From Nitrospirota bacterium (GTDB taxonomy: Bacteria > Nitrospirota > UBA9217), in assembly GCA_963749655.1 (NCBI GenBank), contig CAVVOB010000027.1, forward strand, positions 9,542 to 73,541: a stretch of DNA of 64,000 nucleotides. Reading direction: 5' to 3'. Both the position numbers and the translations under genes were made by a program. This document shows positions 1-64,000 of the stretch, in pieces. Positions within the stretch are counted from its first letter, which is position 1, and each line of letters begins with the position of its first letter. The notes beneath the pieces were generated by a model. The model was not told the DNA's origin and ran no database searches. It worked only from the letters and a program-made list of their open reading frames with translations.

Positions 1-1293
<1,293 letters not shown>

Positions 1294-1339
1294 TTACGGT
1301 AAGTTGAAGCTCTCCACGTAACTATCGGCAAGAACCGGT

Positions 1340-2503
1340 TTACACCCCTGCTGCCTTCCTGATAGCATCCACCATGTCGAGCCGCTCCCAGGTAAAGCCT
1401 TCTTTTTCGTTTCTCCCAAAATGGCCGCCGCAGGCCGTTCTTTTATATATGGGCTTCAAGAGATCCAGCTTCTCTATGATCTTTCTGGGCCGTAAATCGA
1501 AAAGCTCCAGAACGATCTGGGAAATCCTGTCAGGGCTGATCTTCGATGTCCCCTCGGTATCGATCATAACGGAAACGGGCTGTGCAACGCCGATAGTGTA
1601 TGCAACCTGTATTTCGAGCTTTTCGGCAAGGCCCGCAGCTACAAGGTTTTTCGCGATATAGCGTGCCATGTATGATGCGCTCCTGTCCACTTTTGAGGGG
1701 TCCTTGCCGGAGAATGCGCCGCCGCCGTGGCGTCCGCCGCCATAGGTATCGACAATGATCTTCCTGCCCGTCATTCCGCAGTCTCCCTTGGGACCGCCCA
1801 CGACAAACCTGCCCGTAGAATTAATATATATCTTTGTGTTTGTGTCCATGAGCTCTGCGGGCATAATTTTCTTGATCACTTCTTCGGTTATGCCTTCCCT
1901 GATCTTCTCGATCGTTACATCAGGATTATGCTGTGCGGCAATAACAACCGCGTCAACCCGTACAGGCTTCTTGTCGATATATTCAATGGTTACCTGGCTC
2001 TTGCCGTCAGGCCTCAAGAAATTAAGGATACCTTTCTTGCGCACTTCGGCAAGTCGCGTCACAAGCTTATGAGCGTACATAATCGGCATAGGCATATATT
2101 CAGGAGTCTCGTTGCAGGCGTAGCCGAACATGAGGCCCTGATCTCCCGCTCCCTGTTCGTGATCGGCCGATTCATTGACGCCCATGGCGATGTCGGGCGA
2201 CTGCTCATCGATGACCGTGAGGACCGCACAGGTCTCCCAATCGAAGCCCATAGAGGAATCGTTGTATCCGATCTCTTTGACGGTCTGCCTGACTATGTCG
2301 GGGATGTTTGCGTAGCTGCTCGTTGTGATTTCGCCGCCAACGAGCGCGAGTCCTGTTGTCACATATGATTCGCAGGCCACTCGGGCCTTCGGGTCCTGTT
2401 CGATGATGGCATCGAGCACTGCGTCAGATATCTGGTCGGCAACCTTGTCCGGGTGCCCTTCAGCTACCGATTCTGATGTGTAAAGAAATCTACTCATTCC
2501 CAT
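1340..2503 (-). CDS. metK: S-adenosylmethionine synthetase
   Basis: [41 protein letters not shown]. Confidence 0.98.
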
Positions 2504-2623
2504 TTTGTTATACCTCCTTAGGTTTATTCAAATTTGGTGTGCCGAGTTCTGTTCTGCTTGTTCAGCGAATGCGTTGCTTTTTACCCTTATCGCTTTAAAC
2601 AGTTGGAAAACTTAACACTATAT

Positions 2624-4408
2624 TCACTCGTCTTTGTTCATTGCAAAATCTTCCGGGAAAAGTCTTGTCATCTCCTTTCTCAACAAATATTCGCCAGCCT
2701 TAGCCGAATCCTTGCTCAGAACCTCATTCAACAAGGCCTTGCAATAACTATGTTCGAGTCCCCGTATGATCTTTTTTATCTTCGGAATGGCGTAGGCGTT
2801 CATGCTCAATTCATCGAGTTCCAAACCCAGTAATATAGGTACATAGAGCGGCTCACCAGCCATTTCTCCGCATAAGGCGACTTCAATTTTGTGTGCATGG
2901 GCAGCTTGAACCGTCTGTTTGATCATTCTCAGCACAGCGGGGTGGAGCGGCTCGTAAAGGTACGACACGTATTCATTTCCTCTGTCGATAGCGAGGGTAT
3001 ACTGGATGAGGTCATTCGTCCCGATGCTGAAGAAATCTACCTCCGGCGCGAGTATGTCGCTTATCATGCACGTGGAAGGTACTTCTATCATGATACCGAT
3101 TTTTATGTTCCGGTTGAAGTCAACTCCATCATCGGCCAGTTCCTCCATACATTCCCGTATTATCGTCTTTGTCTTTTTTACCTCGTCTATGCCGGAGATC
3201 ATCGGGATCAATATTTTTAGAGGCCCGAAAGCGCTCGCCCGCAGTATGCCCATGAGCTGGGACCTGAAAATATCCGTTTCCTTGATACAAAGTCTGATGG
3301 CCCTCAAGCCCATGGCCGGGTTCATCTCCTTCGGTATTCCCGCATCGGACACGAACTTGTCTCCGCCTATATCGAGTGTTCGTATCGTGACATATTCCAA
3401 CTCCTCGCTCTCAGCAAGCTTCTTGTAGATGTGGTAGTGGTCCATCTCCGTGGGTAACACCTTTTTCGACAGGTAAATATACTCCGTCCTGTAGAGTCCA
3501 ACCCCCTGAGCGCCATACTTTTCGATAATGTCCATTTCTGCGAGAAGCTCTATGTTTGCGCCGACTTTAACCTTGTACCCATCCTTGGTTTCAGATTTCA
3601 GTTTTGCGATCTTTAGGAACTCTCTCTTCTGGTTCTTCAGATGGAGATGCTTTGCAATGTAGTCTTTCTGAATCTCTTTTGTCGGGTTGATTATGACAAC
3701 GCCCTGGTCGCCGTCGATGATGATGGTGTCGTTGTTCTTGACGAGACTCGTGAGGTTGCCGACCCCGACAACAGCCGGAATTTCCAGAGCCCTGGCAACG
3801 ATCGAAGTATGTGACGTTCGTCCGCCCACGTCGGTGACGAACCCCGATATCTTGGTGAGGTTCAATTGAATGGTGTCCGCGGGGGACAGATCGTGGGCAA
3901 CAATGATTGATTTTCCTTTTATGCCGGCGCTGTCCAGGCCCGACGTCTTTCCTTTTACCAGTATCCGGGCAAGTCTGTCGTATATATACTTTATGTCCTG
4001 GCCGCGCTCCCTCAAATAGGGGTCTTCCACCTTTTCGAAACCTGCGAGGAATTTTGACACGACAATATCGAGGGCCCATTCGGCGTTTATTCTTCTGTCC
4101 CTGATCGCTTCGATCACGCCGTTTGCAAAAAAATCGTCCTGGAGAATCAGCACGTGTGCGTCTATGATGAACGTGTGCTTCCTTATTTCATCGTCAGGTA
4201 TGGTTTGCTTGACATTGTTTAATTCTTCTATGGCATCTTTCAGGGCATGCCGAAACCGAACGACCTCCCTTTCTATATGATCTTCTCTGACAGAGCGCCT
4301 GGTGATAGGTATCTTACCTCTTTCGAGTAAGTGCACCTTACCAAAGGTGACGCCCGACGAAGCGCCTACGCCTCTCAAAATCTTGTTTGCAAGCACATCT
4401 TCTTTCAT
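2624..4408 (-). CDS. ptsI: PEP-protein phosphotransferase (PTS enzyme I)
   Basis: GGRTSHTSI phospho-His, GLYRTE, EMNPAMGLRAIR, DFFSIGTNDLIQY, CGEMAG. Confidence 0.97.
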   Translation of the reverse strand: MKEDVLANKILRGVGASSGVTFGKVHLLERGKIPITRRSVREDHIEREVVRFRHALKDAIEELNNVKQTIPDDEIRKHTFIIDAHVLILQDDFFANGVIEAIRDRRINAEWALDIVVSKFLAGFEKVEDPYLRERGQDIKYIYDRLARILVKGKTSGLDSAGIKGKSIIVAHDLSPADTIQLNLTKISGFVTDVGGRTSHTSIVARALEIPAVVGVGNLTSLVKNNDTIIIDGDQGVVIINPTKEIQKDYIAKHLHLKNQKREFLKIAKLKSETKDGYKVKVGANIELLAEMDIIEKYGAQGVGLYRTEYIYLSKKVLPTEMDHYHIYKKLAESEELEYVTIRTLDIGGDKFVSDAGIPKEMNPAMGLRAIRLCIKETDIFRSQLMGILRASAFGPLKILIPMISGIDEVKKTKTIIRECMEELADDGVDFNRNIKIGIMIEVPSTCMISDILAPEVDFFSIGTNDLIQYTLAIDRGNEYVSYLYEPLHPAVLRMIKQTVQAAHAHKIEVALCGEMAGEPLYVPILLGLELDELSMNAYAIPKIKKIIRGLEHSYCKALLNEVLSKDSAKAGEYLLRKEMTRLFPEDFAMNKDE

Positions 4409-4671
4409 GTTTCGTTGAATCCGTCTTCGATTAATCGGCCAAGCTCTTGCAGGGCCTGCTGCTCATCGCTGCCTTCAATCTTAAGGGTGATTTTGCTCCC
4501 AAGAGGACATGCAAGCATCAAAAGACCCATGATGCTTTTTCCATTAACGGTTGTGCCGTCCTTCTCCATGAAGATCGCTGAAGTAAACTCACAAGCCCTT
4601 TTCACAAAGGTAGCGGCCGGCCTCGCGTGGAGGCCCAGTTTGTTCTTAACGGTAAAGGTGCCTTCCACCAC
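4405..4671 (-). CDS. ptsH: Phosphocarrier protein HPr
   Basis: NKLGLHARPAA and NGKSIMGLLML motifs. Confidence 0.97.
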   Translation of the reverse strand: MVEGTFTVKNKLGLHARPAATFVKRACEFTSAIFMEKDGTTVNGKSIMGLLMLACPLGSKITLKIEGSDEQQALQELGRLIEDGFNET

Positions 4672-4677
4672 TTGGCT

Positions 4678-5088
4678 CTAAGCCTTCTTCCTCGTTTTCA
4701 GTATATCGGTTGCAAGGCATATATTGTTCTGCCCGTATTGCGTGATGAAATGGGCAAGCTCGTCCAACTGCTTCCCCTCTCTATACGTGATAAGTTTTAT
4801 TAACATGGGCAGGTTTACCCCCGTAACCACTTCGACTTTTCCTTCTTCCAAAAAGGAAAGGCTTATATTGGAAGGGGTGCCTCCGAACATATCCGTCATG
4901 ATCAATACGCCGTCGCCCGTTTCCGTTGCCTTTACTGCATCAGTAAGCCTTTTCTTGATTTTCTCCACCTCTTCGTCAGGAAAAATATCCACGGACTCAA
5001 ACTGACTTTGTTTACCCAGTATCAGATCGGTAGCTGCCACCATTTCTTTTGCCAGATTAAAATGGGCAACTACGACTAAACCTACCAT
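4678..5088 (-). CDS. PTS EIIA component, mannose/fructose family
   Basis: VVVAHF, MTDMFGGTPSN, TGVNLPML. Confidence 0.93.
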   Translation of the reverse strand: MVGLVVVAHFNLAKEMVAATDLILGKQSQFESVDIFPDEEVEKIKKRLTDAVKATETGDGVLIMTDMFGGTPSNISLSFLEEGKVEVVTGVNLPMLIKLITYREGKQLDELAHFITQYGQNNICLATDILKTRKKA

Positions 5089-5103
5089 TATGCCTCCTTG
5101 CCA

Positions 5104-5949
5104 TTACTTTTCTATGTCGCGGTGGAGAGTGGAGACGTTGTGACCCATAGCAAGAAGCTGCTCAGCAAGTTTGCTCACAATAAAAACAGACCTATGCTTT
5201 CCACCTGTGCAGCCGAAACACAGAGTAAGGTAACTTTTGCCTTCCTTCTCAAACAAAGGTATAAGATATAACAAAAAATCAAAAAGCAAAAGAAAATACT
5301 TGTTATAAACATCGTCTGAAAGTATGTAATCGGCAACCTCACTTGAAAGTCCTGTCTTATCTCTCAACCCCTCAACAAAATAGGGGTTCGGCAAAAATCT
5401 CACATCAAGAACCATGTCAGCCTCAAGAGGCACTCCGTAGCTATAGCCAAAGGACATGAGGTTTATTTTCATCCTGTAATCGGTCTGGCCGTAAGCTTTG
5501 AGTGCTGTGCGTCTCAGCTCATGAGGCGTAAGGTACGAAGTATCTATCACTTTATCGGAGATGTCTTTTATCCAGCCCACAAGCCTTCTTTCTTCTTGCA
5601 ACGCATCCTTTACGTTGGAGGTTGTGTACAGAGGGTGAAGCCTTCTGGTTTCCTTGAACCTTTTAAGCAGGGCTTCTTCAGAGCTTTCAAGGAATACCAA
5701 TTCCGCACCGAATTTTTCTTTGATGTTCTTTAAGATTACCTTGCCCACGTCGAAGAACTCTTTTTCTCGAATATCCACCACTATGGCGCATTTTTCGACC
5801 TTATCGCCTATCAACTCGGACAGTTCCGAGAATTTCTGGAGCAGAACAAGCGGAAAATGGTCTACGCAAAAATAGCCGATATCTTCAAGTGCTCTCAGGA
5901 ACGTTGTCTTGCCGGAACCGGATATACCGCTCAGAATAATTAGCTTCAT
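5104..5949 (-). CDS. rapZ: RNase adapter RapZ (P-loop protein)
   Basis: SGISGSGKT, LEDIGYFCVD, DVRFLPNPY, GCTGGKHRSV. Confidence 0.96.
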   Translation of the reverse strand: MKLIILSGISGSGKTTFLRALEDIGYFCVDHFPLVLLQKFSELSELIGDKVEKCAIVVDIREKEFFDVGKVILKNIKEKFGAELVFLESSEEALLKRFKETRRLHPLYTTSNVKDALQEERRLVGWIKDISDKVIDTSYLTPHELRRTALKAYGQTDYRMKINLMSFGYSYGVPLEADMVLDVRFLPNPYFVEGLRDKTGLSSEVADYILSDDVYNKYFLLLFDFLLYLIPLFEKEGKSYLTLCFGCTGGKHRSVFIVSKLAEQLLAMGHNVSTLHRDIEK

Positions 5950-6887
5950 GGCTTTTCTTCTGTCCTCATCGATTTCAGAATCTTTTCTTCCAACTCCACA
6001 GCCGTGTTTATTCCCTGTTTCTTCAAAATGTAATTTCTGCAGGCAAGCTCTATGATAGTCGAGGCATTCCTCCCCGGGCTGATAGGGATCCTGACCAAGG
6101 GCACGTCAATGCTCAAGAGTCTGTACTTATCCTCCCGAAAGCCAATCCTGTCGTATTCTTCCTTTTCGTTCCAGTCAAGAAGCTCCACAACGAGGTCTAT
6201 TCTTTTTTTCTCTCTCACCGAAGATACGCCGAACAGACGCCCGATGTCTACTATCCCTATCCCCCTTATCTCCAACAAGTTCTTGATCATCTCCGGAGAT
6301 TCCCCGTAGAGATCTATCGCTCCCATCTTCTTTATGTAAGTCACGTCATCAACAATCAGCCTGTGTCCTCTCGTGATCAGCTCGAGAGCGCTCTCGCTCT
6401 TTCCTATGCCAGGCCTTCCTACTATTAAAACCCCAACCCCGATTACATCCATCAGCACCCCGTGCACCGTTGTTGAGGGCGCGAGCTTCTCCTCGAGGAG
6501 TTTGGTAATCCTTTCGATAAATACGGAGGTGATGAGCTTGGAGCGCAAGAATGGTATTCTTTTCTCCTCTGCTTCGGTAAGAAAATGGGCTGGAACTTTC
6601 AGGTTCCGCGTCACGATAAAACAGACCACATCGTTCTTGCATAGGTCCTTGATGATACCCTCCCCTTCTGCTTCCGGAAGGGATCTCAGGTATGAGATTT
6701 CCGTGTTCCCGAGAATCTGGATTCTATGCGGATGCAGGTATGCCATATGACCTGTGATTACCAGACCAAGTTTCTGAATCCTGGGATTGTATATTTTTCT
6801 GGAGAGACCCTTGAGTCCCGAGATGGCTTCGAGTTCCAGCCCGTATGATTTGTCATCGATGAGTCCCTGAACAGCTATGCCTTTCAT
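5946..6887 (-). CDS. hprK: HPr kinase/phosphorylase
   Basis: HGVLMDV.G.GVLI.GRPGIGKSE.ALELI.RGHRL..DD, LEIRGIGI. Confidence 0.96.
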   Translation of the reverse strand: MKGIAVQGLIDDKSYGLELEAISGLKGLSRKIYNPRIQKLGLVITGHMAYLHPHRIQILGNTEISYLRSLPEAEGEGIIKDLCKNDVVCFIVTRNLKVPAHFLTEAEEKRIPFLRSKLITSVFIERITKLLEEKLAPSTTVHGVLMDVIGVGVLIVGRPGIGKSESALELITRGHRLIVDDVTYIKKMGAIDLYGESPEMIKNLLEIRGIGIVDIGRLFGVSSVREKKRIDLVVELLDWNEKEEYDRIGFREDKYRLLSIDVPLVRIPISPGRNASTIIELACRNYILKKQGINTAVELEEKILKSMRTEEKP

Positions 6888-6939
6888 CTTTGAGCTTCTG
6901 GGTTAGGAGATGCAGACTGCGGATAGAAAGACGCCACCG

Positions 6940-7401
6940 TCAAATCTTGCCGTCCTCTTCAACAATAGCGTTGTATATGTCGCGTGAGGAGGAGAGTTCA
7001 GTGAGTCTTTTCCTGAAGGAGGGGTCTCTCAATAGCTTTGAGATGCGGGATAATGTCTTGAGGTGCAGGCTTGCCGAGTCCTCAGGCGCAAGGAGCAAAA
7101 AAAAGATATGGACCGGTTTTGAGTCCACAGCGTCAAAATCTAAGCCTTCTTTTGATTTTCCGAAGGCGCAGAGTATACTGTGCAGACCCTTCATCTTACC
7201 GTGTGGAATTGCTACACCATCACCAATACCGGTGCTGCCAAGCTTTTCCCGCTCAAGGATAACGCTGACCGCTTTTTCAATATCTTCTACGAGATGCGCC
7301 TTCTTTAATGTATCGACGAGCTCAAGAAGGACTTCGTTCTTTGTCTTGCCTTTTAGGTCGGCTACGACACACGAGTCCTTGAGAATGTCTTCCATTCTCA
7401 T
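6940..7401 (-). CDS. ptsN: PTS EIIA(Ntr)
   Basis: EREKLGSTGIGDGVAIPHGK; position in the rpoN operon. Confidence 0.93.
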   Translation of the reverse strand: MRMEDILKDSCVVADLKGKTKNEVLLELVDTLKKAHLVEDIEKAVSVILEREKLGSTGIGDGVAIPHGKMKGLHSILCAFGKSKEGLDFDAVDSKPVHIFFLLLAPEDSASLHLKTLSRISKLLRDPSFRKRLTELSSSRDIYNAIVEEDGKI

Positions 7402-7922
7402 GCCGGTTTTCCCGTGGTTTCGATCAGACCAAAATTACCGTCTTTTCTTCTGTAAGCCACGCATACATTGCCTCTTTCGGTACTGCTGAAAATGATAAAG
7501 TTGTCTCCTGATGCTTCAAGCTGCATAGTCGCTTCTTCTGGATCCATCGGTTTTGCATCTATGGCCTTCGTCACGATGATATTTGAGCCGGCGCTCTCCT
7601 TGGTCAAGACGCCTCGCTTTGGCTTGTTTTCGCGGTACTTTTTCAGCTTGTCTCTGTACCGTGTCAATCTTCGCTCCAGCTTATCAAGAATCTTATCTAT
7701 CGCTGCTCGCATATCATCCATGACTTCATGAGCATTTATGACTACGCCGTTCAAAGTAAACATGACATCGATTCTGTGCCTGTATTTTCTTTCAAGAGAG
7801 AGTACCACATGGACGTCGAGAGGGGCTTCGACAAATTTTTGCAGTCGTGCTATCTTCTCCTCTGCGTATTTCTTAACGTTCTCGTCAGGCTCGAGATGTC
7901 TAAAGCTTATCGTTATGTCCAT
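7398..7922 (-). CDS. hpf: Ribosome hibernation promoting factor, long form
   Basis: MDITISFRH..., DMRAAIDKILDKLERRLTRYRDK, C-terminal KPMDPEEA...YRRKDGNFGLIE; start at 7922 follows GAGG. Confidence 0.94.
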   Translation of the reverse strand: MDITISFRHLEPDENVKKYAEEKIARLQKFVEAPLDVHVVLSLERKYRHRIDVMFTLNGVVINAHEVMDDMRAAIDKILDKLERRLTRYRDKLKKYRENKPKRGVLTKESAGSNIIVTKAIDAKPMDPEEATMQLEASGDNFIIFSSTERGNVCVAYRRKDGNFGLIETTGKPA

Positions 7923-8008
7923 ATTGCCTCCGAGTATAAAAATAAGGTTGGCAGACACCAACCCTAATTACAAGGTTAACAGATATAGTATATGGTGTCA
8001 ATCCCAAT

Positions 8009-9394
8009 TCAATTCAAGGCTTTTCTCTCTCGCGAAGAGCCTATATTGAGCATTTCTCTGTACTTTGCTATGGTCCTCCGGGCAACTTTAATGTTGCGTC
8101 CTACTTTCAGTCGCACGACAATCTCATCGTCCGTCAAAGGATTATCTTTATTTTCTTTATGGACAAATTCCAGAATCAAGTCTTTTATGATATTTGTGGA
8201 AAGTTGATCGCCTTCTTCCTGAAAAATACCCGTAGGAAAGAAGAATTTTAGCTCAAAAACTCCATATTGCGTGCTCATATATTTATTGGTCGTGATCCGA
8301 CTGACCGTTGATTCATGGACTCCCACATCCTGGGCTATGTCTTTGAGTATAAGGGGCTTCAAGAATCGTATCCCTCTCTCAAAAAAGTCCTGCTGGTACT
8401 TCACGATACTTTTTGACACAAGGTAGAGAGTTTTTTGCCGCTGCTTCAGGCTCTTTATGAACCATTCAGCCTGTTTCACTTTTCTCTTTATATATCTTTT
8501 CGTTTCGCCGTCGATATTCTTGTCGGCATAAAGACCTACGTAATACTTATTAATCTTAAGCTCCGGCACGTCTTCGTCGCTCAAGTACACTTCAAAGCCC
8601 TCTTCCCCCTTCGCTACGTAAACATCGGGGACGACGTAGGAAGTCAGGTCGTCGCTAAAATTCCTTCCCGGCTTTGGGTCAAACCCTTTTATCGTATTAA
8701 GAACATCCTGGATCTTTTCCGGCGGGTACCCCGTTCTTTTTGCGATTTCCTTGACGCCTACGCTCTGGAATAGCTCAAAGGACGAGTTTACAACATCTTC
8801 AAAAATGGGGTCTTTCTCCCCCTTCGTCTCATACTGAAGCAGAATACATTCCTTCAGGTCTCTTGCGCCAATGCCCGGTGGGTCAAGCTTTTGAATCTTT
8901 TTGAGAACAACCTCGAGCATCTCCGGCGCATAGCCCGATGTCTTTGAAATCTCCTCAAGAGGATAGGCAAGGTAACCGTTATCATCGATATTCTCGATGA
9001 TCCATTCCGCGGCAATTCGCTCGTTAGGGTCGAACTGGGACAGCCCGATTTGCCATCTCAGGTAATCGGTGAGGTTGCCCTCCTTCTTGACAATGTTCTC
9101 ATAATCGGGATACTCTCGATCATCTCTCGGCGTGTATTCTTCGGAAGAGGTATATCTTTCGAGGAACTCGGCTGTGTCGTCCTTCTCTTGGGTTCGCTCT
9201 TCCTCAGGCTCCTTCTCCCGGGCCTGCTCCTCTTCAACCTCTTTTTCCCTCGCTTCCAAAACCGGGTTCTCGTTAAGCTCCTGCTCAATAGCCTCCACCA
9301 GCTCCAATTGCGACAATTGCAGGAGCTTTATTGCCTGCTGAAGCTGCTGCGTCAGTACGGGTAGAAGCTTCTGTGTTTGTTTAAGTTCCAACAT
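8009..9394 (-). CDS. rpoN: RNA polymerase sigma-54 factor
   Basis: Gln-rich region I (LQQAIKLLQLS), HESTVSR HTH, RpoN box ARRTIAKYRE. Confidence 0.98.
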   Translation of the reverse strand: MLELKQTQKLLPVLTQQLQQAIKLLQLSQLELVEAIEQELNENPVLEAREKEVEEEQAREKEPEEERTQEKDDTAEFLERYTSSEEYTPRDDREYPDYENIVKKEGNLTDYLRWQIGLSQFDPNERIAAEWIIENIDDNGYLAYPLEEISKTSGYAPEMLEVVLKKIQKLDPPGIGARDLKECILLQYETKGEKDPIFEDVVNSSFELFQSVGVKEIAKRTGYPPEKIQDVLNTIKGFDPKPGRNFSDDLTSYVVPDVYVAKGEEGFEVYLSDEDVPELKINKYYVGLYADKNIDGETKRYIKRKVKQAEWFIKSLKQRQKTLYLVSKSIVKYQQDFFERGIRFLKPLILKDIAQDVGVHESTVSRITTNKYMSTQYGVFELKFFFPTGIFQEEGDQLSTNIIKDLILEFVHKENKDNPLTDDEIVVRLKVGRNIKVARRTIAKYREMLNIGSSRERKALN

Positions 9395-10124
9395 CGATGT
9401 TAAACTCCTCACCTAAATAGACCTCTCGCACTATCTTATCGTTTGCCACATTTTCAGGCGTTCCTTCGAGGAGTACCTGGCCGTTGTTTACCACATAGGC
9501 TCTGTCGCAAAGCGGGAGAGAGTCCCTTACGTTATGGTCCGAAAGGAGTATACCTATGTCTTTCATCTTCAGACCATTTATTATCTTCTTTAAATCGGAA
9601 ACCGATATGGGGTCAATGCCTGAGAAAGGCTCGTCAAGTAGCATGAAGCGTGGAGCTATCATCAGCGCCCTCGCGATCTCCAGCCTTCTTCTTTCTCCTC
9701 CCGAGAGGGAATCGGCGCTGTTTTTGGACAGGTGGTCCAGCTTGAATGATTCGAGCAGTTCCGCTACCTTATGCCCCATGAGAGTATTGTCCACATTATT
9801 AAACTCAAGAATAGATTTAAGGTTGTCTTCTACGCTCATCTTCTTGAAAATAGACGGTTCCTGCGGCAAATAGGTAATCCCCTTTCGCGCTCTCATAAAC
9901 ATAGGTAGATCCGTAATCTCTTCGGAGCCGAGGAGTATTTTCCCCTGGTCCGGCTTTATAAAGCCTATGATCATGTAAAAGGTGGTTGTCTTGCCAGCCC
10001 CGTTTGGGCCGAACAATCCGACGATCTCGCCCGTTTTCATGTGTAGAGAGACCTTGTTAACTACTTTCCGGCCATTATATGACTTTGTCAGATCGCGGGT
10101 ATGGAGCATCACCTCATGGGGCAT
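9381..10124 (-). CDS. lptB: LPS export ABC transporter ATPase
   Basis: GPNGAGKTT, YLPQEPSIF, LSGGERRRLEIARAL, LDEPFSGIDP. Confidence 0.97.
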   Translation of the reverse strand: MPHEVMLHTRDLTKSYNGRKVVNKVSLHMKTGEIVGLFGPNGAGKTTTFYMIIGFIKPDQGKILLGSEEITDLPMFMRARKGITYLPQEPSIFKKMSVEDNLKSILEFNNVDNTLMGHKVAELLESFKLDHLSKNSADSLSGGERRRLEIARALMIAPRFMLLDEPFSGIDPISVSDLKKIINGLKMKDIGILLSDHNVRDSLPLCDRAYVVNNGQVLLEGTPENVANDKIVREVYLGEEFNIDVGT

Positions 10125-11035
10125 TACTTTTCCATCCTCATTTTGGGTTTTTTGATGGAAAACTTCCTATCGGCCAGACTGTAGACGATAGACTCACCCC
10201 CCATTTCCACTTTATCTTTTAGTATTTTAGGGTTCTCCGTTAGCACCACTCTGTCCTCCCTAAAATGATATACTGCCTTTTCGCTTTTGGCAATAGTCCC
10301 TTTTGAAATCAGTCTCACCTTGCCCTTTGCGTCTATTCTCTCCAGTTCATTGTCTTTACTGATGAGCAAGAGTTTATCGCACATCAGATTCATGTCCTCG
10401 CCCTTCATGATGACCCGGCCGTCAAGGACATACACGTTATCCTTCAAGGCGTAGGTGAATCTGTCTGACTCGAACTTATACTTCCCCTTTGCCGTTTCTA
10501 TGAAACCTGTCACGTCCTTATCAATCCTTACCGTCTCTTCGTTTGTGTCCGCCGTCAAGCCGACGCCGCGCAACGTCAGTTTGGACCCCTCGATGTTTAC
10601 GGGGGCATTCGTGTACGTGACGCCTTTCTTGAAATCAAAATCCATGTATTTACTTCTGAGCCTGTAATCGTTCTTGTAAAGAAAATCCACATCTTCAATC
10701 ATTCCTCTTTCTTGCTCGGTGTTCATCATCCCCTTTGAACCCTTGAAGGAAACCGCCACATCCGCCTTCGGCCTGTATTTGCCCGTGATGTCCTCCATCT
10801 CGATTTCAGGCTTATCGATGTACTTCCTCGCAATCTTTGCATTTATCTCCCAGTCTACAACGCCCTTCTTTTCCCCGGAATACTTTACGTCCTTAAAAAC
10901 TATTACCTTTTTCTCTTCATCCAACACCGGTATCGATATTTTGACGGGTTTCCTAACGAAGAAGTAGATTGCCAGGAAAAGGCAGGCAATGACAAAGACT
11001 GAGGCTACACAAATGATGAGCTTTCTGTCTTTCAT
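10124..11035 (-). CDS. LptC-LptA fusion protein (N-terminal TM helix plus two beta-jellyroll domains)
   Basis: N-terminal TM, LptC-like domain (WEINAKIA...TNAPVNIEG..LTLRGVGL), then LptA/OstA-like domain (VLDGRVIMKGEDMNLMCDKL...AKGKV...AKSEKAVY...VVLTENP); occupies the lptC+lptA slot between kdsD and lptB. Confidence 0.85.
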   Translation of the reverse strand: MKDRKLIICVASVFVIACLFLAIYFFVRKPVKISIPVLDEEKKVIVFKDVKYSGEKKGVVDWEINAKIARKYIDKPEIEMEDITGKYRPKADVAVSFKGSKGMMNTEQERGMIEDVDFLYKNDYRLRSKYMDFDFKKGVTYTNAPVNIEGSKLTLRGVGLTADTNEETVRIDKDVTGFIETAKGKYKFESDRFTYALKDNVYVLDGRVIMKGEDMNLMCDKLLLISKDNELERIDAKGKVRLISKGTIAKSEKAVYHFREDRVVLTENPKILKDKVEMGGESIVYSLADRKFSIKKPKMRMEK

Positions 11036-11051
11036 TCAACTCCATAACTGC

Positions 11052-12029
11052 CTAAACTATTTTTGCCTTTAGAAGGTCGTGAATGTGGATTATTCCTAAG
11101 GGAGTTTTCCCGCCTTCTTTTTCCATTACAAAGAGCGACGTTATGGAGAACTCTTCCATCTGCCCCAGTGCATAGACCGCGAGGGAGTCTTTCAGTATCG
11201 TCTTCGGGTTCGCCGTCATCACATCGCGGGCACGTTTTTCCAAAACGTTGTCATGCTTTTCGATTGCCCTCCGCAAATCGCCATCGGTTATGATGCCCAC
11301 AAGCTCTTCCTTCTTACTGTAGACCCCCGCAACACCTAATCTTTTTGAAGATATCTCAAGGATTGCCTCTTTCATGGAAGCTTCCTCGTACACTTTTGGG
11401 AGGACGTCTCCGACGTGCATCAAATCTTCGACCTTAAGGAGAAGCTTTCTGCCGATCGATCCGCCCGGATGGAGGGAGGCAAAGTCTTCGATCCTGAAGT
11501 TCCTTCGTTCTATCAGGGCTACCGCAATGGCATCGCCGATTGCAAGGGTTGCGGTAGTACTCGAAGTCGGCACCATGTTGAAGGGACAGGCCTCATCTAC
11601 TCTTACGTTGAGAACCACATCTCCCTGTCGCGCTATTGTCGAGTTTGTGTTGCCTGTAATTACCAGTGTCGTTATGCCCATCCTCTTAATCCATGGAAGT
11701 ATACTTATAACCTCCTCCGTCTCGCCGCTGTTGCTCACAACCACGAGCACGTCACTCCCCTGCAGCATGCCGAGGTCTCCGTGCAGAGAATCGGCCGGAT
11801 GGAGGAATAAGGCAGGCGTGCCCACACTCGAAAGAGTGGAGGCAATCTTCTTGCATACGAGCCCGGATTTGCCAATACCCGTGAGAACTATCCTCCCAGA
11901 GCATTTGAATATGATATCGACTGCCTGCTCAAATGAATTGTCAAGGCCATCCATGACCTGCAGGATCGCTTCGGCTTCTTTCTTCAGAACCTCTTTGCCA
12001 ATACTGAGAATGCGCGAGCGCTTAGCCAT
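11052..12029 (-). CDS. kdsD: Arabinose-5-phosphate isomerase (KpsF/GutQ family, SIS + CBS)
   Basis: TGIGKSG, LHPADSLHGDLG, SNSGETEE, PTSSTT, HPGGSIG, CBS pair. Confidence 0.96.
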   Translation of the reverse strand: MAKRSRILSIGKEVLKKEAEAILQVMDGLDNSFEQAVDIIFKCSGRIVLTGIGKSGLVCKKIASTLSSVGTPALFLHPADSLHGDLGMLQGSDVLVVVSNSGETEEVISILPWIKRMGITTLVITGNTNSTIARQGDVVLNVRVDEACPFNMVPTSSTTATLAIGDAIAVALIERRNFRIEDFASLHPGGSIGRKLLLKVEDLMHVGDVLPKVYEEASMKEAILEISSKRLGVAGVYSKKEELVGIITDGDLRRAIEKHDNVLEKRARDVMTANPKTILKDSLAVYALGQMEEFSITSLFVMEKEGGKTPLGIIHIHDLLKAKIV

Positions 12030-12849
12030 GGGCGAACCCCGCTGCTTCCTCTATCTTCTTCAGCGTCTGGAGGATATCCGGTAAATCGTCCAGGACCAGT
12101 GAGTTTTCGCCGTCGCATAGCGCTTTTGCCGGGTCCACGTGCACTTCCATGAATATCCCATCAACGCCGACTGCCACTGCTGCTTTGGCCAGCGGAAAGA
12201 TAAACTCCCTTTCTCCGCTCGAACAGGCTGCCCCGGCACCAGGTTTTTGAACGCTGTGTGTTGCATCAAAAATGACAGGATATCCGAAGCTCTTCATTAT
12301 CGGTATCGACCTGAAATCATTCACAAGAGTGTTGTATCCGAAGCTCGTTCCTCTCTCGGTAATGAGTATCTGTCTGTTCCCCGTAGATTCGACTTTCGCG
12401 ATGGCGTGTTGCATGTCGTAAGGGGAGAGAAACTGACCCTTCTTGATATTTACCGGCTTGCCGGTCTCCCCACAGGCAACGAGGAGGTCTGTCTGTCTCG
12501 AAAGGAGGGCTGGTATCTGGAGGACGTCAACTGTCCGGGACGCGACAGCTGCCTCTTCCACGGAGTGCACATCGGTCAGTACGGGAATGTTCAGTTTTTC
12601 CCTGACTTCGGCGAGTATCTCCAGGCCTCTTTCTACACCGAGCCCCCTGTAACTCTTTACCGAAGTCCTGTTCGCTTTATCGTAAGACGACTTAAAGATG
12701 AAAGGCACATTCAAGCCGGTTGTTATTGTTTGCAGTCTCCGGGCTATCTCCAGGGTAATATCACGCCCTTCTATAACACAAGGTCCGCCGATGAAAACAA
12801 AAGGTTTTGTCCCGACAGTGATGCTTCCGATACTTACTATTCTGTGCAT
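12022..12849 (-). CDS. kdsA: KDO 8-phosphate synthase
   Basis: [40 protein letters not shown]. Confidence 0.97.
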
Positions 12850-13280
12850 TCCTGCTTATCTTTCCTCTTTTTTAGAGATGCTTTGATGAAGTCCCTGAAG
12901 AGAGGGTGAGGGTTAAAGGGTTTCGATTTAAACTCAGGATGAAACTGACACCCCAAGAACCAAGGGTGCCCTTTCACTTCCACAATCTCGACTAATGTTT
13001 CGTCAGGGGATAGGCCTGTGATCGTCAGCCCACATTCCTCCAACTGGTTCCGGTAGCACATGTTAAACTCATACCGGTGCCTGTGTCTTTCATGGATAAG
13101 ACCCTGTTTGTAGGCCCTGTGGGCAAGGCTGCCCTGTTTTAGCTCGCAGGGATAGGCACCGAGCCTCATGGTGCCACCTTTATCAGAATACTTGTCTCTC
13201 TTTTGGACCTTTTTTTCTCTGTCCATCCATTCTTCTATCAGGTATATAGCGGGACAGGCCGTCTGTTCGTTGAATTCCGT
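12837..13280 (-). pseudogene. pyrG: CTP synthase, C-terminal ~145 aa only (glutaminase domain fragment), fused in frame to TolB
   Basis: TEF...[11 protein letters not shown]...[10 protein letters not shown]...LVEIVE...[17 protein letters not shown]; directly upstream of kdsA as in canonical pyrG-kdsA; the N-terminal part is missing. Confidence 0.93.
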
Positions 13281-14501
13281 GCCGTTTGCATTCATGATAT
13301 AGATGCCCGACTTTCCCTCGCGGGTCGAGCTGAAGACGATCTGCCGGCCCGACGGCGACCAGGACGGGTTTTCGTCGCTGCCCGGCCCGTCGGTGAGAAC
13401 GCGGAAGTCGGAGCCGTCGGGGTTCACCGTTGCGATCTTGAAGAGGCCCCGGACCTGGCTTGCAAAAACGATGCGGTCGCCCCGCGGCGACCAGTTCGGA
13501 GACGCGTTGTAGCTGCCTTCGAAGGTGACCCGCCGGACATCGGCGCCGTCGGCGCTCATGATGTAGAGCTGCGGCGTGCCCGCCCTGCCCGAGGTAAAAA
13601 CGATCTCCCTGCCGTTCGGCGCACAGGAAGGCGACACATTGTCGGCGAGGCCGTATGTCAGACGCTCCAGGTCGTTGCCGCCCCTGTTCATCGTGTAGAT
13701 CTCCGCGCTTCCGTCCTTGCTGAGCGCCAGCGCGATGCGTTTGCCGTCGGGCGACCAGGCGGGCGAAATATTGAGGCCCTCGGCGCTCGACATCTTCCAG
13801 CGCTTGCCGGTCTCCATGTCCAGCGCGTAGAGATCGGGGTTCCTGTCGCGGTACGACACGTACAGGAGCATCTTGCCGTCGGGGCTCCAGGCCGGAGAAA
13901 GGCAGATGGACCGGTCCGCCGTGATCTTGAGGGGGTTCTTGCCGTCATAGTCCATGACGTACAATTCCTTGGAACGCGTCTTGTCCGAGACATAGGCCAG
14001 ACGGGTCCTCGCAATGCCCTTCTCGCCGGTGTACCGGGAAACGATCTCGTCGGCGAAGGTATGGATCATGCGGCGGAAAGTCTCCTCGTTGCCGAAGTAT
14101 TCCTTGCTCGCGAGGCGCAAAGCCGTGGGCGCGTCGTAGAGCCGTCCGGACAGCACGAGGTCCTTGCCCTTGTTCTGAATCCTGAGCCAGACGGCGCCGG
14201 ACAGGCCGAAGGTTCCGCCGCGCTTGAGGACGTCCTCCGACGGCTCCATATTTCCCGAAACCGCAAGGTCGAGCTTCTTCGGATCCACGACATCGAAGAT
14301 CTGCGAACGCCGCAGGTCGGCCTGCAGCACATCGAGCGCCGTGGCGCCCAGTGTCGGTGAAAACGTTTCGTTGTGGACGTCCAGCACGGCGATGGGGATC
14401 TTCTTGGTCTCGCCGCGGACCACGCCGAGATAGTACTGGGCCGCCGCCGGAACGGCGATGAGCATGCAAAGCGTTATGAAAAGTACGGTGCGTTTTATCA
14501 T
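13275..14501 (-). CDS. tolB: Tol-Pal beta-propeller protein TolB, extreme C-terminus replaced by the PyrG fragment
   Basis: Signal peptide [21 protein letters not shown], TolB_N domain, repeated [10 protein letters not shown]40 blades; downstream of tolQRA. Confidence 0.92.
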
Positions 14502-14601
14502 AGATGAATGTAAAGCGTGAACCAGCGGGGATGTCTCCCGTGCGGCAAAGGCAGTCCCACTCCTCATATCCTAATCCCTACAAGCCGGAACCTAATGCCC
14601 C

Positions 14602-14711
14602 TGGAACCGCGAAGACGCGAAGGTCGCAAGGGAAATCCTGCAGATCATGTCTCAACGCAAATGTTCCTTTGTTGTTGACGTCCTTCGCGCTCCTCGCGCC
14701 TTCCCGGTAAA
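14602..14711. repeat. Palindromic dispersed repeat, copy 1 (ACCGCGAAGACGCGAAGG...CCTTCGCGCTCCTCGCGCCTTCCCGGT)
   Basis: Inverted arms; near-identical copy at 16838-16945. Confidence 0.85.
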
Positions 14712-14749
14712 GATTCCGTCATTGTGAGGAGAAGTCGAGTCCTTGGTTT

Positions 14750-15484
14750 TTAATCTACCGGCGTCAGATCAACGGTAAATTCTGCGGTCGGGCGGTACGA
14801 CTCCTCCGGCATGGGAGGAAAGGGGCTCGACTGTTGTATCGCGCGTATCGCGGCCTGATCAAAGTAGAAATTGCCGCTCTGCTCCACCAGTGCCGGATGG
14901 TCAAGGATGACCCCTGAACGGTTGATCGTAAACTTGACCTTGGCCTTCAATCCCGCCGCGCCGGGCGGCGGATTCCAGTTGCGCGCGATTTTATTTCGAA
15001 CAGCCCCCAGGTAGGTCGCAAGGGCGGGGTCCGATGAGCCTGCGCTGACGGCCACTCCCTCGCTCGTGCCCTGCGCTTTTCCCGGCGTACCGGTTTCCTT
15101 CGCAGCAGGAGTCGGGGCGGGCTCAGTCTGTTCCTGCATCCCGGGGGCCGGCTTCGCCTGTTTGGGAGCAAGCTCGGGAATGGCGCCCTTGTGCGCAGCG
15201 GGCTTCGCCGGCCTGGACTCCGCTTTTTTTACTTTCGGCAGGGGCAATTTCGCCCCCGGTTTTTCGGACTGCGCGGGCGCCTCGGCGGCCGGCTGGGCCA
15301 GGTCCTGGGGCAGTCCCACGAGCTTGACGCTGTAGGACGGCGGAACATTCACCCGGGTCGTGGTCGCCATGCGGATGATAAGCGCAAGGGCGATCACGGC
15401 CAGGTGCAGAAAAAGAGAAAAAAAGACGGAAATCGCGAGCTCATACCGCGACTGCCCGATCTTCCTTCCCGAAGCCAACCTCAT
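14750..15484 (-). CDS. tolA: TolA/TonB-family energy transducer
   Basis: TM with SLFLH motif, Pro/Ala/Lys-rich linker, TonB_C-like end (KIARNWNPP...SGNFYFDQAAIRAI..SSPFPP). Confidence 0.85.
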   Translation of the reverse strand: MRLASGRKIGQSRYELAISVFFSLFLHLAVIALALIIRMATTTRVNVPPSYSVKLVGLPQDLAQPAAEAPAQSEKPGAKLPLPKVKKAESRPAKPAAHKGAIPELAPKQAKPAPGMQEQTEPAPTPAAKETGTPGKAQGTSEGVAVSAGSSDPALATYLGAVRNKIARNWNPPPGAAGLKAKVKFTINRSGVILDHPALVEQSGNFYFDQAAIRAIQQSSPFPPMPEESYRPTAEFTVDLTPVD

Positions 15485-15900
15485 TTGCCGCGCTCACCGG
15501 ACGACGCGGCTTCGGTCACCATGCCGAGCCGGTCGATGCCTGCGCGCTTCACGATGTCCATGACCTGCACGACGGCGCCGTAGGGAGCGTCGCGGTCCGC
15601 CCGGAGATAGACATTGATGAGCGGCTTGGACTTGCGGATGGAATCAAGAACATCTTTCAGGCGGGCCACGTCGACGCGCTCTTTTTCTATGAACACTTCC
15701 TGGTTGTGCGTCACCGTGAGCACGATGCGGTCCTCGGGCTTGATGGTATTTGCCTCGGACTTGGGCAGGTTGACGTCGAGCCCGCGGCTCATCATGGGCG
15801 AGACGATCATGTAGAAGAACAGGATCGTCAGCAGCACATCGATGAGCGGCACCAGGTTCAGCTCACGGATGACATGCCGTTCCCGCCGTTCGAAGCTCAT
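15481..15900 (-). CDS. tolR: TolR/ExbD
   Basis: LNLVPLIDVLL, LRADRDAPYGAVVQVMD. Confidence 0.9.
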   Translation of the reverse strand: MSFERRERHVIRELNLVPLIDVLLTILFFYMIVSPMMSRGLDVNLPKSEANTIKPEDRIVLTVTHNQEVFIEKERVDVARLKDVLDSIRKSKPLINVYLRADRDAPYGAVVQVMDIVKRAGIDRLGMVTEAASSGERGK

Positions 15901-16613
15901 GACTTCCTCCGAAGCAGATGCCGTTCGAGATAGCTCAGGAACTCCATGGAAAAGGAGTCGCACCGGATGGCGATGTCCCGGATCTTGTCGGCGAAATAGT
16001 TGTAGGCGATCACGGCGGGGATCGCCACGAACAGGCCGGAGATGGTGTTGATGAGCGCCGCCGCGAGGCCCGGCGCCAGGGCGCCGATGTCCCCCGCGCC
16101 CTTGAGCCCGATCCCGTAGAAAGCCTCCATGATGCCCCAGACCGTTCCGAACAGCCCGAGGAGCGGACCCACGGTGCCCGTCGTGCCGAGAAAGGCGAGG
16201 TAGCGCTCCATGTACACGACCTCGTCCTGCGTCGTGATCTTGAGCGACCGTTCGATCTCCTGGGAGATGAGCGGCCGCTCCTCATCGGTGACCTTTCCCT
16301 CGGGAAGGGTCTTGATGATGCTCTCGGCGCCGCGGTAGCCGTCGACGAAGAGCGTCGCCAGGGGGCTGAACTTCCTGGATTCGGCGTACTTCAGCAGTTC
16401 CTCGACGTTCTTGGTCTTTCGGAAGGCCTGCAGGAAGGAGTGCGATTCCTTCTCTGCCCTCCTCAGGAACTGGTACTTGAGAAGGATCATGGCCCAGGAC
16501 ACGATGGAAAACCCCATGAGGATGAACACGATCACCCGGGCGACCCATCCTGTTTCTGCAAACAGGCCAAGCACTCCCGTGTTCAGCCCGGGCACTGCAC
16601 TGATAGCGAGCAT
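15897..16613 (-). CDS. tolQ: TolQ/ExbB/MotA proton-channel protein
   Basis: GPLLGLFGTVWGIM, APGLAAALINT..GLFVAIPAVIAYN. Confidence 0.92.
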   Translation of the reverse strand: MLAISAVPGLNTGVLGLFAETGWVARVIVFILMGFSIVSWAMILLKYQFLRRAEKESHSFLQAFRKTKNVEELLKYAESRKFSPLATLFVDGYRGAESIIKTLPEGKVTDEERPLISQEIERSLKITTQDEVVYMERYLAFLGTTGTVGPLLGLFGTVWGIMEAFYGIGLKGAGDIGALAPGLAAALINTISGLFVAIPAVIAYNYFADKIRDIAIRCDSFSMEFLSYLERHLLRRKS

Positions 16614-16837
16614 TTATGATACCTCCGATGATAGTTTTTCCAGGACAGGGGAAAACAACAGAAGCATGCCGGACGCAGATGAACGTTGAGAATACGGATA
16701 CGCTTCAAACAACATTCAAGAAGGTTTCAATCTGTGCCGATCTTTAATCTGCGTCCAGAAGTATTTCCGGTCTGTTCCCGCGTGGTGAATTGCTCAGCCG
16801 TTGCGCCTAAATCCGGACACGACGGAACCACTAACTT

Positions 16838-16945
16838 TGGAACCGCGAAGGCGCGAAGGTCGCGAAGGGAATCTTGGAATCAAGTCTTAAAGCAAGGCTC
16901 CCTTGTATTTGACGTCCTTCGCGCTCCTCGCGCCTTCGCGGTAAA
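16838..16945. repeat. Palindromic dispersed repeat, copy 2
   Basis: ACCGCGAAGGCGCGAAGGTCGCGAAGGG...GACGTCCTTCGCGCTCCTCGCGCCTTCGCGGT; direct repeat of 14602-14711. Confidence 0.85.
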
Positions 16946-16983
16946 TTTTCTTCCGTTTTGAGTCGAATTCTATTCCGTGGCTG

Positions 16984-18916
16984 CTAAAGCGTCGCCATGA
17001 CCTTTCCCATCTCACTCACGTCGTATCCGCCCATGGCAACGATCTGGTCCCGGAATTCCCGGTCCTCGCGGATGATGCTGAAGAGCGCCTGCATCATGGG
17101 AGTCTCGAAGAACTCTTGCGGCACGGCAAGATCGTACCGCTCCTGCGCAACGGGAACAAAATCGAGCTCCAGCGCCTGGGCCGCCGAGAGCACGGCGAGG
17201 CCCGTGTCCGCGGCTCCCGACACGACCGCTGCGGCCACTGCCATGTGGGTGAATTCTTCGTGATCATACCCTTTTACGGTTTTCGGGTCAATCTTCAATT
17301 TCTTGAGATAGAGGTCCGTCAATAAACGCGTTCCCGCGCCTGCCTGGCGGTTCACGAACACCACATCCGGCCTCGCCAGGTCTTCGAATCCCTTGATGCC
17401 TTTGGGATTGCCCTTGGGAACGATGAAGCCCTGAGTCCGGTACACGAGGTTCACGAGGACGGTCCTGCGGGCGGCGAGATGTTTTCTGATATAGCTTACG
17501 TTGTACTCGCCCGTCTCCTCGTCGAGCAGATGGGTGCCGGCCATGTGCGCTTCCCCGCGCTTCAGCGCCAGAAGGCCCCCCATGCTGCCCACGTGGGCCG
17601 AGGACATGGAGTATTCGGGGATGTTTTTTCTTGAGATAGTTTGCGAGCACGTCCAGGGCGTTGTCGTGGGAGCCGATGCAGACGATGGTGTTCTCGATTT
17701 CGCGGCCGGACCGCAGCAGTTCCACGGTCACTTCCTGGCCCGCGGCGATGCCCTCGCTCTGCGCCGGGACGCGGATGATGCCGTCGGCCCGCACGAGCGA
17801 CATGAGCGCCCCGGCGCCGCGCGTGACCGGCGTGGCGATGAGATTGCCCGACACACTGCCGAGCTTCACGCGGATGAACTCCTCCGAACCGAGGCCCGAG
17901 GCGACCTGGCGGCTGAGCCGCGCCGGGATCGTTTCGGGGCCGGCGGACCTGATCCCCAAAAGCGAAAAGACAAGGGGCTTGACGAAGAGGTTGAACGTGA
18001 GGGCCGCCGACACGGGGTATCCGGGGATGCCGATCACGGGCTTGCCCTCCACGATCGCGAGGATCACGGGCTTGCCGGGCTTGATTGCGACACCGTGCAC
18101 GATGACCTGTCCGATCCCGGCGATCACGTCGGACGTGAAGTCCTCCCTGCCTGCCGAGGAGCCTGCGTTGATCACCACGCAGTCCGAGTCCACGAGCGCC
18201 TCGAGGATTGTCCTTCGCAGCAAAGCTGCGTCGTCCTTGACGATGGACTTGCGGACGCCGTGGGCGCCGTATTCCACAGCCATGGCGCAGAGCATGGTGG
18301 AGTTGAAATCGATGATGTCGCCCTTCCGGAGGACGCTGCCCGGCTCGATCAGCTCCGTTCCCGTGGGGATGACGGACACCACGGGCCTCTGCCGGACCTT
18401 GACCTCGGAATGACCGCTGGCGATCATGGCGGCCATGTCCACGGGACGGATGACGTGGTTCTCGGAGATGATGAGCTCCGTGGCCACGATGTCCTCGCCC
18501 ACAAGCCGTACGTGCTGCCACGGCGTCGCCGGCTTCAGGATCTCGATCTCGGACTCCGAGATTTTTTCCACGTCCTCGATCATGATCACGGCGTCGAAGC
18601 CGTCGGGCATGGGATCGCCGGTGTCGACTGCTACCGCCTGTGAGGGAGATGCAAGGCGCTTCGGCCGTGTCTCTGCCGCGCCGAAGGTCTCGATGAACCT
18701 GACGGCATAGCCGTCCATGGCCGCTGAGTGATAGAAGGGGGACGAGATCTTCGCGATCACCGCCTCTGACGTGACCCGTCCGAGGGCGTCGCCGACGGGA
18801 ATGCGCTCTCCCCCAAGGGGCCCGCCGATGCCTGCTGCTTTCAGGGCGTCGCTGTATTTCGCGATTGCATCGGCAAGAGGAAGGTTGTCGAGATATTTTT
18901 TCTGTTTGAATGCCAT
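16984..18916 (-). CDS. moeA: Molybdopterin molybdotransferase MoeA fused to a C-terminal PBP domain; one frameshift at ~17617-17620
   Basis: SAAMDGYAV, VDTGDPMP, HGVAIKPGKP, GIPGYPVS, then GSHD; removing one G from GGGG at 17617-17620 gives KKKHPEYSMSSAHVGSMGGL continuing into ORF 16984-17607. Confidence 0.92.
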
Positions 18917-19203
18917 CGTGTCCCTCTCCTACGTTCGTCACTCCCGAAAAATCGGGAATCCAGGGTAATGTTAAAGTACTTTACGAACCAACATCTTGAA
19001 TTTTGAGTCAAGTTTTGCAACCACAGGTCCGGCTTCGCCGGACACACAGATGAACACAGGTGAAAAGCTTTAAACAAGTTTAAGAAACTTGCTTCTATCC
19101 GTGTTCATCTGTGGTTACAAATTTCATTGGTCTGAGGCTTGCCTCGTTAATTTCGCATTTTTTTCTGCATCTCTTTCCCTGACGGGGCAAAGCCGGGGAA
19201 GCG

Positions 19204-19590
19204 CTATGCTTTGAGACTGATAAGTTTATTTACTTCCGCGATTACCTGTTCAATCTCCGGACGAACGGCACTGATAACAGACGTTCCCGCGTGCTTATGC
19301 TCCGGGTGAGTTTTTACTTCGGGATGATGAGGTGTATTATCGTAGCGGAAGATAATGCTTGTATCGGACTGTTGGTAATGATAGCGATAGCTCAACCAGG
19401 TTAATGTTCCTGCATTGATATGCAGGGCCTCGCTTATTTCAAGCAAGGAATTATCGAAAAATCGAAGACGAATACGCAAATTCCCCCGCTCGTTGGACAA
19501 CACCTGCTCTTCGTACCGTTCTACTTCCAACCTGGATGAGCCCGAAATGAGTCTCTGTACTCTTTCGAAATGATCCAGGATCTTGTTCAT
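19204..19590 (-). CDS. DUF6516 / TumE-like toxin
   Basis: YRYHYQ...IFRYDNTPHHPEVKTHPEHKH pattern; AT-richer than flanks; overlaps the upstream small gene by 4 nt. Confidence 0.8.
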   Translation of the reverse strand: MNKILDHFERVQRLISGSSRLEVERYEEQVLSNERGNLRIRLRFFDNSLLEISEALHINAGTLTWLSYRYHYQQSDTSIIFRYDNTPHHPEVKTHPEHKHAGTSVISAVRPEIEQVIAEVNKLISLKA

Positions 19591-19817
19591 GCAACAACCT
19601 TCAGCTTCTGCTCCAATTCCTGTTTAAGCGCCATATAGTGCTGGTAATCTCCGGCCCATTCAACATTATCGCTGGAATCCTCCAGTGCCCCCGCCAGATA
19701 CTGTTTGTAGAACTCGGCAGAGGTCGTATTATATTTCCGTTCAAAAGCCGCCAATGACCGGAGGAGCGAATCCAGCGCATCTACGATTGATCCGTGTGTG
19801 ACTCTCGTTACACCCAT
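19587..19817 (-). CDS. TumA-like antitoxin
   Basis: LAAFERKYNTTSAEFYKQYLAG.LED..DNVEWAG.Y pattern, 76 aa, directly upstream of the toxin. Confidence 0.75.
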   Translation of the reverse strand: MGVTRVTHGSIVDALDSLLRSLAAFERKYNTTSAEFYKQYLAGALEDSSDNVEWAGDYQHYMALKQELEQKLKVVA

Positions 19818-19952
19818 TTCCCCCTCCTTATATGATATGCAATATCACAATGCCGCTAATATGACGGTACTATAAACCAGATAGAAAATCAATAATTATA
19901 CAATGTCCTGGCCGCACAATCCGCAAATTGAGCGGTTCTCTTCGCAGGAGCC

Positions 19953-21233
19953 CTAGAACAAGCGCACTTCCACTTCCTCCCCCGACTCGATCCCGATCTT
20001 GTTCACCGGCACCACCACCGTTCCCACGGCTTTTACGAGCGTGCTGATGAGACCCGATGCGCCGAACACGGGCCGCGCCCACAAGCCGTCGTCCCTCTTT
20101 TCGAGCATCACGCGGACGTGGTCCTCCCTGCCCGGACTCGACGCGATGCTGCGCGCGAGCTTCGCCTTCACGGAACGATAGGGCGGCGTGCCTTCGAGCG
20201 CGGGGTCCGGCCTCTCCCCGGTCAAGCGCAGGAGCGCGGGCTTGACGAAGATCTCGAAGCAGATATTGACGGCAACGGGATGGCCGGGGAGGCCGAAGAC
20301 CGGCACCTGTCCGCGTCCGGCGCCGACAATGCCGATGATCAGGGGCTTGCCCGGCCTGATCGAAACGCCGTGCACCATGACCCCCGGCGCGCCGGCGTCG
20401 TTGATCACCTTTGCCGTCAAGTCCGCCGTGCCCACGGAGCTGCCGCCGGTCATGAGGACGAGCGAACAGTCCGCGACCGAGGAATCGAGCGCCTCGCGGA
20501 GGCGGTCGTACTCGTCGCGGATGATGCCTTTCTTGACGGGCATGCCGCCGGACTGCGCGATCAGACCTTCCAGATTATAGGAATTGGTATCGCGGATCCT
20601 GCCCGGACCGGGGTTGCTGTCGGCGGGTACGATCTCGTTCCCTGTTGAAATAATGGCGACCCTTGGCCGCTCGAAAACCGGGATGCGGGTGATCCCCATA
20701 CCTGCCAGGGCGGCCATGTCCTGGGGCCGCATGCGGTGGCCGCGGGAAAGAACGGGCTCCCCTATGCGGATATCGTCGCCGCGTTGGATCACATTTTCAA
20801 GAGGCGCGACGGCCTTCACCGCCTCGATGGTCGCTGCATCGACTGCCTGGGTCTGCTCGAACATCACCACCGCGTCGGCGCCGGAGGGAAGCGCTCCGCC
20901 CGTGGCGATCTTCATGACTTCGCCTTTGCCTATGCCGCGACCGGGCATGGCCCCCATGGGGATATCTCCCACGACTGCGAGGAGCGCGGGCCGGGACTCG
21001 GCTGCGCCGAAAGTGTCGGCGCTCCGCACGGCATAGCCGTCCATGGTGGAGCGGTCGAAATCGGGCAGATCAACGGGTGAGATTATGTCGGAGGCGAGAA
21101 TACGGCCGAGGGAGGAGCTGATGGAAAGCTCCTCGGAAGGAATGGCGGGCACGGTGAAGTGCTCGTCAAGGACCTTGAGCGCTTCCTCTCGGGACACGAC
21201 GCCGCGCCTGCCGAGCATGTCTTTGAGGGCCAT
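19953..21233 (-). CDS. moeA: Molybdopterin molybdotransferase MoeA (gephyrin-like)
   Basis: PDFDRSTMDGYAV, IATGGALP.GADAVVM.E, ISTGNEI, TGGSSVG, IRPGKP, GLPGHP. Confidence 0.95.
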   Translation of the reverse strand: MALKDMLGRRGVVSREEALKVLDEHFTVPAIPSEELSISSSLGRILASDIISPVDLPDFDRSTMDGYAVRSADTFGAAESRPALLAVVGDIPMGAMPGRGIGKGEVMKIATGGALPSGADAVVMFEQTQAVDAATIEAVKAVAPLENVIQRGDDIRIGEPVLSRGHRMRPQDMAALAGMGITRIPVFERPRVAIISTGNEIVPADSNPGPGRIRDTNSYNLEGLIAQSGGMPVKKGIIRDEYDRLREALDSSVADCSLVLMTGGSSVGTADLTAKVINDAGAPGVMVHGVSIRPGKPLIIGIVGAGRGQVPVFGLPGHPVAVNICFEIFVKPALLRLTGERPDPALEGTPPYRSVKAKLARSIASSPGREDHVRVMLEKRDDGLWARPVFGASGLISTLVKAVGTVVVPVNKIGIESGEEVEVRLF

Positions 21234-21367
21234 GAACTCTCCCGAAAAAAATTTACCGCGAAGGCGCAAAGGAAATCAGACTTCTTAAGTAAAATCTATT
21301 CGCGTTCCTTGCGCCCTGGCGGTTCGATTTTGAGATCAAGATCCGGAAACGCCAGCTGCGGCCCGTA

Positions 21368-22300
21368 TTACTTCCCTTCCGTCTTTGGTTTCATCTTCCG
21401 GACGTAGGATGCGGCGCGCATGCCCGCGACCGCGCCTTCGCCTGCAGCTGACACGATCTGCATCCCGCCGCAGGTGCAGTCGCCGGCGGCGAACACGCCC
21501 TCGAGGTTCATGCGCTGGTGCTTGTCCACGATGAGGCAGCCGCGGTCGTCGGTGAGCCCTCCCGCTTTCAGGATGAGCTGCGATATCGGCGTCGAGCCCA
21601 TGGCGATGAACACGCCCTCGAGCGGAATCACCTGCTCGTCTCCGTTCCTGCTGATCTTGAGCCCCGTGACGAGCTCGTCGCCCACGACCGCGTGGATCTT
21701 CGCGACCGGATGGATCTCCACGTTCGGCTTGGACCTGAGCCGGTTCATGACCGCTGTCACGATGTCGAGCTCCTTGTGCGGGACCACGGTCACCTTCTCG
21801 GCGAGTTCGGCCAGGTGCAGCGCCTCTTCCGCTGCTTCGTCGTCCGCGCCGACGACGGCCACCTTTCTTCCTTTGAAAAAATTGCCGTCGCAGGTTGCGC
21901 AGTACGAAACGCCCTTGCCGAGGAACTCCTTGGCGCCGGGCACTTCGAGCTTCTTCCGGGCCACGCCGATGGCGATGATCACCGCGGTCCCCTCGTACAT
22001 TTCGTCGCGGGTGCGCACGCGCTTGACGGCGCCGTTCAGCTCCATGTCCACTACTTCCACGGGATAGACGATGGTGGCGCCGAACTTTTCAGCCTGCTTT
22101 GCCATGATCTGCGTGAGGTCCATTCCGTTGATGGTCTCGTAGCCGGGGTAGTTCTCGATATGGGCTATCTTCGCGGTGTAGCCGCCGACGAAATCCTTTT
22201 CGAGCAACACGCATTTCTGGCCCGCCCTGCCTAGATAGATCGCCGCAGTCAGGCCCGCCGGACCCGATCCGATGATTATTGTGTCGAAAACTTGCGCCAT
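21368..22300 (-). CDS. trxB: Thioredoxin-disulfide reductase
   Basis: IGSGPAGLTAAIY, IENYPG, GKGVSYCATCDG, GVFAAGD. Confidence 0.9.
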   Translation of the reverse strand: MAQVFDTIIIGSGPAGLTAAIYLGRAGQKCVLLEKDFVGGYTAKIAHIENYPGYETINGMDLTQIMAKQAEKFGATIVYPVEVVDMELNGAVKRVRTRDEMYEGTAVIIAIGVARKKLEVPGAKEFLGKGVSYCATCDGNFFKGRKVAVVGADDEAAEEALHLAELAEKVTVVPHKELDIVTAVMNRLRSKPNVEIHPVAKIHAVVGDELVTGLKISRNGDEQVIPLEGVFIAMGSTPISQLILKAGGLTDDRGCLIVDKHQRMNLEGVFAAGDCTCGGMQIVSAAGEGAVAGMRAASYVRKMKPKTEGK

Positions 22301-22839
22301 GGGTATTCCCTCCTCGATGATTGTGCTCCGCTCCGGAACATGCATGCTTTGGTTTTAGAATCGGCTTATCCGACGGTCCTTGCAGAAAGGGCAGGATGTC
22401 CAGAAACGGAACAATGAGTTCATTTTATCGAAGAGACCGGAACAAGTCAATAAAGGAAACCGGAGACCTGAGGGTCAAGGGTCAAGTAACATGGAGCAAG
22501 AAACGCCTTAGGGTCGAGGGTCCGGTTGCAAGGGGGCCGGGATACCAGCACTTCCAGCTTCCGGTCCCCGGTTCCCCGAACCCTGCCCCCGCTGTATGAA
22601 ATTTCCTGCAACTGCACATATTCAGCTTTTTCAGTGGCATGAACCGGATCGTGTCTGCGATTTCTGAGATGAATGAAGGAGAAACCATTCAGGTGATGCT
22701 CGAACACTGCGAGAGCTTTCATGAACTTGTCCCATCAAATCAACATCTTAATCTGTGCTTCTATTTTGGCATCTCAATTGTAATAAATAGTAAGTAGGGA
22801 ACTGACTCGGAACACCATCATGAGAGGGGACGGTAACTT

Positions 22840-23718
22840 ATGCCGGGCATGCGTCTGCTTGTTCTGTCGGTGATCGCGATCGTGATCCTTGTTTTGGTTC
22901 CGGCCTGCAGCATGGAACACCTGCTGAGACGGGACAGCATGGTGCACTCGGGCAAAAGCGCCTGCGTCACCTGCCACCGTACAACGACTCCCTCTTCCTC
23001 GGACAGCGGCAGTTCTTTTGCTGGCGGCATCGATCCTTCCGCAGCATGCCTCGATTGCCATCACTACAATGTGAACCACCATCCGGTGAATGTCGCGCCC
23101 GACGGCGAGTATGCGCGCAAAGCGACAGGAGCGCTTCCTCTCTACGACGGCCAGGTGCGGTGCCTGACCTGTCATCAGGCGCACACTGATGCCGGCTGCG
23201 GAAACCTCAAAGGGACGCCGGCTCTGCTCCGGGGAGGCCCCTATGCGGACAAGCGGACATTGTGCTTCATGTGTCATTATGCAGAAAAATATGCGGAGAT
23301 AAACCCGCACAAGATGCTCGATGAGAACGGCAACATCCGGACCGTAAACGGATCCGTCGTATGCCTGCTGTGCCACACCGAAAAGCCCGATCCCTCGGGC
23401 GATCCCGGGAATGTTGAATTCAAGGCCGATGTGGCGTTCCTGTGCCAGCGGTGTCATACTCCCATGAAAGGCACCTTCCTCGACAGTCACCTCCATATAA
23501 CGCCGTCGCGGTCGGTCAGATCGCTGATGAAAAAGAACGAAAAGGCCTCGGACATTGCCATGCCCCTGGCCCTGGACGGGATGATCACCTGTTCAACGTG
23601 CCACAATCCTCACCAGTCCGGCGTCATCCTGCGCAAAGCTGCGAGCGCAGGGGCGGACGCACCCGGCAGGCTTCGCATTGCCAAAGAGGAAATGTGCACC
23701 GCATGCCACTTGATGTAA
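22840..23718 (+). CDS. Octaheme c-type cytochrome (paired-CXXCH type), exported
   Basis: Eight CxxCH motifs (CVTCH, CLDCH, CLTCH, CFMCH, CLLCH, CQRCH, CSTCH, CTACH); hydrophobic signal ending VPAC (possible lipobox). Confidence 0.92.
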   Translation: MPGMRLLVLSVIAIVILVLVPACSMEHLLRRDSMVHSGKSACVTCHRTTTPSSSDSGSSFAGGIDPSAACLDCHHYNVNHHPVNVAPDGEYARKATGALPLYDGQVRCLTCHQAHTDAGCGNLKGTPALLRGGPYADKRTLCFMCHYAEKYAEINPHKMLDENGNIRTVNGSVVCLLCHTEKPDPSGDPGNVEFKADVAFLCQRCHTPMKGTFLDSHLHITPSRSVRSLMKKNEKASDIAMPLALDGMITCSTCHNPHQSGVILRKAASAGADAPGRLRIAKEEMCTACHLM

Positions 23719-23846
23719 AATGATTTCTCAGGGCACGGAGCCCCTGTATCCGCAGCGACAATACTCCGCGCAGAGGAGCGAACCTGAACGGGAGAATGCA
23801 TGGGTTTTACAGGCATTCACGCATCCTGAATCTGCGTAAACAGGAG

Positions 23847-24389
23847 ATGATCAATCATATGAACAGAATAAACAAACTATTTATTCCCGTGCTGCTTCTC
23901 GGCCTCTCGACAATCGTCGTTCTCGAATTGATGGCTCTTGCAGTGCAGGCTGCGGAAAAAGACCTGCAATTTGTCCGCGGTGAGCGCGACAGGATCTGGT
24001 ACCTGAAGACCGATACGCTGATCAGCACCGCTCCGGGCACCTTCAGCTTCTGGAACAAGGTCGTTCCGGCGAAAGGGAGCCCCTATTTTTCACGGATGGG
24101 GGAAGTCCTGCATCATGGGGGAAAAAGGACCGACCGGCTGGAGTTTATCCAGGCCCTGCAGGAGGTCGACTGCACAGCAGGCACCTCCAGGATCTTGAGC
24201 ATTGTTTACTTCGACAAGAAGGAGCGCATCATACTCACGCAATATGATGCGAACAGCTCTCCCGCTCTTGCCGATTTTACCGGGGACGCAAAGCTGGTCG
24301 CAGAGACGGTCTGTGCCGAAGCATGGAGTGACAGCGGTGAGCAGTATGCTGTTGCGAGATTCGCTCCCGCTCCCGCGCCAGGCAAGTAA
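23847..24389 (+). CDS. Exported protein, surface-adhesin E-like domain
   Basis: Signal peptide; WYLKTDT...FWNK...EVDC...RILSIVYFDKKERII...ETVC pattern. Confidence 0.6.
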   Translation: MINHMNRINKLFIPVLLLGLSTIVVLELMALAVQAAEKDLQFVRGERDRIWYLKTDTLISTAPGTFSFWNKVVPAKGSPYFSRMGEVLHHGGKRTDRLEFIQALQEVDCTAGTSRILSIVYFDKKERIILTQYDANSSPALADFTGDAKLVAETVCAEAWSDSGEQYAVARFAPAPAPGK

Positions 24390-24448
24390 GATCCGGGCTG
24401 TGGAGAGCGCGGGAAAGAACAAAAAAGGACGGCGCTTTGCAGGTTGTT

Positions 24449-25636
24449 CTACAGGCTGATGTTTTCCACCATGCTCCTGAAATACCGGCAGTTCGCCATG
24501 AGGTCCGGTCCGTGGGTGAACAGCCCGCCGCCGATCAGGAAGATCAGGTCCCGTCCGTAAGTTTCGATCATCTCCGGCACCCGTTCAATGCTCATGCCTC
24601 CTCCCGGCGCGGGGAAGATGGATTTGAGCGTCCCCATCGGTTCGGAGGCTGCGTCCGCAATCTCCCTGCATTCCCTGCGGCTGAAGGAGAATCGCCCCCC
24701 GAAGTTCGGGAAGATGGTAGCGTCCGCGCCGCCGAGCCGGGCAAGCTGTCCGAAGACGACTCCGTGGGACATGCCGCTGTTGCCCGTGACAAAACTCCCC
24801 TGCAGGGCCGGATGGGTAAGGATCGGAAGCGCGAGCCCGTCGTCCTCAGCCAGTTCCCGCATGCAGTCGTATCCCACCAGACCCGGCGCGACCATGAGCC
24901 CTCCGGCCCCCGCTTCCTTCGCAATCCTGGCCCGCTTCAAGACCTCGTTATTCGGCGCGGTCACGTTGGCTATATATATAGGAGGACTCCCTGATTCCCT
25001 GCCCGCCCGTTGTACCGCATCAGCGCAGCGTTTGACCCGCTCCGCAAAAGGCGAACAGCGCTGGTCCGTCAGGCCGTGGTCGTCCTTGATCATGTCCATG
25101 CCGCCCAGGGCGAACCGGTACGCGAGGTCGGCAAGTTCGGTGCAGGAAAGGCCCATGGGTTTTATCGCGGTCGAGAGGAGCGGCCGCTTCGGAACGTTCA
25201 ATAATTTCCTGAGCCCGTCCCTGCCGAAGCGGGAGCCTTTAAAATTCCTGAGCAGCGTTTCAGGCAGATCGAGGTGCTCTACGCGGATGCCGGGCTTGAT
25301 GCTGCTGTTTCCGAATATGACGTTCAGGAGCTGCGTGAGCTCGCCTGCGGCTATCTCGACGGCATAGCTGACGATCGCCCGGAAGCTGTCATTGTCAAAC
25401 CGTTCGAACAGTTCTATCCGTCCGAACACATGGTCCCGGATCACGCCTTCGGGAACTTCGTGAGCCGGAAATTCCACGGTCTGTTCGATGCAGATGTCCT
25501 CGGCTTTGGCGCGCGCTTCGCTCTCATTGCCGAAGATGCGGTAGAAGACGGAGAAGCGGCCTGAAGAAAAAAGAGAGGAGGGGGTAGAGGTTTTGTGAAG
25601 GATCATGGCGCTCCGTCTCTGTTGACGATTATTCAC
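24449..25636 (-). CDS. RuBisCO-like protein (form IV, KDDH type resembling Rhodospirillum rubrum RLP / DeepYkr clade)
   Basis: EQTVE, LLNVIFGNSS, RFG..GLR, AIKPMGLS, GGMDMIKDDHGL, THPA, RLGGAD..IFPNFGGRF, PAPGGGM, LIGGGL. Confidence 0.93.
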   Translation of the reverse strand: MNNRQQRRSAMILHKTSTPSSLFSSGRFSVFYRIFGNESEARAKAEDICIEQTVEFPAHEVPEGVIRDHVFGRIELFERFDNDSFRAIVSYAVEIAAGELTQLLNVIFGNSSIKPGIRVEHLDLPETLLRNFKGSRFGRDGLRKLLNVPKRPLLSTAIKPMGLSCTELADLAYRFALGGMDMIKDDHGLTDQRCSPFAERVKRCADAVQRAGRESGSPPIYIANVTAPNNEVLKRARIAKEAGAGGLMVAPGLVGYDCMRELAEDDGLALPILTHPALQGSFVTGNSGMSHGVVFGQLARLGGADATIFPNFGGRFSFSRRECREIADAASEPMGTLKSIFPAPGGGMSIERVPEMIETYGRDLIFLIGGGLFTHGPDLMANCRYFRSMVENISL

Positions 25637-26087
25637 CGTTGCCGCTGTCCTTTTTAGTTTTTCCTTCGAGCTGTTTATATTTCCGGAACGCCACGGAAAG
25701 CGTCGACGACTCGGATATGGCCCCTGCCACGAGGAGAGCGTCCATGATCTCTTCGAGCGACGCGCCGTGGTCCATGGCCCGCGCCATGTGCGCTTCGAGG
25801 CAGTGGTCGCACCGAAGTGCCGCGGCAGCGCCGATGGCCACCAGCTCCGCCGTCTTCCTGTCCAGCGTGGACGGCTCCTTATAGATCGCCATGCCCTTCA
25901 GGATGAAGGGGTTGAAATTCCGCGGCCGGTCCTTCAGCACGTTCAAGAGAAACCCCAGCTCCCCTTTCTTGTTCCGGTGCAGGTCCGCGAGCTCTTCCGT
26001 GAGCTCGTCCCTGCAAAGCAGCGCCCGGGTCTCTTTCACGAGGTTTGAATTCTTAACTTTTTTCGAAGGACTCTTAGCTTTTTTCAT
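25629..26087 (-). CDS. Carboxymuconolactone decarboxylase / AhpD-like protein
   Basis: LDRKTAELVAIGAAAALRCDHCLEAH...A...GAS.EEI; CxxC intact; overlaps the RLP start. Confidence 0.88.
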   Translation of the reverse strand: MKKAKSPSKKVKNSNLVKETRALLCRDELTEELADLHRNKKGELGFLLNVLKDRPRNFNPFILKGMAIYKEPSTLDRKTAELVAIGAAAALRCDHCLEAHMARAMDHGASLEEIMDALLVAGAISESSTLSVAFRKYKQLEGKTKKDSGNGE

Positions 26088-26181
26088 TTAAATTTGCCAA
26101 TCCGCGTTTCGCAATTATCTTCCCTGGCTACCGGCCCCTTGCCCCAGGCCCCCATCTTTTCCATTCCGCATTCTCATTGCT

Positions 26182-28179
26182 TTACAGGGCTTCCGCTTTC
26201 GCCTCGCTGTGAACGGCGCTGATGTGTGCCTTTGCAAGCTCTTCTTCGGATATGTTGAATTTTTCCTTTGTCAGGTTTTCCGTTTCTTTGATCAGCGCCA
26301 TGGCGTCCATGTCGTATTTCTTCAACAGATAATTTTTGCTCGCGCCGTGGGCATAGGTGTCTCTGAGGCCCATACGCACCAGTTTTTTCGAAATGCCCGC
26401 CTCAGCCATCTGTTCGGCGACGATCGATCCCAGGCCGCCGATGATGGTGTGGTTTTCCATGGTGATCACGCCGTGGCGGGATTTCGCGATCGCCTCAAGC
26501 ACGGATTCGTCATTGAAAGGCTTCAACGTCGAGATGTGCAGATGCTGGATCGACAGCCCCCGTTGTTTCAGGACCTGCACCGCCCGCAGCGCCTCTTCGG
26601 TCATAATGCCCGAGGTCAGGAGCGCGATGTCGCCTCCCGTCGAAAGCGTCCGCGCCCTATTGAACTGCATGGGCTCCTCTTTCGGGAACAGCCTCGGGAT
26701 CTCGCCCCTGAGCATCCGCACGTAGACCGGGCCTTTGATCTTTTCGACCACCGCGAGGACCGACTCCACCTCGGTGGCATCGCCGCATTCAAGGACCGTC
26801 ATGTTCGGCAGCGCCCGCATCAGCGCCACGTCTTCGATGGCCTGGTGAGTGGCCCCGCCGGGCGTGGTGATGCCGGGCAGGAACCCGATCATCCTGACCG
26901 GCAGATTGGGATAGGATACGGACATGGCGATCTGGTCAAAGGCGCGGCGATAGATGAAGACCGCGAAAGTATGAACAAAGGGGATGAAACCCTCGCGCGC
27001 GAGGCCTGCCGCGAAGCTCAGCATGTTCTGCTCGGCAATGCCCATGGACAGGAACCGGTCGGGATAAGTCGACCGGAAAAGGTCGATCTCCGTCGAGCTG
27101 GTGAGGTCGGCCGAAAGCACGAGCACCTCCGGCTTGTCCGCGGCCCAGGCAACGAGGTTCTTCGCATGCACCCGCGTGACGATCTCGGGGCCAAGCGGCT
27201 TCTCCCCTTTTCCTTCTCCCCTTGAGGGAGAGGGCGGAGTGAGGGGTGCTTCAGAACCCGTCATCTCAGCCAGAGCAGCCAGATACTGTCCCTTTTCCTC
27301 GGCCGACGAAAAGCGGACATAATGCATCTTGGGGGCCCGGGACTTCAGGACCTCGATCCCCATCGCAGCATCGGTATCGCACAGGACGACGACGGGCCTG
27401 CCGTCCGGCGCCAGCGCCCCCGTGTCGGCAAGGCGCTTGATGTCGTGGCCGTTCACCCGGAACACGCGGCAGCCGAAGGCCTCGAGCCTCTTGTCAAGCG
27501 GCTCGATGTCCATGACCGAGCACATCTTTCCGTCGCACTGGAACCCGTTCACGTCCACGTAGATGACGACGTTGTCGAGCATATGGAAGGACATGGCCTG
27601 AAGCGCTTCCCAGGTCTGGCCGATCTGGAACTCGCCGTCGGACATGAAAAGGAAAACCCTGCCCTTCTCGCCCTTCCGTTTCCGCGCCATGGCAATGCCC
27701 GCGGCCTGGCTGATGCCCTGGCCGAGAGAGCCCGTCATGGTCTCCATGCCCGGCGAGTGCTCCGCGCCGATCATCTCGACGGAGCTGCCGTCCTTGTTGA
27801 ACTGCAGGAGCCCCTCCTCGGCCATGCGGCCCGTTTCGATCAGGGTCGCATAGAGCACGAGCGCATACTGGGCCGGTGAAAGAAAGAAGCGGTCGCGGTC
27901 CGGGCCGGGCCCGTTGAAGTCCGCTCCCGTGAAATAATGAGGATTGCCGGGTCCGGGAACTCCCGGAAACGGCCTGGGGACCAACGGAACTTCGATCGTT
28001 CCGAGGTTCATGACCTTGACGTAAAGCGTCGCCAGGATCTCCGCCGAGGAGCAGGCCTGGGAGAGGTATCCTCCGTTGTTCCTGATCGTGTGTTCGAGCA
28101 CGCGGCGCCGGATACTTGCTGCAACGCGCTTCACCTCGCTCTGCCATGCCGCACCAATGTCTTTCTTCTCTGCCTTCAT
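26182..28179 (-). CDS. Transketolase-like ThDP enzyme, N- and C-terminal subunits fused, atypical active site
   Basis: TGSLGQG, SDGE...WEA...DN....DVNGFQCDG ThDP motif, SADLTSST, GIAEQNM, GATHQAIED, TMENHTIIGGLG. Confidence 0.9.
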   Translation of the reverse strand: MKAEKKDIGAAWQSEVKRVAASIRRRVLEHTIRNNGGYLSQACSSAEILATLYVKVMNLGTIEVPLVPRPFPGVPGPGNPHYFTGADFNGPGPDRDRFFLSPAQYALVLYATLIETGRMAEEGLLQFNKDGSSVEMIGAEHSPGMETMTGSLGQGISQAAGIAMARKRKGEKGRVFLFMSDGEFQIGQTWEALQAMSFHMLDNVVIYVDVNGFQCDGKMCSVMDIEPLDKRLEAFGCRVFRVNGHDIKRLADTGALAPDGRPVVVLCDTDAAMGIEVLKSRAPKMHYVRFSSAEEKGQYLAALAEMTGSEAPLTPPSPSRGEGKGEKPLGPEIVTRVHAKNLVAWAADKPEVLVLSADLTSSTEIDLFRSTYPDRFLSMGIAEQNMLSFAAGLAREGFIPFVHTFAVFIYRRAFDQIAMSVSYPNLPVRMIGFLPGITTPGGATHQAIEDVALMRALPNMTVLECGDATEVESVLAVVEKIKGPVYVRMLRGEIPRLFPKEEPMQFNRARTLSTGGDIALLTSGIMTEEALRAVQVLKQRGLSIQHLHISTLKPFNDESVLEAIAKSRHGVITMENHTIIGGLGSIVAEQMAEAGISKKLVRMGLRDTYAHGASKNYLLKKYDMDAMALIKETENLTKEKFNISEEELAKAHISAVHSEAKAEAL

Positions 28180-28584
28180 ACCCTTCTTACGCTCTCCAAT
28201 TCCGCATTGTTGCTAAAATACCGCCTGTTTCACAAAACAAAACCCCGACAAGCTTGCAGGCTCACAGGCCGGCAGGCCGGGCTTTGCAACGTCTGACGGC
28301 GTTGATTATCACGCAAGGATGAACCGGTGTCAAGGCGAAAGAGTCCCCGAACCGGACCAGGGAGCCACCGGTTCCGCGGACGATGCGGAACACACAGTGG
28401 GGACACAGAAAAAGTCTCGCAACATTTCATGAAGTATACCCTCCTCCTTGGTTTACTATCTGCGTTTATCCGTGTTCACCTGTGGTTCCCTTCTCTTAAA
28501 ATCCTGCCCGACCGGCCAGGTGGCTGCACTCCGGCCCGCACTACGGGGTCCGGATGCGTACTTGCTATTTTTCATATTATTACA

Positions 28585-28630
28585 TTGACACGTTTTTATA
28601 TATTTGATATAGTTGGTATGCCATACTATA
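28585..28630 (+). promoter_or_regulatory. Sigma-70 promoter with overlapping palindromic operator
   Basis: TTGACA 28585-28590, 17-bp spacer, TGn-TATAGT 28605-28613, then near-palindrome TATAGT-TGGTATGCCA-T-ACTATA; RBS AGGAGG before ATG 28680. Confidence 0.75.
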
Positions 28631-28679
28631 GTAATATCAGCACTGTAGACACCTTAACTATTACAAAGGAGGCACAAGA

Positions 28680-29150
28680 ATGAAAAAAATGTTGAGCTTG
28701 ACGATTTCTTTTCTCCTCGTACTCGGGATGATCGCCCCGGTGCTCGCATCAGGACAATTCGACCACATCCTCACGACTGCGGATGTGGAAAAGGCCACCG
28801 GCTTGACGGGCGTAAAACAGGTGCCCCGCGAGCCGCTGAACAAGTTCAGGAACGGAGACCTAAACTTCGTTCTGCGTGACGGAACGCCTGTTCTCATGAT
28901 CCAGTTCCGGCCGTCGTTCGTGTTCGACGCGATGAAATCGGACAGCGGGTACTTCAAATCGCCGCTTACGGGCATCGGCGAAGAGGCGTTCACCAGCCCG
29001 GCCTTCGACCCCCAGTTCTCGATCAATCTGCACAAGGGGCACTACGTGTCCGTCGTGACCACCAATGTCGACCCCCGGGACAAGACCAGGACGGTCATCA
29101 ATATGGACAAGCTTATCGTGATCGCCAAGATCGTGGCGTCGCGGATGTAG
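28680..29150 (+). CDS. Secreted hypothetical protein
   Basis: Signal peptide MKKMLSL...APVLA, promoter, RBS and terminator all present. Confidence 0.8.
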   Translation: MKKMLSLTISFLLVLGMIAPVLASGQFDHILTTADVEKATGLTGVKQVPREPLNKFRNGDLNFVLRDGTPVLMIQFRPSFVFDAMKSDSGYFKSPLTGIGEEAFTSPAFDPQFSINLHKGHYVSVVTTNVDPRDKTRTVINMDKLIVIAKIVASRM

Positions 29151-29191
29151 CCCGTCTTCCCGACCATTAGCACATACAAAACAAAGACAGC

Positions 29192-29227
29192 AAAAAGCCG
29201 TCGGTTCAATTGATCCGGCGGCTTTTC
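29192..29227. terminator. Intrinsic terminator, probably bidirectional
   Basis: AAAAAGCCGTCGG-TTCAATTGAT-CCGGCGGCTTTT between convergent genes. Confidence 0.75.
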
Positions 29228-29383
29228 TATTTGCGTGATTTGGGGACAAATGATTTTAGAATCCGTTCTGTCCGCAGAGGACGCAGAAAAAGCGAATCGG
29301 TAATTTAAATCCGGGCATGCATCTGCGTAATCTGCGGACAAATTGCTCTTGGTAGGTTTTTATAGAATTTGCGGGGACTGCGC

Positions 29384-29848
29384 TCAGACAGCGACCTTGA
29401 CCACGATCTTCAGAACAGAAGACGACGCACCGGCTGCAAGTTTCGGAGCATGCGCATCCTCGGGATAGAACACCGCAAGCTGACCTGCCTGCAGATGCAC
29501 GGGCGTCCACTTCCCCGCCGGAATTGTGCCGAAGCAGATGTCCCGCTCGGCGCTGTACGCCTCCGTTACCGTCATCAGCTCCGCAGGCGCCCAGCCGATC
29601 ATTTCCTCTCCCGACACAATGACCTGGACATCGATATAGGCCGCATGATGCTCGAACTTCGGCGTACCTGCAGCGGCAGTCTCATATCTCTGGACGGTCG
29701 CGAACACGCGCTGCCCGTCGATCTCCACCTTGCCGGCGGCCAAGCCGCCCAGGTCCGCGCGTTTCAGGAAGTCAATGGCGGTCCTCATAGACGGCGTCAT
29801 CGCGATCTGATGTTCCATATGCCGGAGATCAGTTGCAAGCACGGTCAC
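29384..29848 (-). CDS. YhcH/YjgK/YiaL (NanQ/TabA) family protein
   Basis: FEHHAAYIDVQVIVSGEE.IG, YSAERDICF, FYPEDAHAP, KIVVKV. Confidence 0.9.
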   Translation of the reverse strand: MTVLATDLRHMEHQIAMTPSMRTAIDFLKRADLGGLAAGKVEIDGQRVFATVQRYETAAAGTPKFEHHAAYIDVQVIVSGEEMIGWAPAELMTVTEAYSAERDICFGTIPAGKWTPVHLQAGQLAVFYPEDAHAPKLAAGASSSVLKIVVKVAV

Positions 29849-29884
29849 TCTCCCTGTGCGGGAACGGGGAATCAGACGGCCCGC

Positions 29885-30196
29885 TCACCGCAGCCTCGTC
29901 CTGCACTTTTTGCATACTTCACGGTGGATATCGGCGCCCAGGTACCTGTTGCATGATGGGCACCTCCAGTTGAAGGCCGTGAAGCCGATGAATGTCGCAA
30001 TGCACCAGGCCTGCATCCCGAAGATCACGTCTTTGGAAAAGTTCCCGAAACGCTCAGGCTGTTTATAAATCACTGCAGACAGGAGCACGAGAAAGAGCGC
30101 TATGGCTATAGCAATGATCTGGCGGGACTGGCGCTCGTAAAATTTCCGTTTGATTGTCTCAGGGTCTTTTTCCCGAACCGGTGATCTTCTTGCCAT
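29885..30196 (-). CDS. Small membrane protein with C-terminal zinc ribbon
   Basis: Two TM segments then NWRCPSCNRYLG...CKKC. Confidence 0.7.
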   Translation of the reverse strand: MARRSPVREKDPETIKRKFYERQSRQIIAIAIALFLVLLSAVIYKQPERFGNFSKDVIFGMQAWCIATFIGFTAFNWRCPSCNRYLGADIHREVCKKCRTRLR

Positions 30197-30314
30197 GGAC
30201 CACAACCTCTTTCCCCTTCACATTAACTGTTCAATCCGCAATTAAAAAACGCTGTCAGCATTCAGCTTGTGTCACGCACTCCTGGACCCTTGCCTTACTG
30301 CTTCCGCACTTGAA

Positions 30315-30800
30315 TCATTTCCCGCAGCATTTCTTGAACTTCTTGCCGCTGCCGCAGGAACAGAGATCGTTTCTCCCCACCTTGGGTGCGGCCCGGACCG
30401 CGGGCTTCGGCATGAGCTTCCCTGTTGAAAAATACCAGGAACCGTCCTTTTTTTCAAAGGTGGACACTTCATGGTGCTCCTGCCGTATCCCTTTCTCCGT
30501 GTAGAAAACGGTGAACTCGACGGTGCCCGTGGAATCGCCGGCGCCGCCTGCCGTGGTCTTATGAATCGTGATGCCGTGCCATTCGGCCCGTTCGGCCCAG
30601 GCGCGGCTGCTCTGCGCATCATAATCCTTCCGGTAATCGGGATGGAGGGATGACAAAAGGTAGTCCATCTCCATCCTGACGTAGGCGCTGTAGCGGGAGC
30701 GCATGAGCTGTTCGGCTGTTGCCGCCGCCTGTTCGCCCTTGATCAGGGGCCTGCAGCAGAGCGCGTAATCTTTGTTTGATCCGCAGGGACAATTATCCAT
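30315..30800 (-). CDS. ychJ: YchJ family protein with SEC-C motifs
   Basis: CPCGS...CC, TAEQLMRSRYSAY, GTVEF, HHEVSTF...WYF..G, GRNDLCSCGSGKKFKKCC. Confidence 0.93.
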   Translation of the reverse strand: MDNCPCGSNKDYALCCRPLIKGEQAAATAEQLMRSRYSAYVRMEMDYLLSSLHPDYRKDYDAQSSRAWAERAEWHGITIHKTTAGGAGDSTGTVEFTVFYTEKGIRQEHHEVSTFEKKDGSWYFSTGKLMPKPAVRAAPKVGRNDLCSCGSGKKFKKCCGK

Positions 30801-30820
30801 GAAAAAATTCCTTTCGATGC

Positions 30821-31672
30821 TCAAAAACCGAGCGAACGGTGCAGCTTCTGCCAGGCTGTCGGCTTGGGTCTCAGGGCCCATACGGTGAACCAGATAGCGG
30901 CGATCAGGACGATCACGGTGGCGACCTGCACGGCGCGGGATCGATGAACCTCGGTCCGCCACCACGTGTATCCCCTCAAGGCAGCGTCGGAGCCCGCCAC
31001 GAGCAGATTCTGGGCATGCTCTTTTGCGGGGGCGAACACATCAGCAGGGTTGACCACGGCAAGCCTGTTGCGCACCCGGCTGAGCCCCAGACCGCCGAAG
31101 GGCAGACCGGCCGCAGGAGCCCCGGCTGCCGTTATTTTTCCCGCATACCCGCCGGCTTCGTCGGCCCGCGGAATACGGTACATCCGGACCTTGTCCGAAA
31201 TACCCTTAAGTTCGGCATAGCCGACTTCCTCCCAGGGGACCTCGGACCGGGTCATGGAGAGAAAGACAGACTCTGAAAAATAGACCTCTCCTGCCGCTGC
31301 CTTGCCCTCGATCCTGGCGGCAATGTTCACCGCTTCTCCGAACACGTCTCCCCCGTCGATGCGGACCTCTCCCACATTGACGGCGGCACGGACCTTGAAA
31401 CGATCCGACGGGTCCACGCCTGCATCGGTCTCCGCGAGCCGGTCCTGGATCGCCGTGGAGCACAGCAGCCCGTCTGTGGGCGAACGGAAGGTGAGCAGGT
31501 AGGCGTCGCCGATGGTCTTCACGACCTTCCCGTTGTATACGCGGACAAGGGGCCGCACGATCTCATCAAAACGACGCAGCATGAGCAGGTTCTGTTCGCG
31601 CGTCTGGACCGAGGTGCGGGGGGTAAAGCCGGCGATATCCACAAAGACGATGGCGAGGTTTTCAGTTCTCAT
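30821..31672 (-). CDS. Class III adenylate/guanylate cyclase with C-terminal membrane anchor
   Basis: IVFVDIAGFT, VKTIGDA, DVFGEAVNIAARIE, ELKG; C-terminal hydrophobic helix. Confidence 0.9.
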   Translation of the reverse strand: MRTENLAIVFVDIAGFTPRTSVQTREQNLLMLRRFDEIVRPLVRVYNGKVVKTIGDAYLLTFRSPTDGLLCSTAIQDRLAETDAGVDPSDRFKVRAAVNVGEVRIDGGDVFGEAVNIAARIEGKAAAGEVYFSESVFLSMTRSEVPWEEVGYAELKGISDKVRMYRIPRADEAGGYAGKITAAGAPAAGLPFGGLGLSRVRNRLAVVNPADVFAPAKEHAQNLLVAGSDAALRGYTWWRTEVHRSRAVQVATVIVLIAAIWFTVWALRPKPTAWQKLHRSLGF

Positions 31673-31832
31673 TGTATTCGACGGGCCCCCGGCGGATCGG
31701 CTGCGAAAAATCAGGCAGGGGGCTGTTATGCGCCTCTTTTGTTCAGGATGACAGAGCCGGATATTCCTACCACAGGATGGCCATGCTGTCAAGCCGTTTT
31801 CCGGATCTGACACGCCGCGATCCGTGCAAACC

Positions 31833-31862
31833 TGTAGGGGCGAACGGCCGTTCGCCCCTACA
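31833..31862. repeat. GTAG-type REP palindrome
   Basis: TGTAGGGGCGAACGGCCGTTCGCCCCTACA, a perfect palindrome. Confidence 0.85.
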
Positions 31863-31996
31863 AATGCGAAACGACATTACAATCCCGCCGGTAATAATGA
31901 ATACCTCTTGCTTTCGGAAAACCATTGTGGAATAATCCATTTTGCTCCGGCGCTCTGCGCGCACGGAGCGCTCGATTTACATCTTCGGAGGCGTTG

Positions 31997-33472
31997 ATGG
32001 CACAACAAGCGGAAGAGCTGCTGATCGCAAAAAACAAAAAAACGGAGGTCGCGGTCCTGCCGAAAATGGCGAACCGCCACGGCCTGATCGCGGGCGCAAC
32101 GGGCACGGGCAAAACGATCACCCTCCGGGTAATGGCCGAGCAATTCAGCAGGATCGGCGTTCCCGTATTCCTGGCCGATGTGAAAGGCGACTTGTCCGGC
32201 ATCGCGAAGCAGGGAGGCGACCGCCCTGAACCGGCTGCGCGGGCGAAGCAGATGGGGCTCGCCGACTTCACCTTCGAAGCCTGTCCGTCCGTGTTCTGGG
32301 ACGTCTTCGGGCTGCAGGGTCATCCAATCCGTACGACCATCTCCGAGATGGGCCCCCTGCTCCTGTCGCGCATTCTGAACCTGAACGAGGTCCAGGCAGG
32401 CGTCCTCACCCTCGTGTTCAAGATCGCCGACGACAACGGCCTTCTGCTGCTGGACCTGAAGGACCTGAAAGCCATGGCGCAGTTCGCCGGCGACAACGCC
32501 GCCAAGTTCAAAACCGAATACGGGAACATCTCTACCGCGAGCATCGGCGCGATCCAGCGCGGGCTCATCGCACTTGAGGAGCAGGGAGGCAGCGCCTTTT
32601 TCGGAGAGCCGGCCCTGGATTTGAACGACTTCCTGCAGACCGACGGAAAGGGCAGGGGCGTCGTCAACATCCTGGCTGCCGACAAGCTGATGCTCGCTCC
32701 CCGGCTTTACGCGACGTTCCTGCTCTGGATGCTGTCCGAGCTCTACGAAACCCTTCCCGAGGTCGGCGATCCCGACAAGCCTAAAATGGTTTTCTTTTTC
32801 GACGAGGCGCATCTGCTGTTCGAAGACGCGCCCAAGGCGCTCGAGGACAAGATCGAACAGGTCGTTCGGCTCATTCGGTCCAAGGGCATCGGCGTCTACT
32901 TCGTGACCCAGAACCCCCTGGATGTTCCCGAAACAGTGCTCGGCCAGCTCGGCAACCGCGTGCAGCATGCACTCCGGGCCTTCACGCCCCGCGACCAGAA
33001 AGCCGTCAAAACAGCGGCAGACACCTTTCGTCCCAACCCGGAATTCGACGCGGCTGCGGCCATTACCGAGCTTGCCGTGGGCGAGGCCCTGGTCTCGGTG
33101 CTCGACGCCAAGGGATCGCCCACGATCGTCGAGCGCGCCCTGGTCTGCCCGCCCCGCAGCCGCCTGGCGCCCCTTTCGGCTGAAGAGCGCAGCGGTATCA
33201 TCAAGGAATCGGTTCTCTTCGGTCATTATGAAAAAGCTGTGGACCGGGAGTCGGCGTACGAAAAACTGAAACGGCGCGCTGTCGAAGAAAAGGCGCAGGA
33301 ACCAGCGGAGCCGCAGGGCCGGGGACGGAGTGAGCCGAAATCCGAGACTGCGGAACTTTTCGGCGCCATGGCCAAGAGCGCGGCCCACGCCATCGGCAGC
33401 CAGATCGGCCGCCAGATCATCCGCGGCGTGCTGGGATCGATCCTCGGAGGCGGCGGAAAGCGGCGGTATTGA
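31997..33472 (+). CDS. DUF853 / YjgR HerA-like ATPase
   Basis: [66 protein letters not shown]. Confidence 0.94.
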
Positions 33473-33790
33473 GACCGAAGGTATTGCGGAATAAAGGAAC
33501 AAGGCCAAGACTTTTTAGCCACGAATTGTCACGAATTGACACGAATAGAGCAATGCAACGGCCTGTTCATATTTTTTTCAAAGCTTCAATTCGTGAAAAT
33601 TCGTGTTAATTCGCGGCAGAAACAGGCATTGACCTTCTTTGCGACTTTCCGGTTTTGCGCGAACATCAACGCCCGCACCTGCTTGATCGGAACAAGGTCA
33701 TATGCGCCCTAGTGCATCTCTCTCCTTGACAGCACAACCTTGATTCGCTATATTTTTTACCATCATCATCACATCCTGAAGGAGGTTCTT

Positions 33791-34054
33791 ATGAAGCGCA
33801 TCACCGTGGCAGCAGTAACAGCAGTTGTGGTCGTCATGCTGGTTGCATCAGCAGCTTTCGCCGGGAAGACCTATCAGTTCACCGGCAAGGTCCTGGAAGT
33901 GAAGGACAACGTCATCGTTGTGGACAAGAACGGCGAGAAGTTCGAAATGGCCAAGGACGCCAACACCAAGGTCAAGGGCGACCTCAAGGTAGGCGCAAAG
34001 GTGACGGTGAAGTACGAGTCCCGCGCAGCCGAGATCGAAGTGAAGGGAAAGTAA
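33791..34054 (+). CDS. Small secreted OB-fold-like protein
   Basis: RBS AGGAGG, signal peptide ending AFA, KTYQFTGKVLEV...LKVGAKVTVKY. Confidence 0.8.
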   Translation: MKRITVAAVTAVVVVMLVASAAFAGKTYQFTGKVLEVKDNVIVVDKNGEKFEMAKDANTKVKGDLKVGAKVTVKYESRAAEIEVKGK

Positions 34055-34080
34055 CCAGGCATCCCGTCTCCGTATCAGAC

Positions 34081-34122
34081 AGAACAGCCCCAGGTTTCCA
34101 TGACTCGGGGCTGTTCTTTTTT
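34081..34122 (+). terminator. Intrinsic terminator
   Basis: AGAACAGCCCC...GGGGCTGTTCT followed by a T run. Confidence 0.85.
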
Positions 34123-34471
34123 GCGGCCATCTCCGGTTTTTTCTGCGTCCTCTGCGCCAGCTGCGGTTGAAAAGACTTTAAAAACTTTTATCCACAGATT
34201 TCGCAGATCAACGGAGATGAAGTCAGCTTTCAAGCCGCAACCTGTGCTTTTCATTATCAAAGTCAACGTTGCTGCCAGTCGTGGGATTGGCAACCCCGAC
34301 AGACCTGAGTCAAACAGTAAAGACTGATTCTCGATACAGGCTCTCGATACTTCCTTGCATTTTTCATTCGTTTGTCCTATTCTCACGCAAGCGGTTATAA
34401 ACAATTCGACGCAATGACTTTTCCGGCGAGAGGCCTCGCCCGAAAGGCCCGAGTAAAAGGAGGACAGGACC

Positions 34472-35302
34472 GTGGGAAAATTCTCGAACACCTGGTCTTT
34501 GATGGGCGCATCGTGGGACCTGCTCAAGAAGGACAGGGAAATACTGGTGTTCCCGCTCATCTCGGGCATCTGCTGTCTGGCCGTGCTCGCATCGTTCGCA
34601 GTCCCGATCATCCTGGCCGTCATGCATTCCCATGACGCCGCGACCTCTGTGGAGCCCATCGGCTACGGCATCTTGTTCATGTATTATTTCTGCAGTTACT
34701 TCATCATCACCTTCTTCAACACCGCCATCGTCGCCTGCGCAGCCCATCGGATGAAGGGCAACAATCCGACTGTTTCCTACGGCATGCAGGCCGCGTTCGG
34801 CCGGTTAAACCTCATTTTCGGATGGGCCTTGCTCCAGGCAACCGTGGGTTTGGTCCTTCGCATGATCGAAGACCGCTCGGCGCTTGTGGGGAGGATCGTC
34901 GCCGGGATTCTGGGCATGGCCTGGACCGTCACGAGTTTCCTGGTCGTTCCGGTCCTGGTGGTCGAAAAGATGGGGCCGATCGATGCAATCAAGGCGTCCA
35001 CGGCGCTGCTCCGAAAGACCTGGGGAGAACAGCTGATCGGCAATTGCAGCTTCGGCCTCGTCTTCCTGGTCCTCGCGATTCCCGCGCCCTTTTTCGCGGT
35101 CATTGGGTTCATGAGCAACAGCGGGGTCGGGGCGATCGCCGGCATCATCGCGGCGGCGCTCTATATCGTCGGCCTCGCCTTGATCCAGTCCGCACTCCAG
35201 GCGATCTTCCAGACCGCGCTGTATTTCTATGCCCGGGACAATAAGGCGCCTGAGGGATTCGATAACGTCGCGCTTGCGAATGCAGTGAGGATGAAGGGGT
35301 AA
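34472..35302 (+). CDS. DUF6159-like integral membrane protein
   Basis: About six TM helices; SW.LLKKDREIL.FP, VVPVLVVEK.GPIDAIK.S..LLRKTWGE. Confidence 0.8.
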   Translation: MGKFSNTWSLMGASWDLLKKDREILVFPLISGICCLAVLASFAVPIILAVMHSHDAATSVEPIGYGILFMYYFCSYFIITFFNTAIVACAAHRMKGNNPTVSYGMQAAFGRLNLIFGWALLQATVGLVLRMIEDRSALVGRIVAGILGMAWTVTSFLVVPVLVVEKMGPIDAIKASTALLRKTWGEQLIGNCSFGLVFLVLAIPAPFFAVIGFMSNSGVGAIAGIIAAALYIVGLALIQSALQAIFQTALYFYARDNKAPEGFDNVALANAVRMKG

Positions 35303-35438
35303 GAGTCGGTTGGAGGTGGTGAAGGGTACCTGAGCCTAAGATGCTTTGAGGGAGAATGTCAAGTCGCAAGACCTGCCCCTAAGATGTTCCCGGAGTCTGC
35401 TCGTCACTTTACGACGGCAAGAGAAAAGGAAGCGTACA

Positions 35439-38360
35439 ATGATTACTATCCCTCCTAAATTAGCAAACCTTCTTTATGGGCTGACTGACGATATTTCAGC
35501 TTCGGTTGGTAGTGCCTCTGCAACAGTAAGCCCAATTCTTGAACGAAATGAAGCGCCCTTCTTCTCGGACTACACAGACCATGGCGTTAAACATATAGAA
35601 AGCGTGTTGAAAACGTGTGAATTGTTGATTGGCGAAGAAGGCTGGTCAGTATTTACGCGAGAAGATGCGGCGGTGCTGATGCTAGCTACGATGGCACACG
35701 ATCTCGGAATGCTAATAAGCGTTGATGGTTTTCGACACTTGGTTAATGGTACCAGAAAAGTGGAATCTTCTATCGAAGCAAATGATGAGCCATGGCACAA
35801 GCTGTGGCGAGAGTTCCAATTGGATGCTCGTCGATTTGACGGAGCCACATTCATACAGCTTACTGGCTCACCAGAACCTGTGACTTTGAAGGAATTAGAC
35901 CCCGTTCACTTTAGTGAGCGAGGGATAAGAATCGCTGGAGAGTTTTTGAGGCGCCACCACCATCGTCTAGCGCATGAGATCGTTTTGTTTGGCATGCCTG
36001 CTGAAAATGATATGGTACAGTTATTTGACAATGTGACGCAGCATCTAAGGGACTTGGCTGGCCTTGTTGCGAGAAGTCATGGCATTCCTATACGCGACTG
36101 TCTTGAATATTTGCTTAAAAGAGACCGTAACGGTCATCGTGAGTATCGTCATATACACCCAACATTCCTGATGGCTCTCGTACGTCTCGCAGACTATCTC
36201 GATCTTGATATTGGCCGTGCACCTGCCTCAATACTTGCAGCGAAATCACTGAAAAGCCCGATATCACGTCGAGAATGGTGGTCTCACATGGCAATTGTTG
36301 ATTGTCATTCAATGACAGACGATCCAGAATGTCTTCATGTTGTTGTTGATTCCACAGTACTGCCCGATGTGATGACATTCTCCGTAATAGAGGCAAAGAT
36401 AACAGGAATACAGCATGAGTTGGACGCCTGCTGGGCCGTGCTTGGAGAGGTATATGGCCGTTTTCCACCGCTAAATCGCTTATCACTCAAAATTAGAAGA
36501 ATACGATCAGATATCAGAGAAGAGCTTACTCTTCTTAAATTGCCTTTTGTTCCGCATGTAGCATCACTTGAGTCTGCTAGAGCCGATCTCTTGAAATTGC
36601 TTATTGCACCTCTTTACGGTGATCACCCAGGCATCGGTATCCGTGAGCTCATTCAAAACGCACTAGACGCCGTGAGAGAACTTGAATATATTCTTTCCCA
36701 CGAAACGATTGAAAACGTCGAACGTGCTGAGCTAGATGGTGATGTTACTGTTTCTTTCGAAAAGGATGATAAAGGCGAAGACTGGGTAACGATTGCGGAC
36801 CGCGGAATAGGGATGAGCTGGCTGACAGTATGTAAGTATTATCTAACTGCTGGTGCTTCATTCCGGCAATCCGATGTGTGGAAAAAGAAATTTGCAAATG
36901 ATGAGGGGGCGAGCAAGGTCTTGCGTTCTGGACGTTTTGGAATCGGCGTACTCGCGGCTTTTCTATTGGGCGACCGTGTAAAAGTATCTTCTCGTCACTT
37001 GGAACAACCTGAAGACCGCGGCATTGAGTTTGAATTTGGATTGGATGATGTCTCTATTGAGATGAGGTGGGTAAAACGTAAAGTTGGAACAACCGTAAAA
37101 ATTAGAACATCTCAAAAAGTTATTGATGTTTTTGAAAAAGCAATATATTGGCAGCACGATACACTTAATACATGGGACTGGTATTGTTTAGCCAAGCCGG
37201 TGCTTATCAGGCGTAGCGTAAAGGGAAGCATATTGAGGCAGAAGTATAACTTACCCGTAGCAGAAGATGAATTGCCAGATCCTTGGCATCGATTACAAGT
37301 GCCAGAATTCCAAGCTATTCATTGGTCATATCGAGCTAACGTCCCAGACCTTGTATGTAATGGTATATTAGTCCCAAACGGTTCTGTAGATATTGAGGAG
37401 CAATTCAACCCAGTTCAAAAATATGGCAATTCTGGATCTAACTTACTTCTGTCCGATCCGCATGTTTCAGTTTTTGATCCGGATGGCCGGCTACCTCTTT
37501 CTTTAGCCCGTGATCGATTGTCCTACACGCCAAGCGATATTGCAACTGCACTTGCTGATGATATCTGCAGAAATTTCATTGCATTTTGCCTTATTAAAGG
37601 TCCTAAAGCTAGGTTGCTAGCAAGAGATGAGTCCTCTCCATATCGAATTGTCTATCCAGGGATGAGCCATTATGGTTCTCTTTTGAGTTGGTTTTTCGAT
37701 ACCCCAAATGGGTTCGGTCTTATCGACCCGTGGAACATCTCTCATTTTACATCCGCACCAGGTCTGATAATTCGAGCTGCGGCTGGCAACTTAAAGATGC
37801 CGCCATCAGCAGTGGGTATTGACACTTCAATCTATGGTTCTATGTACAATTCACCATCTGATGGCAATCTGACAAACTTTGACACTTGGATTAGACGTCT
37901 CGTTCTCTATGACAGAGACGAATGTTTTTCAGCCTTTAAAGGTCTAAAGATAAGAGGACTTCGCATTTTAACGCCGAAAAATTGGTATAAAAGATTTGTT
38001 AAAAAACAAAGAAGGTTCGTTGTAGACTTATCAACTGTTAGGCTGGAAAAAAACGATTGGGTCATATGGACCGTAGGAGATTGTCCGGAAAAGGACAATT
38101 TATTAGTTTCTCTGGCTTCGGATTCCCAAGCAAATAATACATCATTTGAATGTGTGGCAGAGTGTTACTTCTCTCCGTTTTCTGAAAATATTAAGCCAGG
38201 CCGTATCGCGCAGCTATGGCGAGATGCTATTGGAAGCCCTGTTATTCCCTTTGACAAAAATGAACGCCAGCAAATCATAGCAAAACTAAATAAGCAATTT
38301 AATCGTCACGTAGTGGAGTGGACAAATAGTGAGACAACAAAGAAGAAACGAACCACATGA
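35439..38360 (+). CDS. HD (HD-CE-like) domain + Hsp90-like GHKL ATPase protein, probable conflict/defence effector
   Basis: YTDHGVKH, AHDLGM, FLRRHHHR, RLADYLD; GHKL boxes IRELIQNALDA, DRGIGM, GRFGIG, GTTV; clearly AT-richer than flanks. Confidence 0.85.
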   Translation: MITIPPKLANLLYGLTDDISASVGSASATVSPILERNEAPFFSDYTDHGVKHIESVLKTCELLIGEEGWSVFTREDAAVLMLATMAHDLGMLISVDGFRHLVNGTRKVESSIEANDEPWHKLWREFQLDARRFDGATFIQLTGSPEPVTLKELDPVHFSERGIRIAGEFLRRHHHRLAHEIVLFGMPAENDMVQLFDNVTQHLRDLAGLVARSHGIPIRDCLEYLLKRDRNGHREYRHIHPTFLMALVRLADYLDLDIGRAPASILAAKSLKSPISRREWWSHMAIVDCHSMTDDPECLHVVVDSTVLPDVMTFSVIEAKITGIQHELDACWAVLGEVYGRFPPLNRLSLKIRRIRSDIREELTLLKLPFVPHVASLESARADLLKLLIAPLYGDHPGIGIRELIQNALDAVRELEYILSHETIENVERAELDGDVTVSFEKDDKGEDWVTIADRGIGMSWLTVCKYYLTAGASFRQSDVWKKKFANDEGASKVLRSGRFGIGVLAAFLLGDRVKVSSRHLEQPEDRGIEFEFGLDDVSIEMRWVKRKVGTTVKIRTSQKVIDVFEKAIYWQHDTLNTWDWYCLAKPVLIRRSVKGSILRQKYNLPVAEDELPDPWHRLQVPEFQAIHWSYRANVPDLVCNGILVPNGSVDIEEQFNPVQKYGNSGSNLLLSDPHVSVFDPDGRLPLSLARDRLSYTPSDIATALADDICRNFIAFCLIKGPKARLLARDESSPYRIVYPGMSHYGSLLSWFFDTPNGFGLIDPWNISHFTSAPGLIIRAAAGNLKMPPSAVGIDTSIYGSMYNSPSDGNLTNFDTWIRRLVLYDRDECFSAFKGLKIRGLRILTPKNWYKRFVKKQRRFVVDLSTVRLEKNDWVIWTVGDCPEKDNLLVSLASDSQANNTSFECVAECYFSPFSENIKPGRIAQLWRDAIGSPVIPFDKNERQQIIAKLNKQFNRHVVEWTNSETTKKKRTT

Positions 38361-38417
38361 TACAAAACTTCGGGAGGGGGCATCTAGGGTCAGGTCCATA
38401 CTGTTGTAGCCGTCGGG

Positions 38418-38662
38418 GTAGAGTAGAGAGCTGGCCACACGACCAGCCCTCCCTCATCAAACCGTGCATGCGGTTTTCCCGCACACGGCTTTCCGATGTT
38501 CTTCACCGCGAGGCATGCGCCTGAGTCCAACCCGCTGTCGTCGGCACTTTGTAGAGCCCGTACTTTTCGTACAGTGACCTGCTGCTGAACCGAGTAAACG
38601 CTGTTGCCCTGTTTTTGATCTTATGCCGCCTTCGCAGATGGGTTTGGAGTCGCCCTTCTATA
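38418..38662 (-). mobile_element. 5'-truncated group II intron (IIC-like): IEP C-terminus plus domains V and VI
   Basis: Minus strand GGAAAGCCGTGTGCGGGAAAACCGCATGCACGGTTTGATGAGGG (DV), then ...CTCTACTCTAC (DVI/3' end); preceded by IEGRLQTHLRRRHKIK...LYEKYGLYKVPTTAGWTQAHASR*. Confidence 0.92.
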
Positions 38663-39225
38663 TAGCCGTCGGGGGTCAGACATAAGAAACTAAGATATCT
38701 TCAAAAACACCCCGGACCTTGTCTCCCACACTCGCAATAATGTCGCCACCTTTTGCGGCTATTGTATCCGAGTCCATTGGTCAAATTTAAGAAATAAAAT
38801 ATTTACTGTCAAAATATGCTGGTGCTAGGAAAGAAAAGCTATCGTGGCTATAGGCGGGCTATCGTGATGTGGCGTAGATTTATTAAATGAAACTAAATGT
38901 TTTTTTCAATCAACTCGTCGGGGTATTTTGGGGTATTGACGAAATGGCATAGAGCAGAGTGCTTAGTACTAAGTTTTGAGTTCTTAGTTCACAGCTCAAA
39001 GTTCAGAGTGAATACAAACTGATAGTTCTTAATTCTGAGTTCTAAGTTTCTCGTTTTTTAGTTCAAGTTCAGGGCACAGAGTCGTCCGTCCGTACCCTGA
39101 CTTTGCCCTTTTCCGCCCATTTTTTACCATTGCCTCAGACCGCGCCAGTATGCTATATTCGTATCCCTGCGATCGGACGCCTTCCGCAGGCCCCAACAAC
39201 CCGAATTCAGTGCCTATCGAGGTAG

Positions 39226-40573
<1,348 letters not shown>

Positions 40574-40581
<8 letters not shown>

Positions 40582-41789
40582 GAAGACCGTCGAACGCAAA
40601 GAACTGGAACCCCGCCACCCTCGCCATCCACGGCCTGGGGCGGCTGCCCAAGGCGCACCATGCCGGTCTCGACGCCGATCATGCACACCTCCAACTACTA
40701 TTTCGACACTGCCGACGAGGTCGAGGATTTCATGCGCGCCAAGGGCCAGGGCAAGGTGATCCGCGAGCACGAGTACGCCCGCTACGGCAACCCGACCCAG
40801 CAGGAGACGGAGCGCAAGCTCGCCGCGATCGAAGGGGCCGAGCAAGCCGTGCTCTACTCCTCGGGCATGGCAGCGGTGCTGCTCGACGATCATGACCTTC
40901 ATGAAGCCCAAGGCGGCCACATCATCTTCACCGGCGACTGCTACCGCCAGACGCGCGACTTCGCCACGAACTTCCTCGGGAAGTTCGGCATGGAGCATTC
41001 CATCGTGGACCCCACGGCCGAGGCCATCGAGAAGGCGATCAAGCCGAACACGAACATCATCTTCACCGAGTCGCCCACGAACCCCTATCTGCGCGTGCTC
41101 GACATCCCGGCGATCGTGAAGGTGGCCAAGGCCAAGCAAGATCCTGACCATCATCGACGCCACGCTGGCCACGCCGTACAACATCAAGCCCATCGAGACT
41201 GGGCGTGGACATCGTGCTCCACTCGGCCACCAAGTACCAGGGCGGCCACAACGACCTCATGGCAGGCGTGGCCCTCGGCTCCGCGGCCCTCATGACCGAC
41301 TGCTACAAGATGCAGCGCATGATGGGCGCGACCCCGGGCCCGCTCACCTGCTTCCTGCTGGAGCGGGGACTCAAGACCTTCGGCATGCGCATGGAGCACC
41401 ACAACAAGGCCGGACTCGCCATTGCCCAGATGCTGGAGGCCCATCCCAAGATCGAGAAGGTCTGGTACCCGGCGCTCAAGTCGCACCCGGACCACAAGCT
41501 CGCCATGGAGCAGATGAAAGGCTTCGGCAGCGTCATCAGCTTCCTGGTCAAGGGCGGCAACAAGGAGACGCGGAAGTTCATCGACGCGCTTGAACTTTTC
41601 CTGATCACGCCGAGCCTCGGCGGCAGCGAGAGCCTGGTCACGCAGATGTGGGCCATGTCGTTCTTCGACTATCCCGAGCAGTTCCGCAAGGACATCGGCA
41701 TGGTGGACAACCTGGTCCGGCTCGCCCTGGGTCTCGAGGACATCGACGACCTGATCGCCGACCTGAAGCAGGCCCTGGACCAGATCTGA
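40574..41789 (+). CDS. metB: Cystathionine gamma-synthase family PLP enzyme (several frameshifts)
   Basis: YARYGNPT, YSSGMAA, ESPTNP, HSATKYQGGHND, SLGGSESL, VRLALGLED split across frames. Confidence 0.85.
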
Positions 41790-42304
41790 TGGGCCGCACC
41801 TGCACCTGGTGCAACGCCGAGATCGATCTGCCCGATTCGGGCCGGCACGCCGGCAGGAGCATGACCGAAGCGCTCTGCACCGAGTGCTCCGAGCATTTCG
41901 TATTCCAGATGGGTGTGCCGCTCCAGTCTTTCCTGGACAGCCTCCCTGCTCCGATCTTCGTCGTCGACGACGACGTGGTGGTAAAGGCTGCGAACAATCT
42001 CGGCTACGAACTCCTCAAAAAAGGGCCGGACCAGATCCGGAACAGACTGGGCGGCGTGGTGTTCGAGTGCGCCTATGCGCGCCTGCCTGAAGGCTGCGGA
42101 AGGACGATCCACTGCTCCGCCTGCGCCATCCGGCGCTCGGTCTATTACACTTTCGAGAGCGGCAAGAGCCTGATCGAGGTGCCGGCGACCCTCAAGTGGC
42201 ACGACCGGAAGATAGACCAGGAGATCGGGATGTTCATCTCCACGGAAAAGATGGGGAACGTGGTCCTGCTCAGGATCGACCGCGTCGAAGGACCGAAGCG
42301 GTGA
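41789..42304 (+). CDS. Cys-rich PAS-like domain protein
   Basis: ATG overlaps the metB stop (TGATG); CTWC...CTEC, FLDSLPAPIFVVD...AAN, ECAYARLPEGCG.T.HCSACAIR. Confidence 0.75.
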   Translation: MGRTCTWCNAEIDLPDSGRHAGRSMTEALCTECSEHFVFQMGVPLQSFLDSLPAPIFVVDDDVVVKAANNLGYELLKKGPDQIRNRLGGVVFECAYARLPEGCGRTIHCSACAIRRSVYYTFESGKSLIEVPATLKWHDRKIDQEIGMFISTEKMGNVVLLRIDRVEGPKR

Positions 42305-42339
42305 TTCCCGGACATCAAAGTGCGAGGACGCTATTTTTT

Positions 42340-42368
42340 TCATCATTCCTGCGAAGGCAGGAATCCAG
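42340..42368. repeat. CGTC-type REP palindrome (second copy at 42708-42735)
   Basis: TCATTCCTGCGAAGGCAGGAATCCAG occurs on both sides of the S4 gene; related copy at ~18936-18963. Confidence 0.85.
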
Positions 42369-42468
42369 AGGATTTTTCATTTTCTGCCTCCCTTTCGCGG
42401 AAGACAATTCATATCCTTATCTTAGGGCCTTCACACAAGCGCGTAGCAACTGACATTATTATAATTAC

Positions 42469-42681
42469 ATGAACGAGTTCAAACTGAATAACAGTGAATT
42501 TATCGAGCTGAACAGCCTTTTGAAAATCATGGGGCTCTGCGATACCGGCGGCATGGCGAATGTGGCAATAACAGAGGGCCTCGTCAAAGTCAACGGCGCG
42601 GTAGAACTGCGCAAGCGGTGCAAGATCCGCGCGGGACAGGTCGTCGAGTATGGAGACCGGAAGATTACCGTTATTCGCTAG
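42469..42681 (+). CDS. S4-domain RNA-binding protein (YbcJ/YaaA family)
   Basis: FIELNSLLK..GLCDTGG.A...I.EG.VKVNG.VELRKRCKIR.G. Confidence 0.9.
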   Translation: MNEFKLNNSEFIELNSLLKIMGLCDTGGMANVAITEGLVKVNGAVELRKRCKIRAGQVVEYGDRKITVIR

Positions 42682-42781
42682 GTCTGTTATGAGTATTGCT
42701 TTATAACCGTCATTCCTGCGAAGGCAGGAATCCAGCGGCTTGCTACCGTAGAAAGCTTCACAACCTCATTACTGCCAGATC

Positions 42782-42997
42782 ATGGAACCTGACAAAACCG
42801 AAAAAAGAATACGCTTTGGCTGCGGGTTCACGTTCGGACTGGTGGCAGGCTTTTTCTCCACAGCGCAATATGTCTATAGTTCTGTCGGCGGGCTTGCCGC
42901 GGGAACATTTGTCACCGCTGTCGCGTGCGGGCTGCTTGCCCTGAGATATGGCGATCGGTTTTGGGAAAACCTGCAAAAGTGGCACTTGTGGTGGTGA
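42782..42997 (+). CDS. Small membrane protein
   Basis: RIRFGCGF.FG, two TMs, CGLLALRYGDRFW. Confidence 0.7.
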   Translation: MEPDKTEKRIRFGCGFTFGLVAGFFSTAQYVYSSVGGLAAGTFVTAVACGLLALRYGDRFWENLQKWHLWW

Positions 42998-43878
42998 AAG
43001 ATTCTTGATTCCTTCCTGAAGTCTGCACTGAGTGGAATCGAGCGTTTAATGCAGATTACATTTCGTTATTGTCACTGGTGTCTATGCGCTGCATTCCCAT
43101 TCCTGACTCAAAACTAAAAACTCAAACTCGGAACTCGAAACGGAAAGAATTCGTCTGCCCCATCAATACCCCGTCGAAATCATTGACATTCATATTCATT
43201 TATCCTACTGTACAACACAGAGGAAGATACTCTGAACTCCGGTCTTGAACTGTTAGTGTTGGGGAGAACATCTCGGAAGTTTTCCCATCTTGCCGAAAAT
43301 CTTCCCGGCCATTCCTCAATAAATAATGAGAAAGCATTTTGAGAACCAACGTCTGAAAAAGTATCGAAAGGGTCTCGGGATAACAATATCTTAATTTCTG
43401 ATGTCTGACCCCGAACGCTCTCGCAACTGCTGGTGCAAGGGGGACATCACGGACGTTTCCCCATATCGCTGAAAATCTCCCTCTCTTTTTCTTTTTAAAG
43501 TATCAGAGGAAAACACGCGTAGAAACAACCTTCCTTTGAGGTCTAGGGACCTCCATCATTATATATTCTTCCGCTGGTCTTCCCGCAACGACGCTGAAAC
43601 AGATTTCCATTCCAAAACCGTCTTTAATTGCTTCGAAATGTCATCCGGAACGGGCTGCATTGATTGATCCCACCAGAAAGGTTATTCCATATTGGAATAT
43701 TATTTCCCTTTTTCAGATAATCCGTGAAATGAATATTCTCCGTTCGACGAGATTCTTGTGTAATCAATCAGATATGTCAAATGTATTCCCAAAATAATTG
43801 ACCATAGACACGATCTATGTTACTGTATTTTCGAACCGATACTATCTGGTTAATCCTGAAAATTGAGAGAATATAAGT

Positions 43879-44548
43879 ATGCTGTTGCATGAAAAATCTG
43901 GTTTTGAGCGAAATATACGAAGTATCCTGTGTATCGTGCTATTGACTCTGGTATCTTCGTGTGCAGCAAGAATTCCCACGAACTACACAGGAGCAGATGT
44001 AGGTTATGCTGTCATTGGTATTGGAGCAAAAATCGCATACGAATTATGACAGTTACAAACTTCTATTTCGGCTGGTTGGTGAGAAGCGTATGGGCCTGTT
44101 TCGTTATTATCCGGATTTTCCACTGTCGTTAAAAAATCTTTTTCGGAATATCAAAGGCTACAAATCTGCTGACGAGGCTGGGATAGTTGAAATTGCTGCA
44201 CTGCCCGCCGGACAGTACGCGTTAGTGAATTTTTTTGTCACTGATTTAATACCGCTTATGGTTTATGGGTCTCCTCAAGACTTCTCAATTCCGTTCGAGA
44301 TAAAACCGGGGCAGGTCGTCTATCTGGGGAACTATCAAGCGAATCGAATAAGAAAGACTAACTTTCATGGGCCGGCTAAAAGCGGTGCATTTTTTATTGT
44401 AGAGGATCGATCTGCGAAGGATTTGGCGATTGCAAAAACGATAGTGACGTCGTTGCCCACCGAGAATGCGTGGGATGCGACGCCCGAAGTTAAACAAGTC
44501 AACAACCCTTTCTTAATTTCGTCGGAGCAAACCGGGACTTCACATTGA
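43879..44548 (+). pseudogene. AT-rich lipoprotein with a +1 frameshift in the A5 run at 44028-44032 (pseudogene or sequencing error)
   Basis: MLLHEK...ILCIVLLTLVSSC lipobox joins ORF 44006-44548 (LPAGQYALVNF...SIPFEIKPGQVVYLG) if one A is removed. Confidence 0.7.
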
Positions 44549-44736
44549 AATACACAACCTGTGGACATCCTAGAACTCCCCAGAGAGGCATTGGGGTTCA
44601 AGTTATCATTGTTGACATCTTGTGTCCGGCCTTTTTAATTGACTCAACTCATCGAATATATGATTTCAACCACCGCGTCCACGTCGTCTCGCCTTGCGGC
44701 GAGTGACGCGGGCGTTATTCTACAAAAGGATATCGA

Positions 44737-45198
44737 TTGCTGAACGTTTTCGTAGATGCTGACGCATGCCCTGTGAAGCAAGAGGTCTACCGGGTTGCAG
44801 GCAGGTATCATATAGGTGTCACCGTGGTGGCCAACTCTTGGATGCGTGTGCCCATAGAGGATGGAATCGTACTTCAAGTTGTCGGCAATGGGCTGGATGA
44901 GGCCGACAACTGGATTGTTTCCAATGTCACTCCCCACGACATCGTGGTCACGGCTGATATTCTTCTAGCGAGCCGATGCATCAAGGCTGGTGCGCACGCA
45001 ATCGGCCCAACGGGGAAGGCCTTCACCGAGGAAAACATCGGAGATATTGTCGCAACCCGTAACCTGCTTGCAGAGCTGCGTGGGAACGGCGAAATCACTG
45101 GGGGGCCGGCGCCCTTCTCCAAACGCGACAGGTCAAGCTTTTTGCAGCAACTGGACCAGGTGATTCAGAAGGTTCGGCGCGAACATCCCAGTCGGTAG
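44737..45198 (+). CDS. YaiI/YqxD family protein (UPF0178)
   Basis: VDADACPVK, EADNWIV, DIVVTADILLA, GGPAPFSKRDRSSFLQQLD. Confidence 0.93.
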   Translation: MLNVFVDADACPVKQEVYRVAGRYHIGVTVVANSWMRVPIEDGIVLQVVGNGLDEADNWIVSNVTPHDIVVTADILLASRCIKAGAHAIGPTGKAFTEENIGDIVATRNLLAELRGNGEITGGPAPFSKRDRSSFLQQLDQVIQKVRREHPSR

Positions 45199-45272
45199 GG
45201 TAGAACGACTTTTGTGAAACCCGACATTCTATCTGCCGGAACAGTCATAAAAGTAATGAATAGAACGGAAGA

Positions 45273-45377
45273 ATGTCGGGGATCGCTGCCGGGACGTATG
45301 CCACGGCAATACTGTACGGATGGCTGGCAATGAAGTACGGCGATCGTTTCTGGGAAAATCTGCGGAAGTGGCTATAG
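45273..45377 (+). pseudogene. 3' fragment paralogous to the small membrane protein at 42782-42997
   Basis: GIAAGTYATAILYGWLAMKYGDRFWENLRKWL* versus GLAAGTFVTAVACGLLALRYGDRFWENLQKWHLWW*. Confidence 0.8.
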
Positions 45378-45535
45378 CGGAGGTGCCACACCTCATACGT
45401 TTGACCCCGCGGCTCTGCGCTTTTTTTTTACCGGCAGTTGATCTGAGGAATAAACCACGCTACCTCCCGCGGACTACGGCGCATTACCCCGGGAGGAGCC
45501 GGGGGATGCCAGTCACGGGAGATTGCCGGCAGGCA

Positions 45536-46483
45536 TCATTTAGCCATCCTATTTACCGTCCCGCCGCTGTACTCGGTCCAATAGACGCTGGCGGCATCCG
45601 TCACAATAGCCCATGGAACGCTCCGCCCCGAGGCAAGGGTTGTCACCGTCCCGCCATTTAACCCTACCTTCTGGATCGTCCCTCCAATATTATTTGTCCA
45701 ATAGACATTCATTGAGTCCAGGGTCATATTCTCAGGGCCAAGCGACCCTGAGGCGAGGGGCGTCACCGTCCCGCCGTTTAACCCTGTCTTCTTGACCGTT
45801 CCACCTGTATACTCTAACCAATAGACGCTGACAGAATCGACCGCTAAATCAACCGGCGAGCTCAGGCCTGAGGCGAGGGTCGTCACCGTCCCGCCATTTA
45901 ACCCTACCTTCCCGACCGTCCCGCCGATGTTGTCAACCCAATACACGCTGTTGGAATCTATGGCAATACCATGAGGGTGATTCAGCCCTGAAGCGAGGAC
46001 CGTCACGGTCCCGCCATCTAATCCTGCCTTCTTGACGGTTCCGGTACTCTCTATCCAATAGATGTTAGTGGAATCTACCGCAATATGCGTAGGGCCGTTC
46101 AAGCCTGAAGCAAGAGTCGTCACCGTCCCGCCGTTCAGCCCTACCTTCTTGACCGTTCCACCGGTATACTCCGCCCAATAGACGCTGGCGGGATCTACCG
46201 CTATTCCAACAGGCGAACTCAGGCCGGAAGCAAGGGTCGTCACCGTTCCGCCGGTTAACCCAACCTTCCTGACCATTCCGCCTGTATTCTCTGTCCAATA
46301 GACGCTGGTGGAATCTACCGTTATACCTTGAGGATTGCTCAGCCCGGAGGCAAGGGTGATTATCGGAGGGGCAGTGCCCGGGTTTGATGCGCTGTTTCCC
46401 CCACCGCCTCCGCAGCCGCCTGCAACAAGTGCGGCGAGGAGCAATGTGATAAGAGAATATAGTCTTGTTTCAGGCATACTCAT
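45536..46483 (-). CDS. Lipoprotein with seven ~40-aa YWTD-like beta-propeller repeats
   Basis: Lipobox VAGGC, Gly linker, 7x TTLASGL..P..IAVD...VYW.E..GGTV.KVGLNGGTV. Confidence 0.88.
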   Translation of the reverse strand: MSMPETRLYSLITLLLAALVAGGCGGGGGNSASNPGTAPPIITLASGLSNPQGITVDSTSVYWTENTGGMVRKVGLTGGTVTTLASGLSSPVGIAVDPASVYWAEYTGGTVKKVGLNGGTVTTLASGLNGPTHIAVDSTNIYWIESTGTVKKAGLDGGTVTVLASGLNHPHGIAIDSNSVYWVDNIGGTVGKVGLNGGTVTTLASGLSSPVDLAVDSVSVYWLEYTGGTVKKTGLNGGTVTPLASGSLGPENMTLDSMNVYWTNNIGGTIQKVGLNGGTVTTLASGRSVPWAIVTDAASVYWTEYSGGTVNRMAK

Positions 46484-46627
46484 GTCCTCCTCCTAAGTAT
46501 ATGCACTACTCAGCGCACTGTCAACGGGGGCTATAGACCATGGCGGGATAAGGACATCAAGGGGGCCTCGCTCCTCAAGCGCATCACTATTGAGAGAAAG
46601 AATGACAGGACGACACGTTGTTCGCTG

Positions 46628-46662
46628 AAAAAAGGGGCATCCGCACGACTGCGGATGCCCCT
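46628..46662 (-). terminator. Intrinsic terminator of pilT
   Basis: AGGGGCATCCGCA-CGAC-TGCGGATGCCCCT with an A run on the + strand side. Confidence 0.85.
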
Positions 46663-46680
46663 GAATGTTTTTCCCGTGTC

Positions 46681-47748
46681 CTAACTGTACATCAGCTTCC
46701 GCTCGAGGTCTTTTGAGCGGGAGACGCGCTTTGCCTCGTCGAGCGTTATGAGTTCCGCTTTGCAGAGCTGAATGAGATGCTGGTCCATGGTCTGCATGCC
46801 GTATTCGTCCCGCCCCTTTTCGATATGCGCCTCGACCTCGTCGAGACGGTTTTCCCTGATGCAAGCCTTAATGGAAGAAGTCGCATACATCACTTCCAAG
46901 ACCGGCAGGATCGTTTCCTCTTTTTTCCCCCGTATGAGCCGCAGAGAGACGACCGCGATGAGGCTCTCTGCCAGCCTCTGCCTGATGTTCTCCTGCGACG
47001 GAGGCGGAAAATAGCCGACGATACGGCTGACAGACGACGCCGTATTACTGGTATGCAGCGTGGACAGCACCAGGTGCCCCGTCTCGGCGGCCTTTACACA
47101 GGCGTCCACCGTTTCGAGGTCGCGCATTTCTCCGACCATGATCACGTCCGGATTCATACGCATTGCAGACCGCAAGGCAACGCTGAAGCTTTCCGTATCG
47201 ATGCCTACTTCCCTCTGGATGATACAGCTCTTGTTGGACGTGAACAGAAACTCGATCGGGTCCTCGATCGTAATGATGTTGTAGTCGAAATTGTCGTTGA
47301 TGAACCTCATCATCGAAGCGAGCGTCGTTGATTTGCCGTTCCCCGTCGGCCCGGTGACGAGAATCAGGCCGTTGGGAACCTGCGCGATCTTGCCGAGCAC
47401 CGCGGGAAGATTCAACTCCTGGAACGTGCCGATCTGGTGCGGGATGACGCGCATGACAATACCGAGGTTGCCGCGCTGACGGAAGATGCTCACCCGGAAA
47501 CGGCCGGCGTTTGCCAGGGTATAAGACGTGTCAAGTTCCTTCAGGTCTTCGGGCAGCTTCCGGTTGTGATGCGCCATGACCGCGTTCGCGACAAACTCCG
47601 TGTCCTGTTTCGTCAAGTTCGCGAGTTTTGAACGAATAAGGTGGCCGCGCGCCCGGAACATTGGAGGGTTGTCCACCTCAAAATGTATATCGGAGACCTT
47701 TTTTTCAAAGGCGATGTTGAGAATCTGATTGAATACCGCTATGTCCAT
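46681..47748 (-). CDS. pilT: PilT/PilU-family type IV pilus retraction ATPase
   Basis: GPTGNGKSTT, TIEDPIEF, QREVG.DT, PDVIMVGEMRD, AETGHLVLSTLHT, GMQTMDQ. Confidence 0.9.
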   Translation of the reverse strand: MDIAVFNQILNIAFEKKVSDIHFEVDNPPMFRARGHLIRSKLANLTKQDTEFVANAVMAHHNRKLPEDLKELDTSYTLANAGRFRVSIFRQRGNLGIVMRVIPHQIGTFQELNLPAVLGKIAQVPNGLILVTGPTGNGKSTTLASMMRFINDNFDYNIITIEDPIEFLFTSNKSCIIQREVGIDTESFSVALRSAMRMNPDVIMVGEMRDLETVDACVKAAETGHLVLSTLHTSNTASSVSRIVGYFPPPSQENIRQRLAESLIAVVSLRLIRGKKEETILPVLEVMYATSSIKACIRENRLDEVEAHIEKGRDEYGMQTMDQHLIQLCKAELITLDEAKRVSRSKDLERKLMYS

Positions 47749-47868
47749 GGCGCGTCGTACCTCCGCGATAGAATTATCTTTGTCCTAAAGCCCCTCTCCT
47801 TCCAAGGAGAGGGACCGGGTGAGGATGGTTTTCCCTGGCAGTTCCGGGATTGCTTGCTGCGGGTTTGT

Positions 47869-49644
47869 TCATGCTTTTTTCGCCGCTCTCTCCGCCTGTC
47901 TGCGGAAGAGCGTATATTCCAGAACAATGCCCGCCTGCAGGGAAAGCACCTCGAGCATATCGATCCGCACCGGAGACGCCTCTTTCTTCCCGAAGTCCCC
48001 GTATATCACCGCTACGACCTTTCGGTCGCTTATCAGGGGCAGCAGGGCAATGGCAGGACTGAGCGGCTTGCCTATTTCCGCAAAAAAAGCCCTGAGCGTT
48101 TCATCGCCGTTCTCTCCGTAATAGGCCCGCCCCTTTTCGACAACGTCCCGGAAAACCGAAGGCGGCGAAAGCTGGATTTTCAGCCGGTCAGCCGCAGTGG
48201 GCCCCAGGCTTTTTTCGGAGCTGATGCCTATGGCCCGTTCACCGATCAGTTCCGAACCACGGACGACAAGCGTAACGGCGCGTTCGAACATGTCCGAAAC
48301 CGCCGTGAGAACCACAAGCGCCGCATCAGAAGGCATGGCGACCTCGCGGAGCGACAGGACGCCCTCTTTCAGCTTCTTGCCGTAGATATCGGCATCCTCA
48401 TGGCCGTACTGAAAGCACTTGATGTACGACATGAACGCGTCGAGGAACTGTATCGTGTCATGGATGTACGCTTTCCGGTCTCCTTTTGACGGTTTGGGGA
48501 AAACAGCCCTCACACCGGCACGGTAGGATTGCAGGATGAAATCACCATCCTGAAAAGAGGCGAACTGGATCACAGGAACCGCAGAGTACTTCGCGCTCAA
48601 CTCTTGCCTCAGGCCGACCATCCTTTCCCCGGAAGGCCCGCCTTCCGGGCCCGCAGGATTGTCGAAGACGACCACCGGCATTCTCGCGGAAAGGAGGCAC
48701 TGCGATACCATCCGGTCGAGCTCCTTTTCATCGCCCGTCGCAAACACGAGCACTCCCGCGTCGTTGCAGAGAGCCATGACCAAATGACTGATCAGCGTAT
48801 CATTGCTGAACATGACGACGGCCTTGCTCGCCTGCTTCGCCGCAGTGTCCGGCGCGGCTTTATGCCCAACGGATTTCCTGACAAAGGAAACAAATGCCTC
48901 CTGCTCTTCGGCGGAAAAACCCGGGAGCAGTTCCTGTATTTTCTGGCGGTAGATTGCGTCCGGATCAAAGACCTCCATTTCAGAAGCAGGCCGGGGTATC
49001 TTCTTCTCAAGCCGGTCGAGGTCGGCAAGCCCGAGATCGTCTGCGGTTATTGCCGAAGATTCAGCTTTTGCTTCGCCGGCGCCTTCTCCGGGAAGGACAT
49101 CGGCGTAGAGCGCCTCAAAGGAAGGGACCTCTTTCCCGGCTGCACGGTCGCGTTCCCGCTCGTCCGAGATGCGAAGTGCATCCATCAAAACCATCTGGGC
49201 ATCGACGCCCAGGTCCTGCTCTTCGGAAGAAACGATAAATGCGTCCGTGTCGAATGTAAAGGTCCCTTTCGTCCATGCCATCAGCTCAATGATCGTCAGC
49301 TCGACCAGCTTTTTGAGTCCTCTCACGGCGTCTTCCCGCTTCAGCTTGCCCATCTGTATCAGGGTAACGAGCAGCGGCATGTGGTTTTTACCGGCGTTCT
49401 TCATGACGCCCATCGCCTGCTTGAGATCGTCAACCGCCAGGGCGCCGGTCTTTACCAGGACGGACCCGATGCGCACGCTGTCGTTGATATGATTTGCGCC
49501 GACGATGGACCCGTTGCTGAAGACAAGCTTGCTCTCCCCCCCCTTGTCCCCCTTAACGGAAAAAATGCCCGACTTCCGCGTTGTGTGGACCAACTGGATG
49601 ATGTCTGTTATGGGCAGATGTTCTAAATCGCCGGTAAACGCCAT
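47869..49644 (-). CDS. DUF4388 (PATAN-like) domain protein with degenerate receiver and C-terminal GAF-like domain
   Basis: MAFTGDLEHLPITDIIQL...RKSG, W.KG.F.F, LMDALRI.DE; C-terminal LLPL...KVVAVIYGD. Confidence 0.8.
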   Translation of the reverse strand: MAFTGDLEHLPITDIIQLVHTTRKSGIFSVKGDKGGESKLVFSNGSIVGANHINDSVRIGSVLVKTGALAVDDLKQAMGVMKNAGKNHMPLLVTLIQMGKLKREDAVRGLKKLVELTIIELMAWTKGTFTFDTDAFIVSSEEQDLGVDAQMVLMDALRISDERERDRAAGKEVPSFEALYADVLPGEGAGEAKAESSAITADDLGLADLDRLEKKIPRPASEMEVFDPDAIYRQKIQELLPGFSAEEQEAFVSFVRKSVGHKAAPDTAAKQASKAVVMFSNDTLISHLVMALCNDAGVLVFATGDEKELDRMVSQCLLSARMPVVVFDNPAGPEGGPSGERMVGLRQELSAKYSAVPVIQFASFQDGDFILQSYRAGVRAVFPKPSKGDRKAYIHDTIQFLDAFMSYIKCFQYGHEDADIYGKKLKEGVLSLREVAMPSDAALVVLTAVSDMFERAVTLVVRGSELIGERAIGISSEKSLGPTAADRLKIQLSPPSVFRDVVEKGRAYYGENGDETLRAFFAEIGKPLSPAIALLPLISDRKVVAVIYGDFGKKEASPVRIDMLEVLSLQAGIVLEYTLFRRQAERAAKKA

Positions 49645-49889
49645 GTCTTCTCGTATTAATCCTTCACTGGTATTTCCCTGGGAGGCATTGGAACAGGAAC
49701 CTGGAAAGCGCTGAATCCTGCGCCCCGGAGAGAATGATTCCTTAGAGTATATATTGACAGGGCATAAGAATCAAGTGCGCCTCTAAAAACATCGACGATA
49801 AACTTACTCATGTATTGACAAACCGGCCTGTCCGGTCAACAAACCCCTCCTCTGAAACTGCTATAATAACGGCAGAGGAGGTATAAACT

Positions 49890-50303
49890 ATGGCTTACAT
49901 TGTCAGAAAAGTTGCGTATTTCGCGATGGATGTACCGAACAAACCGGGCGAGGCAGCGCGGATCCTCGGGGCACTGGTAGAGGGCGGAGTGAACATGCTT
50001 GCGTTTTCGGGGTTCCCGAGCGGCAGAAAAGCTCAACTTGACTTCATCCCCGACGATGAAGCCCTGTTCAAGATCGCTGCAAAGGCGGCGAAGATCAAGA
50101 CACGGGCCCGGAAGTACGGATTCCTGGTACAGGGCGACGACGAAAAGGGCGCTGTAGCGGATCTGCTCAAGACCCTGGGGGACAAAAAGATCAATGTGAC
50201 CGCAATCGACGCCGTTGCTGCCGGCGCGGGCCAATATGCCGCGATTCTCTGGGTCGGGTCAAAGGATGTGAACAAGACCGCAAAAGCGCTGGGAGCGGGG
50301 TAA
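49890..50303 (+). CDS. Tandem ACT-domain protein
   Basis: VPNKPGEAARILGAL...GVNMLAF; GDDEKGAVA.LL..L....INV. Confidence 0.8.
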   Translation: MAYIVRKVAYFAMDVPNKPGEAARILGALVEGGVNMLAFSGFPSGRKAQLDFIPDDEALFKIAAKAAKIKTRARKYGFLVQGDDEKGAVADLLKTLGDKKINVTAIDAVAAGAGQYAAILWVGSKDVNKTAKALGAG

Positions 50304-50304
50304 A

Positions 50305-50525
50305 TAATGCGGAATGCGGAGTGCGGAATTAATTCAGAGACACCTGCCATTGTGTCTTTGGAAGACAAACAGCGCATTCCGCATTTCCCTTGCGCCCACA
50401 ATTTCTTATTCTGCATTCCGCATTTGCTAAACCTGCCCCCGGCTATCTGCTCCTTGAACCTGACCTCTGCCTTTCCCATTCCGCATTCCGAATTCCGCAT
50501 TCGAAACATTCCGCATTCCGCATTT
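50305..50525. repeat. Inverted heptamer arrays (AATGCGG)n ... (ATTCCGC)n
   Basis: AATGCGGAATGCGGAGTGCGGAAT, then ATTCCGCATTCCGAATTCCGCATTCG...ATTCCGCATTCCGCAT between convergent genes. Confidence 0.85.
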
Positions 50526-50537
50526 TTCCTTCCCTTG

Positions 50538-52157
50538 CTACTGGACCCTTGACCCTTTCTTTTCCGGTATCTTGCTCATGGCCCGTTCCGTGAGGGCGGT
50601 TATGGTAAGGGAAGGATTGACGCCGGGATTGGCAGAGATCATCGATCCGTCGCATACATACATGTTCTCGTACCCGAACACGCGGTTGTCCTTGTCGATC
50701 ACGCCTTCGCTCCGGTCCCTGCCCATGACGCAGCCGCCGAGAATATGCGCGGTCGTGGGTATCCCGAGCAGCGTTTCCGAGAGCAGCACCATGGGTTTTC
50801 CCTTCACGATTCCCGCGTACCGGTCTGCCAGCGCGCGCGCTTCGGGCATGAGTGCGGTCGGCCGTTTTCCCGACTCTTCCGACGACTTCATGCCGAAGAG
50901 GCCGCGTTTGAAGCGAAGCGTGCTGTCGAGGGTCTGCATGAACAGCAGGATCTGCGTCCGCTTTGCCCAATCTCCGACAAAAAATACCTTCAGGTTCCGG
51001 ACGGGGTGCCGCACGAGGTCGCGGGCGACATTCACCAGCCGTATCAGTAGATTCCTTCCTCCGGCAACAGGGAAGCCGAGCAAACGCCAGAAGCCGGAAC
51101 CTGCGGGGTAACGGACCGGCTCCAGGTGGCTGTGCTCGTCCGTATGGAGGATCGAGCTGATCGCAACGCCGTCGGAAAAGACCGTTTCCCTGTCCAGCGT
51201 GGTCACTCCTATAAGGCTCTCGGAGTTCGTTCTTACACGCGACCCCACGCATTCCGACAGGTTCGGCAGAGATGCGCGCTTGAGCTTGAGCAGCAGGTCG
51301 ACGGTCCCGAGCACGCCGCCGCTGAAAACCACTCCGCCTGCAGTGAATTCACCCTTCTTTTTGAAGACAGCGGTCGAGGAGCGCCACCTGACCCGATATC
51401 CTTCCGACCCGTCGCCCCTTCCGGGCGGCAGGACGTCATACACCTCGGACTCCGCCCGGATCGTGACGCCGAGTTTCTCGGCGAGGTACAGATAGTTCTT
51501 GTCCAGCGTGTTCTTCGCGTTGTACCGGCATCCGACCATGCACCCGCCGCAAAAGGTGCAGCCGCTGCGCTCCGGTCCCTTGCCGTTAAAATAGGGGTCC
51601 GGCACGGTCTTTTCCGGCTCGCCGAAGAAAACCGCGACACTGGTCGGTTCGAACTGGTCGGACTTGCCGATCTGCTCAGCCAGCGTCCTGAGCGCCTTGT
51701 CGCCGGTTTCGAGCCGCGGGCAGACGACGGTCCCGAGCATCGTGGACGCGAGCGGATAAAACTCCTTCAGCTCCTGCTCCCAGTCGGCAAGATGGGACCA
51801 GCTCTTCGATTGGAAGAACGACGGCTTCGGCACGGGCAGCGTATTGGCGTAGACGAGCGATCCTCCTCCCACGCCGACGCCGGACAGGACCGTGACGTGC
51901 CGGAACCAGGTCAGCTTGAAAAAACCGAAGAACCTGAGCCAGGGCATCCAGAACCATTTCTTCACGTTCCAGTTCCTGCGCGGAAAGTCGCCGGCACCAA
52001 GCCGCTTGCCCTTCTCGAGCACCAGGATCGTATAGCCCTTTTCCGCGAGACGAAGCGCGGCAACCGAGCCGCCGAAGCCCGAGCCGACGATGATGTAGTC
52101 AAAATCGTATTTTTTCGATGATTGAGCCATTTCGGAAATAGTATTACTGTAACGCAC
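50538..52157 (-). CDS. GMC-family FAD oxidoreductase (cholesterol oxidase-like)
   Basis: IVGSGFGGSV, GVGGGSLVYANTL, CTFCGGCMVGC, AKNTLDKNYL, TAHILGG, NPGVNPSLTITA. Confidence 0.92.
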   Translation of the reverse strand: MRYSNTISEMAQSSKKYDFDYIIVGSGFGGSVAALRLAEKGYTILVLEKGKRLGAGDFPRRNWNVKKWFWMPWLRFFGFFKLTWFRHVTVLSGVGVGGGSLVYANTLPVPKPSFFQSKSWSHLADWEQELKEFYPLASTMLGTVVCPRLETGDKALRTLAEQIGKSDQFEPTSVAVFFGEPEKTVPDPYFNGKGPERSGCTFCGGCMVGCRYNAKNTLDKNYLYLAEKLGVTIRAESEVYDVLPPGRGDGSEGYRVRWRSSTAVFKKKGEFTAGGVVFSGGVLGTVDLLLKLKRASLPNLSECVGSRVRTNSESLIGVTTLDRETVFSDGVAISSILHTDEHSHLEPVRYPAGSGFWRLLGFPVAGGRNLLIRLVNVARDLVRHPVRNLKVFFVGDWAKRTQILLFMQTLDSTLRFKRGLFGMKSSEESGKRPTALMPEARALADRYAGIVKGKPMVLLSETLLGIPTTAHILGGCVMGRDRSEGVIDKDNRVFGYENMYVCDGSMISANPGVNPSLTITALTERAMSKIPEKKGSRVQ

Positions 52158-52468
52158 GCGCCCTCCGTATTCAGGAACAGGTTCATCATGCCTGCTGCGC
52201 GTCTGGTGCTAAGGTTATCGGGATAGATCGATTATATGCCCGTCCATGGCATTGTCAAGCCCCTGCGCAGAAGTGAAAACATCCGCGATCAGCCGTCAGC
52301 TTTCAGCTTGTATCCTGGCTTGGTCTCGTAGTCTAAGGCCGAGCGCTGACCGCTGATCGCGTCTCTCCATCTCTCCCTGCATACTAAAGAAGCACGAAAA
52401 CGATGGGGTAGAACTGTCTGACAACCTCCGGATAAAGGCGGAACAGTATTCTGAACAAATATAATTAA

Positions 52469-52484
52469 AGGCACGCAATATGCA
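52469..52484 (+). promoter_or_regulatory. Candidate sigma-54 (-24/-12) promoter
   Basis: AGGCACGCAATATGCA: GG-N10-GC spacing with GGCACG core in an AT-rich intergenic region. Confidence 0.5.
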
Positions 52485-52709
52485 GTTATACTTGCATAAT
52501 CGCAGTTACTGAATTTGCATTACCTGCGATTGCAGGTCTTTACAGCATGCCGGCTCAAAAGTTCATGTGTCAATATTACTTCATTGTGGTGGTTCTTCCA
52601 CACCACAGTGATAGATCGCCCCAAGAAGATGCAGCGATGGTTTGACCTACACAGTTACGAAGGGCTCCGGGATGTTCCCGAAGTCCCGACACGGTTCGAG
52701 GAGGATGTC

Positions 52710-52898
52710 ATGAACATCGAAAACGTTCTGGATGAGTATCGCAAGGGAGACGACAGCAAGCGTCTGAGCCTCTTCCTGGCCTACCGGGAGCTGCGCGACC
52801 ACTTCAGCAGCATTGAGCAGGAAAGCCCGCACGACGATGACTTCGAGATCATCAAGTACCCCTGGAGCAGGAAGCGCGACCTGCCGCAGGCTGCGTGA
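52710..52898 (+). CDS. Small hypothetical protein
   Basis: RBS GAGGAGG, GC3-rich codons, YR.GDD.KRL.LFL.YRELR..F..IE. Confidence 0.7.
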   Translation: MNIENVLDEYRKGDDSKRLSLFLAYRELRDHFSSIEQESPHDDDFEIIKYPWSRKRDLPQAA

Positions 52899-53222
52899 TT
52901 TCGCACTTGTCTTTACTCAGACAGGTCGGTTTTGTCGGATAAAGTCTTACACTTCGTCCTTGGCAGGCAATAACTGCGGAATAAATACGACCTGCATCGG
53001 CAGGTCGAGTTTTTTCCGCTATTTGAACATAATCGATTGCTCTACTTTTCCTCTTTCCCCCCCTCATTGTCTTCTTATTCTTTTAAATCGATTGGTGAAG
53101 AATCGCCTCGGGATTAGAACACAAGTCGCTTGGCAGCACTACGATATGGTACTATAATGGTCGCAAAGACCCGTCCGACCGTAGTCTTTGATCTCATCAG
53201 CAAAGGCGGTACTATTTCGACC

Positions 53223-53945
53223 ATGGATAAACTTTCAAAAAAGGACGTACTGGCCCTGGCCTCTTCGAATGGCGACGCATCGAACTGCGACCTTTCGGGC
53301 GCGGACCTGAACGGTATGGAGCTGATCGGCATGTGCTTCGACAACGCGAACCTGAGCGCAGCGCAGCTGAGCAGCGCGAACCTGAGCGGAACGAGCTTCA
53401 GGAATGCCGATCTCACGGGCAGCAACCTGAGCAGCTCGAACTTCACCGGATGCCGGTTCGACAAGGCGCGCCTCGACAAGGCAGACCTTACTTTCTCATC
53501 CTTTGTCGGCGCAGTTTTCACGGAAGCGAGCCTCAGGGAGGCAAATTTCACAAACTCGAAACTGTCCTGCTCTTCTTTCGAAAAGGCCGACCTCACGGCC
53601 GCCAACCTTCAGATGGTCGACGCAGGCATGATCCGATGCAGCGGCGCTACCATGACAAAGATCGTGGGCCGGGGCGCGAGCCTGATCTGCGCCGTGCTCT
53701 CCCGATGCGACCTGCGGGAAGCGAAGCTCTACGGCACGGACCTCTCCGGAGCCGACCTGTCGTCGTCTGATCTGCGCCTGGCGGACATACTCGACTCGAC
53801 GCTGACCGCCGCTGACCTGACGGATGCAGACATCCGGGAAGTGCGCCTCAAGCGCACCGACCTCACGCGAGCGACATTCAAAGGACTCAGGTTCAGCGAA
53901 GAACTGCGCGACCTCCTTTCACGGTACAATCGCGGCACGCTGTAG
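53223..53945 (+). CDS. Pentapeptide-repeat protein
   Basis: Continuous A(D/N)Lxx repeats. Confidence 0.92.
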   Translation: MDKLSKKDVLALASSNGDASNCDLSGADLNGMELIGMCFDNANLSAAQLSSANLSGTSFRNADLTGSNLSSSNFTGCRFDKARLDKADLTFSSFVGAVFTEASLREANFTNSKLSCSSFEKADLTAANLQMVDAGMIRCSGATMTKIVGRGASLICAVLSRCDLREAKLYGTDLSGADLSSSDLRLADILDSTLTAADLTDADIREVRLKRTDLTRATFKGLRFSEELRDLLSRYNRGTL

Positions 53946-54129
53946 CATTTCCGATCGGGCCGAATACGAATGCCTCTTTTGCTCTCTTGAAAATGGAGAG
54001 AGGCTTTGACATGCGTCAGCGGGAAGAGTAATATTAGAAAGGTTCTCACAGCCGTTTCTGTTCATTTCAAAGTTGCAGGATAGAGACGCTCCTGGAGTGC
54101 AGAAAGAGACCGTGACGAGGGAGCAGCGC

Positions 54130-54321
54130 ATGGACATTCGTTCCCCAAAAACAATTGATCCTTCCGGCCAAGAGCAGAGAGCGCTGTCAAAAGAGCAGCG
54201 ATCAGAGGCCGCCAAGGCAGATACCTGCAGATGCAAAGAAACCTCGACCATGACGCCCCGCGAACTGCTTCGGCTCATGATGACCGACCTGGTCTTCTGG
54301 ACAAAATCGAAAAAGAAATGA
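54130..54321 (+). CDS. Small hypothetical protein
   Basis: RBS GAGGGAG; C-terminal CRCKE...TPRELLRLM..DL.FW. Confidence 0.55.
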   Translation: MDIRSPKTIDPSGQEQRALSKEQRSEAAKADTCRCKETSTMTPRELLRLMMTDLVFWTKSKKK

Positions 54322-54374
54322 ACCTGGTCTGAAGGCAGGAAAACCTTTACCAGAGGACGAACGGAGATTTATTA

Positions 54375-54977
54375 ATGGGTGAAAGACAGGAGTTCCAGCC
54401 CTTGACCAGGGAAGACAGAATAACGGTCATGCTCTACCGAGCCGGCATCGTGCTGTCCGCAATCGTTGTTGCCGCTCTGGCTTTTCTTGTGGTGACAGCA
54501 TCGGGTGCCGGGGCAACCGGCATCGGCGCAGCGGCGGACGTCCTCGCCTTCGGCCTCTTTGTCACCGTCGGCATGTGCGTATTCTTCATTCACCTCTATA
54601 TAGGCAAGTTCAAGGTCTTCCTGAAAAACCTGTACTTCATCAGCCTTGGATGCCTTGCTGTTCTCCTCTACATCGGAAAGGGGTCACCGACCGCCGCGCT
54701 CGGCAGCCAGCCGTACGCCTCGCTGCTTCTGCTGCCGCTGTCGGGATGTCTGGGATTCGTGACCGCGAAAGAAGCGTTCTGCTTCCAGCTCTTCGAGGGA
54801 TATATCCTTGCCATGATCATGCCGCTCTACCTGCTTCTTATTTCGGGCGCCGCCCTCACCGGCCGTGCCGCGTCTTACGGCCTGGCCCTGATCGCCGTCA
54901 TGCTTGTCGTTTTCACCCTGCGAAAAGCGTTCATGCCTCTCGCATATGACATCGGCGACAAGTCCGCTTATCGCTGA
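54375..54977 (+). CDS. DUF2301-like membrane protein
   Basis: D...V.LYR.G, FIHLY, KEAFCF...EG, DIGDKS. Confidence 0.8.
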   Translation: MGERQEFQPLTREDRITVMLYRAGIVLSAIVVAALAFLVVTASGAGATGIGAAADVLAFGLFVTVGMCVFFIHLYIGKFKVFLKNLYFISLGCLAVLLYIGKGSPTAALGSQPYASLLLLPLSGCLGFVTAKEAFCFQLFEGYILAMIMPLYLLLISGAALTGRAASYGLALIAVMLVVFTLRKAFMPLAYDIGDKSAYR

Positions 54978-55180
54978 CAACCGGGGAGAACGGGGGTCCG
55001 GAGCTGCACTCCGCTCCTGCGACAAAAAATAATTGTTGGTTTTCCGCCTGGAAAGGGGGATAATGCTTTAATCGCCATTCGCGCATCCTCTGGCATCGTC
55101 CCCTTATCCAAGCTATAATATTCTCTGTTGGGCTTTCCAGTACGTGAATAATTCAACCGATTTCACTGTAAAGGAGTCCC

Positions 55181-56692
55181 ATGAATATCCTGCTCGTCTA
55201 CCCGCAATACCCCACAACTTTCTGGAGCTTCAAATACGCCCTGAAGTTCATCGCGAAAAAAGCCAGCCTGCCGCCGCTCGGCCTCTTGACCGTTTCCGCG
55301 ATGCTCCCCGCGGACTGGAAGCAGCGTCTTGTCGATCTGAACGTCAGGAAACTGACCGACGCCGATCTCATATGGGCCGACTTCGCGCTGCTCTCGGCCA
55401 TGTCCATTCAGAAAGAATCGGCCGATGAAATCATCGATCGGTGCAGGAAGGCCGGCGTAAAAGTGCTGGCCGGCGGCCCTCTGTTCACCGCGCACCCTGA
55501 AGAATACGGCCACGTCGATCATCTCGTGCTGAACGAGGCGGAGATCACGCTGCCGATGTTCCTGAAGGACCTCGCGGACGGGACACCGCAGCACCTCTAC
55601 ACTTCCTCCGATTGGGCGGAGCTCAGGGTAACGCCCGTGCCCCGGTTCGACCTGCTCAACATGAGAAAGTATGCTTCCATGAACATCCAGTATTCGCGCG
55701 GCTGCCCCTTTGATTGCGAGTTCTGCAACATCACGTCGCTCTACGGACGAATGCCCAGGACCAAGGACGCCTCCCAGGTCATCGCCGAGCTCGATACGCT
55801 CCACAACCTCGGCTGGAAGGGAAGCGTCTTCATCGTGGACGACAATTTCATCGGGAACAAAGGCAAGCTCAAAAAAGAGATGCTGCCTGCCATCATCAGC
55901 TGGATGGAACGGATGAAGCACCCCTTCAATCTCTACACCGAAGTGTCCATCAACCTGGCCGACGACGAGGAATTAATGCAGCTCATGGCCCGCGCGGGGT
56001 TCGACCAGGTATTCGTGGGCATCGAGACACCGAACGAGGAAAGCCTGGCGGAATGCAACAAACGTCAGAACCGGAACCGGGACCTGATCGCGAACGTCAG
56101 AAAGATCCAGCATGCAGGTCTCGAAGTGCAGGCCGGCTTCATCGTGGGATTCGACAAGGACCCGGACTCGATCTTCGAGCGCTTGACCGCGTTCATCCAG
56201 GAAAGCGGCATCGTGACCGCCATGGTGGGACTCTTGAACGCTCCGAAGGGCACCAAGCTCCATCGCCGTCTGGAAGAGGAGGGAAGGATCCTGATGACTT
56301 CCACCGGAGACAACACCGACTTTTCGCTCAACTTCGTGCCCAAAATGAACACCGAGGCGCTGGTCAACGGCTACCGCTCGGTCCTGAAATCGATCTATTC
56401 ACCGAAGCCTTACTACGCCCGGGTAAAAAAATTCCTGAAGGAGTACCGCCCCGGACCCATCCGGCGCTTCCGCCTCCCCTACAGCCATATCCGGGCAGGA
56501 CTCGTGTCCGTCGTCCGTCTCGGGATCGTCGGCAGGGAGCGGTTCCAGTACTGGAAACTCCTGACCTGGTCCCTGTTCCGCCGTCCGCGGCTTCTGCCCC
56601 TTGCCATCACGCTCTCGATCTACGGTTATCATTTCCGCAGGGTGTTCAGAAGTCACGAGAAGCGGTTCCGGACGTCGCCTGTTCCGCATTAA
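55181..56692 (+). CDS. Cobalamin-dependent radical SAM protein (DUF4070 type)
   Basis: PPLGLLTV B12-binding N-terminus, SRGCPFDCEFC, VDDNFIGN, GFIVGFD. Confidence 0.93.
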   Translation: MNILLVYPQYPTTFWSFKYALKFIAKKASLPPLGLLTVSAMLPADWKQRLVDLNVRKLTDADLIWADFALLSAMSIQKESADEIIDRCRKAGVKVLAGGPLFTAHPEEYGHVDHLVLNEAEITLPMFLKDLADGTPQHLYTSSDWAELRVTPVPRFDLLNMRKYASMNIQYSRGCPFDCEFCNITSLYGRMPRTKDASQVIAELDTLHNLGWKGSVFIVDDNFIGNKGKLKKEMLPAIISWMERMKHPFNLYTEVSINLADDEELMQLMARAGFDQVFVGIETPNEESLAECNKRQNRNRDLIANVRKIQHAGLEVQAGFIVGFDKDPDSIFERLTAFIQESGIVTAMVGLLNAPKGTKLHRRLEEEGRILMTSTGDNTDFSLNFVPKMNTEALVNGYRSVLKSIYSPKPYYARVKKFLKEYRPGPIRRFRLPYSHIRAGLVSVVRLGIVGRERFQYWKLLTWSLFRRPRLLPLAITLSIYGYHFRRVFRSHEKRFRTSPVPH

Positions 56693-56712
56693 GAAAAGCC
56701 CGCTTACAGAAC

Positions 56713-56769
56713 GAGCACTGCAATCCCCCGGCATTCGGATCAAGGGGGGCTCGCAGTGCTCTTTTTTTT
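56713..56769 (+). terminator. Intrinsic terminator
   Basis: GAGCACTGC...GCAGTGCTC followed by T8. Confidence 0.75.
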
Positions 56770-56784
56770 CGCCGCAGAAACCGT

Positions 56785-57936
56785 TTATTTCCCGAAGGGA
56801 CAGACAGGATACCTGCACTCCTTGCACTGAAGGCACAGCCCGCCATGCCCCAGCGCTGCAAGCTCCCGTCTGCCGATCTTCTCTCCCGCCAGCAGCCGGG
56901 GAAGCAGCAGATCGACCACTGTCGTCTTGTGATACATGCCGCAGGCGGGAATCCCTAAAATCGGAATAGGGTCAAGGGTCCCGGGTCCAGGGTTAAGGGA
57001 ATCTTTTCCCGGCCCCTTGCCCCCGGCGCCTGGCCCCTGTTCCAGATACCCTACCAGCACCATCGCGCCGGGCAGCGCCGGCGATCCGTAGGAGATATCG
57101 ACCGCGCCCAGGTCGCGGACTGCAAACCTCGTCACGTCATCGGGATCCACGGACATGCCGCCTGTCGTGATGAGCAAATCCGCGCCTGCTGATACCAGCT
57201 CTTCGAGCCGCTGCCTGATGAAGTGCCTGTCATCGGGGGCATAGTAGATGCCGATGATCTCGCCTCCCAGGGACTCTATCTTTTTCGCGATCACGGGCGC
57301 AAAGCTGTCCTTGATCCTGCCTTCGTACACTTCTCTGCCTGTTATGACGACGCCCGCCCTCGGCTTCCTGATCTCCCTCACCGCGATGACGCCGCTTGCT
57401 CCGGTGCTCCGGACGCGACCGGCGATCGAGACCGCATCGTCGACGATTGTCAGCTTTATCACCAGGGGGACCGCCTTGGTCCCGGCAATGATCTGCCCTT
57501 TCGTGACCATCGTGTTGCTGTGGAGCGTGGAGCACAGGACGTCTCCCAGCATGTTGAAGTTCAGCAGCGCCTCTTCGTCGATCTTCAGAAGACCGTCCCT
57601 TCCCGCCACGAGGTTCACCTTCCCCTCCCGGGGCTCACCCTGCAGGGCGACGCCTTCTCCCATGAGGGCATGGGCCAGAGACTTCGCTGCATCGTCTTCG
57701 TGCAGCTCGTCGTCTCCGATGGTCAGCACGAAGAGATGATCCTTCCCGATCTGCCTGAGACGCGGGACGTCCTCGCTCCGGACGACGTGTCCCTTCCTGA
57801 ACGCGCAGCCCTTGAATTCGTCCTTGCGGATCTCGGTCACATCGTGGGCAAGGACCATGCCGACCGCTTCACTTACGGGAACTGCCCTTGTTGCTCCGGC
57901 CCCATGCCGACGCGCCTCACTACTGTTATTGCACAT
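56785..57936 (-). CDS. Molybdopterin-binding (MoeA-like) protein with C-terminal Cys cluster
   Basis: AVGMVLAHDVTEI, TGGMSVDPDD.T, YGSPALPGAM, GHGGLCLQCKECRYPVCPFGK. Confidence 0.88.
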   Translation of the reverse strand: MCNNSSEARRHGAGATRAVPVSEAVGMVLAHDVTEIRKDEFKGCAFRKGHVVRSEDVPRLRQIGKDHLFVLTIGDDELHEDDAAKSLAHALMGEGVALQGEPREGKVNLVAGRDGLLKIDEEALLNFNMLGDVLCSTLHSNTMVTKGQIIAGTKAVPLVIKLTIVDDAVSIAGRVRSTGASGVIAVREIRKPRAGVVITGREVYEGRIKDSFAPVIAKKIESLGGEIIGIYYAPDDRHFIRQRLEELVSAGADLLITTGGMSVDPDDVTRFAVRDLGAVDISYGSPALPGAMVLVGYLEQGPGAGGKGPGKDSLNPGPGTLDPIPILGIPACGMYHKTTVVDLLLPRLLAGEKIGRRELAALGHGGLCLQCKECRYPVCPFGK

Positions 57937-58550
57937 GTCCGTCTCCTGAACGCCCCGCTGCTGAGCGCAGGGCAAATTTTTCGAGAATTTTTCGGTAGTC
58001 GTCCCCTGTATCCATATCCAGGATCACGCCTTCATCAGGAACCGGAAGCACCGACACGCGGCCGTCGTCTTCGCGGACCAGATCGCGCAGCGTTGCATGT
58101 AAAAAAGATGTCGCTGATGACGGCGTAGGGGAAAAGGCTTGGATGCCCGCGCCGGCCTTCGAACGCGGGGATGATGATCTTTTCCGGTTCCCGGCGATGG
58201 GCGTCGAGTAGAGCCCGGTACGTGTCTTCCTCCACAAGCGGATGATCGGCCAGGCAGACGAGGACTGCCGAGCACGTTTCGTCGATTGCGCGCAGCCCGG
58301 TCCGGATCGAGTCGGCCATCTGGCCGTCAGGATCAGCGTTCCTGACGAGCCTGGCCTTCGCGCCCTTGAGCGCCTCGGTGCACGCATCGTGCTCCGGTCC
58401 GGTCACCACGACGAGGTCAATTCCGGTCGACGCAAGGGTATCGACACAGTGCCGGAGAACTGCTTTATTCCCGAGCAGCAGAAGCTGCTTTGAGGTCCCC
58501 ATTCTCCTGGACGAGCCTGCTGCAAGAAGCAGCGCTGCTACGTGAAGCAC
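57926..58550 (-). CDS. mocA: Molybdenum cofactor cytidylyltransferase-like nucleotidyltransferase (frameshift at ~58100)
   Basis: LLAAGSSRRMGTSKQLL, LADHP, GRRGHP, then DEGVILDMDT..DY in a second frame. Confidence 0.82.
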
Positions 58551-59311
58551 TCTGCGTTCTCCTTTTCTGGATGATCTGCGCCATGATGCTCACGGCGATC
58601 TCCTCGGGAGTCACCGACCCGATCTCGATGCCCACCGGAATGACGACCCTGCATGAGGTCGTCTTTTGAAAATCCGCTTTCCTCCAGCGCCTTGTAGAGC
58701 AGCGCCTTCTTGCGCCTGCTTCCCAGCAGGCCGATGTACCCGGCGCCGGTCCGGAGCGCGGCCTTGACCGCATCCAGGTCGTGGTTGTGGCCGCGCGTGG
58801 CAACGACGATGAAGGTGCCGGTCTCCACGGGAAGGTCCTCGAAGGCCCGGTTGAAGTCGACGACCATGAGCTCATGCGCATCGGGGATGTTCTCCCCGTT
58901 CGCGAACTCCTTCCGGTCGTCCACCACGGTCACGCGAAAACCGGTGAAGCGGGCGAGTTTTGCCAGCTGTTTCCCAACGTGGCCGGCGCCGAGGACCACA
59001 AGGCGGGGTTCGAGCAGGACCGGCTCGATGTAGACCAGCACCGTGCCGCCGCACACGAGCCCGCCCTCGCGCTCGGTGAGCTCGAAGGGCAGGGTCAGGG
59101 GCTCCCCGTCCTTCAAGGACATGAGCGCGGCCTGCGCCACGTCGGCCTCGAGGCATCCGCCGCCCAGGGTCCCCAGGATCGAGCCGTCGTCGCGCACGAG
59201 CATCTTGGCGCCCTGCTTCTGCGGCGACGAGCCGCGGCATTCGACGATCGTGGCAATGGCCGATGTTCTGCCCAGCCGCTTGAGCCTCAGCGCTTCTTCG
59301 TAGATCTGCAT
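58538..59311 (-). CDS. xdhC: XdhC/CoxI-family molybdoenzyme chaperone (frameshift at ~58650; 3' end uncertain)
   Basis: GSSPQKQGAKM, GTLGGGC, CGG, GAGHVG, TRGH..D, YIGLLGSRRK, PVGIEIGSVTPEEIAVSI. Confidence 0.88.
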   Translation of the reverse strand: MQIYEEALRLKRLGRTSAIATIVECRGSSPQKQGAKMLVRDDGSILGTLGGGCLEADVAQAALMSLKDGEPLTLPFELTEREGGLVCGGTVLVYIEPVLLEPRLVVLGAGHVGKQLAKLARFTGFRVTVVDDRKEFANGENIPDAHELMVVDFNRAFEDLPVETGTFIVVATRGHNHDLDAVKAALRTGAGYIGLLGSRRKKALLYKALEESGFSKDDLMQGRHSGGHRDRVGDSRGDRREHHGADHPEKENAECFT

Positions 59312-59479
59312 GGATCACCTCATTGGGTCGAAATAACCACGGATGAACACGGTAAAGACGGAATCATTCAGGGACGCACAGGCACTCTATTCCGCTACCA
59401 TCCGCTTTTTCTGCGTTCATCGAGCTGCCCTCGAGTCCTATCGTGCGTCTCTGCGGTAGAGAATTTTTTTCCCGATGTT

Positions 59480-61650
<2,171 letters not shown>

Positions 61651-61654
<4 letters not shown>

Positions 61655-62104
61655 TTCTTCCCTCCTTTCGACGCGAGCCGGATGGCGCTCTTGATCTTGG
61701 GATAGGTGCCGCAGCGGCAGAGGTTGCCGTTCATGTGCTCGACGATCTGCTGCATCGGCGGGATGGGGGTCTTCGTGCAGCAGGGCCGCGGCCTGCATGA
61801 TCTGGCCCGACTGGCAGTAGCCGCACTGGGGGACCTGCTCCTTGACCCAGGCCTGCTTCACCGGATGGTTCTCCGGCAGGCCTTCGATGGTCATGATCTT
61901 CTTGCCCTGCGCGCTTCCCGCCGGGGTCTGGCAGGACCGGACGGCCTTGCCGTCGAGGTGCACGGTGCAGGAACCGCACATGCCGATGCCGCACCCGAAC
62001 TTGGTGCCCGTCAGCTTGAGCCGCTCCCGGATGACCCAGAGCAGCGGTACGTCGGGCTGCACATCTACATCATAGTTTTTTCCGTTGATCTCCAGTCTTA
62101 TCAT
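61651..62104 (-). CDS. 2x[2Fe-2S] small subunit (IorA-like); frameshift at ~61760
   Basis: [25 protein letters not shown], then GNLCRCGTY in a shifted frame. Confidence 0.92.
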
Positions 62105-62408
62105 GCAACACCTCCATGATGAAATCGCCTGAAATAGATATTGACCGCAGAATGCCGCGATAACGGATAGAACGGACAGATTCTTCTCGGAACCGATTAT
62201 ACGGTTAGTGCACCACGCTTATTGCTGCAGATTGTTGTCGAACGTGCTGTTGAATACGCGAACTGAAAGGATGCTATTAACTATAGCTCAAAAAGAAGGA
62301 AGTTCAAGCCGGGCGCTGGAATGCGATAATACTTTATGCGTATTTGTTTGGAGAGAATGAAGAAGAGGTCATTAGAGCGGAGTGAATCATTTCAGGCACG
62401 AAATAATC

Positions 62409-62981
62409 TTACCTGCGGGTCGTCGCCTTTCCGCGCGATTTCTCGGGCGTCTTTTGCGGCTTGTGCAGCAGCAGACCGATGTATTTATTGATCGGGTTTG
62501 ACCGGTCAAGGAACGGCACAGGCGGCTGTTTCCTGATGCCCAGCGCCCGGAGTTCCCTTTTCAGTTCACTGTTTCCGCTGTCGTATTGCATGCCGTCGTA
62601 AAAAGCGTCGATGGCATCCTGTTTCTTTCCCGCTGCCAGGTAGGCCCTGCCGAGATTAAGATAGAACAGCGGATAGAGGATTTCCTCCTCGAACATTTCT
62701 TTCTGCTGAAGCACAGTAATGGCCTTCTTGCAGGTCTCGACACCGCTCCGGTACTTCTTGTCCACCACTGCCAGCAGGCACCCGTAATAGGACAGGACCA
62801 GCGGTTCGTCGGGAAACTGCACTGACGCCTGCTGCAGCACCTTGAAGGCCTCCTTCTGCTTCCCGTTCTTCAAATGCATCCGGACGGCGCGCAAATAATC
62901 CGCAGGCCGTACCTCTGCGCTTTTTTCCGGCTCGCCGGCTGCGCCCTGCTGAGGAACCTTCATGTCATTGGGATTTTTCAT
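62409..62981 (-). CDS. TPR-repeat protein
   Basis: LSYYG.LLA, FYLNLGRAYLAAGKK..AI, G.RK.PP.PFLDRSNPINKY.G. Confidence 0.8.
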   Translation of the reverse strand: MKNPNDMKVPQQGAAGEPEKSAEVRPADYLRAVRMHLKNGKQKEAFKVLQQASVQFPDEPLVLSYYGCLLAVVDKKYRSGVETCKKAITVLQQKEMFEEEILYPLFYLNLGRAYLAAGKKQDAIDAFYDGMQYDSGNSELKRELRALGIRKQPPVPFLDRSNPINKYIGLLLHKPQKTPEKSRGKATTRR

Positions 62982-63156
62982 GGTCTAATTGTAGCATGAC
63001 CGCGTCGGACTGTGAACAGGAAAATGGGGGCCGCGTCAGGACGCCGAATTCCTTTGGTGGCGCCAGATTATCTTTTGCGAAGCAGCGCGTCCGGCAACGG
63101 GGAAAACCAGGATTTTTTACTGAGCGGCGTCCGGCGGAAAGGATCGAGCCGCTGCC

Positions 63157-63885
63157 TCAAGGCGCCTGTCCTGCTCCCGCGGCATCAGCGGGGAGTTTGG
63201 ACGTATGATCAAAGAACCTTTTTATATCCTCCGTTGAAAGTGTTGAATACGTATAAGCGCTGCGATACTTGAAGGTGAGTTTCGCGGGTTTCTGCAAGGA
63301 GGCAAGGTCCGGATACTGCTGAAGATCGGCCTTTGCCGATCCGCTGACCCCGATGGGGAGTTCTCCCTTGTAATAACCGTTTATGAAGAGGCTGACAGAG
63401 TCGGACCGCAAATCCTCGCGCCGCTTCTCCCGAAATGACCTCGAACCCTGTTCGATGAAAAACTCGTCCTCTATCGCAGCCGAGACATCCCGGATCGTGC
63501 AGCTCTTCGCCTCTGTCTTACAGTCCGGGCCGACATAGCTTCCCTCGACCCAGTAGGATTGAAAAAAGACAGGGACGATGGCGGTTGCCAGCAGCACCTT
63601 GAGCCATGCATCAAGCAGGGGGTACTTATTCGATCGAGCTTCCTGACGGACCATGATCTTCTGAAAATATTTATTCGTTACTTCTTCCCGCTCATCCTCC
63701 CGGTAGACGCGGACCGCAACAGGGGAAACAAGCTCTATTCTGTCCTTCGTCCTCTGTTCGATGTAGATGCCCGTGCCCTCCTCCCTGACGAGCGGACCTT
63801 TCTGAATGCGCTCGCCGACCACCTGCGCAAGGCAGCCTTGATTGATCAGGGCGGCAAAGATGACGATAGTGATAAATCTATTCAC
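63157..63885 (-). CDS. Hypothetical exported/lipoprotein (start uncertain)
   Basis: Long ORF; GTG start gives MNRFITIVIFAALINQGC (lipobox-like) and an internal hydrophobic segment. Confidence 0.6.
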   Translation of the reverse strand: MNRFITIVIFAALINQGCLAQVVGERIQKGPLVREEGTGIYIEQRTKDRIELVSPVAVRVYREDEREEVTNKYFQKIMVRQEARSNKYPLLDAWLKVLLATAIVPVFFQSYWVEGSYVGPDCKTEAKSCTIRDVSAAIEDEFFIEQGSRSFREKRREDLRSDSVSLFINGYYKGELPIGVSGSAKADLQQYPDLASLQKPAKLTFKYRSAYTYSTLSTEDIKRFFDHTSKLPADAAGAGQAP

Positions 63886-64000
63886 TGTTGGTCCTGGATG
63901 GGTCCGCCTCTTCGCCTGGAGGAAAGCCTGGTATAACGGGCGGAGACAGCACGTCTCTGGTTTTATTTCTGAGCCTCTCGCCTGACGAGCGAGCATTATT

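Follow-up and report, generated by a model that had tools for sequence, protein, structure and literature searches.

Every SAM-using cell produces MTA and 5'-deoxyadenosine, which it must then dispose of. Two oxygen-independent routes are known for this, one depending on a cupin (the MTA-isoprenoid shunt) and one on an aldolase (the DHAP shunt). The MTA-isoprenoid shunt of Rhodospirillum rubrum and Rhodopseudomonas palustris consists of MtnP, MtnA, a DeepYkr RuBisCO-like protein (RLP) and a cupin MTXu-5P methylsulfurylase. As established for homologues, MtnP or MtnK followed by MtnA yields 5-methylthioribulose-1-P, which the KDDH (DeepYkr-type) RLP converts to 1-methylthio-D-xylulose-5-P (MTXu-5P), a compound whose C4 hydroxyl and phosphate are identical to those of xylulose-5-P. 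The DHAP shunt employs MtnK/MtnP, MtnA and the class II aldolase Ald2, and MtnK/MtnA-type enzymes are promiscuous toward 5-deoxy sugars. Phosphoketolase and Xsc are ThDP enzymes that eliminate a leaving group (water, sulfite) β to the ThDP-bound carbon to give acetyl-ThDP. To our knowledge, many anaerobes have neither of the known oxygen-independent routes.

A transketolase-like (TK-like) protein and an RLP, encoded together in a Nitrospirota genome, in hundreds of other microbes and as fusions in diatoms, point to an undescribed oxygen-independent recycling of a sulfur-containing SAM by-product; no published description of such a TK-like/RLP salvage pathway was found in the literature. The window analysed is a stretch of 64,000 nucleotides from this genome, which is 86.6% complete with 5.8% contamination. 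ORF calling, translation and Pfam confirm that, as first described, TK-like, CMD and RLP genes are co-oriented, all three on the minus strand. The features are as follows.

26182..28179, minus strand: TK-like ThDP enzyme, fused, 665 aa (ORF, Pfam, NCBIfam and alignments)
25629..26087, minus strand: AhpD/CMD-family protein with CDHC, 152 aa, between TK and RLP
24449..25606, minus strand: RLP with KDDH, 385 aa; likely start ATG 25606, longest ORF extending to GTG 25636
25611..25614, minus strand: GGAG, Shine-Dalgarno-like, 4 nt upstream of ATG 25606 (read from the sequence)
28305..28333, minus strand: promoter-like TTGACA, 17-nt spacer and GATAAT, 11/12 matches (consensus scan only)

Because RLP homologues (383–385 aa) align from about residue 10 of the longest ORF and a GGAG precedes ATG 25606, this ATG is the likely start, and the RLP coding region is likely to be 24449–25606, so that 22 nt separate it from the CMD stop. 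The overlap of CMD and RLP in the original prediction thus holds for the longest ORF (from GTG 25636) but not for the likely start. The promoter-like site precedes the TK start by about 125 nt, and in related Nitrospirota a block ccTTGACT...ccttgcgTGATAATCaacgcc occurs upstream of TK in about 13 of 21 aligned upstream regions (by eye); in the alignment of these 21 regions the 5' leader downstream of the block is not conserved.

The RLP matches PF00016 (RuBisCO_large) with 104 bits and contains the motif IKDDHG, so that its RuBisCO large-subunit catalytic domain has K-D-D-H replacing K-D-D-E; KDDH is also present in the alignment to PDB 3qfw. This entry, which we take to be the R. palustris RLP1-type protein, is the top PDB match at 245 bits, followed by 4nas (171), 2oek (155), 1ykw (143), 2qyg (132) and 3nwr (84 bits), the runners-up at 132–171 bits being enolase-type and Photo-type RLPs. 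A 77%-identical homologue carries the JGI name S-methyl-5-thioribulose 1-phosphate isomerase. By equivalog score the protein does not qualify as a DK-MTP-1-P enolase (MtnW), with NF007095 at 218 against 409 bits and TIGR03332 at 168 against 514. The best reading is a KDDH/DeepYkr-type RLP, predicted to be a 5-methylthioribulose-1-P isomerase; because the RLP tree holds no biochemically characterised RLP, DeepYkr membership rests on the PDB scores, the KDDH motif and the JGI name.

In the TK-like protein, Transketolase_N, Transket_pyr and Transketolase_C all match above their cut-offs (67, 111 and 68 bits), the ThDP/Mg motif SDG...DVNG can be read from the sequence and the activating glutamate E383, equivalent to E. 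coli E411, is present in 69/69 family members, which together place it in the transketolase-like ThDP superfamily. It nevertheless falls short of the cut-offs of all NCBIfam TK models; with the best, NF004559, at 376 against 488 bits and TIGR00232 at 114 against 682, it does not qualify by equivalog score as a canonical transketolase (EC 2.2.1.1), nor as a DXP synthase (DXS; TIGR00204, 185 bits, cut-off 466), and there is no XFP or POX-type Pfam match.

The residues give the same answer on canonical transketolase. Aligned by MAFFT to TktA of E. coli K-12 and nine canonical TKs, the protein has Y38, Q104, I137, L434 and G441 where TktA has H26, H66, H100, H461 and D469, and I189 is changed to C, whilst H261 (H286, in PKMHY), H473 (H445, in GATHQ), E411 and R358/S385/R520 are kept; an insert of about 35 residues precedes the SPxQY motif. 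A HMMER alignment to human TK agrees with the histidine mapping, so that the equivalences to H26, H66 and H100, originally drawn by eye, were correct, as was the retention of the two later histidines, and all motifs quoted at that time are there (in the RLP, IKDDHG and FPNFGGRF; in the TK-like protein, GGYLSQAC, SPAQY, VEMIG, PKMHY and GATHQ). The conserved changes I189C, H461L and D469G and a new histidine, His141, had been overlooked. The residues changed relative to TktA are among nine that bioRxiv 10.1101/719906 lists within 5 Å of the donor C1–C2.

Across the family, Y38, I137, H141 and H286 are invariant (68/68 members) and the active-site changes other than Q104 are kept in 65–69 of 68–69 members, whilst the Q104 position is Q in 50/68 and H in 18/68. 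The loss of three histidines is therefore true of this protein, but that of H66 is not family-wide. Together with the motifs GGYLSQAC, SP[ASVT][QH]Y, EMIGAEHSPG, GFLPG and PGGATHQ, this residue signature defines a TK-like variant family.

From the genomic evidence as a whole we infer the substrate, products and order of the two enzymes. The RLP would make MTXu-5P, and the TK-like enzyme would bind it as a donor-type substrate, with the distal phosphate site kept and the pocket at donor C1/C2 apparently rebuilt (H26Y, H66Q/H, H100I, I189C, D469G). Breakage of C2–C3 would release glyceraldehyde-3-P (G3P) and leave a ThDP-bound 2-methylthio-1-hydroxyethylidene, from which β-elimination of methanethiolate, following the precedent of phosphoketolase and of sulfoacetaldehyde acetyltransferase (Xsc), would form acetyl-ThDP, to leave as acetate or acetyl-phosphate; the methanethiol would then be usable for methionine resynthesis. 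The pair probably also processes the 5-deoxy counterpart that derives from 5'-deoxyadenosine, with 1-deoxyxylulose-5-P as the intermediate. Cleavage of the RLP product to G3P and a C2 unit is, on balance, the reading we favour, whilst elimination to methanethiol and an acetyl unit is a tentative suggestion. The changes H461L and D469G are unaccounted for by this model, since MTXu-5P retains the C4 hydroxyl and phosphate of xylulose-5-P.

A cross-genome scan gave at least 585 confirmed matches to the variant TK, from which 80 loci were fetched, 71 of them informative; the 80 span at least 15 named phyla, with an Asgard archaeon among them. Among the matches listed, an RLP lies downstream of TK on the same strand in 61/71 informative loci, 55 of these 61 within 300 nt (one at a contig end included). 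Within Nitrospirota, 20 of 41 genomes have the variant TK and all 20 have the RLP. Where the TK is non-adjacent, an RLP is found elsewhere in the genome in 4/5 cases. The two are also joined in single proteins: diatom RLP-TK fusions measure 1115–1185 aa in Cyclotella and Thalassiosira and 1363 aa in Skeletonema marinoi, and an MMETSP transcript encodes one of 1019 aa. KDDH is present in 14/14 fusions checked; GGYLSQAC is missing from one of them (P0420) and the C-terminal motifs from another (P0408). Because the pairing recurs across phyla, the arrangement is not due to chance, and the linkage, which the original prediction had left to be checked in other genomes, is conserved well beyond this lineage. 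It is very probable that the TK-like protein and the RLP act in one MTR/MTA-linked pathway.

The CMD protein does not share this distribution. It belongs to the AhpD/CMD family (PF02627, 60 bits against a cut-off of 23; TIGR00778, 42.5 against 27.8) and has a CxxC...H core (CDHCLEAH) that, CxxC included, is kept in 10/10 orthologues. Among the loci drawn from the matches listed, the gene occurs in 3/80, all three Nitrospirota, and in 0/60 non-Nitrospirota loci; it is present in 8/20 Nitrospirota relatives with TK and RLP and absent from 12/20. CMD is thus an accessory gene particular to this lineage, placed between TK and RLP and seen only in Nitrospirota among the matches listed; missing from most TK and RLP genomes and loci, it cannot be essential to the module, whose core reaction does not require it, so the CxxC protein fails as a general pathway component. 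Its role is perhaps thiol-disulfide handling. In the CMD-bearing Nitrospirota it might replace the cupin/glutathione step, one cysteine attacking the MTXu-5P sulfur to give DXP and a mixed disulfide and the second freeing methanethiol, after which TK would act on DXP. The invariant CxxC, the position of the gene between TK and RLP, the lack of a detected cupin in these genomes and the thiol dependence of the cupin reaction, as given in PMC5893883, fit this scheme, which the absences just described make very unlikely.

The surroundings of the pair bear on its substrate. Clostridium ljungdahlii can be cultivated and is open to genetic work; its genes form an operon under SAM-riboswitch control, in the order SAM-I riboswitch (88.8 bits), ribose-type ABC transporter, MtnK (TIGR01767, 433 bits against 275), MtnA (TIGR00512, 427 against 279), TKn, TKc and RLP, and an Asgard locus has MtnK-MtnA ahead of the TK-RLP pair. 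Neighbour clustering of the matches listed found MtnA-like genes at 8 loci and MtnK-like genes at 5, a nearby mtn gene being missing at about 60/71. Cysteine synthase lies directly upstream of TK at 4 spirochaete loci, and ACS and GAPDH are neighbours in no more than a handful of closely related Nitrospirota. Sulfur salvage is indicated by the SAM riboswitch, by the scores of MtnK and MtnA against their equivalog models and by the adjacent cysteine synthase genes. The same evidence weighs against a module serving chiefly 5-deoxyribose from 5'-deoxyadenosine, in which the RLP would turn 5-deoxyribulose-1-P into 1-deoxyxylulose-5-P and the TK-like enzyme would interconvert this with G3P and a hydroxyethyl/acetaldehyde unit (a reverse DXS half-reaction) or feed isoprenoids. 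The promiscuity of MtnK/MtnA-type enzymes and a weak DXP_synthase_N match (31 bits) are in its favour, but the DXS model scores far below its cut-off and the genome has a separate DXS, which leaves it quite improbable. It gains further from the resemblance of H100→Ile to the engineered E. coli TK variant H100L; according to bioRxiv 10.1101/719906, H100L/F/Y variants gain acceptance of pyruvate, a non-hydroxylated, methyl-ended donor, a finding that also counts for the favoured reading.

The scarcity of nearby mtn genes among the matches listed would also suit a true transferase moving C2 units between sugar phosphates, outside SAM by-products, with TK-linked RLPs differing in reaction from the R. 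rubrum enzyme; RLPs are functionally diverse, as a weak OiaX match illustrates. This reading is the least probable: OiaX reaches only 75 bits against 700, the only informative features that recur around the pair among the matches listed are mtnK, mtnA and the SAM riboswitch, and a cupin matching PDB 3jzv, Rru_A2000 (E 1.9e-17), is fused to RLPs from the clade of the TK-linked ones. The RLP tree groups the RLPs fused to this cupin with those fused to a TK (SH-aLRT 100), and the group lies within the TK-linked clade.

The cupin domain of this fusion served as query for the claim that no cupin is present here: no methylsulfurylase-type cupin was found in the source genome, nor in 19/20 TK and RLP relatives, the exception (G019) having TK and RLP genes full of stop codons. 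Cupins are likewise absent from the 25 families listed for 115 ORFs adjoining TK-RLP loci. The source genome encodes MtnA, MtnP, a second TK, which is canonical (GSGH, SKGH, QGHP), and a split Cys/Met PLP gene spread over two frames; neither a MetY equivalog nor the class II aldolase/MtnB family was found in it. Among the 41 relatives, MtnA occurs in 36, with or without TK-RLP, and was not found in four genomes with TK and RLP (G006, G008, G016, G019), whilst a class II aldolase occurs in 6/20 TK and RLP genomes against 11/21 others, a weak contrast.

All of the linkage and context evidence fits equally well a TK-like enzyme acting as a simple lyase that releases 2-(methylthio)acetaldehyde, to be reduced and processed by other enzymes. 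Among the matches listed, however, clustering of the loci found no alcohol dehydrogenase or nitrogenase-like reductase recurring beside the pair, and a thioether β to the ThDP enamine would, from phosphoketolase/Xsc chemistry, be expected to eliminate readily. The lyase is thus unlikely, even with 2-(methylthio)acetaldehyde being an established salvage intermediate, that of the DHAP-ethylene/methanethiol shunt (PMC5893883).

Comparative genomics thus supports the core of the original prediction, less the CxxC partner, which is not general, and the loss of H66, which a quarter of the family keeps. The TK-like/RLP module is somewhat more probably than otherwise a cupin-independent, oxygen-independent branch of MTA/5-methylthioribose salvage. 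A bolder and doubtful proposal is that the TK-like protein represents a new ThDP class, a ‘methylthio-ketolase’, breaking the C–C and C–S bonds of MTXu-5P to give G3P, methanethiol and acetyl-phosphate or acetate, and forming with the RLP a compact, mobile, oxygen-independent MTA/methylthioribose module that anaerobes from at least 15 phyla, as well as an Asgard archaeon, carry and that diatoms have fused into one protein. The conserved pair would fill the salvage gap in anaerobes with neither known route. If true, a function could be assigned to hundreds of genes that at present bear the annotations ‘transketolase’ and ‘RuBisCO large subunit-like’, the transketolase superfamily would gain a new reaction type, and methanethiol would have a further biological source in sediments, groundwater and waters rich in diatoms.

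Compared with the MTA-isoprenoid shunt, the present system shares MtnP and MtnA in the source genome, a KDDH RLP nearest to 3qfw and clade members fused to a Rru_A2000-type cupin. It is not that shunt as a system: the cupin methylsulfurylase was found neither in the genome nor beside the RLP, the conserved partner is a ThDP enzyme, and G3P and a C2 fragment would be expected instead of DXP, with no glutathione-type thiol implied. Like the DHAP shunt, the proposed route is oxygen-independent, starts at 5-methylthioribulose-1-P, would split the pentulose into a triose phosphate and a methylthio-bearing C2 piece and would be bifunctional for 5-deoxy sugars; in contrast, the aldolase family was not found here, isomerisation followed by ThDP-dependent C2–C3 cleavage is proposed and G3P would take the place of DHAP as the triose. 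Canonical TKs (E. coli TktA, human TKT and the split Carboxydothermus TK) share the three-domain fold families, the ThDP/Mg motif, E411, H261, H473, R358, S385 and R520, but not H26Y, H66Q/H, H100I, I189C, H461L, D469G or the insert of about 35 residues, and the genome has its own canonical TK. DXS belongs to the same TK-like superfamily and handles the C1-deoxy xylulose-5-P, and the TK-like protein has the weak DXP_synthase_N match given above, but TIGR00204 gives 185 against 466 bits and a real DXS is encoded elsewhere. Unlike phosphoketolase and Xsc, the TK-like protein lacks XFP and POX-type Pfam matches, and its leaving group would be methanethiolate.

The variant TK, a fused transketolase-like (TK-like) ThDP protein with GGYLSQAC, SPxQY and EMIG motifs, is encoded next to a CMD-family protein containing a CxxC motif and a KDDH-type RuBisCO-like protein (RLP):

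26182-28179, minus strand: TK-like protein, 665 aa (ORF and translation; Pfam Transketolase_N, Transket_pyr and Transketolase_C)
25629-26087, minus strand: CMD/AhpD protein, 152 aa (ORF and translation; Pfam CMD)
24449-25636 as the longest ORF, minus strand: RLP (ORF and translation; Pfam RuBisCO_large)

All motifs quoted for the TK and the RLP in the original prediction were found in the window. The overlap it described between the CMD and RLP genes is probably not real, since ATG 25606, preceded by GGAG, is the most likely RLP start and the RLP homologues are 383-385 aa long. None of the three products is placed in a named NCBIfam equivalog: the TK scores 376 bits against the best TK model (cut-off 488) and 185 bits against the DXS model (cut-off 466), and the RLP scores 218 and 168 bits against the MtnW enolase models (cut-offs 409 and 514, respectively). 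The CMD protein is above the cut-off for the AhpD core domain (42.5 versus 27.8 bits).

Genes flanking the trio bear no relation to it (two MoeA paralogues, a TumE-family toxin, a pyridine-nucleotide disulfide oxidoreductase, a multihaem cytochrome, a YhcH-family protein, an adenylate cyclase and a HerA-like ATPase), and the unit therefore consists of three genes. A promoter-like site (TTGACA-17-GATAAT) is located ~125 nt upstream of the TK and the block is found again 5' of the TK in related genomes; the leader beyond it is not conserved, which makes a leader RNA unlikely in Nitrospirota. Rfam searches of the window and four other loci gave no riboswitch, the sole match being a group II catalytic intron domain (RF00029, 57.7 bits, cut-off 40) at 38418-38493 on the minus strand of the window, within a low-GC stretch (36-38 kb, GC 0.44). 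Elsewhere in the window, the TumE toxin domain (PF20126, 81.5 bits) belongs to a 128-aa ORF at 19204-19590 (minus strand), flanked by the MoeA paralogues at 17288-18916 and 19953-21269. A Cys/Met-metabolism PLP enzyme gene at ~40657-41777 (plus strand) is split between two frames (ORFs 40660-41295 and 41205-41789) by a frameshift or assembly error, and scores only weakly (125 and 92 bits, cut-off 495) against the O-acetylhomoserine sulfhydrylase model.

The active site of the variant TK was compared in a MAFFT alignment of the window TK, two family members, nine canonical TKs and the E. coli K-12 tktA product. Relative to E. coli TktA, H26 is replaced by Y38, H66 by Q104, H100 by I137, I189 by C215, H461 by L434 and D469 by G441, whilst L116, H261 (H286, in PKMHY), H473 (H445, in GATHQ), E411, R358, S385 and R520 are retained; a HMMER alignment to human TK is concordant with this mapping. 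The absence of the canonical histidines at H26, H66 and H100 from the window protein and the retention of the two later ones, both claimed previously, are thus borne out. The substitution pattern is fixed across the family, with the exception of position 104.

Residues of the variant TK (window numbering) in 68-69 family members out of the 80 fetched loci
Y38: 68/68
I137: 68/68
H141 (a new histidine, in EMIGAEHSPG): 68/68
H286: 68/68
C215: 65/68
L434: 67/69
G441: 68/69
H445: 69/69
Position 104: Q in 50, H in 18

The loss of the three histidines is therefore family-wide for H26 and H100, but not for the variable H66 site. According to a preprint (10.1101/719906), the residues of E. coli TK within 5 Å of the first two donor carbons are His26, His66, His100, Leu116, Ile189, His261, Ser385, Asp469 and His473, five of which are altered in the variant family, and acceptance of pyruvate, a non-hydroxylated donor, required H100L/F/Y mutations. 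The genome of the window also contains an ordinary split TK with GSGH, SKGH and QGHP, indicating that the variant TK is an extra paralogue and not the housekeeping enzyme. The N-terminal subunit gene of this canonical TK, located outside the window (G000:C30:230650-231247), shifts frame just after GSLGQG, which is a frameshift or assembly error.

Conservation of the pairing was assessed within and beyond the phylum. The variant TK is present in 20 of 41 Nitrospirota genomes (58-100% identity), all 20 of which encode the RLP; the sole RLP-positive, TK-negative genome is a 74%-complete assembly. A 21st TK match, in G013, has 37% identity and was rejected as a paralogue. The two genes are adjacent in 12 of the 20 genomes, 3.8-8 kb apart on one contig in three, and on separate contigs in five. 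In the three separated cases (loci L031-L033, from G024, G003 and G014), other genes part TK-CMD from the RLP, including a large DNA methylase-like gene (741-764 aa) in G003 and G014, which suggests the insertion of foreign DNA into the operon.

A cross-phylum scan (one genome per species, two signature peptides, a query alignment of six sequences) confirmed at least 585 variant-TK loci. Among the best 80 of these, nine end too soon to judge and 71 are informative: the RLP is located within 300 nt downstream of the TK on the same strand in 55 (one cut by a contig end), at 300-1000 nt in three and at 3.8-7.9 kb in three, and was not seen in the available flank in ten. In four of five genomes from the latter class, the RLP is found elsewhere in the genome. 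The linkage expected in other genomes is thus widespread, with the RLP downstream in 61 of 71 informative loci. By phylum, the best 80 loci are distributed over Nitrospirota (20), Bacillota (17), Chloroflexota (12) and Spirochaetota (10), with fewer from Planctomycetota, Myxococcota, Acidobacteriota, Synergistota, Verrucomicrobiota, Pseudomonadota, Methylomirabilota, Omnitrophota and others, and include a Promethearchaeota archaeon; the TK is a single ORF in 19 and two ORFs (TKn, TKc) in 48.

The CMD protein, originally regarded as a pathway member, is accessory. Of the 20 Nitrospirota relatives with both genes, eight encode it, either between the TK and the RLP or directly behind the TK; in the best 80 cross-phylum loci it is present in three, all Nitrospirota. 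Its CxxC motif is kept in 10/10 orthologues. Clustering of 1031 neighbouring ORFs revealed no universally conserved neighbour; the TK-RLP module moves on its own.

Informative neighbours that recur are MtnA-like genes (eight loci) and MtnK-like genes (five loci). Their identity was verified for Clostridium ljungdahlii (MtnK TIGR01767, 433 bits; MtnA TIGR00512, 427 bits) and for an Asgard locus, L104 (469 and 450 bits; cut-offs 275 and 279 bits, respectively). In C. ljungdahlii the genes run from a ribose-type binding protein through ATPase, permease, MtnK, MtnA, TKn and TKc to the RLP, and a SAM-I riboswitch scoring 88.8 bits precedes the first of them by ~270 nt; no riboswitch was found in ten other Bacillota loci. 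The same C. ljungdahlii locus (L077) has two more SAM-I riboswitches, at 3129-3237 (minus strand) and 16411-16521 (plus strand), one facing a divergent gene and the other preceding an ABC-transporter ATPase gene (17619-18386) by ~1.1 kb, and the region looks like a methionine-regulon island. A cysteine synthase gene lies immediately upstream of the TK in four spirochaete loci. Among 115 same-strand adjacent ORFs, Pfam families include IF-2B (4), STAS (3), CMD (3), APH (3) and PALP (2), and no cupin is among the 25 families listed out of 142. A small number of related Nitrospirota have GAPDH after the RLP and acetyl-CoA synthetase upstream, a context that is suggestive only.

The window's genome (86.6% complete) encodes MtnA and MtnP; neither a class II aldolase/MtnB family member nor an Rru_A2000-type cupin was found in it, the latter as anticipated. 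The cupin query matched one of the 20 TK- and RLP-containing genomes, G019, where the TK and RLP carry stops. In this 100%-complete relative (module at G019:C15:1032376-1035524; L027, L037), the variant TK contains six TGA and two TAG codons, the RLP is also interrupted by internal stops, MtnA was not found and the cupin is elsewhere (C1:648597-648923); its TK-RLP module looks to be in decay. Profiles for MtnA and class II aldolase discriminated poorly across the 41 relatives. Four other Nitrospirota (G026, G027, G035 and G036; L137-L140) have strong Rru_A2000-type cupin matches (45-52% identity) yet lack a KDDH-type RLP; in G026 and G035 the only RuBisCO homologues are of 31-32% identity. In G033 (C17:2841-5118; L130, L148), a different RuBisCO homologue, sharing 30% identity with the RLP of the window, adjoins a class II aldolase/MtnB-family gene and may represent another salvage variant.

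The closest solved structure to the RLP is 3qfw (E 8.8e-72, 245 bits), which we take to be the R. palustris RLP1-type protein and which shares IKDDHG; 4nas (171), the Geobacillus enolase 2oek (155), the Chlorobium RLP 1ykw (143), 2qyg (132) and 3nwr (84 bits) are well behind. A homologue 77% identical to the RLP carries the JGI name S-methyl-5-thioribulose 1-phosphate isomerase. According to PMC5893883, the RLP of R. rubrum and RLP1 of R. palustris convert 5-methylthioribulose-1-P to 1-methylthioxylulose-5-P (MTXu-5P) and its ribulose epimer (3:1), after which the methylthio group is taken off by a cupin that uses glutathione.

Three cluster representatives consist of an RLP C-terminus, a linker and a TK N-terminus. 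A search with one of them recovered full-length RLP-TK fusions in Cyclotella cryptica, C. atomus and Thalassiosira profunda (1115-1185 aa), others in Skeletonema marinoi (1363 aa) and an MMETSP transcript (1019 aa), and also RLP-Cupin_2 fusions. KDDH is present in 14/14 RLP-TK fusions checked, and every other signature motif in 13 or 14. The Cupin_2 domain matches PDB 3jzv, 'uncharacterized protein Rru_A2000' (E 1.9e-17), presumably the R. rubrum methylsulfurylase. A maximum-likelihood tree was built quickly from 72 RLP domains (without characterised reference RLPs, with long branches flagged and 2/50 locus RLPs left out for length). In it, all TK-linked, TK-fused and cupin-fused RLPs form a single clade against three outgroups (SH-aLRT 97), within which three cupin-fused and 12 diatom TK-fused RLPs form a clade (support 100) nested among TK-linked ones. 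Close RLP relatives thus have either a cupin or a TK as covalent partner, which argues that both act on the RLP product. An RLP 41% identical to that of the window (G040:C43; L129:5867-7291) diverges basally in the RLP clade on a long branch; it is followed by 503-aa and 728-aa genes, in a genome with neither variant TK nor cupin.

In the full-text literature covered, including passages of a 2018 methionine salvage review and of a 2026 review covering MTXu-5P, no TK is linked to an RLP or MTXu-5P; the original 2007-2017 papers are outside this scope and an earlier mention is possible. Passages of PMC6302742, PMC10663253, PMC13474568 and PMC6389311 contain no such link, and the word 'transketolase' is absent from PMC5893883.

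The core of the proposed 5'-methylthioadenosine salvage route, in which the TK would cleave the RLP product, is supported, but the roles given to the CMD protein and to H66 are not. A new salvage branch for SAM by-products, formed by the pair, and a new functional class of the transketolase superfamily, represented by the variant TK, are well-supported predictions from sequence.

Ribulose-configured ketoses are not TK donors, whose geometry is that of xylulose (D-threo) with a 5-phosphate. The predicted RLP product would have this configuration and phosphate, and the variant TK retains the distal phosphate ligands and the residues acting at C2/C3, with its pocket rebuilt around C1, where the substrate would bear S-methyl (or H) in place of OH. 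The D469G and H461L substitutions are left unexplained by this model. Cleavage would yield glyceraldehyde-3-P and a ThDP-bound C2 thioether, from which methanethiol could be lost by β-elimination. Phosphoketolase and sulfoacetaldehyde acetyltransferase are the precedents for such an elimination, which would leave the enzyme with acetyl-ThDP.
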